Virus record (IMG/VR): IMGVR_UViG_3300032242_002041
Location: 1 to 64,000 of that record
Strand: one strand, 5' to 3'
Length of the DNA: 64,000 nt
Part shown: one piece after another, positions 1 through 64,000 of the stretch
Layout of the letters: each line of letters begins with the position of its first letter
Numbering within the stretch: position 1 is the stretch's first letter
Notes under the pieces: model-generated
Told to the model about the DNA's origin: nothing
What the model saw: the letters and a program-made list of their open reading frames with translations, nothing else
The model's database searches: none
Made by a program: the position numbers and the translations under genes

Positions 1-194
1 CCATTTCCAGATCCGCCAGCACCTACTAGGATACCGCCGGCTGTGTTGCCATCTGACACATAGATAGCATTTGTTATGGGATCATACCAGAGTCGTTGTT
101 CTTGTCCTACATAAGTTGCCGCATTGGCATTATTATCTCTACTGGTAAAGAATCTTTGTATCGCTTGTGGATCGTTTGGAATATTGGCCGACAT
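1..194 (-). CDS. Partial virion/fibre protein with an Mtd-N-like N-terminal motif; runs off the window edge
   Basis: Manual translation from ATG at 194: MSANIPNDPQAIQRFFTSRDNNANAATYVGQEQRLWYDPITNAIYVSDGNTAGG. The G-x-x-x-x-LWYD...SDG-x-T-x-GG pattern is typical of phage fibre N-terminal attachment modules. Confidence 0.6.
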   Translation of the reverse strand, partial: MSANIPNDPQAIQRFFTSRDNNANAATYVGQEQRLWYDPITNAIYVSDGNTAGGILVGAGGSGN

Positions 195-205
195 TGATCG
201 ACCCC

Positions 206-607
206 TTAATCGTTGACTACATCGTCATTGCTGAGTTCTTGAATTGCGGCTACAGGAACACCAGCCATACGTTTGATCTTGTCCAACAGATCTTCTTCTG
301 TAGTAGGTGCTTCTGCATTTTCATCGCTTGGATCAGCAGGCGGGCCATCGTCATAAACATTTTCTACGCCAACTGCTTTTTTCAATAGCTCTTGTTTTTG
401 TTGTAATGGTGGAAGGAATAGGTCTTTTGGTTCTTTGTCATTGCCACTGGCTGTAACGCCGTTTGGACTAGCGTGTTCTGTGTCAGTATCAGCTACAACT
501 TCCACATCAATAAGTTCAGCTGGATTTTGAATGCGTGGATCCGGTGTGCCGCCTGCTGCGTGTTCTAAATTGTTGGCTAAAGTGCGTAGTATATCAGCAA
601 TTTTCAT
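206..607 (-). CDS. Hypothetical acidic virion (internal head) protein
   Basis: 133-aa ORF with an AGGA RBS and a TAAATA late motif at 626-631. C-terminal IKRMAG resembles the LKRLAGL end of the scaffold. Confidence 0.6.
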   Translation of the reverse strand: MKIADILRTLANNLEHAAGGTPDPRIQNPAELIDVEVVADTDTEHASPNGVTASGNDKEPKDLFLPPLQQKQELLKKAVGVENVYDDGPPADPSDENAEAPTTEEDLLDKIKRMAGVPVAAIQELSNDDVVND

Positions 608-628
608 AATCTTTTCCTTGTCCTATAT

Positions 629-1021
629 TTACCTTGGATAGCCCTTGAATCCTGTAACAGGACTGCGTGTATCTACGTCTGTGGCTTCTTCACTGGCCAT
701 AGTACCAATTTGAACTGCGTCACTAGGTGGCATGCCCATGGCTCTTAGTGCATCATGAATATAATCAACCACATGCGGATCATAACTTACTACGATTTCG
801 TTTTCGCCAAACACTGATTCTTTACCGTCAAATGGCGGAACTCCATCTTCACGACGTTGTTTAGCACCCTTGGCGCCAGCAATAGCCACACCAAAACGAT
901 ATTGCAAGTACGGGTCTTGATTTTTTAGTGCAGGAATTTTAAATGCACCAGGAAGAGCACGTCCTACGTCTGCGGTAAATGATCCTGTACGACCTTCACC
1001 AATGAACTCTCTGGCTCTCAT
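629..1021 (-). CDS. Putative internal head protein, paralogue of 1018..1401
   Basis: Starts MRAREFIGE and ends SPVTGFKGYPR, both shared with the neighbouring ORF. Confidence 0.65.
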   Translation of the reverse strand: MRAREFIGEGRTGSFTADVGRALPGAFKIPALKNQDPYLQYRFGVAIAGAKGAKQRREDGVPPFDGKESVFGENEIVVSYDPHVVDYIHDALRAMGMPPSDAVQIGTMASEEATDVDTRSPVTGFKGYPR

Positions 1022-1401
1022 CTTGGATAACCTTTGAATCCTTTAACTGGGCTAACTTTGTGTGTTTCTGGGTGCTCGTTACTACGATGGTCTGTGACCA
1101 CATGATGAGCATCTGCGCCAATAGTTTTCATAGCACCGTGAATCATGTTGTCTTCTTCTTTGGTATAGGGATGTGCTGTATTGTATTTTTCAACCCAACT
1201 TGCTGGATCCATTTGGCTCCGTGGAATAGCTTTTTTTGTTTTACCGTCATGCATTGCAGCAGCCATCATCATACGATTCATATGATTGGTGCGATCGTAG
1301 CCTCCGTTATCGCGCATGATATGTGCGCCTGGCATTGAATTGTCGTGGCCGCCTGGAATTTTGCCCTTGCGGTCCTCGGAGATGAACTCACAGGCTCGCA
1401 C
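1018..1401 (-). CDS. Putative internal head protein, paralogue of 629..1021
   Basis: GTG start. Begins MRACEFISE and ends SPVKGFKGYPR. Confidence 0.65.
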   Translation of the reverse strand: MRACEFISEDRKGKIPGGHDNSMPGAHIMRDNGGYDRTNHMNRMMMAAAMHDGKTKKAIPRSQMDPASWVEKYNTAHPYTKEEDNMIHGAMKTIGADAHHVVTDHRSNEHPETHKVSPVKGFKGYPR

Positions 1402-1403
1402 CG

Positions 1404-1697
1404 TTAAACTCCAGAGGAGTTAAAAACGCTGTGTTGTGCTGAACTTTGTGTGCCTAGTGCTTTGGCAGTAAATGTAGTTCCAGCTATGATAAGGTAGTTA
1501 CCAGATCCAACATAAATTTGTTTGACTGTTCCATTAGGAACACCAACTACGTTAGCATACAGATTACCTGCTGGGGCAGCATTACCTAACCCAGTGGCAA
1601 ATACTTGATAGGTAACATCGGCACTTTTAGACTCTATTTCTGCTTTGTCTGTTGTCCACAATACATTACCTGCGGCATTAATAACTTGTACGCTCAT
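1404..1697 (-). CDS. Hypothetical small beta-rich virion protein
   Basis: 97-aa ORF tightly packed in the late operon. Confidence 0.6.
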   Translation of the reverse strand: MSVQVINAAGNVLWTTDKAEIESKSADVTYQVFATGLGNAAPAGNLYANVVGVPNGTVKQIYVGSGNYLIIAGTTFTAKALGTQSSAQHSVFNSSGV

Positions 1698-1702
1698 TTT
1701 GA

Positions 1703-3514
1703 TTAACCTTTATAATTTTTCCAAGTCTTGAACAAGCTACGCTCAAGCTCAACTGACTCTTCCATACTGGCCTGGCGACGTAACTGGCTAGCAACTACAG
1801 GAACGGTTGTTTGACCTGTTGACTTAGGACCATTTAGGCCGCCGCTGTATGTGCGTAGGTTAGGTTCTGCCTCAAGTGTTTCTTTATCTGTAGGCCAATC
1901 TGGATTGTTCAACGTTTCATCTGTGTCGCCGTAGGCTTCTTCAACTGTTTCATCGCAACTGCATGGTGTATTACCACATCCGCAAGATTCAGCGGACTGA
2001 CCGTGTAGACCTGCCATTTTTAACAGGGCGGCCAACTGATCAGCTTCTTCGCCTTCGGCACTAACAGTAATACTCTTACGAGTTTCACCATCTTCACCAG
2101 CGTTCATGTTTACACTGACGTTCATAGTTTCTGTAATCATTGATTCAACACGATTATTAAAACCTTCGTATACACCTTTACCAAACTGCATACCTTTGCC
2201 GGCTTTAGGTGCGGCATTGGCCACAGGTGCTACACTACCGGCTACTGTTGTTTCGTCAACTTTTTCTTCTTTGTCTTTAGAGGCTTTTTTCATAGGTTCT
2301 TTACGATCACCATCTTTATCTAAATCTAAAAAGTCTGGCTTGCCACCTTCCTTAACTTTCTTAGGTAAGCCTTTTTCTTTAGTAGCGGCAAAGTCGTGTG
2401 TGTCACCAGGTTTCATTGACTTGGCAACTTTTTTCAACTCTGGACTTGCGCCTTTGATTTTTTCACCTTTTTGGATAGCGTGTGCCATGCCCATAAACTT
2501 GCGTTGAGCTTTGCTTACGGCTTTTTCTGGAATAACTGTTGTAATCCCTTCTTCACCTGTGTGTTGTTCAACATCACGCTCGTGTGTGCTCAAGATATAA
2601 TCAGTAACACTACTCATCATACCTTTGATCTGTCCAATTTTTTCCTGTACCCACTCTGGCAGGTTCTCATTGCTACGCAAGGCACGCTCGAGTTCTTTTG
2701 CACTACGAACAATAGTATGCAAACTATCTTTGGCCATACCTGTTTCGTCATTATACTCACCTTGCTCGCCAGGATTAACATCCTCACTGCTCATGTTACT
2801 AGGGCGTGTCATCATAACTCCATCGCTATCAAGAGCTTCTTTAGTTTTGGTTTTGCGTTCGCCTTTGTGCTTCCAAGCACCTTTGGTTGTACGCTCTGGA
2901 CCTTTATCCTTGCCTTTTGGACGTCCTTTTTTCTTAGGAGCATCACTCTTAACTTCGTCATCTTTATCTTCTTCATCGTCGTGCTTGCGGGTATATGTTG
3001 TAGCTTTCATTCCGCCTGGCAAGGTGCGTTCTTTTTTATCAAATTTACCTGTGCCTTTTTCTTTTTCACGACTGGCCAACCAAGCATCCATGTCAGCAAA
3101 ACCTTCTTCAATGCTACTTGTATCTGTAAATTCTTTTCCACCTACTTTGAACTTGCCGCCCTTTGGTGTCTTTGCTAGTGCGCCAGTAAATGCATTACCT
3201 TCGTCAGTCATGCCAGTGCTTTCTTTAGGATGACGTAACTTATTCAATACCGCACCGGCAACACGCTCACCAGCCTCTTTACTGCCATAACGTTCGGCAG
3301 CACCTTTGGCAATCTTGCTAAAGTTCTTGCCAGGCTTGCCTAAATCTTTACCAGCACGGCCGGCCTTGGCACTGTAACCTGCTTCGGCTACTTCCAACGA
3401 TTCAGCTAATCTACTTTTAGGTGCAACAGCTTTTGCTTGTTCTGCAATATGTTGAGCATCTTGTTTATCAGCCAATGCGGCCAATCTCTTGTTTAGGTCA
3501 TGGAAAAATGTCAT
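1703..3514 (-). CDS. Large charged internal head protein, probable prohead-protease substrate
   Basis: 603 aa, low complexity and K/E-rich, with many hydrophobic-x-E sites, an AT-hook-like KKKGRPKGK and a DLDKDGD motif. Confidence 0.65.
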   Translation of the reverse strand: MTFFHDLNKRLAALADKQDAQHIAEQAKAVAPKSRLAESLEVAEAGYSAKAGRAGKDLGKPGKNFSKIAKGAAERYGSKEAGERVAGAVLNKLRHPKESTGMTDEGNAFTGALAKTPKGGKFKVGGKEFTDTSSIEEGFADMDAWLASREKEKGTGKFDKKERTLPGGMKATTYTRKHDDEEDKDDEVKSDAPKKKGRPKGKDKGPERTTKGAWKHKGERKTKTKEALDSDGVMMTRPSNMSSEDVNPGEQGEYNDETGMAKDSLHTIVRSAKELERALRSNENLPEWVQEKIGQIKGMMSSVTDYILSTHERDVEQHTGEEGITTVIPEKAVSKAQRKFMGMAHAIQKGEKIKGASPELKKVAKSMKPGDTHDFAATKEKGLPKKVKEGGKPDFLDLDKDGDRKEPMKKASKDKEEKVDETTVAGSVAPVANAAPKAGKGMQFGKGVYEGFNNRVESMITETMNVSVNMNAGEDGETRKSITVSAEGEEADQLAALLKMAGLHGQSAESCGCGNTPCSCDETVEEAYGDTDETLNNPDWPTDKETLEAEPNLRTYSGGLNGPKSTGQTTVPVVASQLRRQASMEESVELERSLFKTWKNYKG

Positions 3515-3518
3515 CGTA

Positions 3519-4127
3519 TTATCCCTTTAGGTTTGCGCCGGTAGCCGGGCGTGGTGGTCTCTTGACCTTGGTCATTGGGCTGTCATTGCCCATTGGTAAA
3601 TCATTTGTAGTTTTTGCAGGCGGTGTCTTGCCACCGGCCACAGTAAAGTCACTGCGATATGCATTCTTTAATACAGCATGCTCATCGTAAGGTGCTGAGT
3701 AATCTTTACTCAAGGCCCGTTGTGCGGCATCGGGTGCAGGATAATCTGTGTCGGTCAACAGGTCTTTATTTTCGTCTTCGACTCGTTTACGTTCACTGTC
3801 CATACCTTCTTCGTGTGGTGTGGTCAACATGATGATACGATTGGGATCCAAGAACAACAGTTGAGCAATCTGCTTGATCTGTGGCTCAATTGCTGGATAA
3901 CGGAACTCTACATCAATGCTGGTTACACTATCGTTGCTGTGCTTAGGAAAGTCAGCTGGGCTCATTTGAACCGGTGTAGTTTTTGGTCGGCTAAACTTGA
4001 CTGTGTCAAACTGTTTGCATTTTTCTTCTAGCGCCTTGACGAAATCAGGTGCTATGTCACCTACAATTTTGATTCTATAGTTGTAGGTTCTTTCGCTTTC
4101 TGCGAGGTATTGTTGAAAATTTTTCAT
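3519..4127 (-). CDS. Hypothetical virion protein
   Basis: 202 aa. The MKNFQQYLAE N-terminus is a typical T4-like capsid-targeting/cleavage signature. TAAATA motif at 4146-4151. Confidence 0.65.
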   Translation of the reverse strand: MKNFQQYLAESERTYNYRIKIVGDIAPDFVKALEEKCKQFDTVKFSRPKTTPVQMSPADFPKHSNDSVTSIDVEFRYPAIEPQIKQIAQLLFLDPNRIIMLTTPHEEGMDSERKRVEDENKDLLTDTDYPAPDAAQRALSKDYSAPYDEHAVLKNAYRSDFTVAGGKTPPAKTTNDLPMGNDSPMTKVKRPPRPATGANLKG

Positions 4128-4148
4128 ATTTGTATCCCTATATGATAT

Positions 4149-4655
4149 TTATGCTTTGTCATTGTTTTGGTCTCTTGACATCATCAAGCGTTCCAATAAA
4201 TCATTACGACTTAGTACTTGTCCGTGTGCTGTTTCTACAGCTTCTTCTGGTGCATTTTTAGCCGCATCTTGATCTAACTTTAACTTTTTCATCTGTAGAT
4301 CAACCATTTTTAACTTTTTATTAAGTTTGGCTGTTTTGGCAGTGATTGCATGGCCCAACATGGTGCTGGCCACAGCAAATATTTCACTTGAATAGCGACT
4401 ATCAACCTGCATACCCAAGTTCATTAGATCATCAAATGTTTCTGTGGCTTTAGCTGCCAGGTCATCCATTTCACCGTCGCTAGCATCTAGTCCTCGAACT
4501 GCCGGTAGTGCTAGATCAATTTTGTCAATGGCAAGATCAATATTTGCCATTGTAGTTTTATTTTCTTCTATGGTAGGTGCCGGCGTTTCAACGGGATTTG
4601 TAGTAGTGGGTTCTAGCTGGTCGAATTGAAAAAGTTCTTCTAATTTTTTTGTCAT
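4149..4655 (-). CDS. Helical protein, possibly terminase small subunit
   Basis: 168 aa with a helical/coiled-coil pattern, a late promoter and a position near the head-completion gene. Function is inferred only. Confidence 0.4.
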   Translation of the reverse strand: MTKKLEELFQFDQLEPTTTNPVETPAPTIEENKTTMANIDLAIDKIDLALPAVRGLDASDGEMDDLAAKATETFDDLMNLGMQVDSRYSSEIFAVASTMLGHAITAKTAKLNKKLKMVDLQMKKLKLDQDAAKNAPEEAVETAHGQVLSRNDLLERLMMSRDQNNDKA

Positions 4656-5239
4656 AGTGTATTTATGGGTGATTTTTTAGGGTTTAAAATAGTCCATCCT
4701 CTATGATGTTTGAAATGGCCGTTATTCACACCACTCATCTTTGTGTATAGCAACCCTTGTTCTTTGCATCCTTGTTTTAGGCTTTCATATGTGTACTGTA
4801 CACCCTCTGGTGAAATTAGTATAATAGATTTACATGGACCTTTTAATCCAGTGACTCCTTTGTTCCACGGTGCATAGCCTTCTTGTTTAATGCGATCCCA
4901 GCCTGCCTTCATAGCATCAATGTGTTCTATGGGTCTGGGTTTTCCTTTATGCATACCAGGAACCCCGCCACCTTCACCTGTTTCTGGTTTCAAATTGGCC
5001 CAGTCTGGTGAGTCTACTACATTCCAGAGTTTGCTGTAGTATTCTCCTCGAGTTTGTATTTCATTATGATTTGCTGTTTCAAACAAAACTTCAGTGTTTA
5101 CATCATTGCCGTGTTTTTTAAGATGGGCGATCCATCTTACTCCAGAACCCTTATATTTGTAGGGATTTTTGCGTGTAAAACCAAGATATTTTATATTTGT
5201 TGTTTTATGAGTTTTTTTATAAAGATAATATGTTGTCAT
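4652..5239 (-). CDS. Free-standing GIY-YIG (Seg-like) homing endonuclease
   Basis: YYLYKK...KYLGFT...YKGSG N-terminal nuclease motif, followed by NUMOD-like PWNKG and YESLKQGC DNA-binding segments. Confidence 0.8.
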   Translation of the reverse strand: MTTYYLYKKTHKTTNIKYLGFTRKNPYKYKGSGVRWIAHLKKHGNDVNTEVLFETANHNEIQTRGEYYSKLWNVVDSPDWANLKPETGEGGGVPGMHKGKPRPIEHIDAMKAGWDRIKQEGYAPWNKGVTGLKGPCKSIILISPEGVQYTYESLKQGCKEQGLLYTKMSGVNNGHFKHHRGWTILNPKKSPINTL

Positions 5240-5267
5240 ACAACTATTTAGTATGACTTTGCATAAT

Positions 5268-5699
5268 TTACTTTTTACCGTTACGGAAAATATCGTCTTC
5301 GGTAATTACTCGGAAGGTTAATCCATTGCGCTGGCACCATTTTTGAGCACTCGACCACTTGGCATAGTTTACTGCTACAATAGCACGATCGCGATCCGTT
5401 GCTTTGCTTTCAATCAGGCTTTGTTTTTTTGGTTTGATTTCAATTAGTTCAGCTCGGGTAGTGTTATCGGGGCCACGATAAGTCACTAGAAAATCTGGAA
5501 TATACATGCTGGGCTTACCGGTCAAAGGATTACGATAAGGTATTGCAATACTTTCGCTGGCCCACTGTAGAATATTATCGTTTGAATCTAAGAACATCAT
5601 AAAAGTAAGTTCCCAGCCTGACCGATAACGGGGTGTTCCTTTACCCACATATTTGGCAGTATTTTTTACAGTGTAGGCGCCTTGACGAAAATTAGGCAC
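5268..5699 (-). CDS. Head completion nuclease (T4 gp4-like, TnsA-type PD-(D/E)XK)
   Basis: YRSGWE, WASE, YIPDF, IEIKP and KW...FRVITEDD motifs. Confidence 0.9.
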   Translation of the reverse strand: MPNFRQGAYTVKNTAKYVGKGTPRYRSGWELTFMMFLDSNDNILQWASESIAIPYRNPLTGKPSMYIPDFLVTYRGPDNTTRAELIEIKPKKQSLIESKATDRDRAIVAVNYAKWSSAQKWCQRNGLTFRVITEDDIFRNGKK

Positions 5700-5702
5700 G
5701 GC

Positions 5703-6062
5703 TTAAATCCTAATGTTGTGAGCTACGTAATAGTTGGGCTGTGTAGGTACATTAAGGCCTAACAAGGTACTTCTACTACGAATACCATTTAGATAGTAGG
5801 CCAAGGTCAATGTAATTTGTGGAGCAGCTTGTCCTTGAAACTGTTGTAGTAATGTCATTGCAGGAATGTTGGTTGCATGGCTGATACGGAATACTGCCAC
5901 AGTCATATTGCCCGCGGCTTCTCTAGAACCAAATACTGATTTAAAATAACTCAAGATTGCATCATAGGCATCCACTGGCACTTGTTGTTGATAGCCATAG
6001 AATCGATCAAATATTTGAACAGTTTGATCTATACTGCGATTAGGTACGTTTACTGAAGCCAC
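5703..6062 (-). CDS. Hypothetical tail/baseplate-region protein
   Basis: 119-aa ORF with a GTG start, between the tube paralogue and gp4. Confidence 0.6.
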   Translation of the reverse strand: MASVNVPNRSIDQTVQIFDRFYGYQQQVPVDAYDAILSYFKSVFGSREAAGNMTVAVFRISHATNIPAMTLLQQFQGQAAPQITLTLAYYLNGIRSRSTLLGLNVPTQPNYYVAHNIRI

Positions 6063-6064
6063 AA

Positions 6065-7258
6065 TTATCCTTCACCGTACGCACTGGCATCTGCGGCATT
6101 TACGGTACCATCAGCATTGTAACTGGCAGTTATCGGATTAGGTGGTGCTGGAAACAAGAATCCACCAACTGCCCCAGCAGCTTGTCGTGCAGCATCTATA
6201 CTTCCACCAGCCAATGCTGGAGCCAAATTTTGTAGTATGTTTTGTGTATACGCACCAGATCCTGCCAGTGCAGCACCTGCAAATGCTGACGCAGTTGGAA
6301 CCAGACCTTGACCAACTGCCCCGATGACATTTTGTAAAGTGTTGTTGCCCTGAGCCAGTGCTTGTAAATCTTGTTTGGACCCAGCTGGAATATAAGTGCT
6401 GCCCGAAGGGGCTATTGGACTCTTTTCGGTATCGTAGTGTGCTGGGTCAGCAAAATTAGTAACCTGTTCGCTTGGTGTATCGCCGCCAATGTTTCCAGAA
6501 AAATATTTTACAGCTTCGTAACGTATGCTCATGGTATGTGTTACTATTCCGTTGCCCTGAGCATAGTCATAGGTATCATGCGTCCATTCACTTATCAGTG
6601 GATTAATCATGGTATACTGGGCATAGGTCTTTTGTGACAGACCGTAGATGGTAATGTCGCGGAAGAATGGTTCAACTCCGCTGGCAGGTCCAGTCAACAG
6701 GGCCGATGATAAACTTTGTAATGAAGGGTTTGTGTATCCTTGACCGCTGAGGCCCCAGTGTTGAACTGTTCGAACTGGGTTATAGATGTCGTTAGAGGGA
6801 TAACTAAATCCACTCATTAAGGTATCAATTTGCCCCAGGGTTCCTGATTGATTAGGAGTATTACCATAGGCATAGATTGGATCACTGTAGTAGTATTGAT
6901 AATATTGGTACCACATGTTGCGTATAAGATCGCTGTTGTCATCGTTAAATACTATCTGTGCTGGATTGTAATTGATTTTTTTCTGAATCAGTCGTTTTCT
7001 ATTGTACTGATTCATTGCGTCTACTTCAATTTGATAGCTGGGCAACTGTGCAGTTTTGACCATAAGACTAATCACACTTGATTTGCCGCCAGAAATTAAA
7101 TTTGATACCGCTGGTATATTGGTGTTTAAATTAAAATAAACATGAAATAGATACTTGTTTCTGGGAAGATATTGATAGCTTCCGCCACTTACAAAAGTTT
7201 TAGAGGCGTGTGTATAATCTCTTAACCCTTGTCCAGGCGGAAATGGTTGTAACGACAT
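6065..7258 (-). CDS. Tail tube-like protein (gp19/gp48/gp54 superfamily; tube initiator)
   Basis: PRNKYLFHVYF, VKTAQLPS, YNPAQIVFNDD and MSIRYE segments parallel the adjacent tube protein. Confidence 0.7.
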   Translation of the reverse strand: MSLQPFPPGQGLRDYTHASKTFVSGGSYQYLPRNKYLFHVYFNLNTNIPAVSNLISGGKSSVISLMVKTAQLPSYQIEVDAMNQYNRKRLIQKKINYNPAQIVFNDDNSDLIRNMWYQYYQYYYSDPIYAYGNTPNQSGTLGQIDTLMSGFSYPSNDIYNPVRTVQHWGLSGQGYTNPSLQSLSSALLTGPASGVEPFFRDITIYGLSQKTYAQYTMINPLISEWTHDTYDYAQGNGIVTHTMSIRYEAVKYFSGNIGGDTPSEQVTNFADPAHYDTEKSPIAPSGSTYIPAGSKQDLQALAQGNNTLQNVIGAVGQGLVPTASAFAGAALAGSGAYTQNILQNLAPALAGGSIDAARQAAGAVGGFLFPAPPNPITASYNADGTVNAADASAYGEG

Positions 7259-7264
7259 TGGCTA

Positions 7265-7888
7265 TTAGTTTGGATTTGATACGCCAGTTGCTGTGCCAGG
7301 TTTTTCTGTAGTCTCAATTTGAGAAGCATTGTCAAATCTAATAGTCATACTAACTGACATTGGCTCATTGGTGCCATAGTTAGCATCGTTATAGTTAACA
7401 GTTTGTAGATAGCAACCATACATTTCCCATGTTTCAAGAACAATCGGAACATTGGTGCCGTTGCCGCCATCTAAGACCTGGAATGTTGTTTGAAACTTAT
7501 AATTAATACCAGAAGCAGCACTTGACATTTCCGCAAAATCTAATTGTTTCTGTAACTGACTACCAATTACTCTTGAAATATTGCCGCCTGCATCGTCACG
7601 AACTTGGCAGGTAATATCTTGCCAGCTGTATTTGCCTGCAATTTTTACTGTACTGTTGTAAACAGGCAAATCAATGTTCTCAAACTGAACTTGCGGACGA
7701 GTAAAGTCCATTACTTGTCTGGTTACTTCTAATGTTTCACCAGGTCCGTAAGTTCCTATTCCTTGAAATTGAACGCGAAAGCGATATTTTAGCTTTGGCA
7801 TCAAGAGGGTTTGATTTCCAAGGCTTGAATCGCTTCCTGGTAACCCACCGGTGTAAACTGACATTTTTTGTAGTGATGCTGTTGGCAT
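7265..7888 (-). CDS. Tail tube protein (gp19-like)
   Basis: PKLKYRFRV, AGKYSWQDIT..RDD, WEMYGC and MTIRFD motifs. Lies directly after the sheath gene. Confidence 0.9.
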   Translation of the reverse strand: MPTASLQKMSVYTGGLPGSDSSLGNQTLLMPKLKYRFRVQFQGIGTYGPGETLEVTRQVMDFTRPQVQFENIDLPVYNSTVKIAGKYSWQDITCQVRDDAGGNISRVIGSQLQKQLDFAEMSSAASGINYKFQTTFQVLDGGNGTNVPIVLETWEMYGCYLQTVNYNDANYGTNEPMSVSMTIRFDNASQIETTEKPGTATGVSNPN

Positions 7889-7909
7889 TTTTATCTTCCT
7901 ATATAAGTG

Positions 7910-7915
7910 TATTTA
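7910..7915 (-). promoter_or_regulatory. T4-type late promoter TAAATA (tail tube)
   Basis: CATAAATA followed by an AGGAAG RBS leader. Confidence 0.75.
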
Positions 7916-7948
7916 TGGTATCAAAATTGAGTTTCAACTCAACGCTAG

Positions 7949-10900
7949 TTAAGCCGAGGCCTGCGCCGCAATAGTTCCTGTATTTTGAATACGCATTGGT
8001 ATGTAGATAAACTCTACTGCCTTAACTGGTTCAATAGCAATATCAACATAAAGTTCGTTACGATCAATGGTAGACGGAGTATTGTTTGTTGTATCGCAAA
8101 CAACCAAATAGTCATAGAGAGCACGTTTGCCCACTAACTCAACCATAAGCGATGTAATTTGCGCTGCGATTGAACTACGAGTAATTGTGTCATTGGGTTC
8201 AAACAAATACTGATTACCAATGACCTCTAATCGACCACGTAAGTATGCTACTAGACGTGCTACGTTGATACGATCAAGTGCTGTAGCAGCACCTTGTAGG
8301 GTATGGTTGCCAAAGTTAGTGATACCAGTTCCAGGAATGAATGTAATTGGATTAACATCATTCTGATATAAAACATCACGTAGTCCTTGGTTAACGCCCA
8401 ATGGTGTGAATTCGCCAGTTTGAGCCATTAAGTAACCAATTTGCAATGCATTGTCCACTACGCCGCGACGTAAACCAGCTGGAGCAAACCATGGATATGC
8501 CACTGCGTCTGAACGAATAATTGTACGAATCATCATATGACTTGGTGCGGTAACTACAACATTACCTGTCAAGTCAGTTGTAGTGCAACTTGGATAGAAC
8601 GCGGCACTGTATGCATCGCCGGTGGCCAAATTACCGTCAGCAAATGGTTGTCCTAGACCGTTGTTGTTAGTGGCCCAAGCCACTACATCAGCTGGATCTA
8701 AACGCAATGGTGTATCGACTACGCTAAATGCTGTATCACCACGATCATTGTTGAGAACACGCATTTCTGGTGCCAATTCTGGATATTGTGGGCAAGCAAT
8801 TAAGTTAAACTGTGCTTGTTGTTCACGCAATTGTGTACTGGTATCAATAGCTGCTCTTAGTGCCTGAACAATCAAGGCACGTTGAGCATGGCGACCCATG
8901 TTAGCAGCACCATCGGCGCGATTACCACTTGCTGTTACCCAGGCATTGGTTTGACTAGGCAATACATCTGGATACGGGAACGTTGTGGCGTTGAAGTAGT
9001 TAACCTGGAATGACTTAACATTAAATCCACTACGACGTGTATTCCACAACAGGATACCCTCTGGATACAATAATGGATTTGGTGCGTCAAGATCCAAATA
9101 GTCGCTGGTGATCAAAGGTGTTGAACCTGTAGCGATTGGAGGAATAGGATCTGTAATTGGATTAGTTGTGCCGTTAGGTGCCCAACGTGCATCTGCAAAC
9201 AAAATACCATTGATTGTGGTTTGATCAGCAGTACTAATCTGTACCCACTGATCTTGACCACTTACATTTTCCCAACGGCTGATTATAGGATAATTTTCCA
9301 AATCACTGGTGTTGATCCATAAGTCGCCATAGACCAATGGGCTTTCGGCTGTATCAGTCTGTGTAGTTGGTGCTGTGGCACTGAATATTGGGCCAGCAGC
9401 GTTAGTGGTACTTAAATTGTAACCACGAACATCGTTGGTAACGTTTTGATAACCTACCCAAGCTCCATTATTTTGAATCATAATGTCGGCTGTGGTAGCA
9501 TCACTGTAATACCAGAGTGTTCCGTCAGCTGGATTGATTTCAGGAGGACTGCCTGCAGCTATGTAAGTAAATGCTGGACTTCCAATCCAGTTACTCAAAG
9601 TAATACCGGCTACTGAACCATCAACATAAGTATCACGAACACCGGCAACTGTTGTAGTGAATCCAGCATCAGTTAATGGACTATTTGTACCATCAACTAG
9701 ATAAATGTCGCCGCCTGTGGAGTGTGTAAACACTATAGCACCAGCATTATTAACTGCGGCGCTAACATTGTCAATCATTGCAGCACTTACTGCCTGACAG
9801 AAATCAGCAACAGTAGTACCAGTAATGGTAATTGTTACTGGAGTTGTTGGTGTAGCTGTTTGTGGCTCTGTTGCTGATAAAGTAAATGTAGATCCATTAA
9901 CAAATGTTGGACTAGATACAGAAGCAGTAATAACAGTGGAGCCAGCAGCACTGCGCTCAAGAATTAACAATCCTGAAGTACTACTATTCAATGGATCAAT
10001 TTGTGCATAAGTAGTGCCAGCTGGAATACTCTGACCACCGTTAGCAGGATCTAAACCGTATAGTGCGGCTGAATCATTGGCATAAACTGGGCAACTTTGT
10101 AATACATAGGTACCCAAAGTGCTGTTATAACGCTTGACTTCTGGCAACATTCCCTGATTAACAAGGTTAGTTTGCTGAAATACTGATCCAGTAGGAGCTG
10201 GCATAGCCTGTCCTGTTCTCCAGCGTGGAGCGGCATAGTTAGGACCAAAATCATACTGTGGAGCATAGTATTCACCAGTAGTGAGTCCTAATGTAGCCAA
10301 TGCTGTGCCAGTATAGTTACTGATATAAACCACACCGCCATTGGCAGCAGAGTTTACAATAGTTCCACCTGACACATAGGAAGCTGTTGTGGTGTTAGCA
10401 TAAGATACAGATGTAGTTGTACAGGCTGTTACAGTATATGTTCCGTTGTAACCGGCTGGATTGATGCCAGCAACTGTGATTGAATCGCCAACTACATAAG
10501 GAGCAGTAGCTTGTGCTGTAAAGGTCAATGTTGCCACAGACCCTGTTCCTGTTGCACCAGTTACTACTACGTTATCTCCAGATGCCATACTGTCTGCGTA
10601 CAGAGTTAATTTTCCGCCAATGTTGGCAGCATAAACACCACTGGTGTTAAGCGCACTATTGATCTGTCCAGCCAAATACTGAACTGTATTGTTAGGAGCG
10701 CCAGCTACTGTAATATTTGTGCCATTAATTCTAATTACACTACCAGGAGTAATACTTGTAGGTGCTAGTGTGCCTTGTACAGTTGGCCAAGATGTTTTCC
10801 ATTCATCGCTTCCAATTTGTACCCAAGTGTTGTATAACTCTTCGGCTGTTAGCGCATCTTGTTGCCAACCAGGAGCCTGTGTAAGTCCGTTGACAGTAGT

Positions 10901-11515
10901 AGGACCGCCACGCTTGTAGTAAGTTGGATTGTAAACGTTTGTAGCTGTGACTGCATAGTCGCCAATGCTACCATAGCTGGTCAACGGTACTGTGCTTGAT
11001 GTTTCTAAATAAGCAGTGTCGGTGATCACTGAGGGTGTCTTGCGAGTAAATGCAGAAGTAGAAATATTCCACTCATTGATACCCCAACGACTATTGGTTG
11101 TATCTAACCAATATGTACCGTTAGCAGGAGCACCAAATGGGCGAGTTAATGTAGCAGTAAGAGCAGCCAAGTCAATATCGGCTCGCATTACATAAGCAAT
11201 GTTAGTTACACCCAAGGCTGAATAACCAGCTAATAACCCGTATTCATTGAGTTCGTATCCGTTGATCGGAGTACCAGCTGTGGTGTTATAAAAGAATGGA
11301 ACACCAAACGTAGACAACAAATCTCGTTGACTGGTCATCAAGTAAAGTTTACCTGCATTGACTTTTAGTGTTCCTGGAGCGATTCCAGTACCTGCACCAG
11401 AAATTTTATTCTGTGCAGTTGCCAATAAAATAAACGGTACCGAGCTAGCGGCAGCGGGCGTGTAATTACTTTGATCAATTACACTAACTTGTACACCTGG
11501 GGATAGTAAGGCCAT
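7949..11515 (-). CDS. Tail sheath protein (gp18-like) with large insertions
   Basis: N-terminal LLSPGVQVSVID and C-terminal WFAPAGLRRG, DRINVARL, FEPND and IEPVKAVEFIYI motifs. Confidence 0.95.
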   Translation of the reverse strand: MALLSPGVQVSVIDQSNYTPAAASSVPFILLATAQNKISGAGTGIAPGTLKVNAGKLYLMTSQRDLLSTFGVPFFYNTTAGTPINGYELNEYGLLAGYSALGVTNIAYVMRADIDLAALTATLTRPFGAPANGTYWLDTTNSRWGINEWNISTSAFTRKTPSVITDTAYLETSSTVPLTSYGSIGDYAVTATNVYNPTYYKRGGPTTVNGLTQAPGWQQDALTAEELYNTWVQIGSDEWKTSWPTVQGTLAPTSITPGSVIRINGTNITVAGAPNNTVQYLAGQINSALNTSGVYAANIGGKLTLYADSMASGDNVVVTGATGTGSVATLTFTAQATAPYVVGDSITVAGINPAGYNGTYTVTACTTTSVSYANTTTASYVSGGTIVNSAANGGVVYISNYTGTALATLGLTTGEYYAPQYDFGPNYAAPRWRTGQAMPAPTGSVFQQTNLVNQGMLPEVKRYNSTLGTYVLQSCPVYANDSAALYGLDPANGGQSIPAGTTYAQIDPLNSSTSGLLILERSAAGSTVITASVSSPTFVNGSTFTLSATEPQTATPTTPVTITITGTTVADFCQAVSAAMIDNVSAAVNNAGAIVFTHSTGGDIYLVDGTNSPLTDAGFTTTVAGVRDTYVDGSVAGITLSNWIGSPAFTYIAAGSPPEINPADGTLWYYSDATTADIMIQNNGAWVGYQNVTNDVRGYNLSTTNAAGPIFSATAPTTQTDTAESPLVYGDLWINTSDLENYPIISRWENVSGQDQWVQISTADQTTINGILFADARWAPNGTTNPITDPIPPIATGSTPLITSDYLDLDAPNPLLYPEGILLWNTRRSGFNVKSFQVNYFNATTFPYPDVLPSQTNAWVTASGNRADGAANMGRHAQRALIVQALRAAIDTSTQLREQQAQFNLIACPQYPELAPEMRVLNNDRGDTAFSVVDTPLRLDPADVVAWATNNNGLGQPFADGNLATGDAYSAAFYPSCTTTDLTGNVVVTAPSHMMIRTIIRSDAVAYPWFAPAGLRRGVVDNALQIGYLMAQTGEFTPLGVNQGLRDVLYQNDVNPITFIPGTGITNFGNHTLQGAATALDRINVARLVAYLRGRLEVIGNQYLFEPNDTITRSSIAAQITSLMVELVGKRALYDYLVVCDTTNNTPSTIDRNELYVDIAIEPVKAVEFIYIPMRIQNTGTIAAQASA

Positions 11516-11542
11516 AACTAATTCCTTTTTATTAATTAAAGA

Positions 11543-11608
11543 TATTTATCGGTTATCTCAAAAAGATTGGTGTAATACACCCCTACTTAGTAGGTTTTCT
11601 GCTAAATA
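11543..11608. promoter_or_regulatory. Divergent late promoters (sheath 11543-11548 minus; HNH 11603-11608 plus)
   Basis: TAAATA on each strand facing its gene. Confidence 0.7.
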
Positions 11609-11613
11609 TCTGC

Positions 11614-11958
11614 ATGAGACCCATGTGTTTAGCCTGTAATCAGCGGCCAAGAGCTGTAGCATACCACCGCAAGGACTCGGTGCAGTATCGAAGATTATGC
11701 GAGTATTGTATCAAACGTGGTAAACGTGTTAAGCCTCCAGAACCTAGATGGAGAGTTGCTGGATATAAGAAAAAACCCACATGTGATCGATGTGGGTTTA
11801 GAGCCAAGTTTGCAGCACAGTTATTGGTATATCATGTAGACGGAAACTTACATAATACCGGGCTTAGAAATTTAAAAACTATTTGTCAAAATTGTGTTAT
11901 AGAAGTTGAGAAGACTGATCTTCCTTGGCGGGTCGGAGACTTAACACCAGACGTTTGA
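11614..11958 (+). CDS. Zn-finger HNH-family nuclease-like protein
   Basis: CxxC pairs plus HVDGNLHN...NLKTICQNC. TAAATA lies 5 nt upstream. Confidence 0.7.
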   Translation: MRPMCLACNQRPRAVAYHRKDSVQYRRLCEYCIKRGKRVKPPEPRWRVAGYKKKPTCDRCGFRAKFAAQLLVYHVDGNLHNTGLRNLKTICQNCVIEVEKTDLPWRVGDLTPDV

Positions 11959-12556
11959 CCTGGGCAAATAGTGGATCAAGCCCATCTGCGTTGTTGTCAA
12001 TAACAGCGTCAAACACAGTACCAATCCAGGCCCATTCACTAGGATGTACACCTAGCTGTTTTAACAGTTCCTGATCGGGTAAAATGCCAGCGTTGGCACC
12101 AAGTGCAGTTTCGTACCAATCTGGTTCTGGGCCACGTACCACTCGAATAACAATACCACCAGCATTTCTAACTGCCTGAATTTCGTTAGGAAATCTAACG
12201 TCTGTAATAACAATATCGTTGTGTGCTTTAGATAACTTATTTTCAAGACTAGCAATCCAAGTGTCATCGTGCCAGCTTTTACGGGCTACTTCGGTTCCCC
12301 ATTTTTGCAGGACCAAGCGTGGAGTTAAGTTGGGCATGTTCAATCGGTTGGCCCACCACGGATCCACTTGTTCTCGCCAGGCACGACTTTCTGTTGTGCG
12401 GCCTTCTAACAGTTCGCGGTCCCACCCAAACACAGCAGCAACTGCATCTTTGAGTGTGGCGGCAAAACTATCACGTTTAAATCCGTAGATGTTTTGCAAG
12501 TAGTCAGCGATGGTATCTTTTCCTGACCCTTGGAAACCGGCTATTCCTATGATCAT
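11897..12556 (-). CDS. Deoxynucleoside monophosphate kinase (T4 gp1-like)
   Basis: IIGIAGFQGSGKDT P-loop, PRLVLQKWGTE and ITDVRFPNE. Confidence 0.92.
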   Translation of the reverse strand: MIIGIAGFQGSGKDTIADYLQNIYGFKRDSFAATLKDAVAAVFGWDRELLEGRTTESRAWREQVDPWWANRLNMPNLTPRLVLQKWGTEVARKSWHDDTWIASLENKLSKAHNDIVITDVRFPNEIQAVRNAGGIVIRVVRGPEPDWYETALGANAGILPDQELLKQLGVHPSEWAWIGTVFDAVIDNNADGLDPLFAQVKRLVLSLRPAKEDQSSQLL

Positions 12557-13077
12557 CTTAATTCCTTTACATTTAAGTGTTTAAGTGTGGCCTGTAACAT
12601 GTCAATTTGTCTGCGGCAATCTTCTAAAGCATGGTGGCTGGTTGCTGGTTTGGGCAGTTCCGGCCATAGGCTATAAATGGTTCTAGCATCACGCACATTG
12701 TAGAACTGCCAGGGTAGGGCCTTGCCATAGCTCTTGTAAGCATGTTCAAGTATGTTCATGTCATACGTCGGCCCATTGGCCCAGATAAATTTGTGTTGCC
12801 AGGCCAGTTTATATAGACTGTCCAAGGCTTGGTCCAAGTCCACACGACCTTCTTCCATAAATGCTTCTGCTTGTGCTTCAGGTTGAGTGGCCCACCAGTC
12901 TATGGTGTCTTGTTGTATAGTGCGGTTTTCTTGGCTTTCCAAAGTGATACGAGCATAGTATTGACGATCGTAATAACCCTTTCCAAATGGGTCAAAGCTC
13001 TGGGCCGCGATAGTCAAAATGGTGGCATCCGGGCCAGTGCCCAGTCCTTCTATATCAATCATTAATGATGTGCTCAT
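12553..13077 (-). CDS. DEDDh 3'-5' exonuclease (DexA/RNase AS-like)
   Basis: MIDIEGLG, WANGPTYD, RDART and HHALED motifs. Confidence 0.88.
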   Translation of the reverse strand: MSTSLMIDIEGLGTGPDATILTIAAQSFDPFGKGYYDRQYYARITLESQENRTIQQDTIDWWATQPEAQAEAFMEEGRVDLDQALDSLYKLAWQHKFIWANGPTYDMNILEHAYKSYGKALPWQFYNVRDARTIYSLWPELPKPATSHHALEDCRRQIDMLQATLKHLNVKELR

Positions 13078-13083
13078 GCTAAG

Positions 13084-13112
13084 AGTATAGCATGAATTTT
13101 AAGTTAAGTCTA
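13084..13112 (-). promoter_or_regulatory. Sigma70-like promoter TAGACT-17-TATACT (extended -10)
   Basis: Ends 6 nt before the exonuclease ATG. Confidence 0.6.
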
Positions 13113-13119
13113 GTGTTTG

Positions 13120-13890
13120 TTAACCAATAACCCAGGTAAGCGGTTGCGATCCATCTACGTAGTTCTTTAGATCTTCCAAGCACTTGTCAATCCCAGCTTG
13201 GCCTTCGGCTTTCATAGCTGAACCGTTTAGGGTGCCGCCGCCTTGTGGACCGGCGATGGTGCCAAACTTCTCACGTGCTTCGCCTATGATTATCTTACAA
13301 TTAGCTGTCATGTAGTCGCGGAACCACTGCCGAATTTGATAATCGCTGAGCAGGTTAAATTCAGGTTTAAGGTTATATGTCCATAACAAAACACTTTCAC
13401 CTGTGCCTTTTGGATCGCGGATCAACTGTAATTTTTTGGTTACAGGATTCCAAGTATAGTTCATGTAGGCGCCAAACATACGTCCAGCTAGCTCTACATA
13501 CTGACTATAGAAATCGTAAGTAGCGAGACCGCCGGCCACGTTGAAGTTCATCAGATACACGTTCATTGACGCTTGGCTAAATGGATCAAAGTTTGATGCA
13601 AACGGACCAGTGGAGTCGCCAAAAGTTCTACGGAAAATTTGTCTAACAGTTATAACTTCCTGTGGCAAGTCGTAGATGTTGACATTGGTAACCAGTTCTA
13701 AAAAACTATAACTTTCTTCGTAGGCGTTTTGTGCTCGCTGACGATAAACACCCAAGGTACGTTGATAGGCTGCTTCGTAGTGTTCAGCATCCAACTCAAG
13801 GTCAATGATTTGTGCGCCTAGTTGCAAGCGAACATAATCAATTAATTCTTGTTTTAGTGTTTCTGTAGTGGTTTGATTTTCTAATGCCAT
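13120..13890 (-). CDS. Neck protein (gp13-like)
   Basis: YVRLQLGAQIIDLEL and KFGTIAGPQGGGTLNG motifs. Confidence 0.85.
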   Translation of the reverse strand: MALENQTTTETLKQELIDYVRLQLGAQIIDLELDAEHYEAAYQRTLGVYRQRAQNAYEESYSFLELVTNVNIYDLPQEVITVRQIFRRTFGDSTGPFASNFDPFSQASMNVYLMNFNVAGGLATYDFYSQYVELAGRMFGAYMNYTWNPVTKKLQLIRDPKGTGESVLLWTYNLKPEFNLLSDYQIRQWFRDYMTANCKIIIGEAREKFGTIAGPQGGGTLNGSAMKAEGQAGIDKCLEDLKNYVDGSQPLTWVIG

Positions 13891-13921
13891 TAGGGACTCC
13901 GTGTTCCCTGTATTTAGTAGT

Positions 13922-15067
13922 TTACCAAGCCCAAAGTATGATTAGGTTATCGTTGCCACGTCCGTTAAACTTGGTTTCTGTTGCTTTAATTTCACTAAAT
14001 GCTTTACGAGCCGCGGGCTTGCCACCACCAACGACTGCCTTGATTTGTTCAGCTGGTTTGCGTAGTGTTTTTTGTACCGTTGTTAAAGCATCAAACCCTA
14101 CAATGGCACTGCCCTTGACTGTAAAAGTTCCAATATGACTGTCGGCCATAACGTGAATTAGTTTACGCTTGGCTGTGTCGTATAACCATGCTTCTGTGGC
14201 ACCAACCAATTTGGTAACCGGTTCAGATTTAAGTTTAAGTTCATCAAACTCTCGTAAGAACTTAAAGTTGCGTGTGAGTTTTTCTGGACTCACAGCTTTT
14301 TTAGCTCTAGGCTTTCGTTCTACTTTTTTCAGCTGAACATAGCTGTTGCAATCGTTAATCACAGTTTCACAGAACTTGACACAGTTCTTAAGTTGCAATC
14401 GTGTAAGATGACTATAGCCTTCGACTAGATCAGCATCATTGCCTTCTAATACTTCCGTAAATTCTGCAAGACGCAATTCCCAGACACGACTTACTGTGCT
14501 GATCATATTAGGACTTACATTCATTCCACGCATTAGTGCAATGGGCTTAAAGTCTGCTGACATCTTAGCACCAGCTACAATAAAGTCATCAAACATACCT
14601 TCAAGTTCACCACAACACTCAGAGATTTTTTCACGCAGATGATCTTGGATTGTAAGTTTAGCCACTGCGGTATCGGCATCAACTTCACTTTGTTCACGTT
14701 TCTTTTCTTGTTTGACTCGAAGCATTTGGCTGATTTGGTCGTCGACAATACTCTGTTCGTGTTCGTTGAGCATAAGGCCAATTAGTGTCATGCGACATAC
14801 CCAAGCCGGAGTTACACGAATTTGGCTATCAGGAATGCCACGCATAGTTTTAGCATCTTTGCTACGACCGTTGTGTTCTAAATAATGACACAGCATTTCT
14901 TTGGCATCTTTTTTACCATAGTGATAGTTGTACCACTGGAATGCGTTGGCCAAACTGCTAAGGCGATTTTCTTCAGTAGGTTGAAACTTCCACTCAGGCT
15001 CGTGTCCTACATATTTGGTTTCAGCACCCTTGGGGTTTAGTCTTTTAATTTCGTTTGATTTAGCCAT
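13922..15067 (-). CDS. Hypothetical protein, probably early (sigma70 promoter)
   Basis: 381-aa ORF preceded by TTGACA-16-TACAAT. Confidence 0.7.
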   Translation of the reverse strand: MAKSNEIKRLNPKGAETKYVGHEPEWKFQPTEENRLSSLANAFQWYNYHYGKKDAKEMLCHYLEHNGRSKDAKTMRGIPDSQIRVTPAWVCRMTLIGLMLNEHEQSIVDDQISQMLRVKQEKKREQSEVDADTAVAKLTIQDHLREKISECCGELEGMFDDFIVAGAKMSADFKPIALMRGMNVSPNMISTVSRVWELRLAEFTEVLEGNDADLVEGYSHLTRLQLKNCVKFCETVINDCNSYVQLKKVERKPRAKKAVSPEKLTRNFKFLREFDELKLKSEPVTKLVGATEAWLYDTAKRKLIHVMADSHIGTFTVKGSAIVGFDALTTVQKTLRKPAEQIKAVVGGGKPAARKAFSEIKATETKFNGRGNDNLIILWAW

Positions 15068-15074
15068 AGTCTTT

Positions 15075-15102
15075 ATTGTATATTAAATTTTTGTAATGTC
15101 AA
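15075..15102 (-). promoter_or_regulatory. Sigma70-like promoter TTGACA-16-TACAAT
   Basis: The -35 box overlaps the upstream TGA stop; the -10 box is 7 nt from the ATG. Confidence 0.7.
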
Positions 15103-15350
15103 CCAATAAGTGCCGCAAAGGTAATGTGTTTTTCCAAATTGTCAATACGCTCAGTTGCCTGTTGCAATAACTCTTGATATCGACTTGTTTCCTTATGCAT
15201 TCTGCGGCATTCTACCGATTCCTGATCCACCGCTGTCATAGCCATATCAACAGCACGAATCATTTTGATAAGGTCGCGCTTGGCCACTTTGCTTTTGACA
15301 GCATTTACCTGTTCTACAGCACGGTCCAAACGATCGTATAATTCATTCAT
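15099..15350 (-). CDS. Hypothetical coiled-coil protein; start revised to 15350
   Basis: TTGACT-17-TATAAT ends 7 nt before the ATG of MNELYDRL. Confidence 0.6.
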   Translation of the reverse strand: MNELYDRLDRAVEQVNAVKSKVAKRDLIKMIRAVDMAMTAVDQESVECRRMHKETSRYQELLQQATERIDNLEKHITFAALIG

Positions 15351-15357
15351 AACCTTA

Positions 15358-15401
15358 ATTATACCGGCTTTTGAATTCATAGTCAATCTAACCGCTAAAT
15401 A
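15358..15401. promoter_or_regulatory. Divergent promoters: TTGACT-17-TATAAT (minus) and late TAAATA (plus, 15396-15401)
   Basis: Each element lies 7 nt upstream of its ATG. Confidence 0.7.
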
Positions 15402-15408
15402 CACTACT

Positions 15409-16773
15409 ATGCCACGCTTATCGCTATACCGCCCTAATAGAACCAACGATTACCAGTTTTTGGATCGTACTATATCCGAAATGTACACAGTTGGTGGGCT
15501 TGACATTTATGTACACAAGTACCTAGGTCCACAAGGTGCAGGCACAGACAATGGCAACAACGATGCTACCATTCCTAATTATCCTACAACCAATCCTTTG
15601 TTTATTGAAGATTTGTTGCTGTTAGAAAATCGTGATCGTGTGTATGATCCAGATGTGTTCATCATGCGTGGTGTGTATCGTACACAAGATGTAGACTTTG
15701 ATTTAACACAATTTGGTTTGTTTTTGAATGGTGATACCTTGTTTATGACATTTCATTATAACAACATGATCGACACATTTGGGCGCAAGCTCATGTCGGG
15801 CGACGTTATTGAAGTTCCTAACCTAAGAGATTACAATCCACTTGACACTGCCCTGGTTAAAAGTTTACCCAGGTACTATGTAATACAAGACGCTAACTTT
15901 GCGTCAGAAGGATTCTCGGTTACTTGGTTGCCTCACTTGTGGCGTGTTAAAGCCACTCCATTGGTCAATGCTCAAGAGTACAGCCAAATAATGAATCAGC
16001 CGTTTATGCCAGAGAATATCTGGGATCCTGGCAATTTTTATCCCAATGCTTTTGTAGTTAACAATGGTGGCACTTATTATACAGCCAATGGACCAGTTCC
16101 TCCTGGGACTCCAATTGATGCGGTCAATCCCAGCACCGGTCTGCCATACTGGACTCCAACTACGCCAAGTACAGTAGGTGACAAGCAAAGTACCAGACCT
16201 CGAGACCTGGCTCTCAACGACGCTATCCTTGCACAGGCCTATGAAGAAGTTCCGTTATCAGGATACGACAACGTAAAATTTTATATCCTACCAACAGAAA
16301 ACACTCGTCAACCAGGATCATATGGTGTTACTACCACAACTGATGGAATTACAAGTTCTGGCGAGGAACCAGCATTAGATGTTACTCCTGATGGATTTGG
16401 CTATGTTCGCGGTTACTTAACCGGAGACACACATGCTCCCAACGGATTACCAGTTACTCCCGGAGTACAATTTCCTCCACACCCAGCCAACGGCGATTAT
16501 TGTTTACGTTTAGATTATTACCCTAATCGTCTGTTTCGTTACAACGGTCGTGCTTGGTTGGCTATCAGTGATAATGTCCGTACGGATCTTGATTATGCCG
16601 CAGAGGCATTGACTCAACGAGCCAGCTTTGTTAATAATACATACACTGTGCCTACTAAAGATATCGGTAACATTCCTAGTCGTCAAAGTCTTAGTAAGAT
16701 ACTTGAAATTAAACCCGACAACGGTGACCAAGGTGGCAACTTGCCACCTAACCCAAGACCTCCAGGGAGATAA
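15409..16773 (+). CDS. Neck/head-closure protein (gp14-like) with C-terminal extension; start revised to 15409
   Basis: MPRLSLYRP start 7 nt after TAAATA. Contains FDLTQFGLFL and GDVIE motifs and lies between gp13 and gp15. Confidence 0.75.
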   Translation: MPRLSLYRPNRTNDYQFLDRTISEMYTVGGLDIYVHKYLGPQGAGTDNGNNDATIPNYPTTNPLFIEDLLLLENRDRVYDPDVFIMRGVYRTQDVDFDLTQFGLFLNGDTLFMTFHYNNMIDTFGRKLMSGDVIEVPNLRDYNPLDTALVKSLPRYYVIQDANFASEGFSVTWLPHLWRVKATPLVNAQEYSQIMNQPFMPENIWDPGNFYPNAFVVNNGGTYYTANGPVPPGTPIDAVNPSTGLPYWTPTTPSTVGDKQSTRPRDLALNDAILAQAYEEVPLSGYDNVKFYILPTENTRQPGSYGVTTTTDGITSSGEEPALDVTPDGFGYVRGYLTGDTHAPNGLPVTPGVQFPPHPANGDYCLRLDYYPNRLFRYNGRAWLAISDNVRTDLDYAAEALTQRASFVNNTYTVPTKDIGNIPSRQSLSKILEIKPDNGDQGGNLPPNPRPPGR

Positions 16774-16775
16774 CC

Positions 16776-18191
16776 ATCGCTCAATATTTTTACGACGAGC
16801 AGCTACGTCGATTCCTATTACAGTTTGCTAGAATATTTTCAAACTTTGACGTTGAATTTGGCACCAACGAAGCTGGCCAAGGTCCGGGCAGTACCGTAGA
16901 TACTCTAGTGCGTGTACCAGTACGCTACGGAGATGCCAGCCGGCAAGCGCAGACCATATTGCAAAACAATTCAGCCAACGACATGCCGGCAACACCCTTG
17001 ATGACATTTTATATTACAGATTTAAAATATGATCGGCCTAGAATGCAGGAACCGTATTATGTACAAAACATGTCGGTTCGACAACGAACCTATGATCCCA
17101 ACACGGACACCTATGAAACCACGCAAGGCAATGCATTTACTATAGAACGTGCCATGCCTGTACCTTATGAAATGACCATAAACTTGGACATTTGGACCAG
17201 CAACACCAATCAAAAAATGCAGTTGTTGGAACAAATTTTAACCTTATTCAATCCTAGCTTAGAAATTCAAAGCACTGACAACTACATTGACTGGACCAGT
17301 TTGACTGTGTTGTATCTCAAAGATGTGCGTTGGTCAAGTAGAACTGTTCCTGTTGGCACCGATAACCCAATTGATATTGCCACCTTATCATTTACCCTGC
17401 CCATGTGGATTACTCCGCCGGCCAAGGTCAAGAAGCTTGGCGTTATTGAGCGTATTATTACCAGTGTGTACGATGCGCAAGGCGACCTAATCAACTCATT
17501 GACCAACAGTGATTTATTGTTGGGTACTAGACAACGATTTACACCCTTTGGATATCAAGTGCTACTAGTCAATAACAAATTGCAGGCACTACGTCACCAA
17601 CAAGTCATTGATGAACCCAATGCAACGTTGACCGAGGCCAATAGTCCACCTAGTAACTTGTTGTGGCATAGTGTAATTGGTATGTACGGCGTGCTTCGTC
17701 CTGGAATCAGTTATATTACACTAGAACAGCCAGATGGAACCGATGTGTCTGGTACCGTGGCTTATGATCCCACCGACGATAGATTTTTGTTGTTTACTGT
17801 AAACACCAGTACTGTGCCGGCCAACACCTTGCCGCCAATAACGGCTGTGATAGATCCTCTGATCAGTGGGCCCGGTTATGGGTTGCCAGCGGCTGCTCCG
17901 GGACAACGATACCTGCTTACACAGGATACCGGCTCTTGGTCTAATCCAGACACCACCAATCCTGTGGCCTGGGAAGGGACGTTTGGACAACCGCTAGTAG
18001 CTCGTGCCAATGATATTATTGAATATGATGGCACCTATTGGCAAATTGTGTTTGATCGCACTAGTAGTCTAAATAATACACAGTATGTTACAAATCTTAC
18101 CTCAGAGTTACAGTATCGTTGGACTGGCACAACCTGGGTCAAGAGTTATCAAGGTATCTATCCGGGGGGCCAATGGACGCTGGTACTGTAA
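16776..18191 (+). CDS. Tail sheath terminator/stabiliser (gp15-like); probable non-canonical ATC start at 16776
   Basis: The frame is open from 16752 and encodes QYFYDEQLRRFLLQFARIFSNF, then VPVRYG, MPVPY and QLLEQILTLFNP. Confidence 0.85.
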   Translation: MAQYFYDEQLRRFLLQFARIFSNFDVEFGTNEAGQGPGSTVDTLVRVPVRYGDASRQAQTILQNNSANDMPATPLMTFYITDLKYDRPRMQEPYYVQNMSVRQRTYDPNTDTYETTQGNAFTIERAMPVPYEMTINLDIWTSNTNQKMQLLEQILTLFNPSLEIQSTDNYIDWTSLTVLYLKDVRWSSRTVPVGTDNPIDIATLSFTLPMWITPPAKVKKLGVIERIITSVYDAQGDLINSLTNSDLLLGTRQRFTPFGYQVLLVNNKLQALRHQQVIDEPNATLTEANSPPSNLLWHSVIGMYGVLRPGISYITLEQPDGTDVSGTVAYDPTDDRFLLFTVNTSTVPANTLPPITAVIDPLISGPGYGLPAAAPGQRYLLTQDTGSWSNPDTTNPVAWEGTFGQPLVARANDIIEYDGTYWQIVFDRTSSLNNTQYVTNLTSELQYRWTGTTWVKSYQGIYPGGQWTLVL

Positions 18192-18604
18192 CGGCTGTGG
18201 GAGTTTGGTTTTACACTGTTAATACTCATAGATATCTATATCTTATGAGGAACGATCCTAAACATCCCGGCTCTTGGGGCTTGCCCGGTGGACGTGTAGA
18301 GTCGGGCGAAACCTTACTAGAAGCCATGACCCGTGAATGTCGTGAAGAATTAGGGTTTGTGCCTGACTATTTGCGTATGATTCCTTTGGAAAAGTTTACC
18401 ACTAGTGACGCAGGCTTTGAATATCACACGTTTTTTTGTGTGGTAGACTCAGAATTCCAACCTACATTAAATCACGAACACTTAGGATATGCCTGGATCA
18501 ATTCGGGTATTTGGCCTCGTCCCATGCACCCAGGACTTTGGTCAACTGTAAACTTTGACGCAGTACAAAACAAAATACTAGTTATTGAATCTAGTCTACT
18601 GTGA
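18173..18604 (+). CDS. NUDIX hydrolase
   Basis: Nudix box GGRVESGETLLEAMTRECREELG. Confidence 0.92.
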   Translation: MDAGTVTAVGVWFYTVNTHRYLYLMRNDPKHPGSWGLPGGRVESGETLLEAMTRECREELGFVPDYLRMIPLEKFTTSDAGFEYHTFFCVVDSEFQPTLNHEHLGYAWINSGIWPRPMHPGLWSTVNFDAVQNKILVIESSLL

Positions 18605-19261
18605 CACGTCGCAGTAACTGATCCAATCTCGATAACTTAAGGTTCTTACATTGGCGCAGTCTACCCACTCGTCGGGCATGTTGGTACTTTCGCCAACCAG
18701 ATAAAATTCAACTGGATAAGTTCTAAATACGTCGGCAATTTCGTTGATCCAGGTGTTGTGGCCCCCATCAACGTCTTGATTGTATCCTAACAAAAATATT
18801 TCTCGATGTCCGTCAAATGCCGCCAGGTAAACTACGGTAGCTAGATCTACAACGGCAGGGCGTTGTGGTATAAGATAAAAACTGCCAGGATTACGAATAC
18901 AATTTTTTGCAGTAGTGTAGACCACGCTGTCTTGTTGGATTGCTGATGCCTGTATTTTGGCCAATTGGTCGGTGCGAGTCTCTACAGTAAAATCCAAACG
19001 CATTTCCAAGGCAATCGCTCCAACACCGTAGGTTTGTAATTTTTTACTGCTTAGTAGACCGCCGCGGTGACGGGCCAGACGGGTGTAGTCAAATGCGGCT
19101 CGATCCGCTGAACTGCCAATGCAGGCCGCACGACCCGAAATGTGTTGATTTTCAATGGGATTAGGAATCCACTCTCTGGTTTCTGATTTTTTGCCGCCGG
19201 ACCATCGAGCTTCTAGCACAACAAATTCTCCAGGGTAGTCAGTACGATATCTAGCTTCCAT
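18596..19261 (-). CDS. Maf/DUF115-like (GT29-related) putative glycosyltransferase
   Basis: AACIGSS...YGVGA...DFTV and VYLAAFDGHREIFLLGY resemble the conserved segments of this fold. Confidence 0.45.
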   Translation of the reverse strand: MEARYRTDYPGEFVVLEARWSGGKKSETREWIPNPIENQHISGRAACIGSSADRAAFDYTRLARHRGGLLSSKKLQTYGVGAIALEMRLDFTVETRTDQLAKIQASAIQQDSVVYTTAKNCIRNPGSFYLIPQRPAVVDLATVVYLAAFDGHREIFLLGYNQDVDGGHNTWINEIADVFRTYPVEFYLVGESTNMPDEWVDCANVRTLSYRDWISYCDVSQ

Positions 19262-19269
19262 ATAGTTAC

Positions 19270-19905
19270 TTATCCGCCTAGAGTAACACCGCTACCAATG
19301 GTTACTCCTGAGATATTGAGATAGTATGGTGGATTAAGAGAAATTGCAACAGTTGATATTGCTCCACCGACCTGGGTAAGACCAGCAGTTCTTGCAGTTG
19401 ATATTCCTGCGGCAACCTGTAGTTCATCAACTATGAGTAATCCAGCACTAGCAGACCGGACTCCAGGAGTGTTTACTCGAACGGTAGTGGAAGCAGGTGC
19501 TGTCCATGTACCAGCAACGATTGGTGCACCGGCTGCATAAACACTTAGTACATAAGCATTGGCTGTGGGGGTTGTTAAAGTGTTGGTTGTTAATGTTGTT
19601 GAGTAGGACGCAACTGGCTGTAAAGAACTTACTCCCCTGTAGTCAATCATTACCGCTATAGTACTAGTGCCAGCGTTGGTTAGGGCTACACTTGATTCTG
19701 ATGCAGTGGCAGTTTTATAAAAAATAGTAGAAAATGTGCCACTACCTTGTGCAGAAAGTAAGGTCCATCCGGAGGGTGTGGTAGTTGTTGCAGTTCCTGT
19801 GGTAACAATTATCAAAGTATCACCTGCGGCATACCCAGCAGGTACAGCTACAGTTGGGTTTGCACCCGTTGCGACTGCGCCAACAGCAACAAATGAGACA
19901 GCCAT
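19270..19905 (-). CDS. Small beta-sandwich fibre tip/adhesin protein
   Basis: T/A/V/G-rich with TPSGWTL, and a C-terminal hexapeptide-like ISGVTIGSGVTLGG. Confidence 0.55.
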   Translation of the reverse strand: MAVSFVAVGAVATGANPTVAVPAGYAAGDTLIIVTTGTATTTTPSGWTLLSAQGSGTFSTIFYKTATASESSVALTNAGTSTIAVMIDYRGVSSLQPVASYSTTLTTNTLTTPTANAYVLSVYAAGAPIVAGTWTAPASTTVRVNTPGVRSASAGLLIVDELQVAAGISTARTAGLTQVGGAISTVAISLNPPYYLNISGVTIGSGVTLGG

Positions 19906-22397
19906 TAGGTTCTGCCTACTACTACTTCGATTGTTCCTTCGGCGCCATCGAAGTCCTCAAGTGCTTTGCCAATTACGGTGCCAACTCGAGGATTGGATTC
20001 TGCTCTGGCACGTCCTAAGCCTGCACTAACCATTAGGTCGCCTTTGCGTACCGGACCAACAACAAATGTTGGCACACGTCCTGTGAGTGCCACTGTAGCA
20101 ATGTATTCACATTCTAATCCTTCATTCATTACAAATCCAGGATCAGTAGACACTACTCCAGCTACTCTGCAATCACTATCCACAGCGTTAACTGTGACTT
20201 CAGCTGTGCCACCAAATACCACAACAGTGCCCGGCACATAGTTAGCGTCGGCTGTATATTTTTCTGCCAAGTCAGCGTACTGTGCTGTGGTTGCTTTGCC
20301 GCTATACACACCAGTTGATGATATGGTTACTATCGACGACATAGCACCTGGTGCACCAAAAGCAAAGTTTAAAGTTGCGCCGCTTCCTGTGGAATATAAA
20401 CCAATTGCTCCGGTACCATCCGTAAAAGCTAATCCTCCACCATATGAACCAGATGCTTGCAATCCATAATTTGTGGCAGCAGCCGGGCTGGCATTTGTTC
20501 CTGCAATAACTTTAGCACCAGTAACATTACCGGTTGTACTAATCAGTCCACTTGATGTAACTGATGTCAGTGTGCCAACTGAGGTAATATTTGGTTGTGC
20601 GGCAGTGGTCACAGTGCCAGCTGTGGTTGCTGATCCAGCTGATCCACCAATACTTAACGACGCAGCAGTACCTGTTAGGCCAGTGCCAGCACCAGTAAAC
20701 GATGATCCAGTTACTGTTCCACTAGCACTTAAACTTGTGCCTGTCATTACACCACCTACAACACTTGCGGCTGTGGTTGTGCCAGTGACACTTGTTGACG
20801 AGCCAGTGATTACTCCACCCACTGTACTTGCGGCAGTTACGGTACCACTTACACTGGCACTTGTAGAATACACAGTTGCCCAATAATTACTTGTTCCACC
20901 TAAATTTAGTGTAGCATTGGCTGCTGGAGTTAATGCAATATTACTTTGCCAGCTTGTTGTAGTGTTATTGAATCTCCAGTAGGCCAAGGCATTGTTACCA
21001 AGATCAATACCGCCACCATTTAAGGCAGTGCCAGTATTTTGATTGTTACCTAATGTTATATTAAGTTCGTTGGTAGTTATAGTCTGAGAGTCAATATAAG
21101 TTACGTTACCTTGTACACTCAAGTTACCTGCGATAACAACGTTACCGTCTGTGCCACCAGAACCATTAGGGTCAATGGTAAATGTTGGGCCAGCAGCTAT
21201 GAGTGTGTTTCCACTAAGAGTAATACTACCGCCAACAACACTGGCACCGGTTACAGCACCTGTTACTGATACACTTGAGCCTGTAATAATACCGCCAACA
21301 GTTGAGGCAGCAGTTTGGCTACCAGTTACGCTTGTTGACGTGCCGGTTATTACACCACCCACAGTACTTGCAGCAGTTTGACTACCAGTGACACTTGTAC
21401 TTGATCCAGTGATCACACCACCAGCTACACTAGCGGCAGTTACTCCACCACTTACTGAAACACTAGTACCATTATGAGCTGTACCTGTTACGGTTCCTGA
21501 TACTGATAAACTTGAACCAGTAATTACACCACCTACAGTACTTGCAGCAGTTTGTGAACCGGTAACACTTGTACTTGTTCCAGTAATGACTCCACCTGCT
21601 ACACTAGCGGCTGTAACACCACCTGTAACACTTACCGCAGTTCCAATGTGGGTAGCCGCACTAACGTTGGCTGCACTTGTGATGTTGCCAGTGGCACTTA
21701 ATGTTGTAGCTGATATCACATTGGCACCAGTAATATTGCCGCCTGCGCCAGAACCAGCAATAATATTACCACCAGTAATATTGCCTGTAGCACTTACTAA
21801 TCCGCCTGTGTTGATGTTGCCACCTGTGATGTTACCAGAGACGCTTGATAATCCAGAGGTGTATATTCCAGTTGTAGCAACTACAACAACATTTGATGTT
21901 CCGCCTATGGATATGTTGGCATTGCCACCACTTGTTCCAATATTGGCTTCACTTGTTCCATTTGAAATCTTAGTTGAGCTACCGCTTGCAATACCAGTTA
22001 ATTGACTGCCATTACCAATAAAGTATCCACCAGTAATGTTGCCAGTAGCACTTACTTGTCCGCCTGTTAGTACATTACCACCGGTGATGTTGCCTGTGAC
22101 TGATTCGGTTCCAGAGACTACCGTTCCAGTAGAACTTATGGTCAATATGTTGGCAGTACCAGCTGAGCTGATGGTTACATTACCACTGGCTCTGGTTACT
22201 ACGTTACTAGTGCCATTGATCAATTGGTTACCCGAAGCCGTACTGGCATTGGCCAATACAGTAACCACGTTACTGAGGTTTAAAAAGTACAGTACACCGT
22301 CGGCGTAATTTAGGCTTAATTCGCCATATGATAGGCTAGCCGCTAGAGGAACTGCGGCAACGTTGCCGTTGCGTTTAAGCAAAATTGTGTTAGACAT
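19905..22397 (-). CDS. Repeat-rich tail fibre protein with C-terminal intramolecular-chaperone-like domain
   Basis: 830 aa: MSNTILLKR start, SVTG..TAAS..GGVITG repeats and a YADLAEKY...RVAGVVST...GRVP C-terminal domain. Confidence 0.8.
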   Translation of the reverse strand: MSNTILLKRNGNVAAVPLAASLSYGELSLNYADGVLYFLNLSNVVTVLANASTASGNQLINGTSNVVTRASGNVTISSAGTANILTISSTGTVVSGTESVTGNITGGNVLTGGQVSATGNITGGYFIGNGSQLTGIASGSSTKISNGTSEANIGTSGGNANISIGGTSNVVVVATTGIYTSGLSSVSGNITGGNINTGGLVSATGNITGGNIIAGSGAGGNITGANVISATTLSATGNITSAANVSAATHIGTAVSVTGGVTAASVAGGVITGTSTSVTGSQTAASTVGGVITGSSLSVSGTVTGTAHNGTSVSVSGGVTAASVAGGVITGSSTSVTGSQTAASTVGGVITGTSTSVTGSQTAASTVGGIITGSSVSVTGAVTGASVVGGSITLSGNTLIAAGPTFTIDPNGSGGTDGNVVIAGNLSVQGNVTYIDSQTITTNELNITLGNNQNTGTALNGGGIDLGNNALAYWRFNNTTTSWQSNIALTPAANATLNLGGTSNYWATVYSTSASVSGTVTAASTVGGVITGSSTSVTGTTTAASVVGGVMTGTSLSASGTVTGSSFTGAGTGLTGTAASLSIGGSAGSATTAGTVTTAAQPNITSVGTLTSVTSSGLISTTGNVTGAKVIAGTNASPAAATNYGLQASGSYGGGLAFTDGTGAIGLYSTGSGATLNFAFGAPGAMSSIVTISSTGVYSGKATTAQYADLAEKYTADANYVPGTVVVFGGTAEVTVNAVDSDCRVAGVVSTDPGFVMNEGLECEYIATVALTGRVPTFVVGPVRKGDLMVSAGLGRARAESNPRVGTVIGKALEDFDGAEGTIEVVVGRT

Positions 22398-25300
22398 ACT
22401 TAGTATGTACCACCGTCAATGGTGTCGTTAGCATTTAATACGCTGACTCCACCTTTGTAAACTCCTGTACCAAGTATATTGCCGCCTGTAATGTTGCCTG
22501 TAGCACTTACAGTTCCACCAGTTGCTAAACTACCACCGGTTACTGCACCAGTTACTGAGGTACTCGAGCCAGTAATTACACCACCCACTGTACTTGCAGC
22601 TGTTTGGCTACCAGTTACTGAGGTACTAGATCCAGTAATAACACCGCCAACAACACTAGCACTAGTTACTGTACCTGTTACACTTACTGTAGTACCTGTA
22701 TGGGCTGTAGCACTAACGTTACCGCCAGTGATATTACCAGTGACACTTAACAATCCAGTTACATATTGACCTGTTGTTGCCCAAACTACTACGTTGCTAG
22801 TTCCGCTAATTGTAAGGTTAGCATTACCGTTGAGTGTTGTAGTAAGGTTTGTAGTACCGTTGGTAAGTGCTGTTGCTGTTGTGGCCGCAACACCTGTAAG
22901 TTGGCTACCATTACCAAAGTAATAACTAGCAGTTATGTTGCCTGTAGCACTAACTGTTGAGCCTGTAATGATACCACCAACGGTACTAGCGGCTGTTACT
23001 GCACCCGAAACGCTGGCACTGGCGCCACTTACAGCACCTGTTACTGATACGCTTGAACCGGTGATTACACCACCAACTGTTGAAGCAGCTGTTTGACTAC
23101 CAGTTACGCTTGTACTTGAGCCAGTGATTATACCACCCACTGTACTTGCCGCTGTCACTGCACCCGAAACACTAGCACTTGCACCACTTACAGCACCTGT
23201 TACTGATACACTTGTACCTGTGATTACACCACCAACTGTACTGGCAGCTGTTTGTGATCCAGTTACGCTTGTTGAAGTTCCTGTAATTACGCCACCTGCT
23301 ACACTGGCTGCAGTTATACCACCTGTTACTGATACTGATGCACCAACATGTGCGGCACCTGTATTACCAATTGTAGCGGCACTTACAGTACCGCCAACAA
23401 TACTGGCTAAAGCATTACCAATTGTAGCGGCGTTGATTGTAGCGGCTAAAACTGTACCTGTACCACTTACGGTACCTGTTCCATAGTTGACGTTGCCACC
23501 AGTGATATTGCCACTAGCACTAACTGTTGCGCCGCTTACGGCACCTGTTACACTGGTACTTGAGCCTGTGATAACTCCGCCTGCAACTGAAGCGGCAGTT
23601 ACACCACCACTAACACTTGCACTAGCACCTTGAACGGCACCTGTTACGCTTGCCGAACTTCCAGTGATAACACCGCCCACTGTACTTGCAGCGGTAACTG
23701 TACCACTTACTGAAGCACTTGACCCAGTGATAACACCGCCAACTGTACTAGCGGCAGTTACGGTACCGGATACGCTAGCACTGGCGCCACTTACAGCACC
23801 CGTTACCGATGTGCTTGAGCCAGTAATTACACCACCAACTGTACTAGCGGCAGTTTGTGTTCCAGTTACGCTGGTACTTGTACCAGTAATAACTCCACCT
23901 GCTACTGAGGCAGCTGTTACGCCACCTGATACACTAGCACTTGCGCCTTGAACGGCGCCTGTGACACTTGTACTTGTACCAGTAATTACACCGCCAACTG
24001 TACTAGCGGCAGTTACAGTTCCTGTAACACTTAAACTTGTACCAGTGGCTGCACCAATGTTTGGTGTTGTCAGTGTAGCACCGGCCTTGACAATAATGTT
24101 TCCAGCGCCATCAAACGCTGTGGTTGCATTGTCAACTTTGGCACTGAATACTGTACCAGTTAAACTGATACCAGCTGATGTATTGGCCGTATATGTTGTG
24201 GTTTGACTGAATACTGCAAAACTAATATTACTAGTTCCAAATGTAATTGTTCCTTGTGGTGCATTAACAACAAACGCAGTACCTCCATTAACAGCACCGT
24301 TGGATGTAAAGAAGTAGTCGTTAAGACTTAGGGTATTTGGAACAGATCCGTATGTGTTGGTATCTGTTGAACGAACAATAGCTGTTGCATTAGACCAGGT
24401 ATAAACACCGTTATATGCACCATTAGCTTCGTTTTTAACCAAGATACGTGTGCCAACAGTCTGAACGTTGGCTGTATCAATCAAATTAAACGAGCCAGTA
24501 GTTTGTAAGTATGCACCAACACCGTTTGAAACACCGTTAGGTTGAGTATAGGTAATTGTACCGCCTGTGGTTGTAGCCAAGGTAGTTGTTGTAGCTACAT
24601 AAACTGGTGTGTGGAAGGTTAACCCTGTTGATGCTATTTGATCAACGTAGTATTTAGATGCTGCATCAGTATCTTGTACTGGAGTTAACTGTAAACCGTT
24701 AACAAAAGTATTGGCCAAAACCAAATTACCGAATGGTGTAATATTGATATTGCCGCTACCATTGGTAATGGTTAGTCCTGTGGCATTGTATACTTGTGCG
24801 GTATTTACGTTGGCACCAGTAATATTGCCACTAGCACTAACAGTTGCACTACTTACAGCACCAGTAACACTTGTACTTGATCCGGTAATGACACCACCTG
24901 CTACACTAGCGGCTGTTACACCACCTGTTACACTTGCACTGGCGCCACTTACGGCACCAGTTACTGATGCGCTTGAACCAGTAATAACACCACCGGCAAC
25001 TGAAGCAGCTGTAACACCACCTGATACACTTGTGCTTGAGCCAGTGATTACACCACCTACTGTACTAGCGGCAGTTGCAGTACCAGTTACTGACACACTT
25101 GTTCCTGTAATAACACCACCAACTGTTGACGCGGCAGTTGCAGTACCACTTGTGCTGATTGCACCTGTGCTTAAAATGTTTGCGCCGGATATGTTGGCTG
25201 CACTAGTAAGGTTACCGGTAGAGCTGATTAGGCCGCCTGTTAAAACGTTCCCACCTGTTACGTTTCCACTTACACTTGTACTTGTACCTGTGATTACTCC

Positions 25301-28300
25301 ACCAACTGTACTGGCAGCTGTTTGTGTTCCTGTAACACTGGTACTTGTTCCTGTAATGACTCCGCCTGCTACTGAGGCGGCTGTTACTCCACCTGATACA
25401 CTTGCACTTGCACCTTGCACTGATCCAGTAACACTTGTACTTGAGCCAGTAATTACACCACCAACGGTACTTGCCGCTGTTTGTGTGCCTGTGACACTTG
25501 TTGAAGTACCGGTTATGACACCACCTACAACACTAGCAGCAGTTACGGTACCGGTAACGCTAACTGTGGTACCTGTATGAGCCGTTGCTGAAATGTTACC
25601 ACCAGTGATATTACCAGTTGACGAAATCAATCCGCCTGTTAGTAAATTACCGCCGGTGATGTTACCTGCATTAATTGTGCCGGTTGTTGAAATTGTATTA
25701 GAACCAAATGCAGCCAAGAAACTAGCGGCATTGGTATTGCTGTATCCAGCTGGCAAGCCAGTTATCTGACTACCATTACCAAAAAGGTAACTACCGGTGA
25801 TATTTCCTGTAGCACTAACACTTGTTGCTGTGATTACGCCACCTGCTACACTAGCAGCTGTAACGCCACCAGTAACACTTGTTGAAGTGCCGGTGATTAC
25901 ACCACCTGCTACTGATGCGGCAGTAACTCCACCTGATACGCTAGCACTGGCACCACTCACGGCACCTGTTACACTAGTACTTGAACCAGTAATTACACCA
26001 CCTACAGTACTTGCGGCTGTTTGTGTTCCTGTAACGCTAGTACTTGTACCAGTAATAACTCCACCTGCAACTGATGCGGCAGTTACCCCACCAGCAGTTG
26101 AATAACTACCCGCTGATGATGTGCCAGTAACACTTACAGAGCTACCAGTAATAACACCACCCACTGTACTTGCAGCAGTTACAGTACCACTGGTGCTGAT
26201 TGCACCCGAACTTAATACGTTGCCACCAATGACGTTACCAGACGTTGATATACTGTTGCCAGAGCCTGTAACAACTATGTTACTACCGTTGACTGTCAAC
26301 GTTGTGTCAGTAGCACCAACGGTTACGTTACCAAGATAAAGGGTACTGTTTGATAACCAAAGATCTTTCCAACGATTTGTAGTGTTACCCAAACTGTAGG
26401 TGATGTTTGCTGCGGGTATTAAATTGCTAGCAACTAGTCCTGCGGACAATTGGCCGCCTGTTGAAATATTACCGCCAGCTACGTTACCGGTTACGCTTAA
26501 TACGTTGGTTGCTGAATTATATGTAAATGCTGACGAAGCTGCCAAGTTACCAGCATTGTTATAAACAACCTGTGTGTTTGCTCCTGGAGCAGTTACGTTG
26601 CCACTAATACTACCGGCAAACGCACCAACAAAGTAACCAGCTGTAGTAATATTTCCTGTAGCACTTACTTGTCCGCCAGTTAATACGTTGCCGCCGGTAA
26701 TGTTACCTGAGGCCGAAACAGTAACGAAGCCTGTGGATTGTCTAGTCCAAGAATTTGAAGCTGACGAATAAACATACGTTATACCGTTTACTACTGTGGT
26801 TTGTCCGTCTGTTGGAGTAGTTGGAAATGCCATGATTAAAATCTCCCTACAGCAACTTCAATAATTTGAACGCTGTTATCTGTGATTGTTTCTAAACTCT
26901 TACCAATTACCACACCAGGTTGGAACCGACCAGCTTCAATTGCCATTGCAGTTCCTGGTACTGTACCAGACACGAGTATTTGTCCTTTTGTTACTGGTCC
27001 TTGTACCTGACATGGTACACGACCTGTTAATGCTACTGTTGCTGTCGTTGTTCCTTCAAGTCCGGCATTCATTACATAACTTGGATTTGTAGAAACAATG
27101 CCGGCTACACGAGAATCATGATCTGATGTAGACTGTGTAACTTCAGCATCCCCGTCAAAGATAACCACCGTACCGGGCGGATACTCCTCGTCGGCTGTGT
27201 ACATCTCAGCTAAGTCAGCGTAGAGTGCTGATGTTGCTTTGGCAAACACTGTATTGAAATATGTTGTAGCACTACCAATATTACCAACAGCATTGGCGTT
27301 GGCATTAACAATACTACCCACAGTAATTGTTCCAGTACTTACCGACAAGTTACCGCCGGTAATATTTCCACTTACACTCAATGAGCCAAGTGTGCCAACT
27401 GAGGTAATATTTGTTTGACTTGCTGTGGTGATTGTACCAACTAAACTTGCACCTGTTACAGCACCTGTTACCGATGCAGAACTACCAGTGATAACTCCGC
27501 CAGCAACACTAGCGGCAGTTACGCCACCTGTAACACTTGTTGAAGTACCAGTAATAACTCCACCTGCTACTGAGGCAGCTGTAACGCCACCGCTTACGCT
27601 GGCACTTGCACCACTTACGGCACCTGTTACACTTGCTGAACTACCAGTGATTACACCACCAACTGTACTTGCAGCTGTTTGTGAGCCAGTAACACTTGTT
27701 GAAGTGCCAGTGATAACTCCGCCAGCAACACTAGAGGCTGTTACACCACCTGTTACTGATACCGATGTGCCTGTAATTACACCACCAACAACACTTGCGC
27801 CAGTTACAGCACCAGTAGCACTTACTACGCCGCCAATATACAAACCAGTAGTAGCAAACACTGCCACGTTGCTCGTTCCGCCGATGGTGATGTTGGCGTT
27901 ACCATTTTGAGTTTGTATATCAATCATGGTTGTACCATTTTGAATACGATCGCCCAAGATGTTACCAGTCAAGGTAGCGTTACCTGTTACAGTCAAATCG
28001 CCATTGATTTGTAATCCGCTATTGGCAAACACAGCCACGTTAGGTGTGCCATTAATTGATATAGCCAAGTTACCGCCGCCTGCACCAATATTGGCTTGGC
28101 TAGTACCGTTTACAATAGCTGAGAATGTTCCGCCTGAGCCAACGGTAGCGCCAAAGTCATCAATCCAGTAGTAGCTAGTACCGTCAAATGTGTAACGATA
28201 CTGTACGTTGGTTGTGGTGTTGTACCAGAAATCACCAACTGTTGGGCTGGCAGGAGCAGTTCCACTTGATGTTGAACGCACACCGCCGCCCACAATGTTA

Positions 28301-31300
28301 CCCGAAGTACTGATTAATCCTGTGGATAAGATGTTTCCACCAGTTACGTTGCCACTTGCGCTTACTACACCAGTGACATATTCACCAGTTGTTGCCCAAA
28401 CTACCACGTTACTTGTGCCGCCTACGCTTGCTGCAATATTGCCACCTGAGGCAGTTACAGTTACGTTACTGTTGCCTAAGTTGATATTGGCCACGCTGGT
28501 AATAACGCCTGTCAATGATGCACCGTTACCTAAAATATAATTGCCAGTGATGTTACCTGTGGCACTAACAATGCCGCCAGTTAATATGTTACCACCAGTA
28601 ATATTACCAGAACCAGAAATGCTTCCACCAGAACCTGGAAGTACAATGTTGCCGCCTGTGATGTTGCCTGTAGCACTAACAATGCCGCCAGTTAGGACAT
28701 TACCACCTGTTACGTTGCCGCTCGCACTGACAGTTGCACCACTTACAGCACCAGTAACACTTGTACTTGACCCTGTGATAACACCACCCACTGTGCTTGC
28801 AGCAGTTTGTGATCCGGTTACGCTGGTACTTGTACCTGTAATTACTCCACCTACAGTACTAGCGGCAGTTTGACTGCCGGTGACACTGGTGCTTGTTCCT
28901 GTAATTACACCACCCACTGTACTAGCAGCAGTTTGTGTTCCTGTAACACTTGTACTTGTACCGGTGATTACACCACCAACTGTACTGGCAGCTGTTTGAC
29001 TACCGGTTACACTTGTACTTGTTCCAGTAATAACTCCACCTGCTACTGAAGCAGCAGTAACGCCACCTGACACACTTGCACTGGCACCACTTACGGCACC
29101 TGTAACACTAACACTCGAACCAGTGATTACTCCACCTACTGTACTAGCAGCAGTTTGGCTACCAGTTACACTTGTGCTTGTTCCGGTTATGACACCACCC
29201 ACTGTACTTGCTGCTGTTTGTGTTCCTGTAACACTTGTACTTGTACCAGTAATTACACCGCCGGCAACACTGGCTGCTGTTACACCACCCGATACACTGG
29301 CACTTGCTCCTTGAACAGCACCAGTGACACTAGCACTTGATCCAGTGATCACGCCACCTACTGTACTTGCAGCAGTTTGTGATCCGGTTACGCTGGTACT
29401 TGTACCAGTAATAACTCCACCTACTGTACTTGCCGCTGTTTGTGTACCTGTGACACTTGTTGACGTACCAGTGATCACACCGCCCACAGTTGAAGCAGCA
29501 GTTACTGTGCCTGTTACTGATACGTTTGTACCTGTATGATTTGTTGCTGAAATGTTACCGCCAGTGATGTTACCAGTTGACGATATTGTGCCGGCAGTAG
29601 CTAAATTACCGCCTGTAATTGTACCGCCCACTGACAAAGCATTTGTTGTTTGAGTAAATGTAAATGCTGAGGATCCAGCCAAGTTACCGCTGTTGTTATA
29701 CTGAATTTGTGTATTTGAGCCGCCTGCTGTTACGTTACCGCTGATACTACCAGCAAACGCACCAACAAAGTAACCGGCTGTGGTGATGTTGCCAGTAGAA
29801 CTGATAATACCACCTGTTAAGACATTACCACCTGTTACGTTGCCTGTGGCACTTACTGTACCTGCTGTGGCTAAATTACCACCAGTTACTGTACTTGTAG
29901 CACTGATACCTACGTTGGTTGTCCAAGCATTGGCTACTGTAGCATAAGTCCAGTTTGTTAACGGTGTACCTTGTGGTCCTACGTTAAGACCTGCACCATT
30001 GATATTGGCATAGGTAGTTTGATTATTGGCCAGTTCAATGTATAAATCATTAACTGTAATTACGTTGCTGTTAATAAATGTTACGTTTCCTTGAACATTT
30101 AAGTTGCCAAGGATATTAGCATTGTTTGAAACAACCAAATTACCAACGGTGGCAGTTCCAGTGGCGCTTACCTGACCACCTGTATTGATATTGCCACCTG
30201 TTACATTGGCACTTACTGAAACACTTGTACCGGTAATTACACCACCAGCAACACTGGCGGCAGTAACTCCGCCTGTAACACTTGTACTTGTTCCAGTAAT
30301 AACTCCACCTGCTACTGAGGCTGCTGTTACACCACCTGACACACTTGCACTGGCACCACTTACGGCACCTGTAACACTAACACTCGAACCAGTGATTACT
30401 CCACCTACTGTACTAGCAGCAGTTTGGCTACCAGTAACGCTTGTACTTGAGCCAGTAATTACTCCACCAGCAACACTAGCAGCAGTAACGCCACCTGATA
30501 CACTTGCACTGGCACCACTTACAGCACCCGTTACCGATGTGCTTGAGCCGGTGATTACGCCACCCACTGTTGAAGCAGCTGTTTGACTGCCAGTGACACT
30601 TGTTGAAGTGCCGGTGATTACACCACCAGCAACAGATGCGGCAGTAACGCCACCTGATACGCTAGCACTGGCACCACTTACAGCACCGGTTACTGATGTG
30701 CTTGACCCTGTGATAACACCGCCAACTGTACTAGCGGCAGTTTGACTGCCAGTTACACTTGTACTTGTTCCTGTAATTACACCACCTGCAACTGAGGCAG
30801 CAGTTACAGCGCCACTAACACTTGTACTTGTTCCGGTGATTACACCACCTACAGTACTTGCAGCTGTTTGTGTTCCTGTTACGCTGGTACTTGTACCAGT
30901 AATAACGCCGCCAGCAACTGATGCGGCAGTAACGCCACCTGATACACTTGCACTTGCGCCTTGAACGGCACCTGTTACGCTTGTTGAACTACCAGTGATC
31001 ACACCACCCACAGTACTTGCCGCTGTTTGTGTACCAGTTACACTTGTTGAAGTACCTGTGATTACACCACCCACTGTTGAGGCAGCTGTTTGGCTACCAG
31101 TGACACTTGTGCTTGTTCCTGTAATAACACCGCCCACTGTTGAGGCAGCTGTTTGGCTACCAGTGACACTTGTGCTTGTTCCTGTAATTACTCCACCTAC
31201 TGTACTAGCGGCAGTTGCAGTACCAGTGACTGATACTGATGTACCGACGTGTGCGGTACCTGTATTACCAATTGTAGCGGCACTTACAGTACCACCAACG

Positions 31301-31650
31301 ATACTGGCTAATGCGTTACCAATAGTAGCGGCATTAACAGTAGCAGCCAATACTGTACCTGTGCCACTTACTGTACCTGTTCCATAGTTGACGTTGCCAC
31401 CTGTTACGTTGCCAGTCACACTTGCTGACGTACCAGTAATAACACCGCCTACTGTACTTGCCGCTGTTTGTGTACCAGTAACACTTGTACTTGTTCCTGT
31501 GATCACGCCACCAGCAACAGATGCGGCTGTTACTCCACCTGATACACTTGCACTGGCACCACTTACAGCACCTGTGACACTGGCACTTGATCCAGTGATA
31601 ACACCACCCACTGTACTAGCGGCAGTTACTGTGCCTGTTACTGATACGTT
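20700..31650 (-). repeat. Degenerate 63-bp (21-aa) coding repeats across three fibre genes
   Basis: TS(T/V/A)SVTG(S/T/G)(Q/V)TAAS(T/V)(V/A)GGVITG units interspersed with 11-aa SVTGAVSGASA half-units. Confidence 0.9.
22400..26833 (-). CDS. Giant repeat-rich fibre protein
   Basis: 1477 aa: MAFPTTP start, many 21-aa repeats and an IDGGTY end. Confidence 0.8.
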   Translation of the reverse strand: MAFPTTPTDGQTTVVNGITYVYSSASNSWTRQSTGFVTVSASGNITGGNVLTGGQVSATGNITTAGYFVGAFAGSISGNVTAPGANTQVVYNNAGNLAASSAFTYNSATNVLSVTGNVAGGNISTGGQLSAGLVASNLIPAANITYSLGNTTNRWKDLWLSNSTLYLGNVTVGATDTTLTVNGSNIVVTGSGNSISTSGNVIGGNVLSSGAISTSGTVTAASTVGGVITGSSVSVTGTSSAGSYSTAGGVTAASVAGGVITGTSTSVTGTQTAASTVGGVITGSSTSVTGAVSGASASVSGGVTAASVAGGVITGTSTSVTGGVTAASVAGGVITATSVSATGNITGSYLFGNGSQITGLPAGYSNTNAASFLAAFGSNTISTTGTINAGNITGGNLLTGGLISSTGNITGGNISATAHTGTTVSVTGTVTAASVVGGVITGTSTSVTGTQTAASTVGGVITGSSTSVTGSVQGASASVSGGVTAASVAGGVITGTSTSVTGTQTAASTVGGVITGTSTSVSGNVTGGNVLTGGLISSTGNLTSAANISGANILSTGAISTSGTATAASTVGGVITGTSVSVTGTATAASTVGGVITGSSTSVSGGVTAASVAGGVITGSSASVTGAVSGASASVTGGVTAASVAGGVITGSSTSVTGAVSSATVSASGNITGANVNTAQVYNATGLTITNGSGNINITPFGNLVLANTFVNGLQLTPVQDTDAASKYYVDQIASTGLTFHTPVYVATTTTLATTTGGTITYTQPNGVSNGVGAYLQTTGSFNLIDTANVQTVGTRILVKNEANGAYNGVYTWSNATAIVRSTDTNTYGSVPNTLSLNDYFFTSNGAVNGGTAFVVNAPQGTITFGTSNISFAVFSQTTTYTANTSAGISLTGTVFSAKVDNATTAFDGAGNIIVKAGATLTTPNIGAATGTSLSVTGTVTAASTVGGVITGTSTSVTGAVQGASASVSGGVTAASVAGGVITGTSTSVTGTQTAASTVGGVITGSSTSVTGAVSGASASVSGTVTAASTVGGVITGSSASVSGTVTAASTVGGVITGSSASVTGAVQGASASVSGGVTAASVAGGVITGSSTSVTGAVSGATVSASGNITGGNVNYGTGTVSGTGTVLAATINAATIGNALASIVGGTVSAATIGNTGAAHVGASVSVTGGITAASVAGGVITGTSTSVTGSQTAASTVGGVITGTSVSVTGAVSGASASVSGAVTAASTVGGIITGSSTSVTGSQTAASTVGGVITGSSVSVTGAVSGASASVSGAVTAASTVGGIITGSTVSATGNITASYYFGNGSQLTGVAATTATALTNGTTNLTTTLNGNANLTISGTSNVVVWATTGQYVTGLLSVTGNITGGNVSATAHTGTTVSVTGTVTSASVVGGVITGSSTSVTGSQTAASTVGGVITGSSTSVTGAVTGGSLATGGTVSATGNITGGNILGTGVYKGGVSVLNANDTIDGGTY

Positions 31651-32175
31651 TGTACCAGTGTGATTTGTTGCTGAAACGTTACCGGCAATGACGTTGCCAG
31701 TGACACTTAATAATCCGGTGATATATTCGCCTGTGGTGGCAAACACTGCTACGTTAGCAGTTCCGCCAACGCTGACAGCAACGTTGCCGCCAGATGTACC
31801 AATGTTGACATTGGATGTGCCGTTGGTGATATTGCTGGCGTTAAAGCTGACCACGTTGTTACTGATACTGGTAACACGACCTTTGGAGTCAACTGTTACA
31901 GTAGGAATACTTGTACTGTTACCATATGTTCCAGCAGTCACACCTGAGTTGGCCAAGGTAGTAGTGATTGCAGTTTGACCAGAACCAGTGACATCGCCGG
32001 TTAAACTAATAGTTTGATTTTGAGTAAGGTTAATGATAGCATCGCTACCATTATTGATCTTGGTAAACAAATTACCATCGTTTGTGTTGATAGCCAATTC
32101 GCCCAGAGCCAAACTACCTGTGGTTGGTACAGCATTTGCTATGGCATTGCGTTTTAATAAAATTTGATTACTCAT
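26836..32175 (-). CDS. Giant repeat-rich fibre protein with C-terminal intramolecular-chaperone-like domain
   Basis: 1779 aa: MSNQILLKR start, 21-aa repeats and a YADLAEMY...GRVP C-terminal domain. Confidence 0.8.
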   Translation of the reverse strand: MSNQILLKRNAIANAVPTTGSLALGELAINTNDGNLFTKINNGSDAIINLTQNQTISLTGDVTGSGQTAITTTLANSGVTAGTYGNSTSIPTVTVDSKGRVTSISNNVVSFNASNITNGTSNVNIGTSGGNVAVSVGGTANVAVFATTGEYITGLLSVTGNVIAGNVSATNHTGTNVSVTGTVTAASTVGGVITGSSASVTGAVSGASASVSGGVTAASVAGGVITGTSTSVTGTQTAASTVGGVITGTSASVTGNVTGGNVNYGTGTVSGTGTVLAATVNAATIGNALASIVGGTVSAATIGNTGTAHVGTSVSVTGTATAASTVGGVITGTSTSVTGSQTAASTVGGVITGTSTSVTGSQTAASTVGGVITGTSTSVTGTQTAASTVGGVITGSSTSVTGAVQGASASVSGGVTAASVAGGVITGTSTSVTGTQTAASTVGGVITGTSTSVSGAVTAASVAGGVITGTSTSVTGSQTAASTVGGVITGSSTSVTGAVSGASASVSGGVTAASVAGGVITGTSTSVTGSQTAASTVGGVITGSSTSVTGAVSGASASVSGGVTAASVAGGVITGSSTSVTGSQTAASTVGGVITGSSVSVTGAVSGASASVSGGVTAASVAGGVITGTSTSVTGGVTAASVAGGVITGTSVSVSANVTGGNINTGGQVSATGTATVGNLVVSNNANILGNLNVQGNVTFINSNVITVNDLYIELANNQTTYANINGAGLNVGPQGTPLTNWTYATVANAWTTNVGISATSTVTGGNLATAGTVSATGNVTGGNVLTGGIISSTGNITTAGYFVGAFAGSISGNVTAGGSNTQIQYNNSGNLAGSSAFTFTQTTNALSVGGTITGGNLATAGTISSTGNITGGNISATNHTGTNVSVTGTVTAASTVGGVITGTSTSVTGTQTAASTVGGVITGTSTSVTGSQTAASTVGGVITGSSASVTGAVQGASASVSGGVTAASVAGGVITGTSTSVTGTQTAASTVGGVITGTSTSVTGSQTAASTVGGVITGSSVSVTGAVSGASASVSGGVTAASVAGGVITGTSTSVTGSQTAASTVGGVITGTSTSVTGTQTAASTVGGVITGTSTSVTGSQTAASTVGGVITGTSTSVTGSQTAASTVGGVITGSSTSVTGAVSGATVSASGNVTGGNVLTGGIVSATGNITGGNIVLPGSGGSISGSGNITGGNILTGGIVSATGNITGNYILGNGASLTGVITSVANINLGNSNVTVTASGGNIAASVGGTSNVVVWATTGEYVTGVVSASGNVTGGNILSTGLISTSGNIVGGGVRSTSSGTAPASPTVGDFWYNTTTNVQYRYTFDGTSYYWIDDFGATVGSGGTFSAIVNGTSQANIGAGGGNLAISINGTPNVAVFANSGLQINGDLTVTGNATLTGNILGDRIQNGTTMIDIQTQNGNANITIGGTSNVAVFATTGLYIGGVVSATGAVTGASVVGGVITGTSVSVTGGVTASSVAGGVITGTSTSVTGSQTAASTVGGVITGSSASVTGAVSGASASVSGGVTAASVAGGVITGTSTSVTGGVTAASVAGGVITGSSASVTGAVTGASLVGTITTASQTNITSVGTLGSLSVSGNITGGNLSVSTGTITVGSIVNANANAVGNIGSATTYFNTVFAKATSALYADLAEMYTADEEYPPGTVVIFDGDAEVTQSTSDHDSRVAGIVSTNPSYVMNAGLEGTTTATVALTGRVPCQVQGPVTKGQILVSGTVPGTAMAIEAGRFQPGVVIGKSLETITDNSVQIIEVAVGRF

Positions 32176-32183
32176 AATCTATC

Positions 32184-33029
32184 CTAATATGATCCTGCAT
32201 CTACTACCTGGAAGTCGTTAATTATCTTATACCACGACGTCCACGTTCCACTATAAAGTGTTCTATCCCACTGGATTTTCGCATTATTCAATGTTACTGT
32301 TCCAGGGTAAAATGTTTGTGTTGTTGTTGCTCCACTTGTCAACACTACTAATAATCCTGTATACACTGTACTATCTACTGGGGCTCCGGTTACACCGCTC
32401 CACGAGGTACGATTTACATTGTATGTTCCCATATTTATCAAGCTATTCCAATTATCTGTGTCTGAGCCACGATCTATGGCCACATTAGGAGCGACAATGT
32501 TGCCGGTGACACTGAGCGTTCCTACTATTACTGTACCGGTCGAACTTACTGTTAATACATTGGCCACACCGGCGCTACTAATAGTCACATTGGCATTGCT
32601 GTTGACTACAACATTGCTAGAGCCGCTTGAAATTGAGTTTGCTGAATAGTTTTGTGTGAATACCAGGGCTGTAGACCCAATTAAGATTGGGTTATCGGTG
32701 ATCAATTTCCACTGAGTATCGGCATATATGGAACCCTCAGTGACCATGATGATCATGCCAGCTTCAATTTCGCCGTTGTCGTTGCCGTCACTTGTTCTAG
32801 CCCAGGTACCGTTGGAGCCTGTGCCCACTGTGGCTACATAGTAAAGGCCGTTTTGACTGGCTGTAGTTTGCCCTGTAACCAAAACTCTATCGTTTTGAAC
32901 AAGAGTTACACCGTCAACCACAGTTGGGGTGCCGCCTGCTAGTGTGACGTTGGTTACAGTAACTACACGAGTAGCTTGCTTGTAATCAAGGTTAAAAATC
33001 TGCGCGGCACGCGGTCTAGTTAAGGCCAT
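32184..33029 (-). CDS. Fibre-associated protein
   Basis: 281 aa. The DGVTL...DRVLV..Q....NGLY module is related to modules in the 1477- and 1620-aa fibres. Ends VDAGSY. Confidence 0.7.
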   Translation of the reverse strand: MALTRPRAAQIFNLDYKQATRVVTVTNVTLAGGTPTVVDGVTLVQNDRVLVTGQTTASQNGLYYVATVGTGSNGTWARTSDGNDNGEIEAGMIIMVTEGSIYADTQWKLITDNPILIGSTALVFTQNYSANSISSGSSNVVVNSNANVTISSAGVANVLTVSSTGTVIVGTLSVTGNIVAPNVAIDRGSDTDNWNSLINMGTYNVNRTSWSGVTGAPVDSTVYTGLLVVLTSGATTTQTFYPGTVTLNNAKIQWDRTLYSGTWTSWYKIINDFQVVDAGSY

Positions 33030-33067
33030 AGTCTATCCAGTATTAGCTAATATTTAGTCAAAAAAAC

Positions 33068-33090
33068 AAATAGGGCTTAGAGCCCTATTT
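33068..33090. terminator. Intrinsic terminator (bidirectional-type) after pirin
   Basis: AAATAGGGCT-TAG-AGCCCTATTT flanked by A/T runs. Confidence 0.8.
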
Positions 33091-33108
33091 TGTAATAAAA
33101 TTTATTGT

Positions 33109-33780
33109 TTAAACCAGGTCAAACAAGATCATTTCTGATTCCGCAGGATTGAGTATTTCTATTTCTATTTCATTTTCAAAACTCAATCCGTCGCCTTCTA
33201 CTACCGGTTGATCGTTTATAGTAGCTGTACCTGTGACTACGTATAGATAATAGTGACGGCTAGGATCAATCCAGTAGGTAAAATCTTCGGTAAAAATGCC
33301 GGCTAACAAACGGGCATCTTGATGTATAGGCAGATACTCAGTTATGTTACAAAAACAGTTGAGTTTGTCCTCACGAGAGAACTGGTGCCAGACATGTGCA
33401 GGTTTGGTATCCAGCTTGTTGGGCTGTATCCATAACTGTAAGTAACGATTAGGAGTGTTGGCAGTATTACCTTCGGTATGGCTTATACCTGATCCACAAC
33501 TCATACGCTGAACAGCACCAGCAGGTACTTCTACATCATTACCAAGACTATCCACATGATGGCTGCTACCTTCTACAACATAGCCAAAGATTTCCATGTT
33601 CTTGTGTTCATGCCAAGGTACTTGCCAGGCATACTGAACACGGTCATCATTGATGGTTTGAAGGTCGCTATAGTTCATATAGCGACTGTCGTAATAACTA
33701 GGGAAACTAAACGTCCTGTAACTGTTTATAAAATCTGCTCTAGGATTTCCCCTAGTATTAGCAGGACGATGTAATATCAT
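33109..33780 (-). CDS. Pirin-family cupin (YhhW/quercetinase-like)
   Basis: TFSF..YYD, INDD, HEHKNMEI..YV.EG..HHVDSLGN and QRMS.GSGI.H.E motifs. Confidence 0.9.
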   Translation of the reverse strand: MILHRPANTRGNPRADFINSYRTFSFPSYYDSRYMNYSDLQTINDDRVQYAWQVPWHEHKNMEIFGYVVEGSSHHVDSLGNDVEVPAGAVQRMSCGSGISHTEGNTANTPNRYLQLWIQPNKLDTKPAHVWHQFSREDKLNCFCNITEYLPIHQDARLLAGIFTEDFTYWIDPSRHYYLYVVTGTATINDQPVVEGDGLSFENEIEIEILNPAESEMILFDLV

Positions 33781-34326
33781 TTAGCACCATTGATTTGTGT
33801 TAACGATATTTGGTGTAATTATTGTAAATGTAGCAGGTAAGTTCCAAGTTCCTGCTAATGTGTAAATAGGACCGTTGTAGTAACCAGTTCCAGAAGTTTG
33901 CCAGATAGGATTAGCGGTATCAACCACACCCATATCCAACCATGCGTTATTGTCGCCGGCGTCATACAAACGCATAACGACCACACCAGATGCAAGTGTG
34001 CTACCGGCTCCCCAGACCACATTGAACATATAAGCATCAGTGCTGGGATTCAATCCATTACTGGCCCAGTACGCACGAATCTCAGCAAGTTTGGCAGGAC
34101 TACCGCCGTTGTTTAAACTTAAACTAGGCTCCCAAAATGCTTCTCCTGGACCACTTTGTCCAGTAGTGGTAAATCCTATGTTACCGTTAGGGGATATATA
34201 GTTTCCACCATAGGAAATAGTAAAGTCTGTTGAACTTAGTGAAAATGATGCTCCACTGCTAACACCTATGCCCCAGCCAGGTCCTATGCTTACTCCGGGT
34301 CCTATTGATACGTTATATGCTACCAT
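33781..34326 (-). CDS. Small IGPG-tagged virion/adhesin paralogue
   Basis: SIGPGVSIGPGW N-terminus, WGAGS, PATFT and a C-terminal WC. Confidence 0.65.
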   Translation of the reverse strand: MVAYNVSIGPGVSIGPGWGIGVSSGASFSLSSTDFTISYGGNYISPNGNIGFTTTGQSGPGEAFWEPSLSLNNGGSPAKLAEIRAYWASNGLNPSTDAYMFNVVWGAGSTLASGVVVMRLYDAGDNNAWLDMGVVDTANPIWQTSGTGYYNGPIYTLAGTWNLPATFTIITPNIVNTNQWC

Positions 34327-34348
34327 GATTTGTTTTCCTTAATGTTGT

Positions 34349-34903
34349 TTAACACCAACCGCCCTTGTTAATGGCCGGAGTTACCAAAGTGAATGTTGCT
34401 GGGAACAAAAATGTGCCGGCAAGTTCTTGAGTAGTGTTGTTGTTGGGTGGATCAGTATTCCAGCCTGTGACTGTAGTGTCTACTGGAGCAATAAAAAGAT
34501 TGCCAGTAGAATTACTTGTTCCAGACATTATGACATATCCGTTAGTAATACTACTGCCGGCTCCCCAGGTAACTGACCATAAAGCAGCTTGATTGGCGCT
34601 TGTCAGCACGTTTGAGTTCTGTAAGTTAGTGAAGAAATCTGCAACAGGTTGACTGTTGATGTTTACATAGTAAGGACTAAATGCCGTGTAGTTAAAATTA
34701 GAGCTATCAGGAGGAATGTTGGAAAGATTTACAATAAATCCATCTACTCCGTTTGTGCCCACTGGTGTAGGATAGTCAACTGTGGCTGAATTATTGTAGG
34801 AATATCCTGTGGTAAAGTCAGATGACTGTAGCGTGATTGAATGTCCGCTACTAATACTAAATCCTGGTCCTATGCTGAATCCTGGTCCTATGCTGAATGA
34901 CAT
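34349..34903 (-). CDS. Small IGPG-tagged virion/adhesin paralogue
   Basis: SIGPGFSIGPGF N-terminus, WGAGS, FPATFT and a C-terminal WC. Confidence 0.65.
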   Translation of the reverse strand: MSFSIGPGFSIGPGFSISSGHSITLQSSDFTTGYSYNNSATVDYPTPVGTNGVDGFIVNLSNIPPDSSNFNYTAFSPYYVNINSQPVADFFTNLQNSNVLTSANQAALWSVTWGAGSSITNGYVIMSGTSNSTGNLFIAPVDTTVTGWNTDPPNNNTTQELAGTFLFPATFTLVTPAINKGGWC

Positions 34904-34913
34904 GTGTTATTCC

Positions 34914-35357
34914 TTAGCTAAATGTAACTGGGAATATGAACGTTGCTGGGAAACTGACCACATCATTCATAAAGAATACAATCACGCCAGGTTGTCCAGA
35001 TTGATCATTTTGTTGAAGATTGACTGTCATTGTAGTAGTTGTGCTTCCAGATGACCAGGTCACAGTTCGATTGCCTGTGCCGTAGGTACTAAAGAATGCT
35101 TGATTATTGGCAGTTAGATAACTGACAGCAACACCGTTTGAAGTACTTCCAGACCCACTGGTGGCGTTGAGAATAAATCCATTGCTGATCATTGTGGCTG
35201 TTTGGTCTTCTATCCATTGCTGACTGTTGCCACTCTGAGTCATCTCGGTGAAGCCAACGACTCCGTTACTGCCGCTAGGGCCAGCGCCGCCGCCTGTGCC
35301 TACTGTCCATCCAGGTCCTACTGTCCAGCCTGGTCCAAATGTTGTTGGTGCTACCAT
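34914..35357 (-). CDS. Small GPG-tagged virion/adhesin paralogue
   Basis: FGPGWTVGPGWTV N-terminus, WSSGS and FPVTFS. Confidence 0.6.
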   Translation of the reverse strand: MVAPTTFGPGWTVGPGWTVGTGGGAGPSGSNGVVGFTEMTQSGNSQQWIEDQTATMISNGFILNATSGSGSTSNGVAVSYLTANNQAFFSTYGTGNRTVTWSSGSTTTTMTVNLQQNDQSGQPGVIVFFMNDVVSFPATFIFPVTFS

Positions 35358-35413
35358 ACGTCGTTATCCTTTGTTAATGTTAGTACCGGGCTGTTACACC
35401 CGGCACTGTCTTT

Positions 35414-38400
35414 TTACTTTTGAATCTGCGCTTTTATTGCTTCGATATCTTGTCTTAACTCTTTGACTGTTTCAATCAAAAATGGTATTACCATTATATA
35501 GTTAACTGACTTGATACCTTCTGCATTTGTACTAACTGCTTCAGGAAGTATTTGTTCTACTGCCTGTGCAATCATACCGTATGCGTGACCAGATCCATCT
35601 TTCCAATCGTATCCAACACCTTGCAATCCATCAACTACTTGACCGGCATTGACTATTGGTGTAACATTGTCTTTGAGACTAGCATCACTGGTATTAACAA
35701 AGTTCTGTGCATATACATTTCCACTTACAACCAAGTTGCCTGTGGCAGCAATATTTGAACTTCCGTCTACAACACTGATTTCAGCAGTTCCAAGACCGTT
35801 ACTGATACTGTAAACAGTTGTAGTAGTGGTCAACACACGAACGTCAATCAAGTCGCCTACTGCAGGAGCTTCAGTAAATGTAAGTGTCACACCGCTGACA
35901 GCATAAGCTGTTGTTGGAATCTGTTGCACACCGTTGATACTGACAATTGTACCAGCTGTGGTAGCATTTCCACTCAATGTAAACACTACTGTAGTGCCAT
36001 CACCGTTGAACTGTTGATCAGTGATCAATGTATAACTTGGAGCACCTACTTGAGTCCACATGTTGTTGTCATACACTTCTAAATAATTAGTAGTTGTATT
36101 AAAACGGAACTGACCAGTTGAACCCACAGGACGCTGTGCGCTGTTACCAACCGGAACTTTGATACTGTTGGTTGCGTTAAACGACACAATTGAATTGATT
36201 GTTTGTGTAGCATTTCCAAAACTAGCTGTGCCTGTACCTGCGTCAACAAAGAACGTAATATTACCTGTACTGTCGTAGATACCAGTATTGGTATTCAACT
36301 GACTGTAGTTTAAGAACAAGTTGGCCGCTGGGCTATCAATACCACCTGATGTTGTAACCAAGAAATTGCCTTCAACATTGCCTGTAGCACTGAGGTTGCC
36401 AGCTGTGGTGTCACCCGGTATATTTACTGTAGAGGTTGTGTTACCTAAAGTCAGTGTGGCGCTGGTAGTATTAGCACCTATCTGAATCAAGTTAGGATAT
36501 TGATCTCCAATAGAAATTTTGCCGCCGCCTGGGTTGGCAACTCCTATACTAAGGAAAGTACTGTTTGTCCAAATTTGACTAGAATTTAGACGAATATTTT
36601 CAGCTGTTACATTACCTGTGGTACTGACATTACCGTTAATGTTAATGCCAGTGTCGTAGAATGTAGCAACAACGTTTGAACTAGTGCCAATAGCAACAAC
36701 TACGTTACCATTTGGAGTAATAACATTGGCGTAGCTTCCACCATTGGTAATTTTAGTTGAGCTTACATTGGCGGCATTAATGTTACTGATATAGTAGCCA
36801 TCACCAAACAAATAATTGGCTGTTATAATATTACCAGTTGCTGATACATAGCCACCAGTTAAAATGTTACCACCAGTTACGTTACCACCAGCTGAAATAT
36901 TTCCGGCTCCTGTGATATTTCCGTTAGAGCCACTGGTTTTTAAGTTGCCGCCGGTGACATCACCTGTGGCACTTACATAACCACCTGTGGCAATGTTGCC
37001 GCCAGTTACTGTACCTGTTGCACTAACCGCACCTGCTGTGTTTACGTTGCCGGCTGTTACAGTGCCTATAGCACTTACATAGCCACTTGCGGTTACGTTG
37101 GCCAAATTGGCTATGCCACTGACACTAACTCCGTTCAGGATGCCAACGCTTGTCAGACTTGAGTTGACTACGTTGTTGGCAATGAATGTGCCTGTTAAGG
37201 TTTCAGCGTTGGCTGAACTGGCTGTAACACCTGTTAACTGGCTACCATTACCAATGATATAATTACCAGTGACGTTGCCTGTAGCACTTACATAGCCGCC
37301 TGTGGCCACATTACCTACTGTGGCTGTACCTGTGGCACTTACGACTCCTGTGGTCAATAAATTACCACCGTGAACATCGCTTGTGGCCGACACTTGACCG
37401 GCTGTGATTAAATTACCACCAGTTACGTCGCCTGTGGCTGTTACAAAACCAGTAGTAGAAACATTTGCACCATAAATTGTATCACCCGATGTAACTGATC
37501 CAGTTGCACTTACTAAGCCGCTGGTTAGAACATTGCCGCCTGTAATGTTGCCTGTACCAGAAATTGTTCCACCAGTAGACAAATTACCACCTGTTACTGT
37601 ACCGGTAGCACTTACTGTACCACCTGTGGCTAAATTACCTACTGTGGCTGTGCCGGTGGCACTTACTGTACCGCCTGTGGCCAAGTTGCCACCTGTTACT
37701 GTACTGGTTACACTTAGGCTTGTACCTGTTGCAGCACCAATGTTAGGTGTTGTTAAATTAGCACCAGCTTTGACAATAATGTTACCTAAGCCGTCAAAGG
37801 CTGTAGTGTTGTTGTCAACTTTGGCACTGAATACTGTGCCAGTTAAGCTGATACCAGCTGCTGTGTTGGCTGTGTATGCTGTAACTTGGCTGAATACTGC
37901 AAACGTAATATCACTTGTACCAAAAGTAATTGTTCCTGTTGGCGCATTAACAACAAACGCAGTACCTGCATTAACGTTACCATTGGTTGTAAAGAAGTAG
38001 TCGTTCAAACTTAGAGTATTTGGTTGTGTACCATATGTATCAGTGTCTAGGGTACGAACAATTGTTGTAGCATTGGCCCAACCGTACACACCGTTCCAGG
38101 CAGCATTGGCTTCGTTCTTGATCAGGATACGTGTGCCAACTGTTTGAACATTGGCTGTGTCAATTAAATCAAACGAGCCTGTGGTTTGCAAATATGCACC
38201 AACACCGTTACTTACACCATTGGGTTGAGCATAGCTAACTGTACCACCTGTGGCTGTGTCCAACGTTGTTGAGGTAGCCGCATAAACTGGTGTGTGGAAG
38301 GTTAATCCTGTTGATGCAAGATTGTCAACATATAGTTTATTGGCCGCATCTTGATCTTGCGCTGGATAGGCTACACCGTTGATATAGGTGTTGGCCAGTA

Positions 38401-40276
38401 CAACATTACCAAAGGTGCCAAGATTAATATTTCCTGTACCTGCGGACAAGGTCAATGCAGTTGCACCATATACTTGTGCGGTGTTTACATTGGCACCTGT
38501 AATATTGCCTGTGGCACTTACTGTACCACCAGTGTTGATGTTGCCACCGTTTACATTGCCACTTGCAGTTACCAAACCGCTGGTGTTGATATTGCCACCA
38601 GTGATGTTGCCAGCACCAGACAATTCGCCACCTGATCCGCTGGTATAAATGTTGCCGCCAGTGATTGAACCTGTGGCACTTACAGCACCACCTGTGTATA
38701 AATTAGCACCAGTAATGTCCCCGCTAGCACTTGCATAACCATTAGCGTTTACATTAGCACCTGTGATATCTCCACTAGCTGAAACAGTACCACCTGTGGC
38801 CAAATTGCCACCAGTTACTGTACCAGAAGCTGTTACAATACCGATTGTGTTTACGTTGCCACCGGTTACGTCGCCTGTGGCACTTACATAGCCACTAGTA
38901 TTGATGTTACCACCTGTTTGGGTAACTTCTCCGTTGACACTAAGGCTAGTTAGTACTCCAACTGTTTGTAGGCTTGAATTGATTACGGTAGAATTAAGGA
39001 ATGTGCCTGTTAAGGTTTCAGCATTGGCTGAGTCAGCTGTGACGCCTGAGATGTAACGTCCATTACCAACAAAGTAGTTAGAAGTTGCAATATTACCTGT
39101 GGCAGTTACAACTCCGCCAGTTACAAGGTTAGCACCGGTTACTTCGCCTGTGGCAGTTATCAAACCACCTGTTATGATGTTGCCGCCAATGATGTTGCCA
39201 GAACCACTGATGTCTCCGCCTGATCCGCTGGTATAAAGGTTACCACCTGTGATCGAACCAGTGGCACTTACAGCACCACCTGTGTATAAATTAGCACCGG
39301 TTACATCACCTGACGCACTTGCATAGCCGCCTGTGACCAAGTTGCCACCAGTTACTGTACCAGAGGCTGTTACCACACCAGTTGTGTTTACGTTACCACC
39401 AGTTACGTCGCCTGTGGCACTTACATATCCGCCAGTGGCAATGTTGCCACCTGTTACTGTACCGGTAGCACTTACTTGACCACCTGTGGCCAAATTACCA
39501 GAGGTTGTGTTGCCGCTTACAGATAAGTTGGACAATACGCCAACTGTTTGTAGACTTGAATTAATTACATTGTTGGCAAGGAATGTTCCGGTTAGTGTTT
39601 CAGCATTGGCTGAATCGGCTGTGACGCCTGTAATATTGCGACCATTACCGAAGAAATAATTGGCTGTTGTAATATTGCCAGTGGCACTAACATAACCGGC
39701 TGTTAGAATGTTGCCGCCTGTGATGTTGCCGCCTGCACTGGCTGTTCCAGCAGTGGCCAAGTTACCACCTGTGACGGTGCCTGTGACATTGGCATCACTG
39801 ATGATGTTTCCACCCAAACTGGTTGTGCCTGAAATTTTAACATTGCCACCAATGGTAGCATTGGCTGTGTGGATATTGGCATAGCCTGTGACTGTGATTA
39901 CAGTGTTGGATTCAGCTGTGCTGGTAAAGGCTGTGACAAATTCTTTGGTACTTTCTTGCCATACAAAGGCAATATTTTCGCTAGTACCACGTTGTCCAAT
40001 AAAACCAATGTCCACTGCTGGAGTACCAGTTTGCATACTGGCCAATAAAATAACCGGATCTTCAATTGTGGTAATTGTAGTATCAATTGCTGTGGTATTG
40101 CCTTGAACTGTCAAGTTACCTGTAACTGTCAAGTCTGAACCATAGGTCAGATTGTTGGCAATTTTTGTACTTGTAATTGAGTAGTTTTGTAGTTTGGTAT
40201 TTGCATTAATACCAAGATACACGTTACCTGCTACTGCATCGGTTATTTGATTATTATTAATTCTTGTGACAGCCAT
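35414..40276 (-). CDS. Giant fibre protein with C-terminal peptidase S74-type chaperone domain
   Basis: 1620 aa with SATG.VTGGN repeats and a C-terminal SDASLKDNV...YDWKD...GMIAQ...VNY..VIPFLIETVKEL domain. Confidence 0.85.
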   Translation of the reverse strand: MAVTRINNNQITDAVAGNVYLGINANTKLQNYSITSTKIANNLTYGSDLTVTGNLTVQGNTTAIDTTITTIEDPVILLASMQTGTPAVDIGFIGQRGTSENIAFVWQESTKEFVTAFTSTAESNTVITVTGYANIHTANATIGGNVKISGTTSLGGNIISDANVTGTVTGGNLATAGTASAGGNITGGNILTAGYVSATGNITTANYFFGNGRNITGVTADSANAETLTGTFLANNVINSSLQTVGVLSNLSVSGNTTSGNLATGGQVSATGTVTGGNIATGGYVSATGDVTGGNVNTTGVVTASGTVTGGNLVTGGYASASGDVTGANLYTGGAVSATGSITGGNLYTSGSGGDISGSGNIIGGNIITGGLITATGEVTGANLVTGGVVTATGNIATSNYFVGNGRYISGVTADSANAETLTGTFLNSTVINSSLQTVGVLTSLSVNGEVTQTGGNINTSGYVSATGDVTGGNVNTIGIVTASGTVTGGNLATGGTVSASGDITGANVNANGYASASGDITGANLYTGGAVSATGSITGGNIYTSGSGGELSGAGNITGGNINTSGLVTASGNVNGGNINTGGTVSATGNITGANVNTAQVYGATALTLSAGTGNINLGTFGNVVLANTYINGVAYPAQDQDAANKLYVDNLASTGLTFHTPVYAATSTTLDTATGGTVSYAQPNGVSNGVGAYLQTTGSFDLIDTANVQTVGTRILIKNEANAAWNGVYGWANATTIVRTLDTDTYGTQPNTLSLNDYFFTTNGNVNAGTAFVVNAPTGTITFGTSDITFAVFSQVTAYTANTAAGISLTGTVFSAKVDNNTTAFDGLGNIIVKAGANLTTPNIGAATGTSLSVTSTVTGGNLATGGTVSATGTATVGNLATGGTVSATGTVTGGNLSTGGTISGTGNITGGNVLTSGLVSATGSVTSGDTIYGANVSTTGFVTATGDVTGGNLITAGQVSATSDVHGGNLLTTGVVSATGTATVGNVATGGYVSATGNVTGNYIIGNGSQLTGVTASSANAETLTGTFIANNVVNSSLTSVGILNGVSVSGIANLANVTASGYVSAIGTVTAGNVNTAGAVSATGTVTGGNIATGGYVSATGDVTGGNLKTSGSNGNITGAGNISAGGNVTGGNILTGGYVSATGNIITANYLFGDGYYISNINAANVSSTKITNGGSYANVITPNGNVVVAIGTSSNVVATFYDTGININGNVSTTGNVTAENIRLNSSQIWTNSTFLSIGVANPGGGKISIGDQYPNLIQIGANTTSATLTLGNTTSTVNIPGDTTAGNLSATGNVEGNFLVTTSGGIDSPAANLFLNYSQLNTNTGIYDSTGNITFFVDAGTGTASFGNATQTINSIVSFNATNSIKVPVGNSAQRPVGSTGQFRFNTTTNYLEVYDNNMWTQVGAPSYTLITDQQFNGDGTTVVFTLSGNATTAGTIVSINGVQQIPTTAYAVSGVTLTFTEAPAVGDLIDVRVLTTTTTVYSISNGLGTAEISVVDGSSNIAATGNLVVSGNVYAQNFVNTSDASLKDNVTPIVNAGQVVDGLQGVGYDWKDGSGHAYGMIAQAVEQILPEAVSTNAEGIKSVNYIMVIPFLIETVKELRQDIEAIKAQIQK

Positions 40277-40390
40277 GTTGGTCTCCAGTTAGCCCATTTT
40301 TAATGCCTTAGCAAGAAGGATCTTGCTACAAAATTCGTTAGCCCAGGAGCGGATTTTCCCTCACCCGAATACAAGGCTATGACATATTTA
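40277..40390 (-). promoter_or_regulatory. Late promoter plus structured ~105-nt 5' leader of the 1620-aa fibre gene
   Basis: TAAATA at 40385-40390, stems GCCTT/AAGGC, ATTCG/CGAAT and TAGCAAGA/TCTTGCTA, and a TGGGCTAAC direct repeat. Confidence 0.6.
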
Positions 40391-40435
40391 CCAGAGACCA
40401 GCGAAAAGGACGGCTGTGACAAAATTATGAACCAT

Positions 40436-40463
40436 AAAAAAATCCCCAACAAGTGGGGATTTT
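40436..40463 (-). terminator. Intrinsic terminator after the 320-aa gene
   Basis: AAAATCCCCA-ACAAG-TGGGGATTTT with an A-run (U-tract on the minus strand). Confidence 0.8.
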
Positions 40464-40481
40464 GATTGAAAAACACCGCTA

Positions 40482-41444
40482 TTAGGATGTGTAATTCTGA
40501 ACCTGTGCCAAGGTAAGATCACCTGTGGTGTTGGTCCAAGTTGGGATGTCTGCGCCAGATTTAGCAGTGGTTGAAACAGCTTCACTGAATGTTAATCCAC
40601 GTGTGTTACCAGCAGCAGTCACAATGTTTGCACCACCTTCGGTAGCAGCCAACTGGAAAGTTGTTGTACCGTTGGTACCAATAACAAAATATGTTGTTGG
40701 GTTGGTGTAACCGGTGATTGTGGCATTGCCTGTAAGTGCGCCGGCTACAGTGATAACTTGACCTGTTGTAAAGGTTGTGGCATTGGCAGTGAACCAACCA
40801 GCAGTGTTAGCAACAGCCACACTACCAAGAGTGATTGCGGTTGTTTCGCCAGAAACAAAGAAGTTAACAGCGTAACGATTTGGAGGTGTTGATGAATCCC
40901 AAATGTACTTGTTGGTCAAACGACTAGCAAAAGTTTGGCCACCGTTGGCACTGAATACCATGTTCATTTGACCAGACGTGATTGTGGCGTTTGCAACCAA
41001 TTGGCATTGACCACAGTCACTGGCAGTGCCTGAACCTGCACCAGCACCGGTTGCTGTGAAAACGTCACCAACTGTTGGGTTGATTCCAGCACCAATTGAG
41101 GTCCAGTTTGTGTTGCCCAAGCTGAGAATTTGATAGCTAAAGCCCGGAGTGAAACTTCCTGCGTTTACACTATTTTCACCAGATACTAGATATTTGTAAG
41201 TGCCTTTTTGTGTAATAATGTGAGCAGCACCTTGTTGGCCGTTTACGTTGGCAGTGATTTTGACCACTGGAAAAGTGCTTGTAGCAATGCCTGTATTGGC
41301 ACCACCAACCACGCCCAAGAATTCAGTGCTGGTCATTCCAACCGGAATAACTTGCGTACCTGGATCCAAGTTGGCAAACTGTGGATAACCAGCATCTGTT
41401 GGAATGCTGTTGTTTAATTTTTGTATTTTAAGTGGACGACCCAT
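40482..41444 (-). CDS. Putative abundant virion structural/decoration protein
   Basis: 320 aa, beta-rich, MGRPLKI start. Has a strong AAGGAG RBS, a late promoter and its own terminator. Confidence 0.6.
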   Translation of the reverse strand: MGRPLKIQKLNNSIPTDAGYPQFANLDPGTQVIPVGMTSTEFLGVVGGANTGIATSTFPVVKITANVNGQQGAAHIITQKGTYKYLVSGENSVNAGSFTPGFSYQILSLGNTNWTSIGAGINPTVGDVFTATGAGAGSGTASDCGQCQLVANATITSGQMNMVFSANGGQTFASRLTNKYIWDSSTPPNRYAVNFFVSGETTAITLGSVAVANTAGWFTANATTFTTGQVITVAGALTGNATITGYTNPTTYFVIGTNGTTTFQLAATEGGANIVTAAGNTRGLTFSEAVSTTAKSGADIPTWTNTTGDLTLAQVQNYTS

Positions 41445-41545
41445 GATTTGTTTTCTCCTTAAAGAAGTCCGATGTGGGTTCTAGCCACTACGCGGTAGGG
41501 TTTATTCTTCCGCATAAAACGCAGGATTGCGTTGACTAGTATTTA
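41445..41545 (-). promoter_or_regulatory. Late promoter plus cloverleaf-like 5' leader
   Basis: TAAATA at 41540-41545 and three hairpins closed by AGTC/GACT. Confidence 0.6.
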
Positions 41546-41593
41546 TGGGCCGACAAATATTTTGGGTCTGCCAGCGCAGAATTAAATAGAGTC

Positions 41594-42739
41594 ATGCACA
41601 CAGAAGAACTAATAGACCTGGGCAATCAAGCCCGCGAAGCAAACAACCCAGAACTGGCCCTGACGTATTATGCTCAGGCCATGACGCAGGATCGAAATTC
41701 TGCAAGTGCTTTTAATAATTATGGCAATGTGTTACGCGAATGCGGAGACCCTGCAGGTGGTATTCCATTTTTGCAACGCAGTATACAGCTAGCGCCAGAA
41801 CACCCAACTGCTCCATTTAATCTGGCAGTGGCTTTGTTGCTGGCTGGTGATTACAGCCGGGGCTGGACCCAATACGAAGCACGATGGAATTATGAGCATT
41901 TAGCCGGTGCATTACCTGCTTACCAACAACCCAGGTGGACTGGTCAAGATCTTACGGATAAAACTGTGTTGGTTCTTGGTGAACAAGGTCACGGTGATAA
42001 TCTACAGTTTGTTCGATTTATTGGCGATGTCAAGTCACGCGGTGCAAGAGTAATATTAGCCGTTAATGAAAGTCTGCGGCCCTTGTTTTTGGGACCAAAT
42101 ATTCCTGAAATTGTTTCGCCAGGAGATCCCTTGCCTGAATTTGACTACTGGATTCCTATCATGAGCATTCCTGCGGTAATTGGAACAACCCTGGAAAACT
42201 TAGCCGAGGTGCAATATTACTTGACTGCTGATGCTGACCTACAGAAACAGTGGCAGGCGACGCTTGGACCTAAACGCAGATTACGTGTGGGCTTTTGTTG
42301 GTCAGGGCGCAGAGATACCTGGATCAATCGACACAAGGCCATGCCGTTTGCAGACATGCTGGCCTTAATAAAACGCAATCCCGGCTATGAGTGGGTTAAC
42401 TTACAGTGCGATTGCACCGAGGAAGAAGAGCGTGAATTAGTTGCCGCCGGAGTTAGAGCATATCCAGGTGCCATCTCAAGTTTTGCTGATTCAGCAGCCT
42501 TGCTCATGCACATGGATGTGGTCTTGGCTGTGGATACTGCTGTGGCACATTTAGCTGGCGCACTAGGCCGACCAGTCTGGGTCATGCTGAGTCAATTTGC
42601 GTTGGATTGGCGCTGGTTGCTGGATCGTGATTCAAGTCCCTGGTACACCACTGCTAGACTATTCCGTCAACCTCAAATGGGTGACTGGGCCTCGGTAACA
42701 GAACGAATACACAAATACTTGTCGTGGTATAAGATATAG
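41594..42739 (+). CDS. TPR-repeat plus glycosyltransferase family 9-like protein
   Basis: N-terminal TPRs, then EQGHGDNLQFVRF and DVVLAVDTAVAHLAGALG...WRW...SPWY. Confidence 0.9.
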   Translation: MHTEELIDLGNQAREANNPELALTYYAQAMTQDRNSASAFNNYGNVLRECGDPAGGIPFLQRSIQLAPEHPTAPFNLAVALLLAGDYSRGWTQYEARWNYEHLAGALPAYQQPRWTGQDLTDKTVLVLGEQGHGDNLQFVRFIGDVKSRGARVILAVNESLRPLFLGPNIPEIVSPGDPLPEFDYWIPIMSIPAVIGTTLENLAEVQYYLTADADLQKQWQATLGPKRRLRVGFCWSGRRDTWINRHKAMPFADMLALIKRNPGYEWVNLQCDCTEEEERELVAAGVRAYPGAISSFADSAALLMHMDVVLAVDTAVAHLAGALGRPVWVMLSQFALDWRWLLDRDSSPWYTTARLFRQPQMGDWASVTERIHKYLSWYKI

Positions 42740-42743
42740 TCAC

Positions 42744-42769
42744 AAAAAACCACCCGACGGGTGGTTTTT
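42744..42769. terminator. Bidirectional terminator between convergent genes
   Basis: AAAAACCACCCG-A-CGGGTGGTTTTT. Confidence 0.85.
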
Positions 42770-42808
42770 GTTTGTGTTACTAACTTGTGTTGACCCGGTT
42801 GTGTTGTA

Positions 42809-44146
42809 TCAACTGGTCAAGGTGTAGAACGGACTGAGACCTGTTTCTACACAACTACCATTGTTGGTAATGGTGTAGGCATTAGGACTTGCATCAACAG
42901 TGGCACTGGTTGTGCTTTGTGCTGTTAATAGCTGTGTACCGGAGATGGCTGTGAGCGGTACTGTTGGTACTGTATAAGTAGATCCAGGATAAAGTGCTCT
43001 ATTAAGAACTCGTAAATTTGAAATATAACCAGTCATGTAAGCTGCATTTATTTGACCTATTGACACAGTTGTTCCTGTTACATTAGGTGCTGTTGGTGTG
43101 TCGGATGCTTTTACTACGCCATTGACAAATATTTTTCTAGTAGTTCCGTCGTATTGTGCTACAACGTGATACCATGTATTTGCTACTAGGCCTATATCTC
43201 CAGTGCTCAAATCGTTAAACCACCAATAGTTGATTAGTCCTGTTCCGTTTTCAATTCTAAAAGCGTTTAGCTGACTATTGGTCTGAGTTCCCCAGTTGAT
43301 AATCTCGGCTCTTGTTCCTTGGTTGTAAACCCAGGCCTCTATGGTGTAACTAGAACTTCCTGTTGGCAATGCTGGAGCACTAGCAGAAAGATAAGAATTG
43401 CTGAACTTTGTTGAGCCGCCGATGAATGGGTTGCTGGTCACAGGCACAGAGCTACCTGTATTGGTAATGGTGTAGGCATTAGTACTTGCATCGGTAATTG
43501 TGGTGGCGCTTTGACAGGTCAATAGCTGTGTACCAGAAATGGCGGTGAGTGGTGTGGTTGGAGGTGTAAAGTTGCTGGTATAAACTGCGGTGCCTTTGAC
43601 AATGCGTAAATTACTCACATTGCCGGCAAAATATGTATTGAGAAATGCGCCAATTGACAAGGGAGTTCCTGCTGATGATTGTGGTGAACCACTTATTGCT
43701 ACCGTTCCTTGTGAGACGCCGTTTACAAATAAAGTAATTCCGCCAGTGGACTTGGTCATGGCAATGTGTGTCCAAGTATTCAATGCCACAGTCGCAGTAG
43801 AATTTACAGATTGAGATGAACCATTATAATAATAAAAAGCTATTCTTCCTGTGTTGGAATTGATACCAAATGCCCAATATTGAGTAGAGGTAGCAGGATC
43901 CATATTGCCAACTAAAACAGGAGAAGGAGTGCTACTCCAGAAATTATATGCGGTTGGATATATCCAAGCTTCAATGGTGTAATCAGTGGTATACCAATCA
44001 AAATTTGCAGTTGAATATGGCACGGTCAAATATTGACTGGATCCGTTGAGCGCTACTGAACCGGTCAAGGTTGTGGCAGGTGCACCAGATCCTGATACGG
44101 TAAATCCAGGTCCTATGGTAAATCCGGGTCCAATTGTTAATGGCAT
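42809..44146 (-). CDS. Tandem LamG/concanavalin-like lectin domain protein with IGPG tag
   Basis: Two YTIEAW...W.H.A...G.ISNLR domains after an MPLTIGPGFTIGPGFTV N-terminus. Confidence 0.8.
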   Translation of the reverse strand: MPLTIGPGFTIGPGFTVSGSGAPATTLTGSVALNGSSQYLTVPYSTANFDWYTTDYTIEAWIYPTAYNFWSSTPSPVLVGNMDPATSTQYWAFGINSNTGRIAFYYYNGSSQSVNSTATVALNTWTHIAMTKSTGGITLFVNGVSQGTVAISGSPQSSAGTPLSIGAFLNTYFAGNVSNLRIVKGTAVYTSNFTPPTTPLTAISGTQLLTCQSATTITDASTNAYTITNTGSSVPVTSNPFIGGSTKFSNSYLSASAPALPTGSSSYTIEAWVYNQGTRAEIINWGTQTNSQLNAFRIENGTGLINYWWFNDLSTGDIGLVANTWYHVVAQYDGTTRKIFVNGVVKASDTPTAPNVTGTTVSIGQINAAYMTGYISNLRVLNRALYPGSTYTVPTVPLTAISGTQLLTAQSTTSATVDASPNAYTITNNGSCVETGLSPFYTLTS

Positions 44147-44189
44147 CGTGTGATTCCTTTTGAGATTATGTATTTATTTAGTGGCCAAC

Positions 44190-44209
44190 AAAAAGCCCGA
44201 GTCTCGGGC
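44190..44209 (-). terminator. Intrinsic terminator
   Basis: GCCCGAG/CTCGGGC stem followed by a U-tract on the minus strand. Confidence 0.75.
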
Positions 44210-44359
44210 AGTTTATTTTTGTTTGTGTGCAACAGGAATCGCCGACCCACCAGCTGAACAATTTTGACTCCGCTCAGTCAGGAGTGTAACGTACTTATGG
44301 GGCTGATTGTTGGGCCAGCAATTTTTGACAGTGATCGCCGTGCCAGCGGGCGTAATTAG

Positions 44360-44713
44360 TTAGTGCAAGTGCTTTACTACAGGAACTGCTGGTTCTTCTA
44401 TTTCTTCGGGTTTTGTAATTGCCATTTCGTTTTCGCAATCTTCACAGATTTTGTCGTCGGCTTTAGAGTGATCAAACACTTCGTCTAGCAAGTTTTCGGT
44501 GCTCCAACCTGAGCTGGATAATACATGAATACAATCAATAAACAAGCTAAACACCGCGGCTGTATAATCAAACTTTTCAGTACGGCCTTCTTTGCTCCAA
44601 AGCAATGCCATAGCATCTTCTGCAGCTTCGTTGCACACGTCCATGTTGAACACGTAGGTTGAGCCGTCGGCTAGGGTTTCAACAATGTCTTCGTTCTTTT
44701 CTACTTTACTCAT
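44360..44713 (-). CDS. Hypothetical acidic protein with CxxC
   Basis: 117-aa ORF with an AGGAG RBS inside the 3' end of the upstream endonuclease gene. Confidence 0.6.
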   Translation of the reverse strand: MSKVEKNEDIVETLADGSTYVFNMDVCNEAAEDAMALLWSKEGRTEKFDYTAAVFSLFIDCIHVLSSSGWSTENLLDEVFDHSKADDKICEDCENEMAITKPEEIEEPAVPVVKHLH

Positions 44714-45566
44714 GTGTTTCTCCTTTTGGTTTAATGCGTGGTTTTAATTTAGGGTTGTATCGTTTTGATTCTGAATTCATATGACAGTTATCGCCGTGCC
44801 ATCGTTTGAACATACTGGTTGGCACAGTCCAAGTACAGCACAAACAAGTGGTTTCAGATTGTGACGGATGTGTTCCTTCTGCTAACCGCATCAGATTGCC
44901 TTCGCTGCCGAGAAAGTTGTGTGTACCATCTTCTACTCGTTTGGCATTTAATTCAGGGCCAAGGAAGTTATGGGTACCGTCTGCTACTAACTTAGCATTT
45001 AATTTTCCGCCGGCATTTGGACTTTTTCCATCTTGCCAATGATGTATGCCTGCTGCACTACGCCATATGCTCGGATTGTTGGTTAAGTTAATGTGCGTAC
45101 CATTGGCCATTGCTGTTTTGGCATTACGACCGTCTTTGTTTGGGTGATTATTTAAAAATACTTGTTTAGCGTCAGGGTTACGATTCATCCAATGATTATC
45201 GCCAGCAAATTTTTCTCTATGTTTTTCAGGATCTTTATTAAACCAATGATTATCTCCTGATAACTTTGCCGCTACTTCGGGATCCTTCATTGGATTATTT
45301 TCAGAATCAAACCCTATTGGATCTTTGGTACGATTCATACAATTTGGTTTACCAAAATGCTCTGCTAAGTATTTGCCCTCAAGCGCCTTAACTGCTTCAA
45401 TTGAATCTGCGTATTCTAATATTTCGCGGGTCAGTGTCGACTTATCTTTTATTGATAGCGGCCATTTACCAGAGCCAATATACCCGTCGTTGATGTTGTT
45501 TGTACTGTGTCTTCCAACATAGTATTTTCCGTTTGTGTGTGTTGTTTTGTAGATAAAGTGTTTCAT
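44706..45566 (-). CDS. Free-standing GIY-YIG homing endonuclease with repeated GTH(N/P)F / GDNHW DNA-binding modules; start revised to 45566
   Basis: HFIYKTT...YYVGRHST...YIGSG and C-terminal CLCC...WHGDNC. TAAATA lies 5 nt upstream of the ATG. Confidence 0.85.
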   Translation of the reverse strand: MKHFIYKTTHTNGKYYVGRHSTNNINDGYIGSGKWPLSIKDKSTLTREILEYADSIEAVKALEGKYLAEHFGKPNCMNRTKDPIGFDSENNPMKDPEVAAKLSGDNHWFNKDPEKHREKFAGDNHWMNRNPDAKQVFLNNHPNKDGRNAKTAMANGTHINLTNNPSIWRSAAGIHHWQDGKSPNAGGKLNAKLVADGTHNFLGPELNAKRVEDGTHNFLGSEGNLMRLAEGTHPSQSETTCLCCTWTVPTSMFKRWHGDNCHMNSESKRYNPKLKPRIKPKGETHE

Positions 45567-45630
45567 AGTATTATTTAGCATAGTCTGTCGCATTACTAAA
45601 ATATTAACATCTTTAGAATTAAAAGTCAAC

Positions 45631-45654
45631 AAAAAAGGCACTCGAAAGTGCCTT
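45631..45654 (-). terminator. Major capsid gene terminator with UUCG loop
   Basis: AAGGCACT-TTCG-AGTGCCTT-TTTT on the minus strand. Confidence 0.88.
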
Positions 45655-45710
45655 CTTTGGTAGTACTTAAAACAAATACCGTTACAATGAAGTAACGCGG
45701 TACCAAATTC

Positions 45711-46907
45711 CTAGCTAAACGATAGGTTCTGTACAGCGATTTCTCCAACATAATCGGCGGCATTCCCGAACGAGGAGGCCGTGTTAGTGAGTTCTACGAA
45801 TCCGTAGCGAGTCATAAAGCTAACTACTGGTTCGAATGTGGACGGATCCAATACAACACCTGAGCTCATCAACGGAATGTATGGGCAATAGAACGCAGCA
45901 GCATCAGCTTCTGATGTGCCTTTGTAACCTACCAATACACTTGCTGTATCTTGAGCGTAGCTGTTTACAAACACACGCATTGCACCGTTCAATGTACCAA
46001 CAAACTTGGTGTTTGTAGGAGCTTCGAATGTGCCTTCTGTTGTGCGAGCAAAAGCTGATGTTGTTGCACTTTGTAGCACTGTTAAGCTAGCTGGACTAAC
46101 AACAGCCCAGTTACCAGCGCCACGACGTGTACGCTGAGCGATCAAGTTAGCAACGCGGTTAATCAACACTGCCAAAGCGGCATGCTCATCACCAACGAAT
46201 GTTGCTGTACCACTTACAGTAGCTTGGTTGTATGTGTACTCAGTAGCAGCCAGGGTACTCAAACTTAACAAGATCTCTTGATCGATCTCAGCTGTGATCT
46301 CTTGTGCAAGAGCAGCCATGATTTCAGCTTCTACATCGATACCGTGCATGGCTTGTGCATCTTGAGCACTTTCAAATGTCCAACGAGCTTGTAACTTGCG
46401 TGTCTTAGCTTCAACAGCTTGTTTCAAGATCTGTACGGAAATTTGCTTACCGCCTGTGCCTTCCATTGTTGCTGTGTTGTTACCTGTGTAACCAGTAGCT
46501 GTTGTTTGCGCTTGTGGCACTGTAGAGTAAGCAGTAGCAATTGTGAATGGACTCAAAGCTTCACTACCAGCTGCAACGCTAGTAGCGGCTGCGGATTGGT
46601 CATTCAAACTTTGTGCATAGCGAACACGTAGCGTGTGGATTTGGCCTACTGGACCTGTCATTGGCTGTACGCCTACCAACTCGTTAGCAATAACTGTTGG
46701 CATTACACGACGGATCACTGGCAGAATCACACGGTTTAATGTGGCGATGTTACCAGAAACTGTAGAACCGGAACTTGCATTCTCACGCAAGTATTTCTTT
46801 GTATTTTCGAGGATAACGGACATGGATGTACGCTTAGAACCAGACAGGCCTTCTAACAGTGCATCTTTAGTTTCGCTCCAACGACCTTCTAATAATTCTT
46901 GTGACAT
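45711..46907 (-). CDS. Major capsid protein (gp23-like)
   Basis: VGVQPMTGPVGQI, KTRKLQARWT.E.AQD, EITAEIDQE, YCPYIPL and FEPV..FMTRYG motifs. Confidence 0.97.
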   Translation of the reverse strand: MSQELLEGRWSETKDALLEGLSGSKRTSMSVILENTKKYLRENASSGSTVSGNIATLNRVILPVIRRVMPTVIANELVGVQPMTGPVGQIHTLRVRYAQSLNDQSAAATSVAAGSEALSPFTIATAYSTVPQAQTTATGYTGNNTATMEGTGGKQISVQILKQAVEAKTRKLQARWTFESAQDAQAMHGIDVEAEIMAALAQEITAEIDQEILLSLSTLAATEYTYNQATVSGTATFVGDEHAALAVLINRVANLIAQRTRRGAGNWAVVSPASLTVLQSATTSAFARTTEGTFEAPTNTKFVGTLNGAMRVFVNSYAQDTASVLVGYKGTSEADAAAFYCPYIPLMSSGVVLDPSTFEPVVSFMTRYGFVELTNTASSFGNAADYVGEIAVQNLSFS

Positions 46908-46935
46908 TTAAGTCTCCTTATATTATGTCTTGGAT

Positions 46936-48033
46936 TTACAGCCCTGCCAAACGCTTTAGATCGATCACGTTGGATTCTTGTTCAACTTGATCTGCATCTG
47001 GACTGCGGGCAGATTTATCGCCAGTTGCTGTAGATAATGATTCTGTAATCACCTTGGAGGCTTTTACTGAACGGTCATCTAAAACTGCTGGTAGATACTT
47101 TTCAAATGCGTTGGACAGACGTGCTGTTTGTACGCTTTCGAGCAAATTACGCATAACTTCTTGCTTTTCCTTGTTTAGGGGAGCAAGCAATTCCTCTAAC
47201 ACAGCTTCACGCTGATTAGATTCTTTGAGTATACGCATTTCGCGTTCTTTGTTTTCGACCAGAACTCGTGCCTTCTGGGCGAATTTGATGGCTTCGGACA
47301 GTTTGGCATCTTTGGCAGCGATTGTGTCATGCAATTTACGAACTTCCTGCTTCTCATTTAAATGAGTTGCACCAAATTCTGTTGCATACGCTTCAAAAAT
47401 ACGGCGACCAAAATTGTTCTCACGAGCAACTTTGATGTCTTCTTTTAACTGACTGAGTTCACCCTTTAGATGTGTGCTAACAGCGTTAGACATCTTGCGA
47501 GCAGATTCAGCAACGAATCGACTCTTCAATGTTTCTAACTGACGGCGAGCTTCACGCACCAAACGAACTTTTGTGTTGACCACATCTTGTTTGTCTGTTG
47601 CAAATTCTTGAATCTCACGTGCAAGAGCATGTACCACAAATTGTTCTAATTTCTGAACACCTTCGGTGTGTGTCTTGCGGTCTTTGCGCAGTTCGCCAAT
47701 TTCTTCGGCCAATTTAGTAACCATAAACGAATTGAACTTCGTTGCTGATTCTTTCATTTTGACTTGGAAACGAACGCGATCTTCGGCCAACTGTTGCTTT
47801 TCAGCGGCAATTGATTGAATCTCTGCTGCAAGACCTTCTGTTACCATACGATCCAGGGCTTCCACCATCACTGTTTTGTCATGCTCATAGCGTTGTGCAA
47901 ACTCTTCGCGTAGTTCTGCACGTACTTGTTCACGAGCTTCGTTTAACTTGGATTCCCAAGCCTCAGTAATTTCTTGCTGAGCGTCCTCGCTTAACAGTTC
48001 GCTATCTAGTAACGGTTTAATAGCATCTAACAT
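46936..48033 (-). CDS. Prohead scaffold protein (gp22-like)
   Basis: Long charged coiled coil between the protease and capsid genes. Confidence 0.85.
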   Translation of the reverse strand: MLDAIKPLLDSELLSEDAQQEITEAWESKLNEAREQVRAELREEFAQRYEHDKTVMVEALDRMVTEGLAAEIQSIAAEKQQLAEDRVRFQVKMKESATKFNSFMVTKLAEEIGELRKDRKTHTEGVQKLEQFVVHALAREIQEFATDKQDVVNTKVRLVREARRQLETLKSRFVAESARKMSNAVSTHLKGELSQLKEDIKVARENNFGRRIFEAYATEFGATHLNEKQEVRKLHDTIAAKDAKLSEAIKFAQKARVLVENKEREMRILKESNQREAVLEELLAPLNKEKQEVMRNLLESVQTARLSNAFEKYLPAVLDDRSVKASKVITESLSTATGDKSARSPDADQVEQESNVIDLKRLAGL

Positions 48034-48035
48034 GC

Positions 48036-48686
48036 TTATTTCTCCTGTATCTTGAGACCACGTATCAATCGCATTACTTCGCTTTTTACGTATCTCTGTG
48101 CTTTGTTGCTGTTAGCCGGATCCTTAAACATTTCTAACAAGCGAGCTCCGCCGGCGTGATTTAACAGGCCTTCGTAAATTGCTGTTGGATATGCGTTGGG
48201 AGCACTTGGCTGAGCAACCACATCTACAGTGACAATTTCAAAGTCACTGACATGTCCGTTATGGTCGTCGACGTTACCGCTGCCACGACTGCTAACTCCT
48301 AATTTTACACCGTTAGTCAACATGGTTTTGACCAGTTCGCCCATCGGTGTAGGTAGTATCTTTAATGTGCCCATACCAGCTGGCCCATCCATCCACATTT
48401 TTTCAATCATGTGACTTACACGATCCAGGTTAATTTTCAAGTCATCTGGATGATCAACTTCACCTAGTACACTATGACCAGTTTTAATTTGTTCGTTAAT
48501 GGTGTCAACTGCCTTGGCAATTTCATTTACAGGATATACTCGCTCATTGGCGTTACGAACGCCGCCCTCAATGCAGATACCCTTTAACTTCAAGGTGCCT
48601 TTACCGGAGCCATCGTGGGCTTCCTCAGACAAGATTTCTAGTCCTGCCTGAGTGAAGCTTAGATGTTCTTTTAGATATCGAGCCAT
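48036..48686 (-). CDS. Prohead protease (gp21-like)
   Basis: RNANERVYP, GEVDHP, GVSSRGSG and DVVAQPSAPNA motifs. Confidence 0.95.
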   Translation of the reverse strand: MARYLKEHLSFTQAGLEILSEEAHDGSGKGTLKLKGICIEGGVRNANERVYPVNEIAKAVDTINEQIKTGHSVLGEVDHPDDLKINLDRVSHMIEKMWMDGPAGMGTLKILPTPMGELVKTMLTNGVKLGVSSRGSGNVDDHNGHVSDFEIVTVDVVAQPSAPNAYPTAIYEGLLNHAGGARLLEMFKDPANSNKAQRYVKSEVMRLIRGLKIQEK

Positions 48687-48695
48687 ATCTCTGGA

Positions 48696-49559
48696 TTAGC
48701 CTTTTGGAAATGGTGTTTTTGTGTTAACGCCACTGGCTTGGGCTGTTACAGGTTTTGGAGCAGCTGCTAACTTAGCATTTGCGCTGCCTTTGCCTGGTAC
48801 ATTCTTAAATGTTCCTGCTTCTGGCAAATCACCAGTTTTTGGAGCACTACGACCTTGTGCTGTGTCACCAGTCATTCGAACTGGAGCACCTTGCATACCT
48901 TTAGCACCGCTGTTAAAAGCTACAGTACTCTTGGTATTTGTGCCAGCTGGTTCGCTAGTTACAGGCTTTGGTGCTGCATCTAACTTGACGTTTTCCATCA
49001 TGGCTTCGTCGGCAAACTCAGCTGTTTCTGTATCGTCCATTTCTAAAGCGTCGCCGCCGTCAATGTCAGACACACTATCACCGTGCTCTTCGCCACCCAT
49101 CAATGACTCAAATTCAGCCATGAGTTCGTCAAGTTTGTCTTCGAGATCAACAACGCGGTCTTCGATATCACCTTCGTCATGGTCTTTTTCCATGTCGTGT
49201 GTGAGTTCTTCGCCGTCTTCTTCAGCTGAATCATCAAATTCTGCATCAGTTTCTTCTGACATGCCTTCTTCTTCCATTTCAACTTCGTCGCCTAAGTTTT
49301 GAAAGTTTTCGTCAAGTTCGTCTTCTTCTTCTTCGTGAAGTTCGTCGTACTCGATGTCTTTAGCAACCTTTTTGCCTGCTTTTTCAGCATGGTCGTCGCG
49401 TTCAGCGTCAGACTCTTCGTCCAACTCTTCCTCTTCCTGCATTAGATTTTCGTAGATTTCGCGACTTTTTTCTACCACGATATCGTGGAATAGTTCTTTG
49501 GCTTTCGCCTCTTCATCATTGATCACGTATTCGATCAATTGTTCAAATTTCGATGTCAT
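48696..49559 (-). CDS. Acidic prohead core protein
   Basis: Very D/E-rich and located between the portal and protease genes. Confidence 0.7.
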   Translation of the reverse strand: MTSKFEQLIEYVINDEEAKAKELFHDIVVEKSREIYENLMQEEEELDEESDAERDDHAEKAGKKVAKDIEYDELHEEEEDELDENFQNLGDEVEMEEEGMSEETDAEFDDSAEEDGEELTHDMEKDHDEGDIEDRVVDLEDKLDELMAEFESLMGGEEHGDSVSDIDGGDALEMDDTETAEFADEAMMENVKLDAAPKPVTSEPAGTNTKSTVAFNSGAKGMQGAPVRMTGDTAQGRSAPKTGDLPEAGTFKNVPGKGSANAKLAAAPKPVTAQASGVNTKTPFPKG

Positions 49560-49657
49560 ATTTTTTCCTCCATAGGTTATGGCTCGTCAGATATTTACTA
49601 TCAACAAGTAATATTGGTACTTTTGAGGTAGAAAACTGGGTGTTTTTGACTGTTATA

Positions 49658-49879
49658 TTACAGTGCAGGTGCCGCAGGAGGAGGTGCGTATTGCTTTTTA
49701 ACTTTTTTAAGTTTTTCTTTAAATTCGTAACTTCTTACATCGTTCATTTGACGTAACTTATTAAGCTGACGCAGAGTTAAGCGTGTTTTGCGGAGATTAC
49801 CCAAACGAGGCTGGCTATTATCTTGACTTAGGTCTTGATAAGAGTTGGGTTCGCGAGAGTAGATTTCGTTTAGGATCAT
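49658..49879 (-). CDS. Small head-assembly protein; start revised to 49879
   Basis: MILNEIY start 4 nt after TAAATA, with a basic RKTRLTLRQLNKLR segment. Confidence 0.65.
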   Translation of the reverse strand: MILNEIYSREPNSYQDLSQDNSQPRLGNLRKTRLTLRQLNKLRQMNDVRSYEFKEKLKKVKKQYAPPPAAPAL

Positions 49880-49886
49880 TGTGTAT

Positions 49887-51722
49887 TTATACTCCGGGTA
49901 CGCCGCCGGCAGGAGCTGTTGGAACAGCAGTTCCAGGAGCTGTAGTAGGAGCTCCGGGCATACCGCCTTCTGCACCCAGCATGCCGCCTGTGTCGGCGCC
50001 AGCTAGTTCTTCCCCAGTTTGAATATCACTTTCAAGTCCTGCAGGTGTAACGCCCACTGCACGTAGGTCCTGTCCTTGCGTAGTTTCTAATTCTGGTTCG
50101 TCGCGTTCTTCCATCCAAAGTGTTTCGTTTTCTACAATTTCTTCTTCGGTCAAGCCTAGGTAACGTTTCATCAGGAAGCGTTTGCTCATGTATGGCAGGG
50201 CTTCCACTTGTGAAAACGCTTGGATACGAGTAGTATCCAATTCACTCTGACGGTAACTTGCAAAGTTCTGTGGTTCGCAGAAGCTGATATTAAAGATCCC
50301 AGCGTCAATGTTAAAGCCTCTCCAACGCAAGAACATCTTGAATTCGTCGTCCAATTTCTGCATGATCAGCCGCTGTAGACGCATGCAATACTGGTTAAAA
50401 CGGTATTCTTGAATCAGTGCTGTGCCCACACGACCGTCACTCATGGCACGATCACTGTCGTCTGGACCGGTGGGCAAGTAGCTACTTGGCACACGTAGAC
50501 CACGTGCCATTTTGTTATTAAAGTACTTTAAATCATCAATTTCGCCAAGATTGCTACCGCCGGCCAGGGTAGTAACATCAGACCCTTTGCTGTCTGCACT
50601 CACCGGAAAGAAGTAGTCTTCGTTAATACTCAGTGGATTATAACTTGAATCCATCATATTTGCGCCACCGCCGGTGTTGGTAGGAATACGACGCTGATGC
50701 ATTTCATTCTTTACACGCTCAACAAACTGCATGGCCATATGGCTAGGCATATTGCCTACGTCAATTTTAAAGATTCTGCGCTCTGGAGCACGTTGTACAC
50801 GATAGATTAGGACAGCATCTTCCAGCAGTTCTTTTTGCTTGTAGACTTTAAAAATGTTTTCTAGTATACTCTGTCCAAAAGGCCAGAAAAAGTCAAGGCC
50901 TTCGTTGAGGCTTAGGTGCACCACGTGACGTGCATCTAAACAAGTTTCATTCATGGCCTGTGTAAAGCGACTGTTACCTGCTCCGCCCACTCCGCCGGCA
51001 CCACCACCGCCGCCTGCTCCGTTGGGTGCTGTATAGTTGGTTTGTCCCATTCCTCCAGTAGCACGACTTACATAGTAGTCGCTGGTAGTTTTTTGTGCCA
51101 CACTCATGTTTTGAAAGTTGGGATTAATATCGCGGATAACATACTGCTCAGGACGCTTGCCTTCGCTTTCGTTAACAATAACACGGGCCACTTTGACCAT
51201 GTCTACCCACATCATTTCAAATGTTTCTGGGTCACGTACAAATACTTGATCGCCATACTTGATTGTGTTGCGGAACAATTTGAATATGCGTTGATCTAAC
51301 TTGTTTAACTTGGTCCATTGCTGTAGTTGTTTTTTAACAATGTCTACTTCGTGATCTGTGGGTTTGTCAGTAAAATTAATATCAAACGGTGTACCGTTGT
51401 CTTGGTTGACTTGTGTTGAAAATTCAGCAATAATATCTAAACAGGCATTAACTTCGGAGTCCATGTCCATGTTTTCGTACTGATTATACCGCTCGATACG
51501 GTTAGGGTGCCCTGAATATACTTCAGGCAAACGGCTAGCATAGTTACGAAAGGCAAAATCGTTTGGTGTGCCGCCGGCAGCATAGCCTTGTCCGGTCTGG
51601 CGGGGATAGCCGTCTAACCCGAACTGGTTTTGTCCTGAAATTGGACTAAGTTGCCCGCCGGTACTAGCAACTTTAAAATATTTTTTCCAACCGCGTTTAC
51701 GGTTATTATCGTTATCTGCCAT
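49887..51722 (-). CDS. Portal protein (gp20-like)
   Basis: LLEDAVLIYRVQRAPERRIFKIDVGNMP, EDYFFP, LGEIDDLKYF and LRVPSS motifs. Confidence 0.97.
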   Translation of the reverse strand: MADNDNNRKRGWKKYFKVASTGGQLSPISGQNQFGLDGYPRQTGQGYAAGGTPNDFAFRNYASRLPEVYSGHPNRIERYNQYENMDMDSEVNACLDIIAEFSTQVNQDNGTPFDINFTDKPTDHEVDIVKKQLQQWTKLNKLDQRIFKLFRNTIKYGDQVFVRDPETFEMMWVDMVKVARVIVNESEGKRPEQYVIRDINPNFQNMSVAQKTTSDYYVSRATGGMGQTNYTAPNGAGGGGGAGGVGGAGNSRFTQAMNETCLDARHVVHLSLNEGLDFFWPFGQSILENIFKVYKQKELLEDAVLIYRVQRAPERRIFKIDVGNMPSHMAMQFVERVKNEMHQRRIPTNTGGGANMMDSSYNPLSINEDYFFPVSADSKGSDVTTLAGGSNLGEIDDLKYFNNKMARGLRVPSSYLPTGPDDSDRAMSDGRVGTALIQEYRFNQYCMRLQRLIMQKLDDEFKMFLRWRGFNIDAGIFNISFCEPQNFASYRQSELDTTRIQAFSQVEALPYMSKRFLMKRYLGLTEEEIVENETLWMEERDEPELETTQGQDLRAVGVTPAGLESDIQTGEELAGADTGGMLGAEGGMPGAPTTAPGTAVPTAPAGGVPGV

Positions 51723-51729
51723 GGTAGTA

Positions 51730-51735
51730 TATTTA
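51730..51735 (-). promoter_or_regulatory. Late promoter TAAATA (portal)
   Basis: CATAAATA 7 nt before the ATG. Confidence 0.7.
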
Positions 51736-51772
51736 TGGAGCTGTTAGATTGCGCAGACTAATTTACGCAGAT

Positions 51773-53971
51773 TTATCTAGCAGAGTTTTGCGCTTGCTTT
51801 TTGCTGTTATCATCAATGTTGGCTAATCGACGATCCATAGATTGTAGCGCACTGTTTAACGTACCTAAAATTTCTTCACTGTGATCTGTGCGACTAGCTT
51901 CTTGATTGGCTTTTGCTACTTCTTTTTCAGGTAAAGTGGCATTAGGTTTTATTGCGGCTAGCTTGTTGTCAAAACTGTTCTTGGGGCCTGCCAATAATTC
52001 TGATCGAGCATCCTGTGCGGTTGTTTTGGCTTGACCAGCCAATAATTCTGATCGAGCATCCTGTGCGGTTGTTTTGGCTTGACCAGCCAACAACTCTGCA
52101 TTGGCCATTCTGGCACCTGTTTCGGTGCCAGCCGACCGTTCGTATAATCTATCTACTAGTTGAGCAGCCTGGGCCGCTGTTTTAGCTTGACGTAATTGAT
52201 CGCCGGCTCGTTTTTCAGTATTTTTAAGTTCATAGTCAACAAACTTTAGTTGCTCTTCGAGCGTAGAGTCTTTTAATGTTTTGCCCATGACTCGTTCAAA
52301 ATTGGCCTGGCGATCTGGGTGCCACTGTGCAACTCCCTTGGCTTTGCCACCATCGCCCACAGCATTGATGTTTAAATTCTTTCCAGATTCTTGTTGTAGG
52401 TTCCCTACAATTCCAGCGGCTTGTTCTTTGGTCCAGCCGGCACTTTGAAAGAATTTCATTGCGGTGTCGGCATTTTGACTTGAGCCAGCCCCTTGCCCGC
52501 CAAACGTTTTAGCAGGGCCGCCACCTATGCCCTGGGTGGATGCTATATTTCCTGGTGCTACTCCAGCAATTTTGTTGGTTACTTTGGATAATGCTTCCAA
52601 TGATGTAGTAGCTGGGTTTACACCCATTGTAACAAAACTTTGTAGAGAATCTCTACTCTTCATCTGGTTAATACGCAGTTCAACCTGTGCTTTGGTGTTA
52701 GGATCTAGGCCTTTTTGTTGTAGCTCTTGTTGAGCCTTGGCCAAATCCTCTTGTTGTTTCATACTAACGTCGGTATTACGAGATAAGATTCGACTACGTG
52801 TTTCAGCATCGTAGACTGCGTCGTCCATTGCTCCGTTAAACTTGTACATGCTGGCCATGCCAGATTCGTCAAATTGTTTCATGCCGGCTGTTAGTTTATC
52901 CATTCCAGCGGCTGCTTTAAAGTTTTTATCTTGTGTGTACAGTGCAAATTCACTCATTCCCATGGTCATCATCTTGCCACTTGCACTAACATCTCCGCCA
53001 ATACTTCTCCAATAATCTTTTTGTAGTGCTGGAGAAGTTTTTAGCATATCAGACATTTTGATATATTCGTCGGCTAAATCTAGTGATGCTTGGTCTCCCT
53101 TTTTCCTTAGCTCGTAAATGGTTTGATTAAACGCATTTTCAGCCATGGCTTGATTTCTATTTTCTTGAAGGGCCTCTGCACTTTCGCCTGTGAGCTTGCT
53201 CATTAAATCTAACTGCTTGATATACTCAGCACTTCTGGCAGCTAGATTTTGTTGTATGTTTGTTGATGTTACTCCAGACATTTGCTGTTGTTTAACAAAC
53301 ATAGCTATACCACGATTTATATCATCGGGTGTTTTGCCCAACATCTGTAATGATTTACCTACATCACTACGTTGTATCTGTGAGGCTGCATCGGCAAATG
53401 CTCTGGTTCCGCTAGCAGCAGTGCCACCAAAAGATGCCAGTGCCGCACTGTTCTCTTTGATTATTGCAGTCATTTGGTCTAGTTGTTCAAAACCATAACC
53501 TAACTTCTGCATGTTGGCAGTAATTTCTGTCATGCCACCAGCAGCGGCTGCACCTGATTTACTTAAATCTTGATAGGCTTTAAATACCGCATCACTCTGC
53601 TTGTTTACTGTTTTAAGTCCTTCGGCAAATACGCCCACAACTTTGCTGGCTGCAAACAAGCCTGCTTTAAGCAAAGCAGATCCGGGAATAATAAGAAGAA
53701 GAGCTTCTAGTCCACCAGCAAGCGAATCTATGGCGCCGTTCATTGCCGACATGCCTTGCTCGCCCTTATACATGGCCTTGGTAAAGTCTACAACTCCTTT
53801 GCCCATTTTTGACTGGGCGTCGGCCATTGCTTTAGAGTAGCCTTTGAGACCTTTTTCGGCATCTTTCATGGCATTAGCCATTTCCTGAGTTATAGGAGTG
53901 CCAGATTTGATTGCGTTATTATACGCTTCAAATATGCCTTGGATTTCTTCCGGGGTGTATTGATCAGCCAT
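51773..53971 (-). CDS. Tape-measure/hub protein with C-terminal phage tail lysozyme domain; start revised to 53971
   Basis: Long Ala-rich helical region, then FFQSAGWTKEQAAGIVGNLQQES...GVAQW...LEEQLKFVDYEL...YER. Confidence 0.8.
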   Translation of the reverse strand: MADQYTPEEIQGIFEAYNNAIKSGTPITQEMANAMKDAEKGLKGYSKAMADAQSKMGKGVVDFTKAMYKGEQGMSAMNGAIDSLAGGLEALLLIIPGSALLKAGLFAASKVVGVFAEGLKTVNKQSDAVFKAYQDLSKSGAAAAGGMTEITANMQKLGYGFEQLDQMTAIIKENSAALASFGGTAASGTRAFADAASQIQRSDVGKSLQMLGKTPDDINRGIAMFVKQQQMSGVTSTNIQQNLAARSAEYIKQLDLMSKLTGESAEALQENRNQAMAENAFNQTIYELRKKGDQASLDLADEYIKMSDMLKTSPALQKDYWRSIGGDVSASGKMMTMGMSEFALYTQDKNFKAAAGMDKLTAGMKQFDESGMASMYKFNGAMDDAVYDAETRSRILSRNTDVSMKQQEDLAKAQQELQQKGLDPNTKAQVELRINQMKSRDSLQSFVTMGVNPATTSLEALSKVTNKIAGVAPGNIASTQGIGGGPAKTFGGQGAGSSQNADTAMKFFQSAGWTKEQAAGIVGNLQQESGKNLNINAVGDGGKAKGVAQWHPDRQANFERVMGKTLKDSTLEEQLKFVDYELKNTEKRAGDQLRQAKTAAQAAQLVDRLYERSAGTETGARMANAELLAGQAKTTAQDARSELLAGQAKTTAQDARSELLAGPKNSFDNKLAAIKPNATLPEKEVAKANQEASRTDHSEEILGTLNSALQSMDRRLANIDDNSKKQAQNSAR
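51990..52090. repeat. Exact 48-bp tandem duplication (GQAKTTAQDARSELLA x2)
   Basis: 51990-52037 is identical to 52038-52085. Confidence 0.9.
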
Positions 53972-53997
53972 AATTATATTTACCGAGGTAAGAAAAC

Positions 53998-54837
53998 ATG
54001 AATCTAAACAATCCACTTAAACAGTATTTTAGACAACCGGCAATCTACGTCCGACTGCCCAGTCAGGGTCAAAGTTACCCTGCAGGTGCTCTAACCATGC
54101 CACCAACAGGCGAATTACCAGTGTATCCAATGACTGCCATTGACGAAATTACCTATCGTACACCAGATGCGTTATACAATGGACAAGCCACAGTCAACGT
54201 AATACAAAGCTGTATTCCTGATATCAAAGATGCTTGGGCAGTTCCTTCTACCGACACCGATACCCTGTTAATAGCTATACGCATAGCCACCTACGGGCAT
54301 GATATGGATTTTGGCACTGTTTGTCCATCCTGTAGAAAAGAGTCAGAACAAACATTGGATTTGCGTAATGTCTTGGATTCTATGCGTCCAGCTGATTATA
54401 GTAAAACTGTACAGGCTGGCGATATGGAAATATTTTTCAAACCATTGAATTACAAGAATATCAATGACAACAACGCAATACAGTATGAAAATCAAAAACT
54501 CTTACAGATGTTGCCCGATACTGCTGTACCCGACGCTGAAAAAATGACAGCCTTGACTGCTGCTTTAAAAAGAATTACCGATATTACAGTAAGTGCAATT
54601 GGACAAAGTATTTCTGCAATAAAAACTCCACAGGCTTTGGTCAACGAGCCTGCTTTCATTGAAGAATTCTTAACAAATTGTGATCGAAAACTGTTTAATC
54701 AAATTCGTGATTTTATTATCAATCTCAAGGTTAATTCAGAAATGCAACCACTTAAGATAACATGCCCTGATTGTAATCACACATACGAACAAAGTATTAC
54801 ATTGGACATGTCCAGTTTTTTCGGGTCCGCCTCTTAG
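53998..54837 (+). CDS. Baseplate hub / tail assembly chaperone (gp26/gp51-like)
   Basis: LPSQG..YP, PMTAIDE, DTLLIAIRIATYG, two CxxC motifs and a C-terminal SFF. Confidence 0.8.
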   Translation: MNLNNPLKQYFRQPAIYVRLPSQGQSYPAGALTMPPTGELPVYPMTAIDEITYRTPDALYNGQATVNVIQSCIPDIKDAWAVPSTDTDTLLIAIRIATYGHDMDFGTVCPSCRKESEQTLDLRNVLDSMRPADYSKTVQAGDMEIFFKPLNYKNINDNNAIQYENQKLLQMLPDTAVPDAEKMTALTAALKRITDITVSAIGQSISAIKTPQALVNEPAFIEEFLTNCDRKLFNQIRDFIINLKVNSEMQPLKITCPDCNHTYEQSITLDMSSFFGSAS

Positions 54838-54863
54838 TCTCGACATCTGACCAGATTAGCAAG

Positions 54864-55052
54864 ATGGTTGATCAGATGGAAAAAGACACAGTTAATATCA
54901 GACGAGAGGCGTTGCAAATGGCCTGGTATATGCGTGGAGGATTGTCTTACGATCAAGCTCTGCAGCTCAGCGTCAGTGAGCGTACATTAATCAGCGAATT
55001 AATTAAAGAAAACTTAGACACCACCAAAAAATCAGGATTACCTTTTTTCTAA
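54864..55052 (+). CDS. Small hub-assembly ORF, probably also expressed as a -1 frameshift extension of 53998..54837
   Basis: WYMRGGLSY...LS..ER motif. The frame is open back to the T TTT TTC heptamer at 54816. Confidence 0.7.
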   Translation: MVDQMEKDTVNIRREALQMAWYMRGGLSYDQALQLSVSERTLISELIKENLDTTKKSGLPFF

Positions 55053-55558
55053 TGTTAGATCTAGCAACTGTAAAACAAGCGATAGAGCAGTGGATAGTAG
55101 ACTTCGTTGAAGTTCCACATCCAGCACTTGGTGGCTGGGCTCCTTGTCCGTATGCTCGTAAGGCTCGCCTTGAACAAGCCTATGAAGTAAGGTTGGGCAC
55201 AGACCCCTATGTTGACTTGCTGGAAATTTCTAAAACTGGCCTAAACGGTAAAAGTGTCATTGTCGTTGCTTATGATCCTGCACACTGGGAATACCGATAT
55301 TTTAGTGAAAGCCTAAAAGCTGCAAACATTGTGCATTTACTTGACCGTGACCTCCTGGCCTTGGAGGATCATCCTGGAGACCCAGAAATTGTCAACGGCG
55401 TTTCAATGAATCAAGGAACCTATGCCTTGGCCTTGGTCCAGAGTCTCAGTGACCTGAATGAAAAAGCCAAGGCCATGGCTCGCAAAGGATTTTATGCAAC
55501 GTGGCCAGAAGAATATTTACAAGCATTGTTTGAAAACCGCAAGGATCCTAGACTGTGA
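55052..55558 (+). CDS. DUF1415-like protein with PCPYA motif
   Basis: W...FVE.P...GGWAPCPYA and EDHP motifs. Confidence 0.5.
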   Translation: MLDLATVKQAIEQWIVDFVEVPHPALGGWAPCPYARKARLEQAYEVRLGTDPYVDLLEISKTGLNGKSVIVVAYDPAHWEYRYFSESLKAANIVHLLDRDLLALEDHPGDPEIVNGVSMNQGTYALALVQSLSDLNEKAKAMARKGFYATWPEEYLQALFENRKDPRL

Positions 55559-55989
55559 CTTATCAGTTTGCTAGAATACGATTAGCAGAAACTACCTACC
55601 AGGCCACAGTAGAATGGGAATATCTGCATGAGCCTAACATTGTACAGCTCAAAGACATTTACAGAACCTACTGCATCTATAAACACTTTGCTAGTGTTAT
55701 GCCATTATTTGATAGTCAGTTTACAGATCCTGATACAGATGTTGTTGGTTACAGAGAAGAAGGGCAACTAGTAGCGTTTAGTTTGATGAAACGCTACGAT
55801 GAGCAAAACGTTCTAGCCAGTCAGTTTGCATGGACCTATCATAATCCACGAACAAGACTAGGCATAGAAAGTTTAAAAACAGAGTGTGCTATCTATAGAG
55901 AACGCGGATTTAAGTTCTTGTACTTAGATCAAGCACATCTGTACAAGCAAGGCTTAGAAGGCTTTGAAATTTTAGGGACACTACAATAA
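55555..55989 (+). CDS. GNAT-fold protein resembling the arginyl-tRNA-protein transferase C-terminal domain
   Basis: YREEGQLVAFS...RLGIESLKTEC..YRERGFKFLYL...YK..L.GFE follows the ATE/Bpt C-terminal pattern. Confidence 0.6.
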   Translation: MTYQFARIRLAETTYQATVEWEYLHEPNIVQLKDIYRTYCIYKHFASVMPLFDSQFTDPDTDVVGYREEGQLVAFSLMKRYDEQNVLASQFAWTYHNPRTRLGIESLKTECAIYRERGFKFLYLDQAHLYKQGLEGFEILGTLQ

Positions 55990-56324
55990 TGGCAGATTTA
56001 TACACAATTTGGGCAAACAAAGAAGGCGACATCTCAGACCTAGACTGGACCAACGGAATGCGTAGCTTTTTTGATCACTTAGTTGCAGAAGGCAAAATGG
56101 AATCATACAGAATTACTCGTTGTAAAATGGGCTTCCGCAGTATTGCTGATATGCCTGAATGGATGATTTTAATGGAATTTAAAAATATGGCTCAAATGGA
56201 TGAGGCCTTTAAGAGAGTTGCTCCATTAGAAGGCGAACTCGAAGTGAAACATAAATCATTTAATCAGTTTGTTAGTGGAGACATTCAACATGCACTGTTT
56301 AGAGATTGGCCTGATCAATTCTAA
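55989..56324 (+). CDS. Small ferredoxin-like/dimeric alpha-beta barrel protein
   Basis: L.AEGK.ESYRITR.K.GF...PEW.I.MEF..MAQMD.AF pattern. Confidence 0.55.
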   Translation: MADLYTIWANKEGDISDLDWTNGMRSFFDHLVAEGKMESYRITRCKMGFRSIADMPEWMILMEFKNMAQMDEAFKRVAPLEGELEVKHKSFNQFVSGDIQHALFRDWPDQF

Positions 56325-56742
56325 ACGAACTTATATGAGATCTCTTAGAGATCTATGTCTTTCGTTACACTCAGACATGATTGTTTTTCTTTAGCATTAT
56401 CTAGATTACGCGGTCACAATTCACCGTATGCACGGTGAACTGACTTCTACATTATCTGAGTGTAGCTGTCATTTATCATAATGAGATTGTCTTACGACGC
56501 GGAGGCGGTTGACCGGTACCCCCTACTCAAGCTTCACATATCAACGGAACCCTAGTGACCCGACGATAAATCCAAGTCCTACGAGCATGGGTCGTATCTT
56601 TTTCAACGGAGCCCAAACCATTTGTTGCCTTAAGTTAGCAATTGCCTTTCACACGCAAGCCATTCTGGACCGGGTATTGCACCGTTCCTCCTTGCGAGTC
56701 GAGCATCCTCGACCAAACAGAGTGTGTTGTTGCCTGTCTAGT
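56325..56742 (-). ncRNA. Candidate large structured non-coding RNA downstream of the GIY-YIG gene
   Basis: About 10 nested or adjacent stems, a GNRA (GUAA) loop and several G-U pairs that work on the minus strand only. No credible ORF. Confidence 0.6.
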
Positions 56743-57171
56743 TTAAATTTTGTTTTTTATGTGACTTCCATGTATACGGCACACAATTTGTCCGTTATAA
56801 TAGTCGTCTGATTCTAATACTCTATGATTAAATTGTTCTCTGGCTTCAATATAACTACATTCTGCTTTTGATTTACAATAAAATAATATTTCTCTTGTAA
56901 AGTTGTCGGCGCCCTGCGCTAGAATATCTTGGTTGAGTTGATCGTTGCTTCCATAGTATAGTTGCCAGTCTGAGTCTATTTTGCTTTTTATTTTCTTACG
57001 TTTTTTGTTGCCGTTTTTTAATTTTACTACCTTGTATGAGGTTTTACTAAATTTTGCTAATTTTTTTCCAATATATTTTCTGCCAGTTATGTTATTTGTA
57101 ATCAAATAAACAAAGCCGACACAGTCTTCGGGTAGTGTTTCAATTTGTGTGTTTTCGTAAAGCCATACCAT
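56743..57171 (-). CDS. Minimal GIY-YIG nuclease
   Basis: GFVYLITN...KYIGKK, YYGS, FTREIL and YIEAREQF...YYNG motifs, plus a Lys-rich insertion. Confidence 0.85.
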   Translation of the reverse strand: MVWLYENTQIETLPEDCVGFVYLITNNITGRKYIGKKLAKFSKTSYKVVKLKNGNKKRKKIKSKIDSDWQLYYGSNDQLNQDILAQGADNFTREILFYCKSKAECSYIEAREQFNHRVLESDDYYNGQIVCRIHGSHIKNKI

Positions 57172-57189
57172 GGACTTATAGTTATCATA

Positions 57190-58200
57190 TCACCACTCGG
57201 TTGCATATTTTTCATCCACTTTCGTATCAGAACACTTGGTTTGACATTCTTGCCAACGAAATGTTTTTAATTCTGCTGTCCAAAACGGATCAGCTATTAC
57301 ATCTAATAAGGTTCTAGTATGTAGATCAAACTGTTCAGCCAGAGTTTGCCACTCACTGTTGTGCCCGTATCGGTTGGCTACCCAGCAACAAGGAAACAAT
57401 CTACCACGAGCGTCTATGTACAAGCCCTTGTTACCAATTTCACACAAAGGTTTAACGCCGTTGATCTCAGTCGCCGACTTGTACAATTGTATATTTTTTT
57501 CGTTTACACGATTGTTAATGCCACGTGAGCTTAACAGTATAACATCTCTTTCAAATCTATGCGACCCGCTGACAAACTTACGACTAGGTTCCAACGGATC
57601 ATCAATGCCGTAACTGGGATAAACACTGCCAAATTTGGTAGAACGTGTAAGTTGAAATGCATCCATGCCCAGTTTCGTTGCTAAAGATTTCATATAGTCA
57701 ACGTGATCTTCGTTGAACTTAAAGGCTATAGCGGCCCACACCAATCGACACTTGCTTACGGCTCTTAGAGTTTCAATTCCCAGCACGATTGATACAAAAT
57801 CACTGTTTACACGATATAGATTATTACTGGCGTTATCGTAACCGTCTACGCTAAAATGCACTGTGTCTTGATCTGTTAACACAGAGCCTAGCCCTTGCCA
57901 CCATTCAGGCTTCTTGTGTGAACCATTGGTAACAATAACTATCTGCACAGGTTTAATGCGTTTGATATACTCAATTACAGGAATAAGATCGTGTGCATAT
58001 ATAGGGTCGCCATCATCGCCACAGAATGTAATTTTCTCAACATTTTTTAATATAAAATCTTCTGTAAAGTTACGTTTAAAGAACGCTAAATCTAATTCAG
58101 TATTAACTAACCCATTGGGAACTTCCTGCCGGGCGCACCGAGGGCACCGTAAGGTACACTTACTGCTGATCTCAATATGGAAGTGCCAAGTTGCTAACAT
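57190..58200 (-). CDS. Radical SAM enzyme with C-terminal SPASM/twitch domain
   Basis: CTLRCPRC, FCGDDGDP, TNGS, FSVDG and C-terminal C...PCCW...CQTKC. Confidence 0.92.
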   Translation of the reverse strand: MLATWHFHIEISSKCTLRCPRCARQEVPNGLVNTELDLAFFKRNFTEDFILKNVEKITFCGDDGDPIYAHDLIPVIEYIKRIKPVQIVIVTNGSHKKPEWWQGLGSVLTDQDTVHFSVDGYDNASNNLYRVNSDFVSIVLGIETLRAVSKCRLVWAAIAFKFNEDHVDYMKSLATKLGMDAFQLTRSTKFGSVYPSYGIDDPLEPSRKFVSGSHRFERDVILLSSRGINNRVNEKNIQLYKSATEINGVKPLCEIGNKGLYIDARGRLFPCCWVANRYGHNSEWQTLAEQFDLHTRTLLDVIADPFWTAELKTFRWQECQTKCSDTKVDEKYATEW

Positions 58201-58952
58201 AAGTTGACGAATTTATTTCCGGCTAATGCCATCAAACTATATCTTTCTGCCAAGGTTAACTCTGGATTGTTAAAATCATAGTCCTTGTTTATTACTTTAT
58301 TTTGATACGCACCACTGGGTACGTTTTTTTTATTACTGTCTAGCCAAGTATTATACACATAATAAAACTTTGAGTCAATATCAAATTGGTACTTTTTTAA
58401 TACAGAATCAAATGTAGCTTCGTTTTCCAATAACGCAGAAACATTTATATGTTGAGTGCCAACAGTTTGTTTACGAATATGATCAACAGCAACACAATAC
58501 ATAGAGTAATTGACTTTTACTATAGGATCGATAATTTTTGATGCTAATACATTAAAATTTATATCAACTGTTGTTGTTTTATCAATGTTGCTTGCAACTA
58601 CAAACGGTAACGCAATATCGTCGGCTACTATGTCTATTGTAAAATTATCAAACAGGTCAGTGGTATAGTAATGACTTTTGAACCATTGGTGATTTGGCAA
58701 AGAACAATACTCATCCAGTTCAGATGATAATTCTTGAATGTTAACATGGTCTAAGTAATCAGCGTTGGCAATCTTGTCAATATTTTTAGCTGTAGCCCAG
58801 TTAACTTTTGAAAAATCTGTACCAGTTTTGCCATTACTTTCTATGGCAGTATACTTTATGTTGACAACTGATTCAGGCGAGCCAAGCGATTTAAGATATA
58901 AAATCATATCGCCACCTGCTCCACCACTCCATCGTAAAATCTTGGCCGCCAT
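58194..58952 (-). CDS. Hypothetical protein with Gly-rich N-terminal loop (possible sulfotransferase/P-loop-like)
   Basis: ILRWSGGAGGDMI and KSH motifs; AT-rich DNA. Confidence 0.45.
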   Translation of the reverse strand: MAAKILRWSGGAGGDMILYLKSLGSPESVVNIKYTAIESNGKTGTDFSKVNWATAKNIDKIANADYLDHVNIQELSSELDEYCSLPNHQWFKSHYYTTDLFDNFTIDIVADDIALPFVVASNIDKTTTVDINFNVLASKIIDPIVKVNYSMYCVAVDHIRKQTVGTQHINVSALLENEATFDSVLKKYQFDIDSKFYYVYNTWLDSNKKNVPSGAYQNKVINKDYDFNNPELTLAERYSLMALAGNKFVNLC

Positions 58953-59488
58953 TATTTCTTCCTAACAATTACAATAGAATTGTTAATTTGTTGTCCGTTG
59001 GTTTTTTCTAATACATTTTTATATGTTGTAGTAAGCCTATTAAAATGGACACGGACAAACGGTACAGTACAAATCACTTGGCCGCCTGCTGGTACATACT
59101 CTAACAACTGATCTAAATTATCAACTAGCTGATCCACTGTTTGGTGGTGTACCCAATAATCGCTGTGTAGTATGACTAGATTTGTTGACAATAGCTTATT
59201 CAGAACAAGACGGTACAGTGCTGGGTTCTCGGGCTCTACAAATAGAGTTGACTTGTGAAATTCTAAATTGGCATTTTTAAACATTTTAAGCTCAAGGTAT
59301 GTGGCATCAAAATCTAAACGCCAACTTCCGCTAAACATAAAAGTTGTTTTCCCGGGTAATATCATATTTTTAACACAGTCAAGCACATCTGTATCTATAG
59401 GATAAGATAAAAATTTACAACGATTTGCCAACGTACCTGGATCGTCAAGTAATTTAGATTCTGTTACATAAGAATTAACAATATTCAT
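58952..59488 (-). CDS. Hypothetical protein, possibly a degenerate Rossmann methyltransferase-like fold
   Basis: The ATG at 59488 overlaps the upstream stop. Contains LLEYVPAGGQVICT. Confidence 0.5.
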   Translation of the reverse strand: MNIVNSYVTESKLLDDPGTLANRCKFLSYPIDTDVLDCVKNMILPGKTTFMFSGSWRLDFDATYLELKMFKNANLEFHKSTLFVEPENPALYRLVLNKLLSTNLVILHSDYWVHHQTVDQLVDNLDQLLEYVPAGGQVICTVPFVRVHFNRLTTTYKNVLEKTNGQQINNSIVIVRKK

Positions 59489-59973
59489 TGTGCAACCCTT
59501 AGATGAAATCGTGTCAATGGATGTATCCAATTAAACTTGTTGCCAAAATCAAGTCCACATGGTTGGTATTGTTCAACTGTTGCGTTTATGTTTTTGGTAA
59601 TAAATTGCTCAATAGCAGTGTCATAGTCAGCAGACAACGTGGAATCATAGCAGTTGGCCTGTGCCACATACTTGTTCAGTGACAGATAAATTAAGGATCC
59701 TGGAAGCATTTGATTTTTTATTATACCATTGATGTTGGAAACAAGATCGTCAAAATTAAATTCTTGTAACTGTATATAGATACAAAAATCTACCGGTTCT
59801 GAATCTACAAATTCAACAAAGTCAGCAAAGTAATCAATCGCGCCTATTGCTAACGCTTGTTTATAATTGCCACGATTGATTATATCTATCAAGTCTTGAT
59901 CCTGCTGTATACGGCACTGGCCTTCAAATAAACTCAATTGACCATCGCGGTCTGGTCTAGGATATGTCGACAT
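59485..59973 (-). CDS. Hypothetical protein
   Basis: 162-aa ORF overlapping the end of gp46; contains MLPGSLIYLS. Confidence 0.55.
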   Translation of the reverse strand: MSTYPRPDRDGQLSLFEGQCRIQQDQDLIDIINRGNYKQALAIGAIDYFADFVEFVDSEPVDFCIYIQLQEFNFDDLVSNINGIIKNQMLPGSLIYLSLNKYVAQANCYDSTLSADYDTAIEQFITKNINATVEQYQPCGLDFGNKFNWIHPLTRFHLRVAQ

Positions 59974-61720
59974 CGGTGTTATAACTTGTAAATCCGTTTT
60001 CTTTGACCACTTTGAGAATATTTTCTACTCGTCCAGCAAGTTCATCTCTATGACTTACTAGCCAAATTGACTTGTGTCGTTCGCGGCTCATCTGTTTTAA
60101 CAAGGCCAACGCACTCTCTACACCAGCAGTATCGAGTCCGTTGTCAATCATTTCGTCTATAAACAGGAGATTAATTGGCTGGTATAAACTTTCAAATACA
60201 TCACGGAATGCCCACGACATACTCAGAATTAGTCGATTACGTTCACCGCGGCTTAGGTTATCAAAGTCCAACTCACGACCTAGCTCTTCAATACCAACGG
60301 TTAAGTCGTTTTGGAATACCACAGTATGCGGCAAGCCCACGCGATCCAAGTAGTGTGTTAGTCTAGCATTTAGATAGCTAAGATTTTGTTCAATAATCTT
60401 CTTACGGATGAAACTGTCTTTGCTTGTGAGCAGTTTGAGTAGGAACTCTTGATGTTCTTGCAAGCGAGTAAGTTCATTAAGTGTGTCATATGAGACCTCC
60501 TGTAAGGCTTGTTGTTGCATTTCTTCAATCTGTTCTGCATAAGGATCTGTTTCCACTTGCTTTGTGGCAATCTGTTGCTCCAAGCTAGTTAATGTAGCTT
60601 GATGTTGAATAGCATCACTCTCTTTGTCATAGAACATCTTGGGCGGCTTACCTAACGTGCCCAAGGCCGTGTGGGCAGTCTCCAGCTCTGATAGGAGGGT
60701 GCTGTAAGTTGTGCCGCTCTCTCGAGCCGTTGCCAGATCACTCTGTTTCGCTTCCATAACCTGTTGGTGCTTACTATCGTGGAAGGGCTGACCACACGTA
60801 TGACATTCATGGTTAGCGAGCGTTTCAATTTCCTTAGATAGTTTGGCGACCAACTTGTCCTCCCGGCCGATGTCCAGTTTGACTCGTGCGATCTGACTCG
60901 ATAGTTCGTTGATATCCTTTCGCTTTTGATCCCACTCCTTGTGATCTTTATGCGCTTGGATCTCCACTGCAATGTCAATTGCCTGTAACGATTGTAAGGC
61001 TTTCTCAAGTTCTTTGATATCTTCGCCATGTTTAGTAGCCCATAATCCTTGTCTACGTTTAAGACTGTCTATTTGTTCTTCGATGCGTTTATTGGCTTCC
61101 TGTATTGCACGAATACGAAATTCTTCTTGCGTAATTCCGTCTTTGGTTTGTTTGTTGAGCTCTTTAATTCGGTCAGCACGTTCACTTAGCATGGTAATGC
61201 CAAGCAATTGCTCAATTATGGTACGCTGATCGTTGGCTTTAAGACTTAAAAATGGTTCAGTATAAGTGTTTAACGCCATGATATGTTTGAACATATCGTG
61301 ACTAAGTCCCAAGGTAGCTTCAATTGACTCTTGCGTTTCTCTTGAATCACCTTGTGCTTCGTCAGTAATGACTTGTTCTTGATTGTTTACATAGAATTTT
61401 AAAATATTGGGTTTACGACCACGCTCAATTTTATAAGTTTGATTTCCAGCTACAAAATCTAAACTGACCAACATGCCCTTGCCGTTGGTCTTATTAACCA
61501 GATTGTCTTTGCGAATATTGCTTAGTGCCTGGCCGTATAATGCATAACTCAGGGCATTTATAATAGTAGTCTTACCAGTACCATTGCGACTACCATCACC
61601 ACCTAGGTCCAAATTTTCTCCTAGTACAAGAGTCAGGTCGGTGCGATCAAAATCAATAGCCTGTGTGGTATTGCCTACACTCATAAAGTTTTTTACAGTA
61701 AGATTTTTAATTTGTATCAT
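59957..61720 (-). CDS. Recombination endonuclease ATPase subunit (gp46/SbcC/Rad50-like)
   Basis: KNFMSVGN, NGTGKTT, CHTCGQ zinc hook, LSRGE signature, FIDE and VSH motifs. Confidence 0.96.
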   Translation of the reverse strand: MIQIKNLTVKNFMSVGNTTQAIDFDRTDLTLVLGENLDLGGDGSRNGTGKTTIINALSYALYGQALSNIRKDNLVNKTNGKGMLVSLDFVAGNQTYKIERGRKPNILKFYVNNQEQVITDEAQGDSRETQESIEATLGLSHDMFKHIMALNTYTEPFLSLKANDQRTIIEQLLGITMLSERADRIKELNKQTKDGITQEEFRIRAIQEANKRIEEQIDSLKRRQGLWATKHGEDIKELEKALQSLQAIDIAVEIQAHKDHKEWDQKRKDINELSSQIARVKLDIGREDKLVAKLSKEIETLANHECHTCGQPFHDSKHQQVMEAKQSDLATARESGTTYSTLLSELETAHTALGTLGKPPKMFYDKESDAIQHQATLTSLEQQIATKQVETDPYAEQIEEMQQQALQEVSYDTLNELTRLQEHQEFLLKLLTSKDSFIRKKIIEQNLSYLNARLTHYLDRVGLPHTVVFQNDLTVGIEELGRELDFDNLSRGERNRLILSMSWAFRDVFESLYQPINLLFIDEMIDNGLDTAGVESALALLKQMSRERHKSIWLVSHRDELAGRVENILKVVKENGFTSYNTDVDIS

Positions 61721-63222
61721 AGATTCTTATTATACACGTATCCCATGGCTTTTGCAATCTCAAAATGGTTTTCTGAAAAGTTTTCATTTCTAATTTGATC
61801 AAACCATCTAACTCGATTATTAAACTTAGCACCATCGCTGTCTGGTAGCGTTTTTATAATTTCCAATACCTTTTGTATTTCGTTCCAGGGATGGTCTTTG
61901 AATTTGTTAAACATTAATTCCTTAGCGTCTTTGGTTAAATTATTCAATTCAACACCAGGGCCACGCACATGACTAACAAATAACGGAAACCCGTGTTGTT
62001 GTGCCCAGTTGTATACTTGATCAATGTAATACACGTTCATAATACTGATGGTAGGCATAATACTGATAGAAAGATTTGGTAAATTTAATTCTTTGATTCT
62101 GAGAATATTTGCCTCAACATCTTTCCAACTGCCGCCTCGTTGTAACTCAAACTGTTTTTCAACAGCATCAATACTAAAATGTATATCAACCAATTTAAAA
62201 TCTGGCCAGTAAGGTAATAACTGTTCGGGCCATATAGACCCGTTACTGTTATAGTGCAATCTGATATGCGTGGAGTGCCCTTGATCAACAGCTAGCTCTA
62301 GCACTTTTTTAAATTTTTTTATTAAAAATGGTTCGCCGCCAAACATGTCAATGTTTTGAATTCTTGGAAGCAACTCAACCATTTGATTAATAAAACTATC
62401 ACTTTCACTCCAGTTGTCTTGTAAAACCAGCGGGATTCCTTGATACTTGTGTTCCTCTAATGCAAACAGTGAGCTGCTCTCGCCGTTGCATACACGACAT
62501 TTAAAATTGCAAGTGTTATTAAACTTAAGATCAATGGTTGATATTTCAGGATCATCCAAAAACTTAGTTAAAAAATCTTTTTTTGTACGTTTTATATTAT
62601 GCATACGTATTGAAGTTAAGTTTTTATCTTCAACTTTCCAACAGGAGCTACATTCTGCTGGTTTCCTGCCAGCTAAGAATTCTGCCCGCAATTGTGTTGC
62701 AACCTCACTGTGAAATGCCTGTTCCAGCGTTGTAGTTTTAATATTGCCCAAACTTAAATTTTTGATCATACAACAAGGTGTAATATCACCAGTTGAACGG
62801 ATTTCTAAATTGGTCCAGGGTATTGAGCAAATAGTATCGGGCAGCATATTTGAATCAACCACTTTGTGGGTAGGACCAAGAGCAACTTCTTGAAATCCAA
62901 CAGGAATTGGATCTGTTGAAAACTGCCGGCACGATGATGCCACTAGATCCTTTAATTCAGCAGGACCGCAGATTAATATAAACCAGTTGCTAATATCAAT
63001 AAAGTTAATTGTTTCATACAGATTTTGCAAGAACTGCTCAGATAGGTGTTGCGAAGTGTAAAATACAATACGATCGTCGGCATTGTAACTCTCTTGATAT
63101 ACACTGTCTAGTGCTTTAAACAATCCATTAGGAGTGGCTGATAGCTTTCCTAAATCGTGTATCAGCTTGACATTAAATTTTTCTTTCAGTTGACTTTCGA
63201 GATCATCCGGCGAAATAATCAT
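61717..63222 (-). CDS. Radical SAM enzyme with upstream SPASM/twitch-like domain
   Basis: CSIPW...PCC...CSSCW followed by CNFKCRVC, FGGEPF and FSID. Confidence 0.9.
   Translation of the reverse strand: MIISPDDLESQLKEKFNVKLIHDLGKLSATPNGLFKALDSVYQESYNADDRIVFYTSQHLSEQFLQNLYETINFIDISNWFILICGPAELKDLVASSCRQFSTDPIPVGFQEVALGPTHKVVDSNMLPDTICSIPWTNLEIRSTGDITPCCMIKNLSLGNIKTTTLEQAFHSEVATQLRAEFLAGRKPAECSSCWKVEDKNLTSIRMHNIKRTKKDFLTKFLDDPEISTIDLKFNNTCNFKCRVCNGESSSLFALEEHKYQGIPLVLQDNWSESDSFINQMVELLPRIQNIDMFGGEPFLIKKFKKVLELAVDQGHSTHIRLHYNSNGSIWPEQLLPYWPDFKLVDIHFSIDAVEKQFELQRGGSWKDVEANILRIKELNLPNLSISIMPTISIMNVYYIDQVYNWAQQHGFPLFVSHVRGPGVELNNLTKDAKELMFNKFKDHPWNEIQKVLEIIKTLPDSDGAKFNNRVRWFDQIRNENFSENHFEIAKAMGYVYNKNL
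61729..61757 (-). promoter_or_regulatory. Sigma70-like promoter TTGCAA-17-TATAAT for gp46, embedded in the radical SAM 3' end
   Basis: The -10 box lies 8 nt before the gp46 ATG. Confidence 0.55.
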
Positions 63223-64000
63223 AGGCTCTGATATATTTTTAACAGTAGTTTAGGATCGTAAAACTCTGATTCAATGTTGGTAATCTGATCTGTGACAATC
63301 TGATCCACACTTTCAAACTTAATTTCGCCAGGCGCAAGATCTAAATCCACAGCGGTGCTCTTAATAGGCAACAGGGCCATTTCACGTAGGTTATAGTCTT
63401 TGATGAATGTTTCTTTGATAAAGTTGGCTTCTTCATAGCTGATATCAATGTCTAGTTCTACACGCACATGCATATTGGGTCGAAATATATTGGCACCGTT
63501 GTCAATGGCTTCACTTAACTTCATAACTCGATACAATGGTTGTCCTGGCCAAGCAAAGTATTGCTGTTCTTGCCCCCACTCCAGAACCATCATACCACGA
63601 TTAGCATCGCCAGCATCGGCAAAGTTGTGTGGAAAGCAGTTGCCAATATAGTTGATGTTCTTTTTCTGTTGACGCAAATGGAAGTGCCCGGAGTACACAC
63701 TTTCGACTCCGGTAAAGTTTTCTACTTTGATCTCACCGTGGTCTGGCATTTCTACCATGGCATTCATCTTAAAGTGCGGTAGCTCAAAGTGTCCAAACAT
63801 ATATTTTGCTGACATTTTAGCTAATTTTTTATGATCATCTCCAACCAACCAAGGAGCAATGATAACATCATCCTGTTTAAACCAGTCGTTGACCACAGTA
63901 ATATTGGGCAAGTGTTGTGCCCATTCTGCGCCGTGAATATCACGTTTATCTCTATAGTAAAGATCGTGATTGCCCGGAATAAAGTAAAATTGTTCAAACG
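63219..64000 (-). CDS. Recombination endonuclease nuclease subunit (gp47/SbcD/Mre11-like), 5'-truncated
   Basis: The frame is open to the window edge and includes IPGNHD, FGHFE and SGHFH. Confidence 0.93.
   Translation of the reverse strand, partial: FEQFYFIPGNHDLYYRDKRDIHGAEWAQHLPNITVVNDWFKQDDVIIAPWLVGDDHKKLAKMSAKYMFGHFELPHFKMNAMVEMPDHGEIKVENFTGVESVYSGHFHLRQQKKNINYIGNCFPHNFADAGDANRGMMVLEWGQEQQYFAWPGQPLYRVMKLSEAIDNGANIFRPNMHVRVELDIDISYEEANFIKETFIKDYNLREMALLPIKSTAVDLDLAPGEIKFESVDQIVTDQITNIESEFYDPKLLLKIYQSL

What the first reader, a model, noticed from the sequence alone, without database searches (positions are those of the whole stretch)
56325..57171. Large structured ncRNA co-transcribed with a minimal GIY-YIG nuclease: candidate novel ribonucleoprotein system
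Seen: the ~420 nt after the GIY-YIG stop is non-coding in an otherwise gene-dense genome and is almost fully paired on the minus strand. Stems include GUCGAG-gaug-CUCGAC; CGCAAG/CUUGCG enclosing GGA/UCC and GGU/ACC; UUGC/GCAA; UGGG/CCCA; ACUUGG/UCGGGU (3 G-U pairs); GGGGG/CCUCC enclosing CGG-ucaa-CCG; GUC-guaa-GAC (GNRA); CUACA/UGUAG; GUUCACCGU-gcau-ACGGUGAAU; AUGUCU/AGACAU; and AGAUCUC/GAGAUCU. The motifs UCCGUUGA and AGAUAAUG each occur twice. UACACUCAGA and UCUGAGUGUA are complementary over 10 nt, suggesting a pseudoknot or switch. I saw no terminator or promoter between the ORF and this RNA. The protein is only a catalytic domain plus a Lys-rich insertion, and lacks the DNA-binding modules of the two homing endonucleases in this window. 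Known: some nucleases take their specificity from an adjacent structured RNA (HEARO/omega-RNA with IscB or TnpB). Inference: the RNA may be a scaffold, guide or substrate for this nuclease. Alternatively the locus is a hairpin-rich replication or packaging site at a convergence of transcription.
Basis: partly seen in the sequence, partly recalled or inferred. Interest (0 to 1): 0.88.

Follow-up and report, generated by a model that had tools for sequence, protein, structure and literature searches.

The report
Long phage RNA with twin loops
The stretch after the small nuclease gene is a real, about 405-base folded non-coding RNA, a divergent relative of the orphan "Polynucleobacter-1" RNA motif described in 2010, and nothing yet shows that it works together with the nuclease.

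Summary
Window 56336-56742 (minus strand) is non-coding, G+C-rich and encodes a structured RNA. In 77 distinct relatives, 102 proposed pairs are 87% canonical against 35-41% for slid controls, and 51 pairs show two-sided compensatory changes against 12-21.

It is not a wholly new kind. Sister phage RNAs at the same position share its 3' half, and their 5' part is Rfam RF01718 (Polynucleobacter-1, 91-105 bits). Weinberg et al. 2010 noted that this motif lies downstream of a gene family like P-SSM2 PSSM2_218. That family is this GIY-YIG protein (36% identity).

The window's own 5' half matches neither RF01718 nor my model-based test.

New here:
- The RNA is about three times longer than the Rfam model.
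- It has at least four 5' variants.
- A pseudoknot covaries across the types.
- Two hairpin loops 55 nt apart carry the same 7-mer in 128 of 129 RNAs, across more than 10 variants.

The nuclease-RNA order is kept throughout this freshwater myovirus group. But the protein family occurs in 294 cultured-phage records, and none of the three inspected has the RNA. A Polynucleobacter genomic island carries the RNA without the nuclease.

Best reading: a trans-acting, bivalent non-coding RNA. A nuclease-RNA particle remains possible at about 0.2.

The parts
56336..56742 (-). The whole structured non-coding RNA (type A), about 405 nt, from just after the GIY-YIG stop codon to the end of the terminal hairpin.
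   Evidence: An nhmmer profile of 77 relatives spans 56331-56738. Conservation runs at 80-100% per column with no 3-base periodicity. Covariation is shown.
56743..57171 (-). 142-aa GIY-YIG (SegE-type) single-domain protein, a member of PHROG 447 and a homologue of cyanophage P-SSM2 PSSM2_218.
   Evidence: Pfam PF19835, E 5e-32. PHROG 447, E 2e-36. BLASTP to PSSM2_218: 36% identity, E 3e-17. The GFVY, YIGKK, RE, E and YYN motifs are conserved in 122 homologues.
56549..56742 (-). 5' domain (q1-194), type-specific. It holds a variable hairpin (56697-56714), a long-range stem CGCAAG/CUUGCG (56691-56696 with 56654-56659) enclosing a GGA/UCC and CGG/CCG hairpin (56667-56688), a pseudoknot CAC/GUG (56722-56724 with 56650-56652), hairpin UUGC/GCAA (56625-56641), hairpin UGGG/CCCA (56588-56615) and a long hairpin (56549-56586).
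   Evidence: Compensatory pairs: 48:88, 50:86, 55:76, 57:74, 59:72, 19:93 (GC/CG), 102:118, 105:115, 128:155, 130:153, 135:150. There is no RF01718 hit.
56508..56545 (-). Pseudoknot: GUUGAU (56540-56545) pairs with UCAAC in the loop of the GGGGG/CCUCC hairpin (56501-56523).
   Evidence: The pairing is invariant within type A. It changes in step between types: A GUUGA/UCAAC, B GUUGU/ACAAC, C GUUUU/GAAAC.
56482..56529 (-). Long-range stem UGAG/CUCA (56526-56529 with 56482-56485), closing the pseudoknot hairpin and the small GUC-guaa-GAC hairpin (56489-56498).
   Evidence: Pair 214:261 is AU in 39, UA in 35 and GC in 1 of type A, and GC in 28 of the A+B set. All three pairs of 245-247:252-254 covary.
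56441..56471 (-). Twin-loop hairpin 1: stems UGAC/GUCA and CUACA/UGUAG, with the 9-nt loop CUCAGAUAA at 56452-56460.
   Evidence: A hairpin forms in all 64 distinct sequences; mean energy is -7.2 against -4.0 kcal/mol for shuffles. The loop 7-mer is identical to that of loop 2 in 128 of 129 RNAs.
56419..56440 (-). Central 9-bp hairpin GUUCACCGU/ACGGUGAAU between the twin loops.
   Evidence: 98% of cells are paired; 310:317 is GC/CG and 306:321 is CG/UA/AU across types.
56394..56418 (-). Twin-loop element 2: UGACC, then the loop UCUAGAUAA at 56397-56405, 55 nt after loop 1.
   Evidence: Identity covariation 286/341, 290/345 and 292/347. In types B and C it sits in a clear hairpin.
56355..56378 (-). 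Hairpin AUGUCU/AGACAU with the conserved internal motif UGAG..CGAA.
   Evidence: 7 of 8 pairs have two-sided changes. The motif GAGCGAnAGCGAA is shared by types A, B, C and D.
56338..56354 (-). Terminal hairpin AGAUCUC-uaa-GAGAUCU. It is the likely 3' end of the RNA and a two-way terminator between the convergent genes.
   Evidence: A hairpin of at least 5 pairs forms in 96% of 67 distinct sequences; mean energy is -7.9 against -1.3 kcal/mol for shuffles. It is flagged as terminator-like on the plus strand.
55989..56324 (+). Convergent DUF6614 gene that ends right at the RNA's 3' end. It is a conserved neighbour, not part of the RNA.
   Evidence: Pfam PF20319. Synteny holds in most loci. It is unrelated to the DUF6641 gene beside the bacterial RNA.

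Best explanation
SHOWN.
- Window 56336-56742 (minus strand) encodes a real multi-domain structured RNA of about 405 nt.
- It belongs to a family of long RNAs (about 400-550 nt) found in a large group of freshwater myoviruses and in a Polynucleobacter genomic island.
- The branches share a 3' domain: a pseudoknotted hairpin, two hairpin loops 55 nt apart flanking a long hairpin, a UGAG..CGAA hairpin and a terminal hairpin.
- The branches differ in the 5' domain. In branches B and C the 5' domain is the Rfam motif Polynucleobacter-1. In the window (branch A) it is a different or unrecognisably diverged module.

INFERRED.
- In the phage the RNA has no promoter of its own. It is made as the tail of the transcript of whatever gene lies upstream (usually the GIY-YIG gene). 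It ends at the terminal hairpin and is probably trimmed to a stable RNA.
- It acts in trans as a bivalent platform. Each loop has a fixed 5' part (CUC in loop 1, UCU in loop 2). Each also has a fast-changing 6-7-nt 3' part that is always the same in both loops.
- The RNA therefore probably binds two copies of one partner: a dimeric protein, or a short nucleic-acid sequence present twice.
- A Polynucleobacter mobile element carries a related RNA as a separate intergenic unit. The phage copy may therefore compete with, or stand in for, that RNA during infection, by sequestering or recruiting the same kind of partner.
- The GIY-YIG gene is a conserved neighbour in this phage lineage, not a demonstrated partner.
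For: - Covariation and pair statistics.
- G-U pairs fix the strand.
- The 3' half is homologous between types A and B: nhmmer E values 1e-10 to 1e-22.
- RF01718 matches in type B (105 and 91 bits) and in the bacterial type C (90 bits).
- The conserved blocks follow the same order in B and C.
- The pseudoknot covaries across types.
- Twin loops: the 7-mer is identical in 128 of 129 distinct RNAs over more than 10 variants; the bacterial type again has one shared 7-mer, AGCGAAA.
- On the GIY-gene tree the loop state changes at least 21 times. In 8 of 8 independent supported pairs both loops change together, sign test p about 0.008.
- The neighbouring bases CUC and UCU stay different in all RNAs, which argues against simple gene conversion.
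- No promoter lies before the RNA, whatever the upstream gene.
- The RNA occurs without GIY-YIG in the bacterium. GIY-YIG occurs without the RNA in the three cultured phages inspected, out of 294 records that carry the family.
Against: - No transcript data are available, so the RNA's ends and abundance are unknown.
- No partner was found. No complementary 7-mer lies at a consistent place within 3 kb, and the loop motif is not enriched in the window.
- GIY-YIG and the RNA stay together in every phage locus with enough flank, across types A, B and D, in an otherwise very variable region. A pure 'mere neighbour' model does not predict this.
- Homology of the phage 3' domain with the bacterial one rests on block order and shared motifs, not on a significant score.
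- The competition-with-host-RNA step is pure inference.
Confidence: 0.45

Rival explanations
1. Ribonucleoprotein with the GIY-YIG protein. The single-domain nuclease, which has no DNA-binding module, uses the RNA as a scaffold, specificity element or substrate. The twin loops would supply the sequence recognition.
For: - The order GIY-YIG, then 0-2 ORFs, then RNA, is kept in all phage loci with enough flank, over GIY identities from 95% down to about 66% and through replacement of the RNA's 5' domain.
- The protein is a bare catalytic domain with its catalytic motifs conserved.
- The twin loops are short, fast-changing and kept identical, as specificity elements would be.
Against: - The protein family (PHROG 447) has this length everywhere. 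It is present in 294 cultured-phage records, and the three inspected (Melnitz, phiN3, ACG-2014d) have downstream gaps of only 28-148 nt and no such RNA.
- The bacterial RNA has no GIY-YIG gene nearby.
- One or two unrelated ORFs are often inserted between the two.
- Loop variants switch about 31 times on the GIY-gene tree, so they do not track the protein.
- No RNA-guided GIY-YIG enzyme turned up in a literature search.
Confidence: 0.2
2. Cis-acting 3' untranslated element. A compact structured tail would stabilise the upstream operon's mRNA against 3' exonucleases. It would also terminate the two convergent transcripts, with no function in trans.
For: - The RNA always abuts the stop codon of the upstream gene and has no promoter of its own.
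- It sits at a point of convergent transcription in the window.
- It ends in a conserved hairpin that scans as a terminator on the plus strand.
Against: - About 400 nt, roughly 100 conserved pairs, two pseudoknots and long invariant single-stranded stretches are far more than stabilisation or termination needs.
- In some phages a co-directional gene follows the RNA.
- In the bacterium the RNA lies in its own 700-nt intergenic gap, downstream of a divergently oriented gene.
- The twin-loop concerted change has no role in this model.
Confidence: 0.15
3. DNA-level element: a replication origin, packaging site or pair of protein-binding direct repeats. The two 12-nt repeats 55 bp apart would be binding sites on double-stranded DNA.
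For: - Two direct repeats lie about five helical turns apart and change in concert, as operator or iteron sites co-evolving with a binding protein would.
- The locus lies between convergent genes.
Against: - Base-pair covariation with strand-specific G-U pairs shows selection on a minus-strand RNA fold.
- Both repeats are presented in hairpin loops whose stems covary.
- Conservation covers about 400 nt, not just the repeats.
Confidence: 0.05
4. Homing-type relationship. The GIY-YIG gene would be a free-standing homing endonuclease parked beside a conserved RNA gene that serves as its cleavage target in rival genomes. My recollection of T4 SegB in the tRNA cluster is the model.
For: - The protein has a Seg-type catalytic domain and weak matches to homing-endonuclease profiles.
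- A highly conserved RNA gene would make a good homing target.
Against: - The gene is fixed, not sporadic, in this group.
- It lacks any DNA-binding domain.
- Inserted ORFs separate it from the RNA by up to 1.85 kb.
- The family is conserved in many cyanophages with no such RNA beside it in those inspected.
Confidence: 0.05

Closest known systems
Polynucleobacter-1 RNA motif (Rfam RF01718; Weinberg et al. 2010, PMC2864571)
   Same: - Sister RNAs at the same position (type B) and the bacterial type C match it at 90-105 bits.
- They share the 3' domain with the window's RNA: significantly for type B, and by block order and shared motifs only for type C.
- The motif was described as lying downstream of genes like P-SSM2 PSSM2_218, which is this GIY-YIG family.
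- It comes from the same fresh-water setting.
- The 2010 alignment already had a partial 'tail' with a pseudoknot.
   Different: - The window's own sequence gives no RF01718 match even at E up to 10.
- A model of its 5' domain finds nothing in types B and C.
- The Rfam model covers 141 nt, while the RNA is about 405 nt here and about 550 nt in the bacterium.
- The twin loops are not mentioned in the 2010 text and files I read. That text also does not call the upstream gene a GIY-YIG nuclease, and it reported no copy in any sequenced purified phage.
OMEGA systems: IscB or TnpB with omega-RNA (HEARO RNA)
   Same: A large structured RNA is encoded next to a compact nuclease gene.
   Different: - The nuclease fold differs: GIY-YIG, not RuvC/HNH.
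- There is no HEARO match.
- There is no variable guide at an RNA end.
- There are no transposon ends.
- The RNA family and the protein family each occur without the other.
Large orphan bacterial and phage RNAs (GOLLD, ROOL, OLE, raiA)
   Same: They are of similar size and complexity, are linked to phages or mobile elements, and have many conserved unpaired bases and an unknown function. This comparison rests on my own knowledge and on the abstract of 10.1101/2024.12.08.627333 listed.
   Different: No match to any of these Rfam families. The RNA here is smaller. Whether it forms multimers was not tested.
Protein-sponge RNAs with repeated identical hairpin loops (CsrB/RsmZ type)
   Same: The same short sequence is shown in more than one hairpin loop, and many variants read GGAU.
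   Different: There are only two loops. The window's loops read AGAU and the bacterial ones AGCGAAA, so the GGA that (from memory) CsrA needs is absent in many members.
IS110 bridge RNA (two loops that each specify a DNA partner)
   Same: One structured RNA has two separate short specificity loops, and in the bacterium it lies beside a recombinase gene.
   Different: - Here the loops are apical rather than internal, and they carry the same sequence rather than two different ones.
- The neighbouring enzymes are a GIY-YIG nuclease or a tyrosine recombinase, not a DEDD/serine recombinase.
- No target was found.
- The features of the bridge RNA are recalled from memory.
T4 Seg free-standing GIY-YIG endonucleases (SegB beside the tRNA genes)
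   Same: A Seg-type catalytic domain encoded next to an RNA gene.
   Different: It has no DNA-binding domain and is fixed rather than sporadic. It belongs to a separate family of about 145 aa, PHROG 447.

Membership tests
Rfam RF01718 Polynucleobacter-1 RNA | Match to the family's covariance model at or above the gathering score (37 bits). | tested here: not met
   The window gives no match at gathering or at E up to 10 on 56200-57300. Type A loci L059 and L156 also give none. Sister type B scores 105 and 91 bits, and bacterial type C scores 90 bits.
Rfam RF01718 Polynucleobacter-1 RNA | Position downstream of a gene of the GOS11034 / PSSM2_218 family, as stated in the 2010 supplement. | tested here: met
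   The RNA starts right after the stop codon of the 142-aa protein, which is 36% identical to PSSM2_218 (E 3e-17). The 2010 text is quoted.
Rfam RF01718 Polynucleobacter-1 RNA | Homology of the 5' domain: hairpin with a GGC-rich loop, second hairpin, then GGAnGGAA followed by a hairpin with a GCAGUA-like loop. | tested here: inconclusive
   By eye the same order of elements is present. However, a covariance model of the type A 5' domain finds nothing in types B and C, with or without filters.
Rfam RF01718 Polynucleobacter-1 RNA | Shared 3' 'tail' with a pseudoknot. | tested here: met
   The type A profile matches the 3' 200 nt of type B at E 1e-10 to 1e-22. The pseudoknot covaries across types A, B and C. 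The 'tail' and 'tailpknot' subfamilies are named in the 2010 alignment.
RNA-guided nuclease systems (OMEGA: IscB/TnpB plus omega-RNA) | A nuclease of the RuvC (with or without HNH) fold that carries an RNA-binding region. | tested here: not met
   The protein is a GIY-YIG domain only.
RNA-guided nuclease systems (OMEGA: IscB/TnpB plus omega-RNA) | A structured RNA with a variable guide segment at one end, and obligate co-occurrence with the nuclease. | tested here: not met
   There is no hypervariable terminal segment. The only fast-changing parts are the 7-nt twin loops. The RNA and protein families each occur alone.
GIY-YIG homing endonucleases (Seg / I-TevI type) | A GIY-YIG catalytic domain with its conserved Tyr, Tyr, Arg, Glu and Asn residues. 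| tested here: met
   PF19835, E 5e-32. GFVY, YIGKK, RE, E109 and YYN are conserved in 122 homologues.
GIY-YIG homing endonucleases (Seg / I-TevI type) | A separate DNA-binding domain, and a sporadic (mobile) distribution. | tested here: not met
   The domain fills the 142 aa, and the family profile has 148 positions. The gene is present at this position in nearly all related contigs.
Group I intron carrying a GIY-YIG ORF | A group I ribozyme core, with flanking exons that restore a host gene. | tested here: not met
   There is no Intron_gpI match at E up to 10. The RNA's 3' end abuts the stop codon of a convergent gene, so there is no downstream exon. The upstream genes vary.
Type III toxin-antitoxin RNA (ToxI-like) | Tandem direct repeats upstream of an endoribonuclease toxin gene. 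| tested here: not met
   There are only two 12-nt repeats, 55 nt apart, inside a 400-nt fold. The gene order is reversed, and the protein is of the DNA-nuclease type.

The most novel reading that the evidence does not exclude
The twin loops may be programmable specificity elements. The RNA would hold a bare catalytic enzyme encoded nearby: the GIY-YIG nuclease in the phages, or the FimB/E-sized tyrosine recombinase in the Polynucleobacter island. Its two identical 6-7-nt loop sequences would direct that enzyme to a pair of identical short nucleic-acid sites. That would be a new kind of RNA-guided DNA enzyme, unrelated to CRISPR, OMEGA or bridge RNAs.
Probability: 0.06. Interest if true: 0.92.

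Novelty: new variant of a known kind. Interest (0 to 1): 0.5.

Why it matters
Large, highly structured RNAs of unknown function are rare, and each has been a source of new biology. This one is common. A related RNA sits in Polynucleobacter, which I recall as a dominant freshwater bacterial genus.

The work turns a 141-nt orphan motif into a family of RNAs of about 400-550 nt with interchangeable 5' domains, a conserved pseudoknotted core and two loops that change together. That last feature gives a concrete handle for experiments. Whatever recognises the loops must be present in two copies and must change quickly between closely related phages.

The work also corrects a widespread mis-annotation. 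The upstream gene, often called 'NAD synthetase', is a GIY-YIG nuclease domain.

If the nuclease or the bacterial recombinase turned out to use the RNA for targeting, it would be a new RNA-guided system. That is unlikely on present evidence.

Tried and rejected
- DECAYED GENE REMNANT. I considered a decayed C-terminal DNA-binding domain of a homing endonuclease. Rejected: stops in all frames, a G+C jump rather than the gene's low G+C, and base-pair covariation.
- GROUP I INTRON. No Rfam match and no downstream exon.
- OTHER KNOWN RNAs. tRNA, tmRNA, RNase P, 6S, HEARO, GOLLD and ROOL gave no ARAGORN or Rfam match.
- PHAGE DATABASE. blastn against cultured phages gave no match.
- WASTED SCAN. 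The genome-contig scan used a degenerate pattern from the pseudoknot hairpin. It returned chance matches in high-G+C genomes, none of which fits the RNA profile.
Not conserved.
- RNAALIFOLD LONG-RANGE PAIRS. The pairs 104-119 with 198-212 and 215-218 with 282-285 never vary. Covariation contradicts them in favour of the local UUGC/GCAA hairpin and the 214:261 stem.
- SELF-COMPLEMENTARY LOOP 2. AUCUAGAU could act as a kissing-dimer site, but the palindrome is lost in variants such as GCAUAAU and ACAUGAA and in the bacterial type.
- CsrA-TYPE GGA LOOPS AND BOX C/D K-TURNS. The critical G residues are missing in the window's own loops.
- COMPLEMENT OF THE LOOP 7-MER. None at a consistent place within 3 kb, and no enrichment in the window.
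- DUF6614 VERSUS DUF6641. The phage neighbour and the bacterial neighbour are unrelated.
- THE 188-AA BACTERIAL RECOMBINASE. I first read it as 'missing its DNA-binding domain'. It is the normal size for FimB/E-type invertases.
- EARLIER COUNTS CORRECTED. 'RNA without GIY' (L156) and 'GIY without RNA' (L336, L338, L360) were both wrong.
- HAIRPIN H1 (56716-56738). It folds no better than shuffled sequence.
Full report
WHAT IS IN THE WINDOW

The 142-aa ORF at 56743-57171 (minus strand) is a single GIY-YIG domain of the SegE type: Pfam PF19835, E 5e-32, covering residues 3-129. It is followed by about 420 nt with stop codons in all three frames. Then comes the stop codon of a convergent DUF6614 gene, 55989-56324 on the plus strand.

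- G+C rises to 0.48-0.52 inside the gap, against 0.32-0.40 around it.
- No tRNA or tmRNA was found.
- No Rfam family matches at the gathering score, nor at E up to 10 on 56200-57300.
- No promoter-like or terminator-like site lies between the ORF and the gap. The only terminator-like hairpin is at 56338-56354.
- The window is the structural region of a myovirus, with tail sheath, major head protein, portal and baseplate hub.

IS THE FOLD REAL?

Folding energy alone does not show it: z is -1.66 on the minus strand and -1.59 on the plus strand. Related sequences do.

They confirmed 541 and 599 relatives respectively.
- The window is contig IMGVR_UViG_3300032242_002041, 228 kb (L081).
- The gap is conserved at 79-92% nucleotide identity in most loci. 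There is no three-base periodicity, and long stretches are invariant.
- Across 77 distinct sequences (alignment A2), many stems keep pairing through changes on both sides. Examples: 48:88 CG/GC/GU/AU; 128:155 UA/GC/AU/CG; 130:153 GC/AU; 220:242 GC/AU; 369:384 CG/AU/GC/UA.
- For a hand-curated set of 102 pairs, 87.4% of cells are canonical, against 35-41% when the 3' partners are slid by 1-3 columns. 51 pairs show two-sided changes, against 12-21 in the slid controls.
- Three hairpins vary too much in length to align. Each still forms in essentially every one of 47-67 distinct sequences, with energies far below shuffles.
- Invariant G-U pairs show that the RNA strand is the minus strand.
- Three details are not. 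The 10-nt 'switch' is complete in 2 of 77 relatives. UCCGUUGA is doubled in only 16 of 77. The CGG-ucaa-CCG loop more likely forms a pseudoknot.

ANATOMY

Mutual-information analysis added three long-range contacts.

- 19:93 is GC or CG, giving a 3-bp pseudoknot between the first loop and the strand after the CGCAAG/CUUGCG stem.
- 214:261 is AU, UA or GC.
- GUUGAU (q198-203) pairs with UCAAC in the loop of the GGGGG/CCUCC hairpin.

The third contact never varies within the window's type. It changes in step between types: GUUGA/UCAAC, GUUGU/ACAAC and GUUUU/GAAAC.

The most unusual feature is a pair of elements 55 nt apart, one on each side of the 9-bp GUUCACCGU hairpin. Each presents a 9-nt loop.

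- Loop 1 is CUC plus RGAUNA. Loop 2 is UCU plus RGAUNA.
- The first three bases are constant and differ between the two loops.
- The following 7-mer varies between phages (GGAUAAU, GGAUGAU, AGAUAAU, GGAUGAA, GCAUAAU, GGAUGAG, AGAUCAA, ACAUGAA and others). It is the same in both loops in 128 of 129 distinct RNAs.
- On a tree of the neighbouring GIY-YIG gene, the A/G position changes at least 21 times. In 8 of 8 phylogenetically independent, well-supported pairs the second loop changed the same way, p about 0.008.
- The adjacent constant bases stay different, so simple gene conversion is an unlikely cause. Selection for one shared recognition sequence is the better reading.
- A search for this signature found it in 196 of 240 viral loci and in 0 of 120 shuffled loci.

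RELATION TO WHAT IS KNOWN

The related phage loci fall into types. Type A (the window) matches the whole sequence profile. Type B matches only the 3' 200 nt, at E 1e-10 to 1e-22, and has a different 5' half of about 240 nt.

That 5' half is Rfam RF01718, the Polynucleobacter-1 RNA. It scores 105 bits in L296 and 91 bits in L129, against a gathering score of 37.

The supplement of Weinberg et al. 2010 (PMC2864571) makes four points:
- Most examples lie downstream of genes of family GOS11034, with possible homology to PSSM2_218 of cyanophage P-SSM2.
- The 3' half is not always detected.
- No copy was found in any sequenced purified phage.
- One copy is in Polynucleobacter sp. QLW-P1DMWA-1.

Their alignment already carries 'tail' and 'tailpknot' subfamilies.

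PSSM2_218 is a 145-aa protein that is 36% identical to the window's GIY-YIG protein, E 3e-17.

The window's own 5' domain is a different matter. RF01718 does not match it. A covariance model built from 41 type A 5' domains finds nothing in types B or C, even with filters off. By eye the order of elements is similar: a hairpin with a GGCAA loop, a second hairpin, then GGAGGAA followed by a hairpin with a GCAAUA-type loop. That is a lead, not a test.

A fourth phage type (D; L336, L338, L360) was missed by the sequence profile. It has the twin loops ACUCACAUGAA and AUCUACAUGAA, the central hairpin and the GAGCGAUAGCGAA hairpin.

THE BACTERIAL RELATIVE

- A 26-nt pattern from the Polynucleobacter copy matched at least 120 freshwater metagenome contigs and no viral contig.
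- These type C RNAs are about 550 nt. They start with RF01718 (90 bits in L485). They have the same order of conserved blocks as type B.
- They again carry two loops with one shared 7-mer, CUC-AGCGAAA and UCU-AGCGAAA.
- Sequence profiles of types A and B do not reach them. The link therefore rests on RF01718, block order and shared motifs.
- In Polynucleobacter sp. 86C-FISCH the RNA lies in a 700-nt gap between a divergent DUF6641 gene and a small ORF.
- After that come a 188-aa tyrosine recombinase of FimB/E size, two unknown genes, an RFC-like AAA ATPase, a 424-aa integrase-like protein and a 1579-aa helicase-like protein. Ordinary housekeeping genes lie on the other side.
- This looks like an integrated mobile element. 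There is no GIY-YIG gene. No defence-system profile matched convincingly.

IS THE NUCLEASE THE RNA'S PARTNER?

For:
- In every phage locus with enough flanking sequence, the order is GIY-YIG, then none, one or two inserted ORFs, then the RNA.
- My first counts of exceptions were wrong. The L156-type contig has the GIY-YIG gene 1.85 kb upstream, behind two inserted ORFs. The loci that seemed to lack the RNA have the type D form.
- Only loci with short flanks remain undecided.
- The association survives replacement of the RNA's 5' domain, in a region that otherwise swaps radical-SAM genes and other cassettes freely.

Against:
- The protein is a full-length member of PHROG 447, whose profile has 148 positions.
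- That family is present in 294 cultured-phage records, including cyanomyoviruses, Methylophilales phage Melnitz, Sinorhizobium phiM12-like phages and Acidovorax ACP17. It is often mislabelled 'NAD synthetase'.
- In the three records inspected, the downstream gaps are 28-148 nt and hold no such RNA. The family therefore does not need the RNA.
- The bacterial RNA does without the nuclease.
- Loop variants switch about 31 times on the GIY-gene tree.
- No RNA-guided GIY-YIG enzyme turned up in a literature search.

I put a direct functional partnership at about 0.2.

MOST LIKELY MECHANISM

Shown: a compact, multi-domain RNA with two pseudoknots and two loops that display the same short sequence. 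It has no promoter of its own in the phage. Its 5' end abuts the stop codon of whichever gene lies upstream. It ends in a conserved hairpin.

Inferred: it is transcribed as the tail of the upstream operon and trimmed to a stable RNA. It works in trans by binding two copies of one partner through the twin loops. The partner could be a dimeric protein, or a short nucleic-acid sequence present twice.

The rapid, concerted turnover of the loop sequence suggests that the partner itself changes fast, as in a conflict between phage, host and mobile elements. A host mobile element carries a related RNA. The phage copy may therefore compete with or replace that RNA during infection. That last step is speculation.

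I found no partner. There is no complementary site within 3 kb and no enrichment of the motif in the window.

VERDICT

- The RNA is a new variant of a known but uncharacterised kind. It fails the RF01718 membership test itself. It clearly belongs, though, to the same extended family as RNAs that pass.
- The new points are the full length, the modular 5' domains, the cross-type pseudoknot, the twin loops, the phage origin and the identity of the upstream gene.
- Interest is moderate (0.5). It would be high if the loops proved to be programmable specificity elements.

Noticed in passing
window 41445-41534 (-): A freshwater-2 RNA (Rfam RF02980, 64.6 bits against a gathering score of 49.9) lies immediately 5' of the 320-aa ORF at 40482-41444 (-). 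It is a second orphan RNA motif in the same phage window.
   Followed up: no
window 57190-58200 (-), and loci L002-L160 upstream of the GIY-YIG gene: The region upstream of the GIY-YIG gene is a cassette hot spot. Different radical-SAM/SPASM paralogues (24-83% identity to the window's) occupy it. ORFs of 261, 336-342 and 407 aa with no Pfam match, or with a radical-SAM match, are inserted before or after the RNA in different contigs.
   Followed up: partly
window 56743-57171 (-); L362, L363, L364 (cultured phages): Homologues of this GIY-YIG domain protein (PHROG 447; T4-like gene cluster 213 in P-SSM2) are annotated 'NAD synthetase' in many RefSeq phage records. The Pfam match and the conserved motifs say it is a GIY-YIG nuclease domain.
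   Followed up: yes
L485 6186-16567 (Polynucleobacter sp. 86C-FISCH, JACVOL010000001.1, about 897.5-908 kb): The bacterial copy of the RNA sits at the edge of what looks like an integrated element. Its genes are DUF6641, the RNA, a FimB/E-sized tyrosine recombinase, an RFC-like AAA ATPase, a 424-aa integrase-like protein and a 1579-aa DUF4011/AAA_11/AAA_12/MTES_1575/DUF3320 helicase-like protein. Housekeeping genes lie on the other side. No tRNA gene lies at the boundary.
   Followed up: partly
L485 3270-3373 (-): A glycine riboswitch (RF00504, 59 bits) lies in the Polynucleobacter flank. It is unrelated to the finding.
   Followed up: no
loci L101, L103 (DUF6614 at 3001-3333): In a few contigs DUF6614 is followed by co-directional ORFs, and neither the RNA nor the GIY-YIG gene lies within 3 kb. 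This is a different gene arrangement, or a different phage lineage carrying DUF6614.
   Followed up: no
window 51773-54016 (-): The 747-aa ORF next to the baseplate-hub gene is Ala/Gln-rich. It contains a short direct repeat, (T)TAQDARSELLAG(Q/P), near its C-terminus (translation). It looks like a tape-measure or tail-lysin type protein. I did not examine it.
   Followed up: no
tblastn with the GIY-YIG protein finds no paralogue in the window. I did not otherwise look for them.
   Followed up: partly
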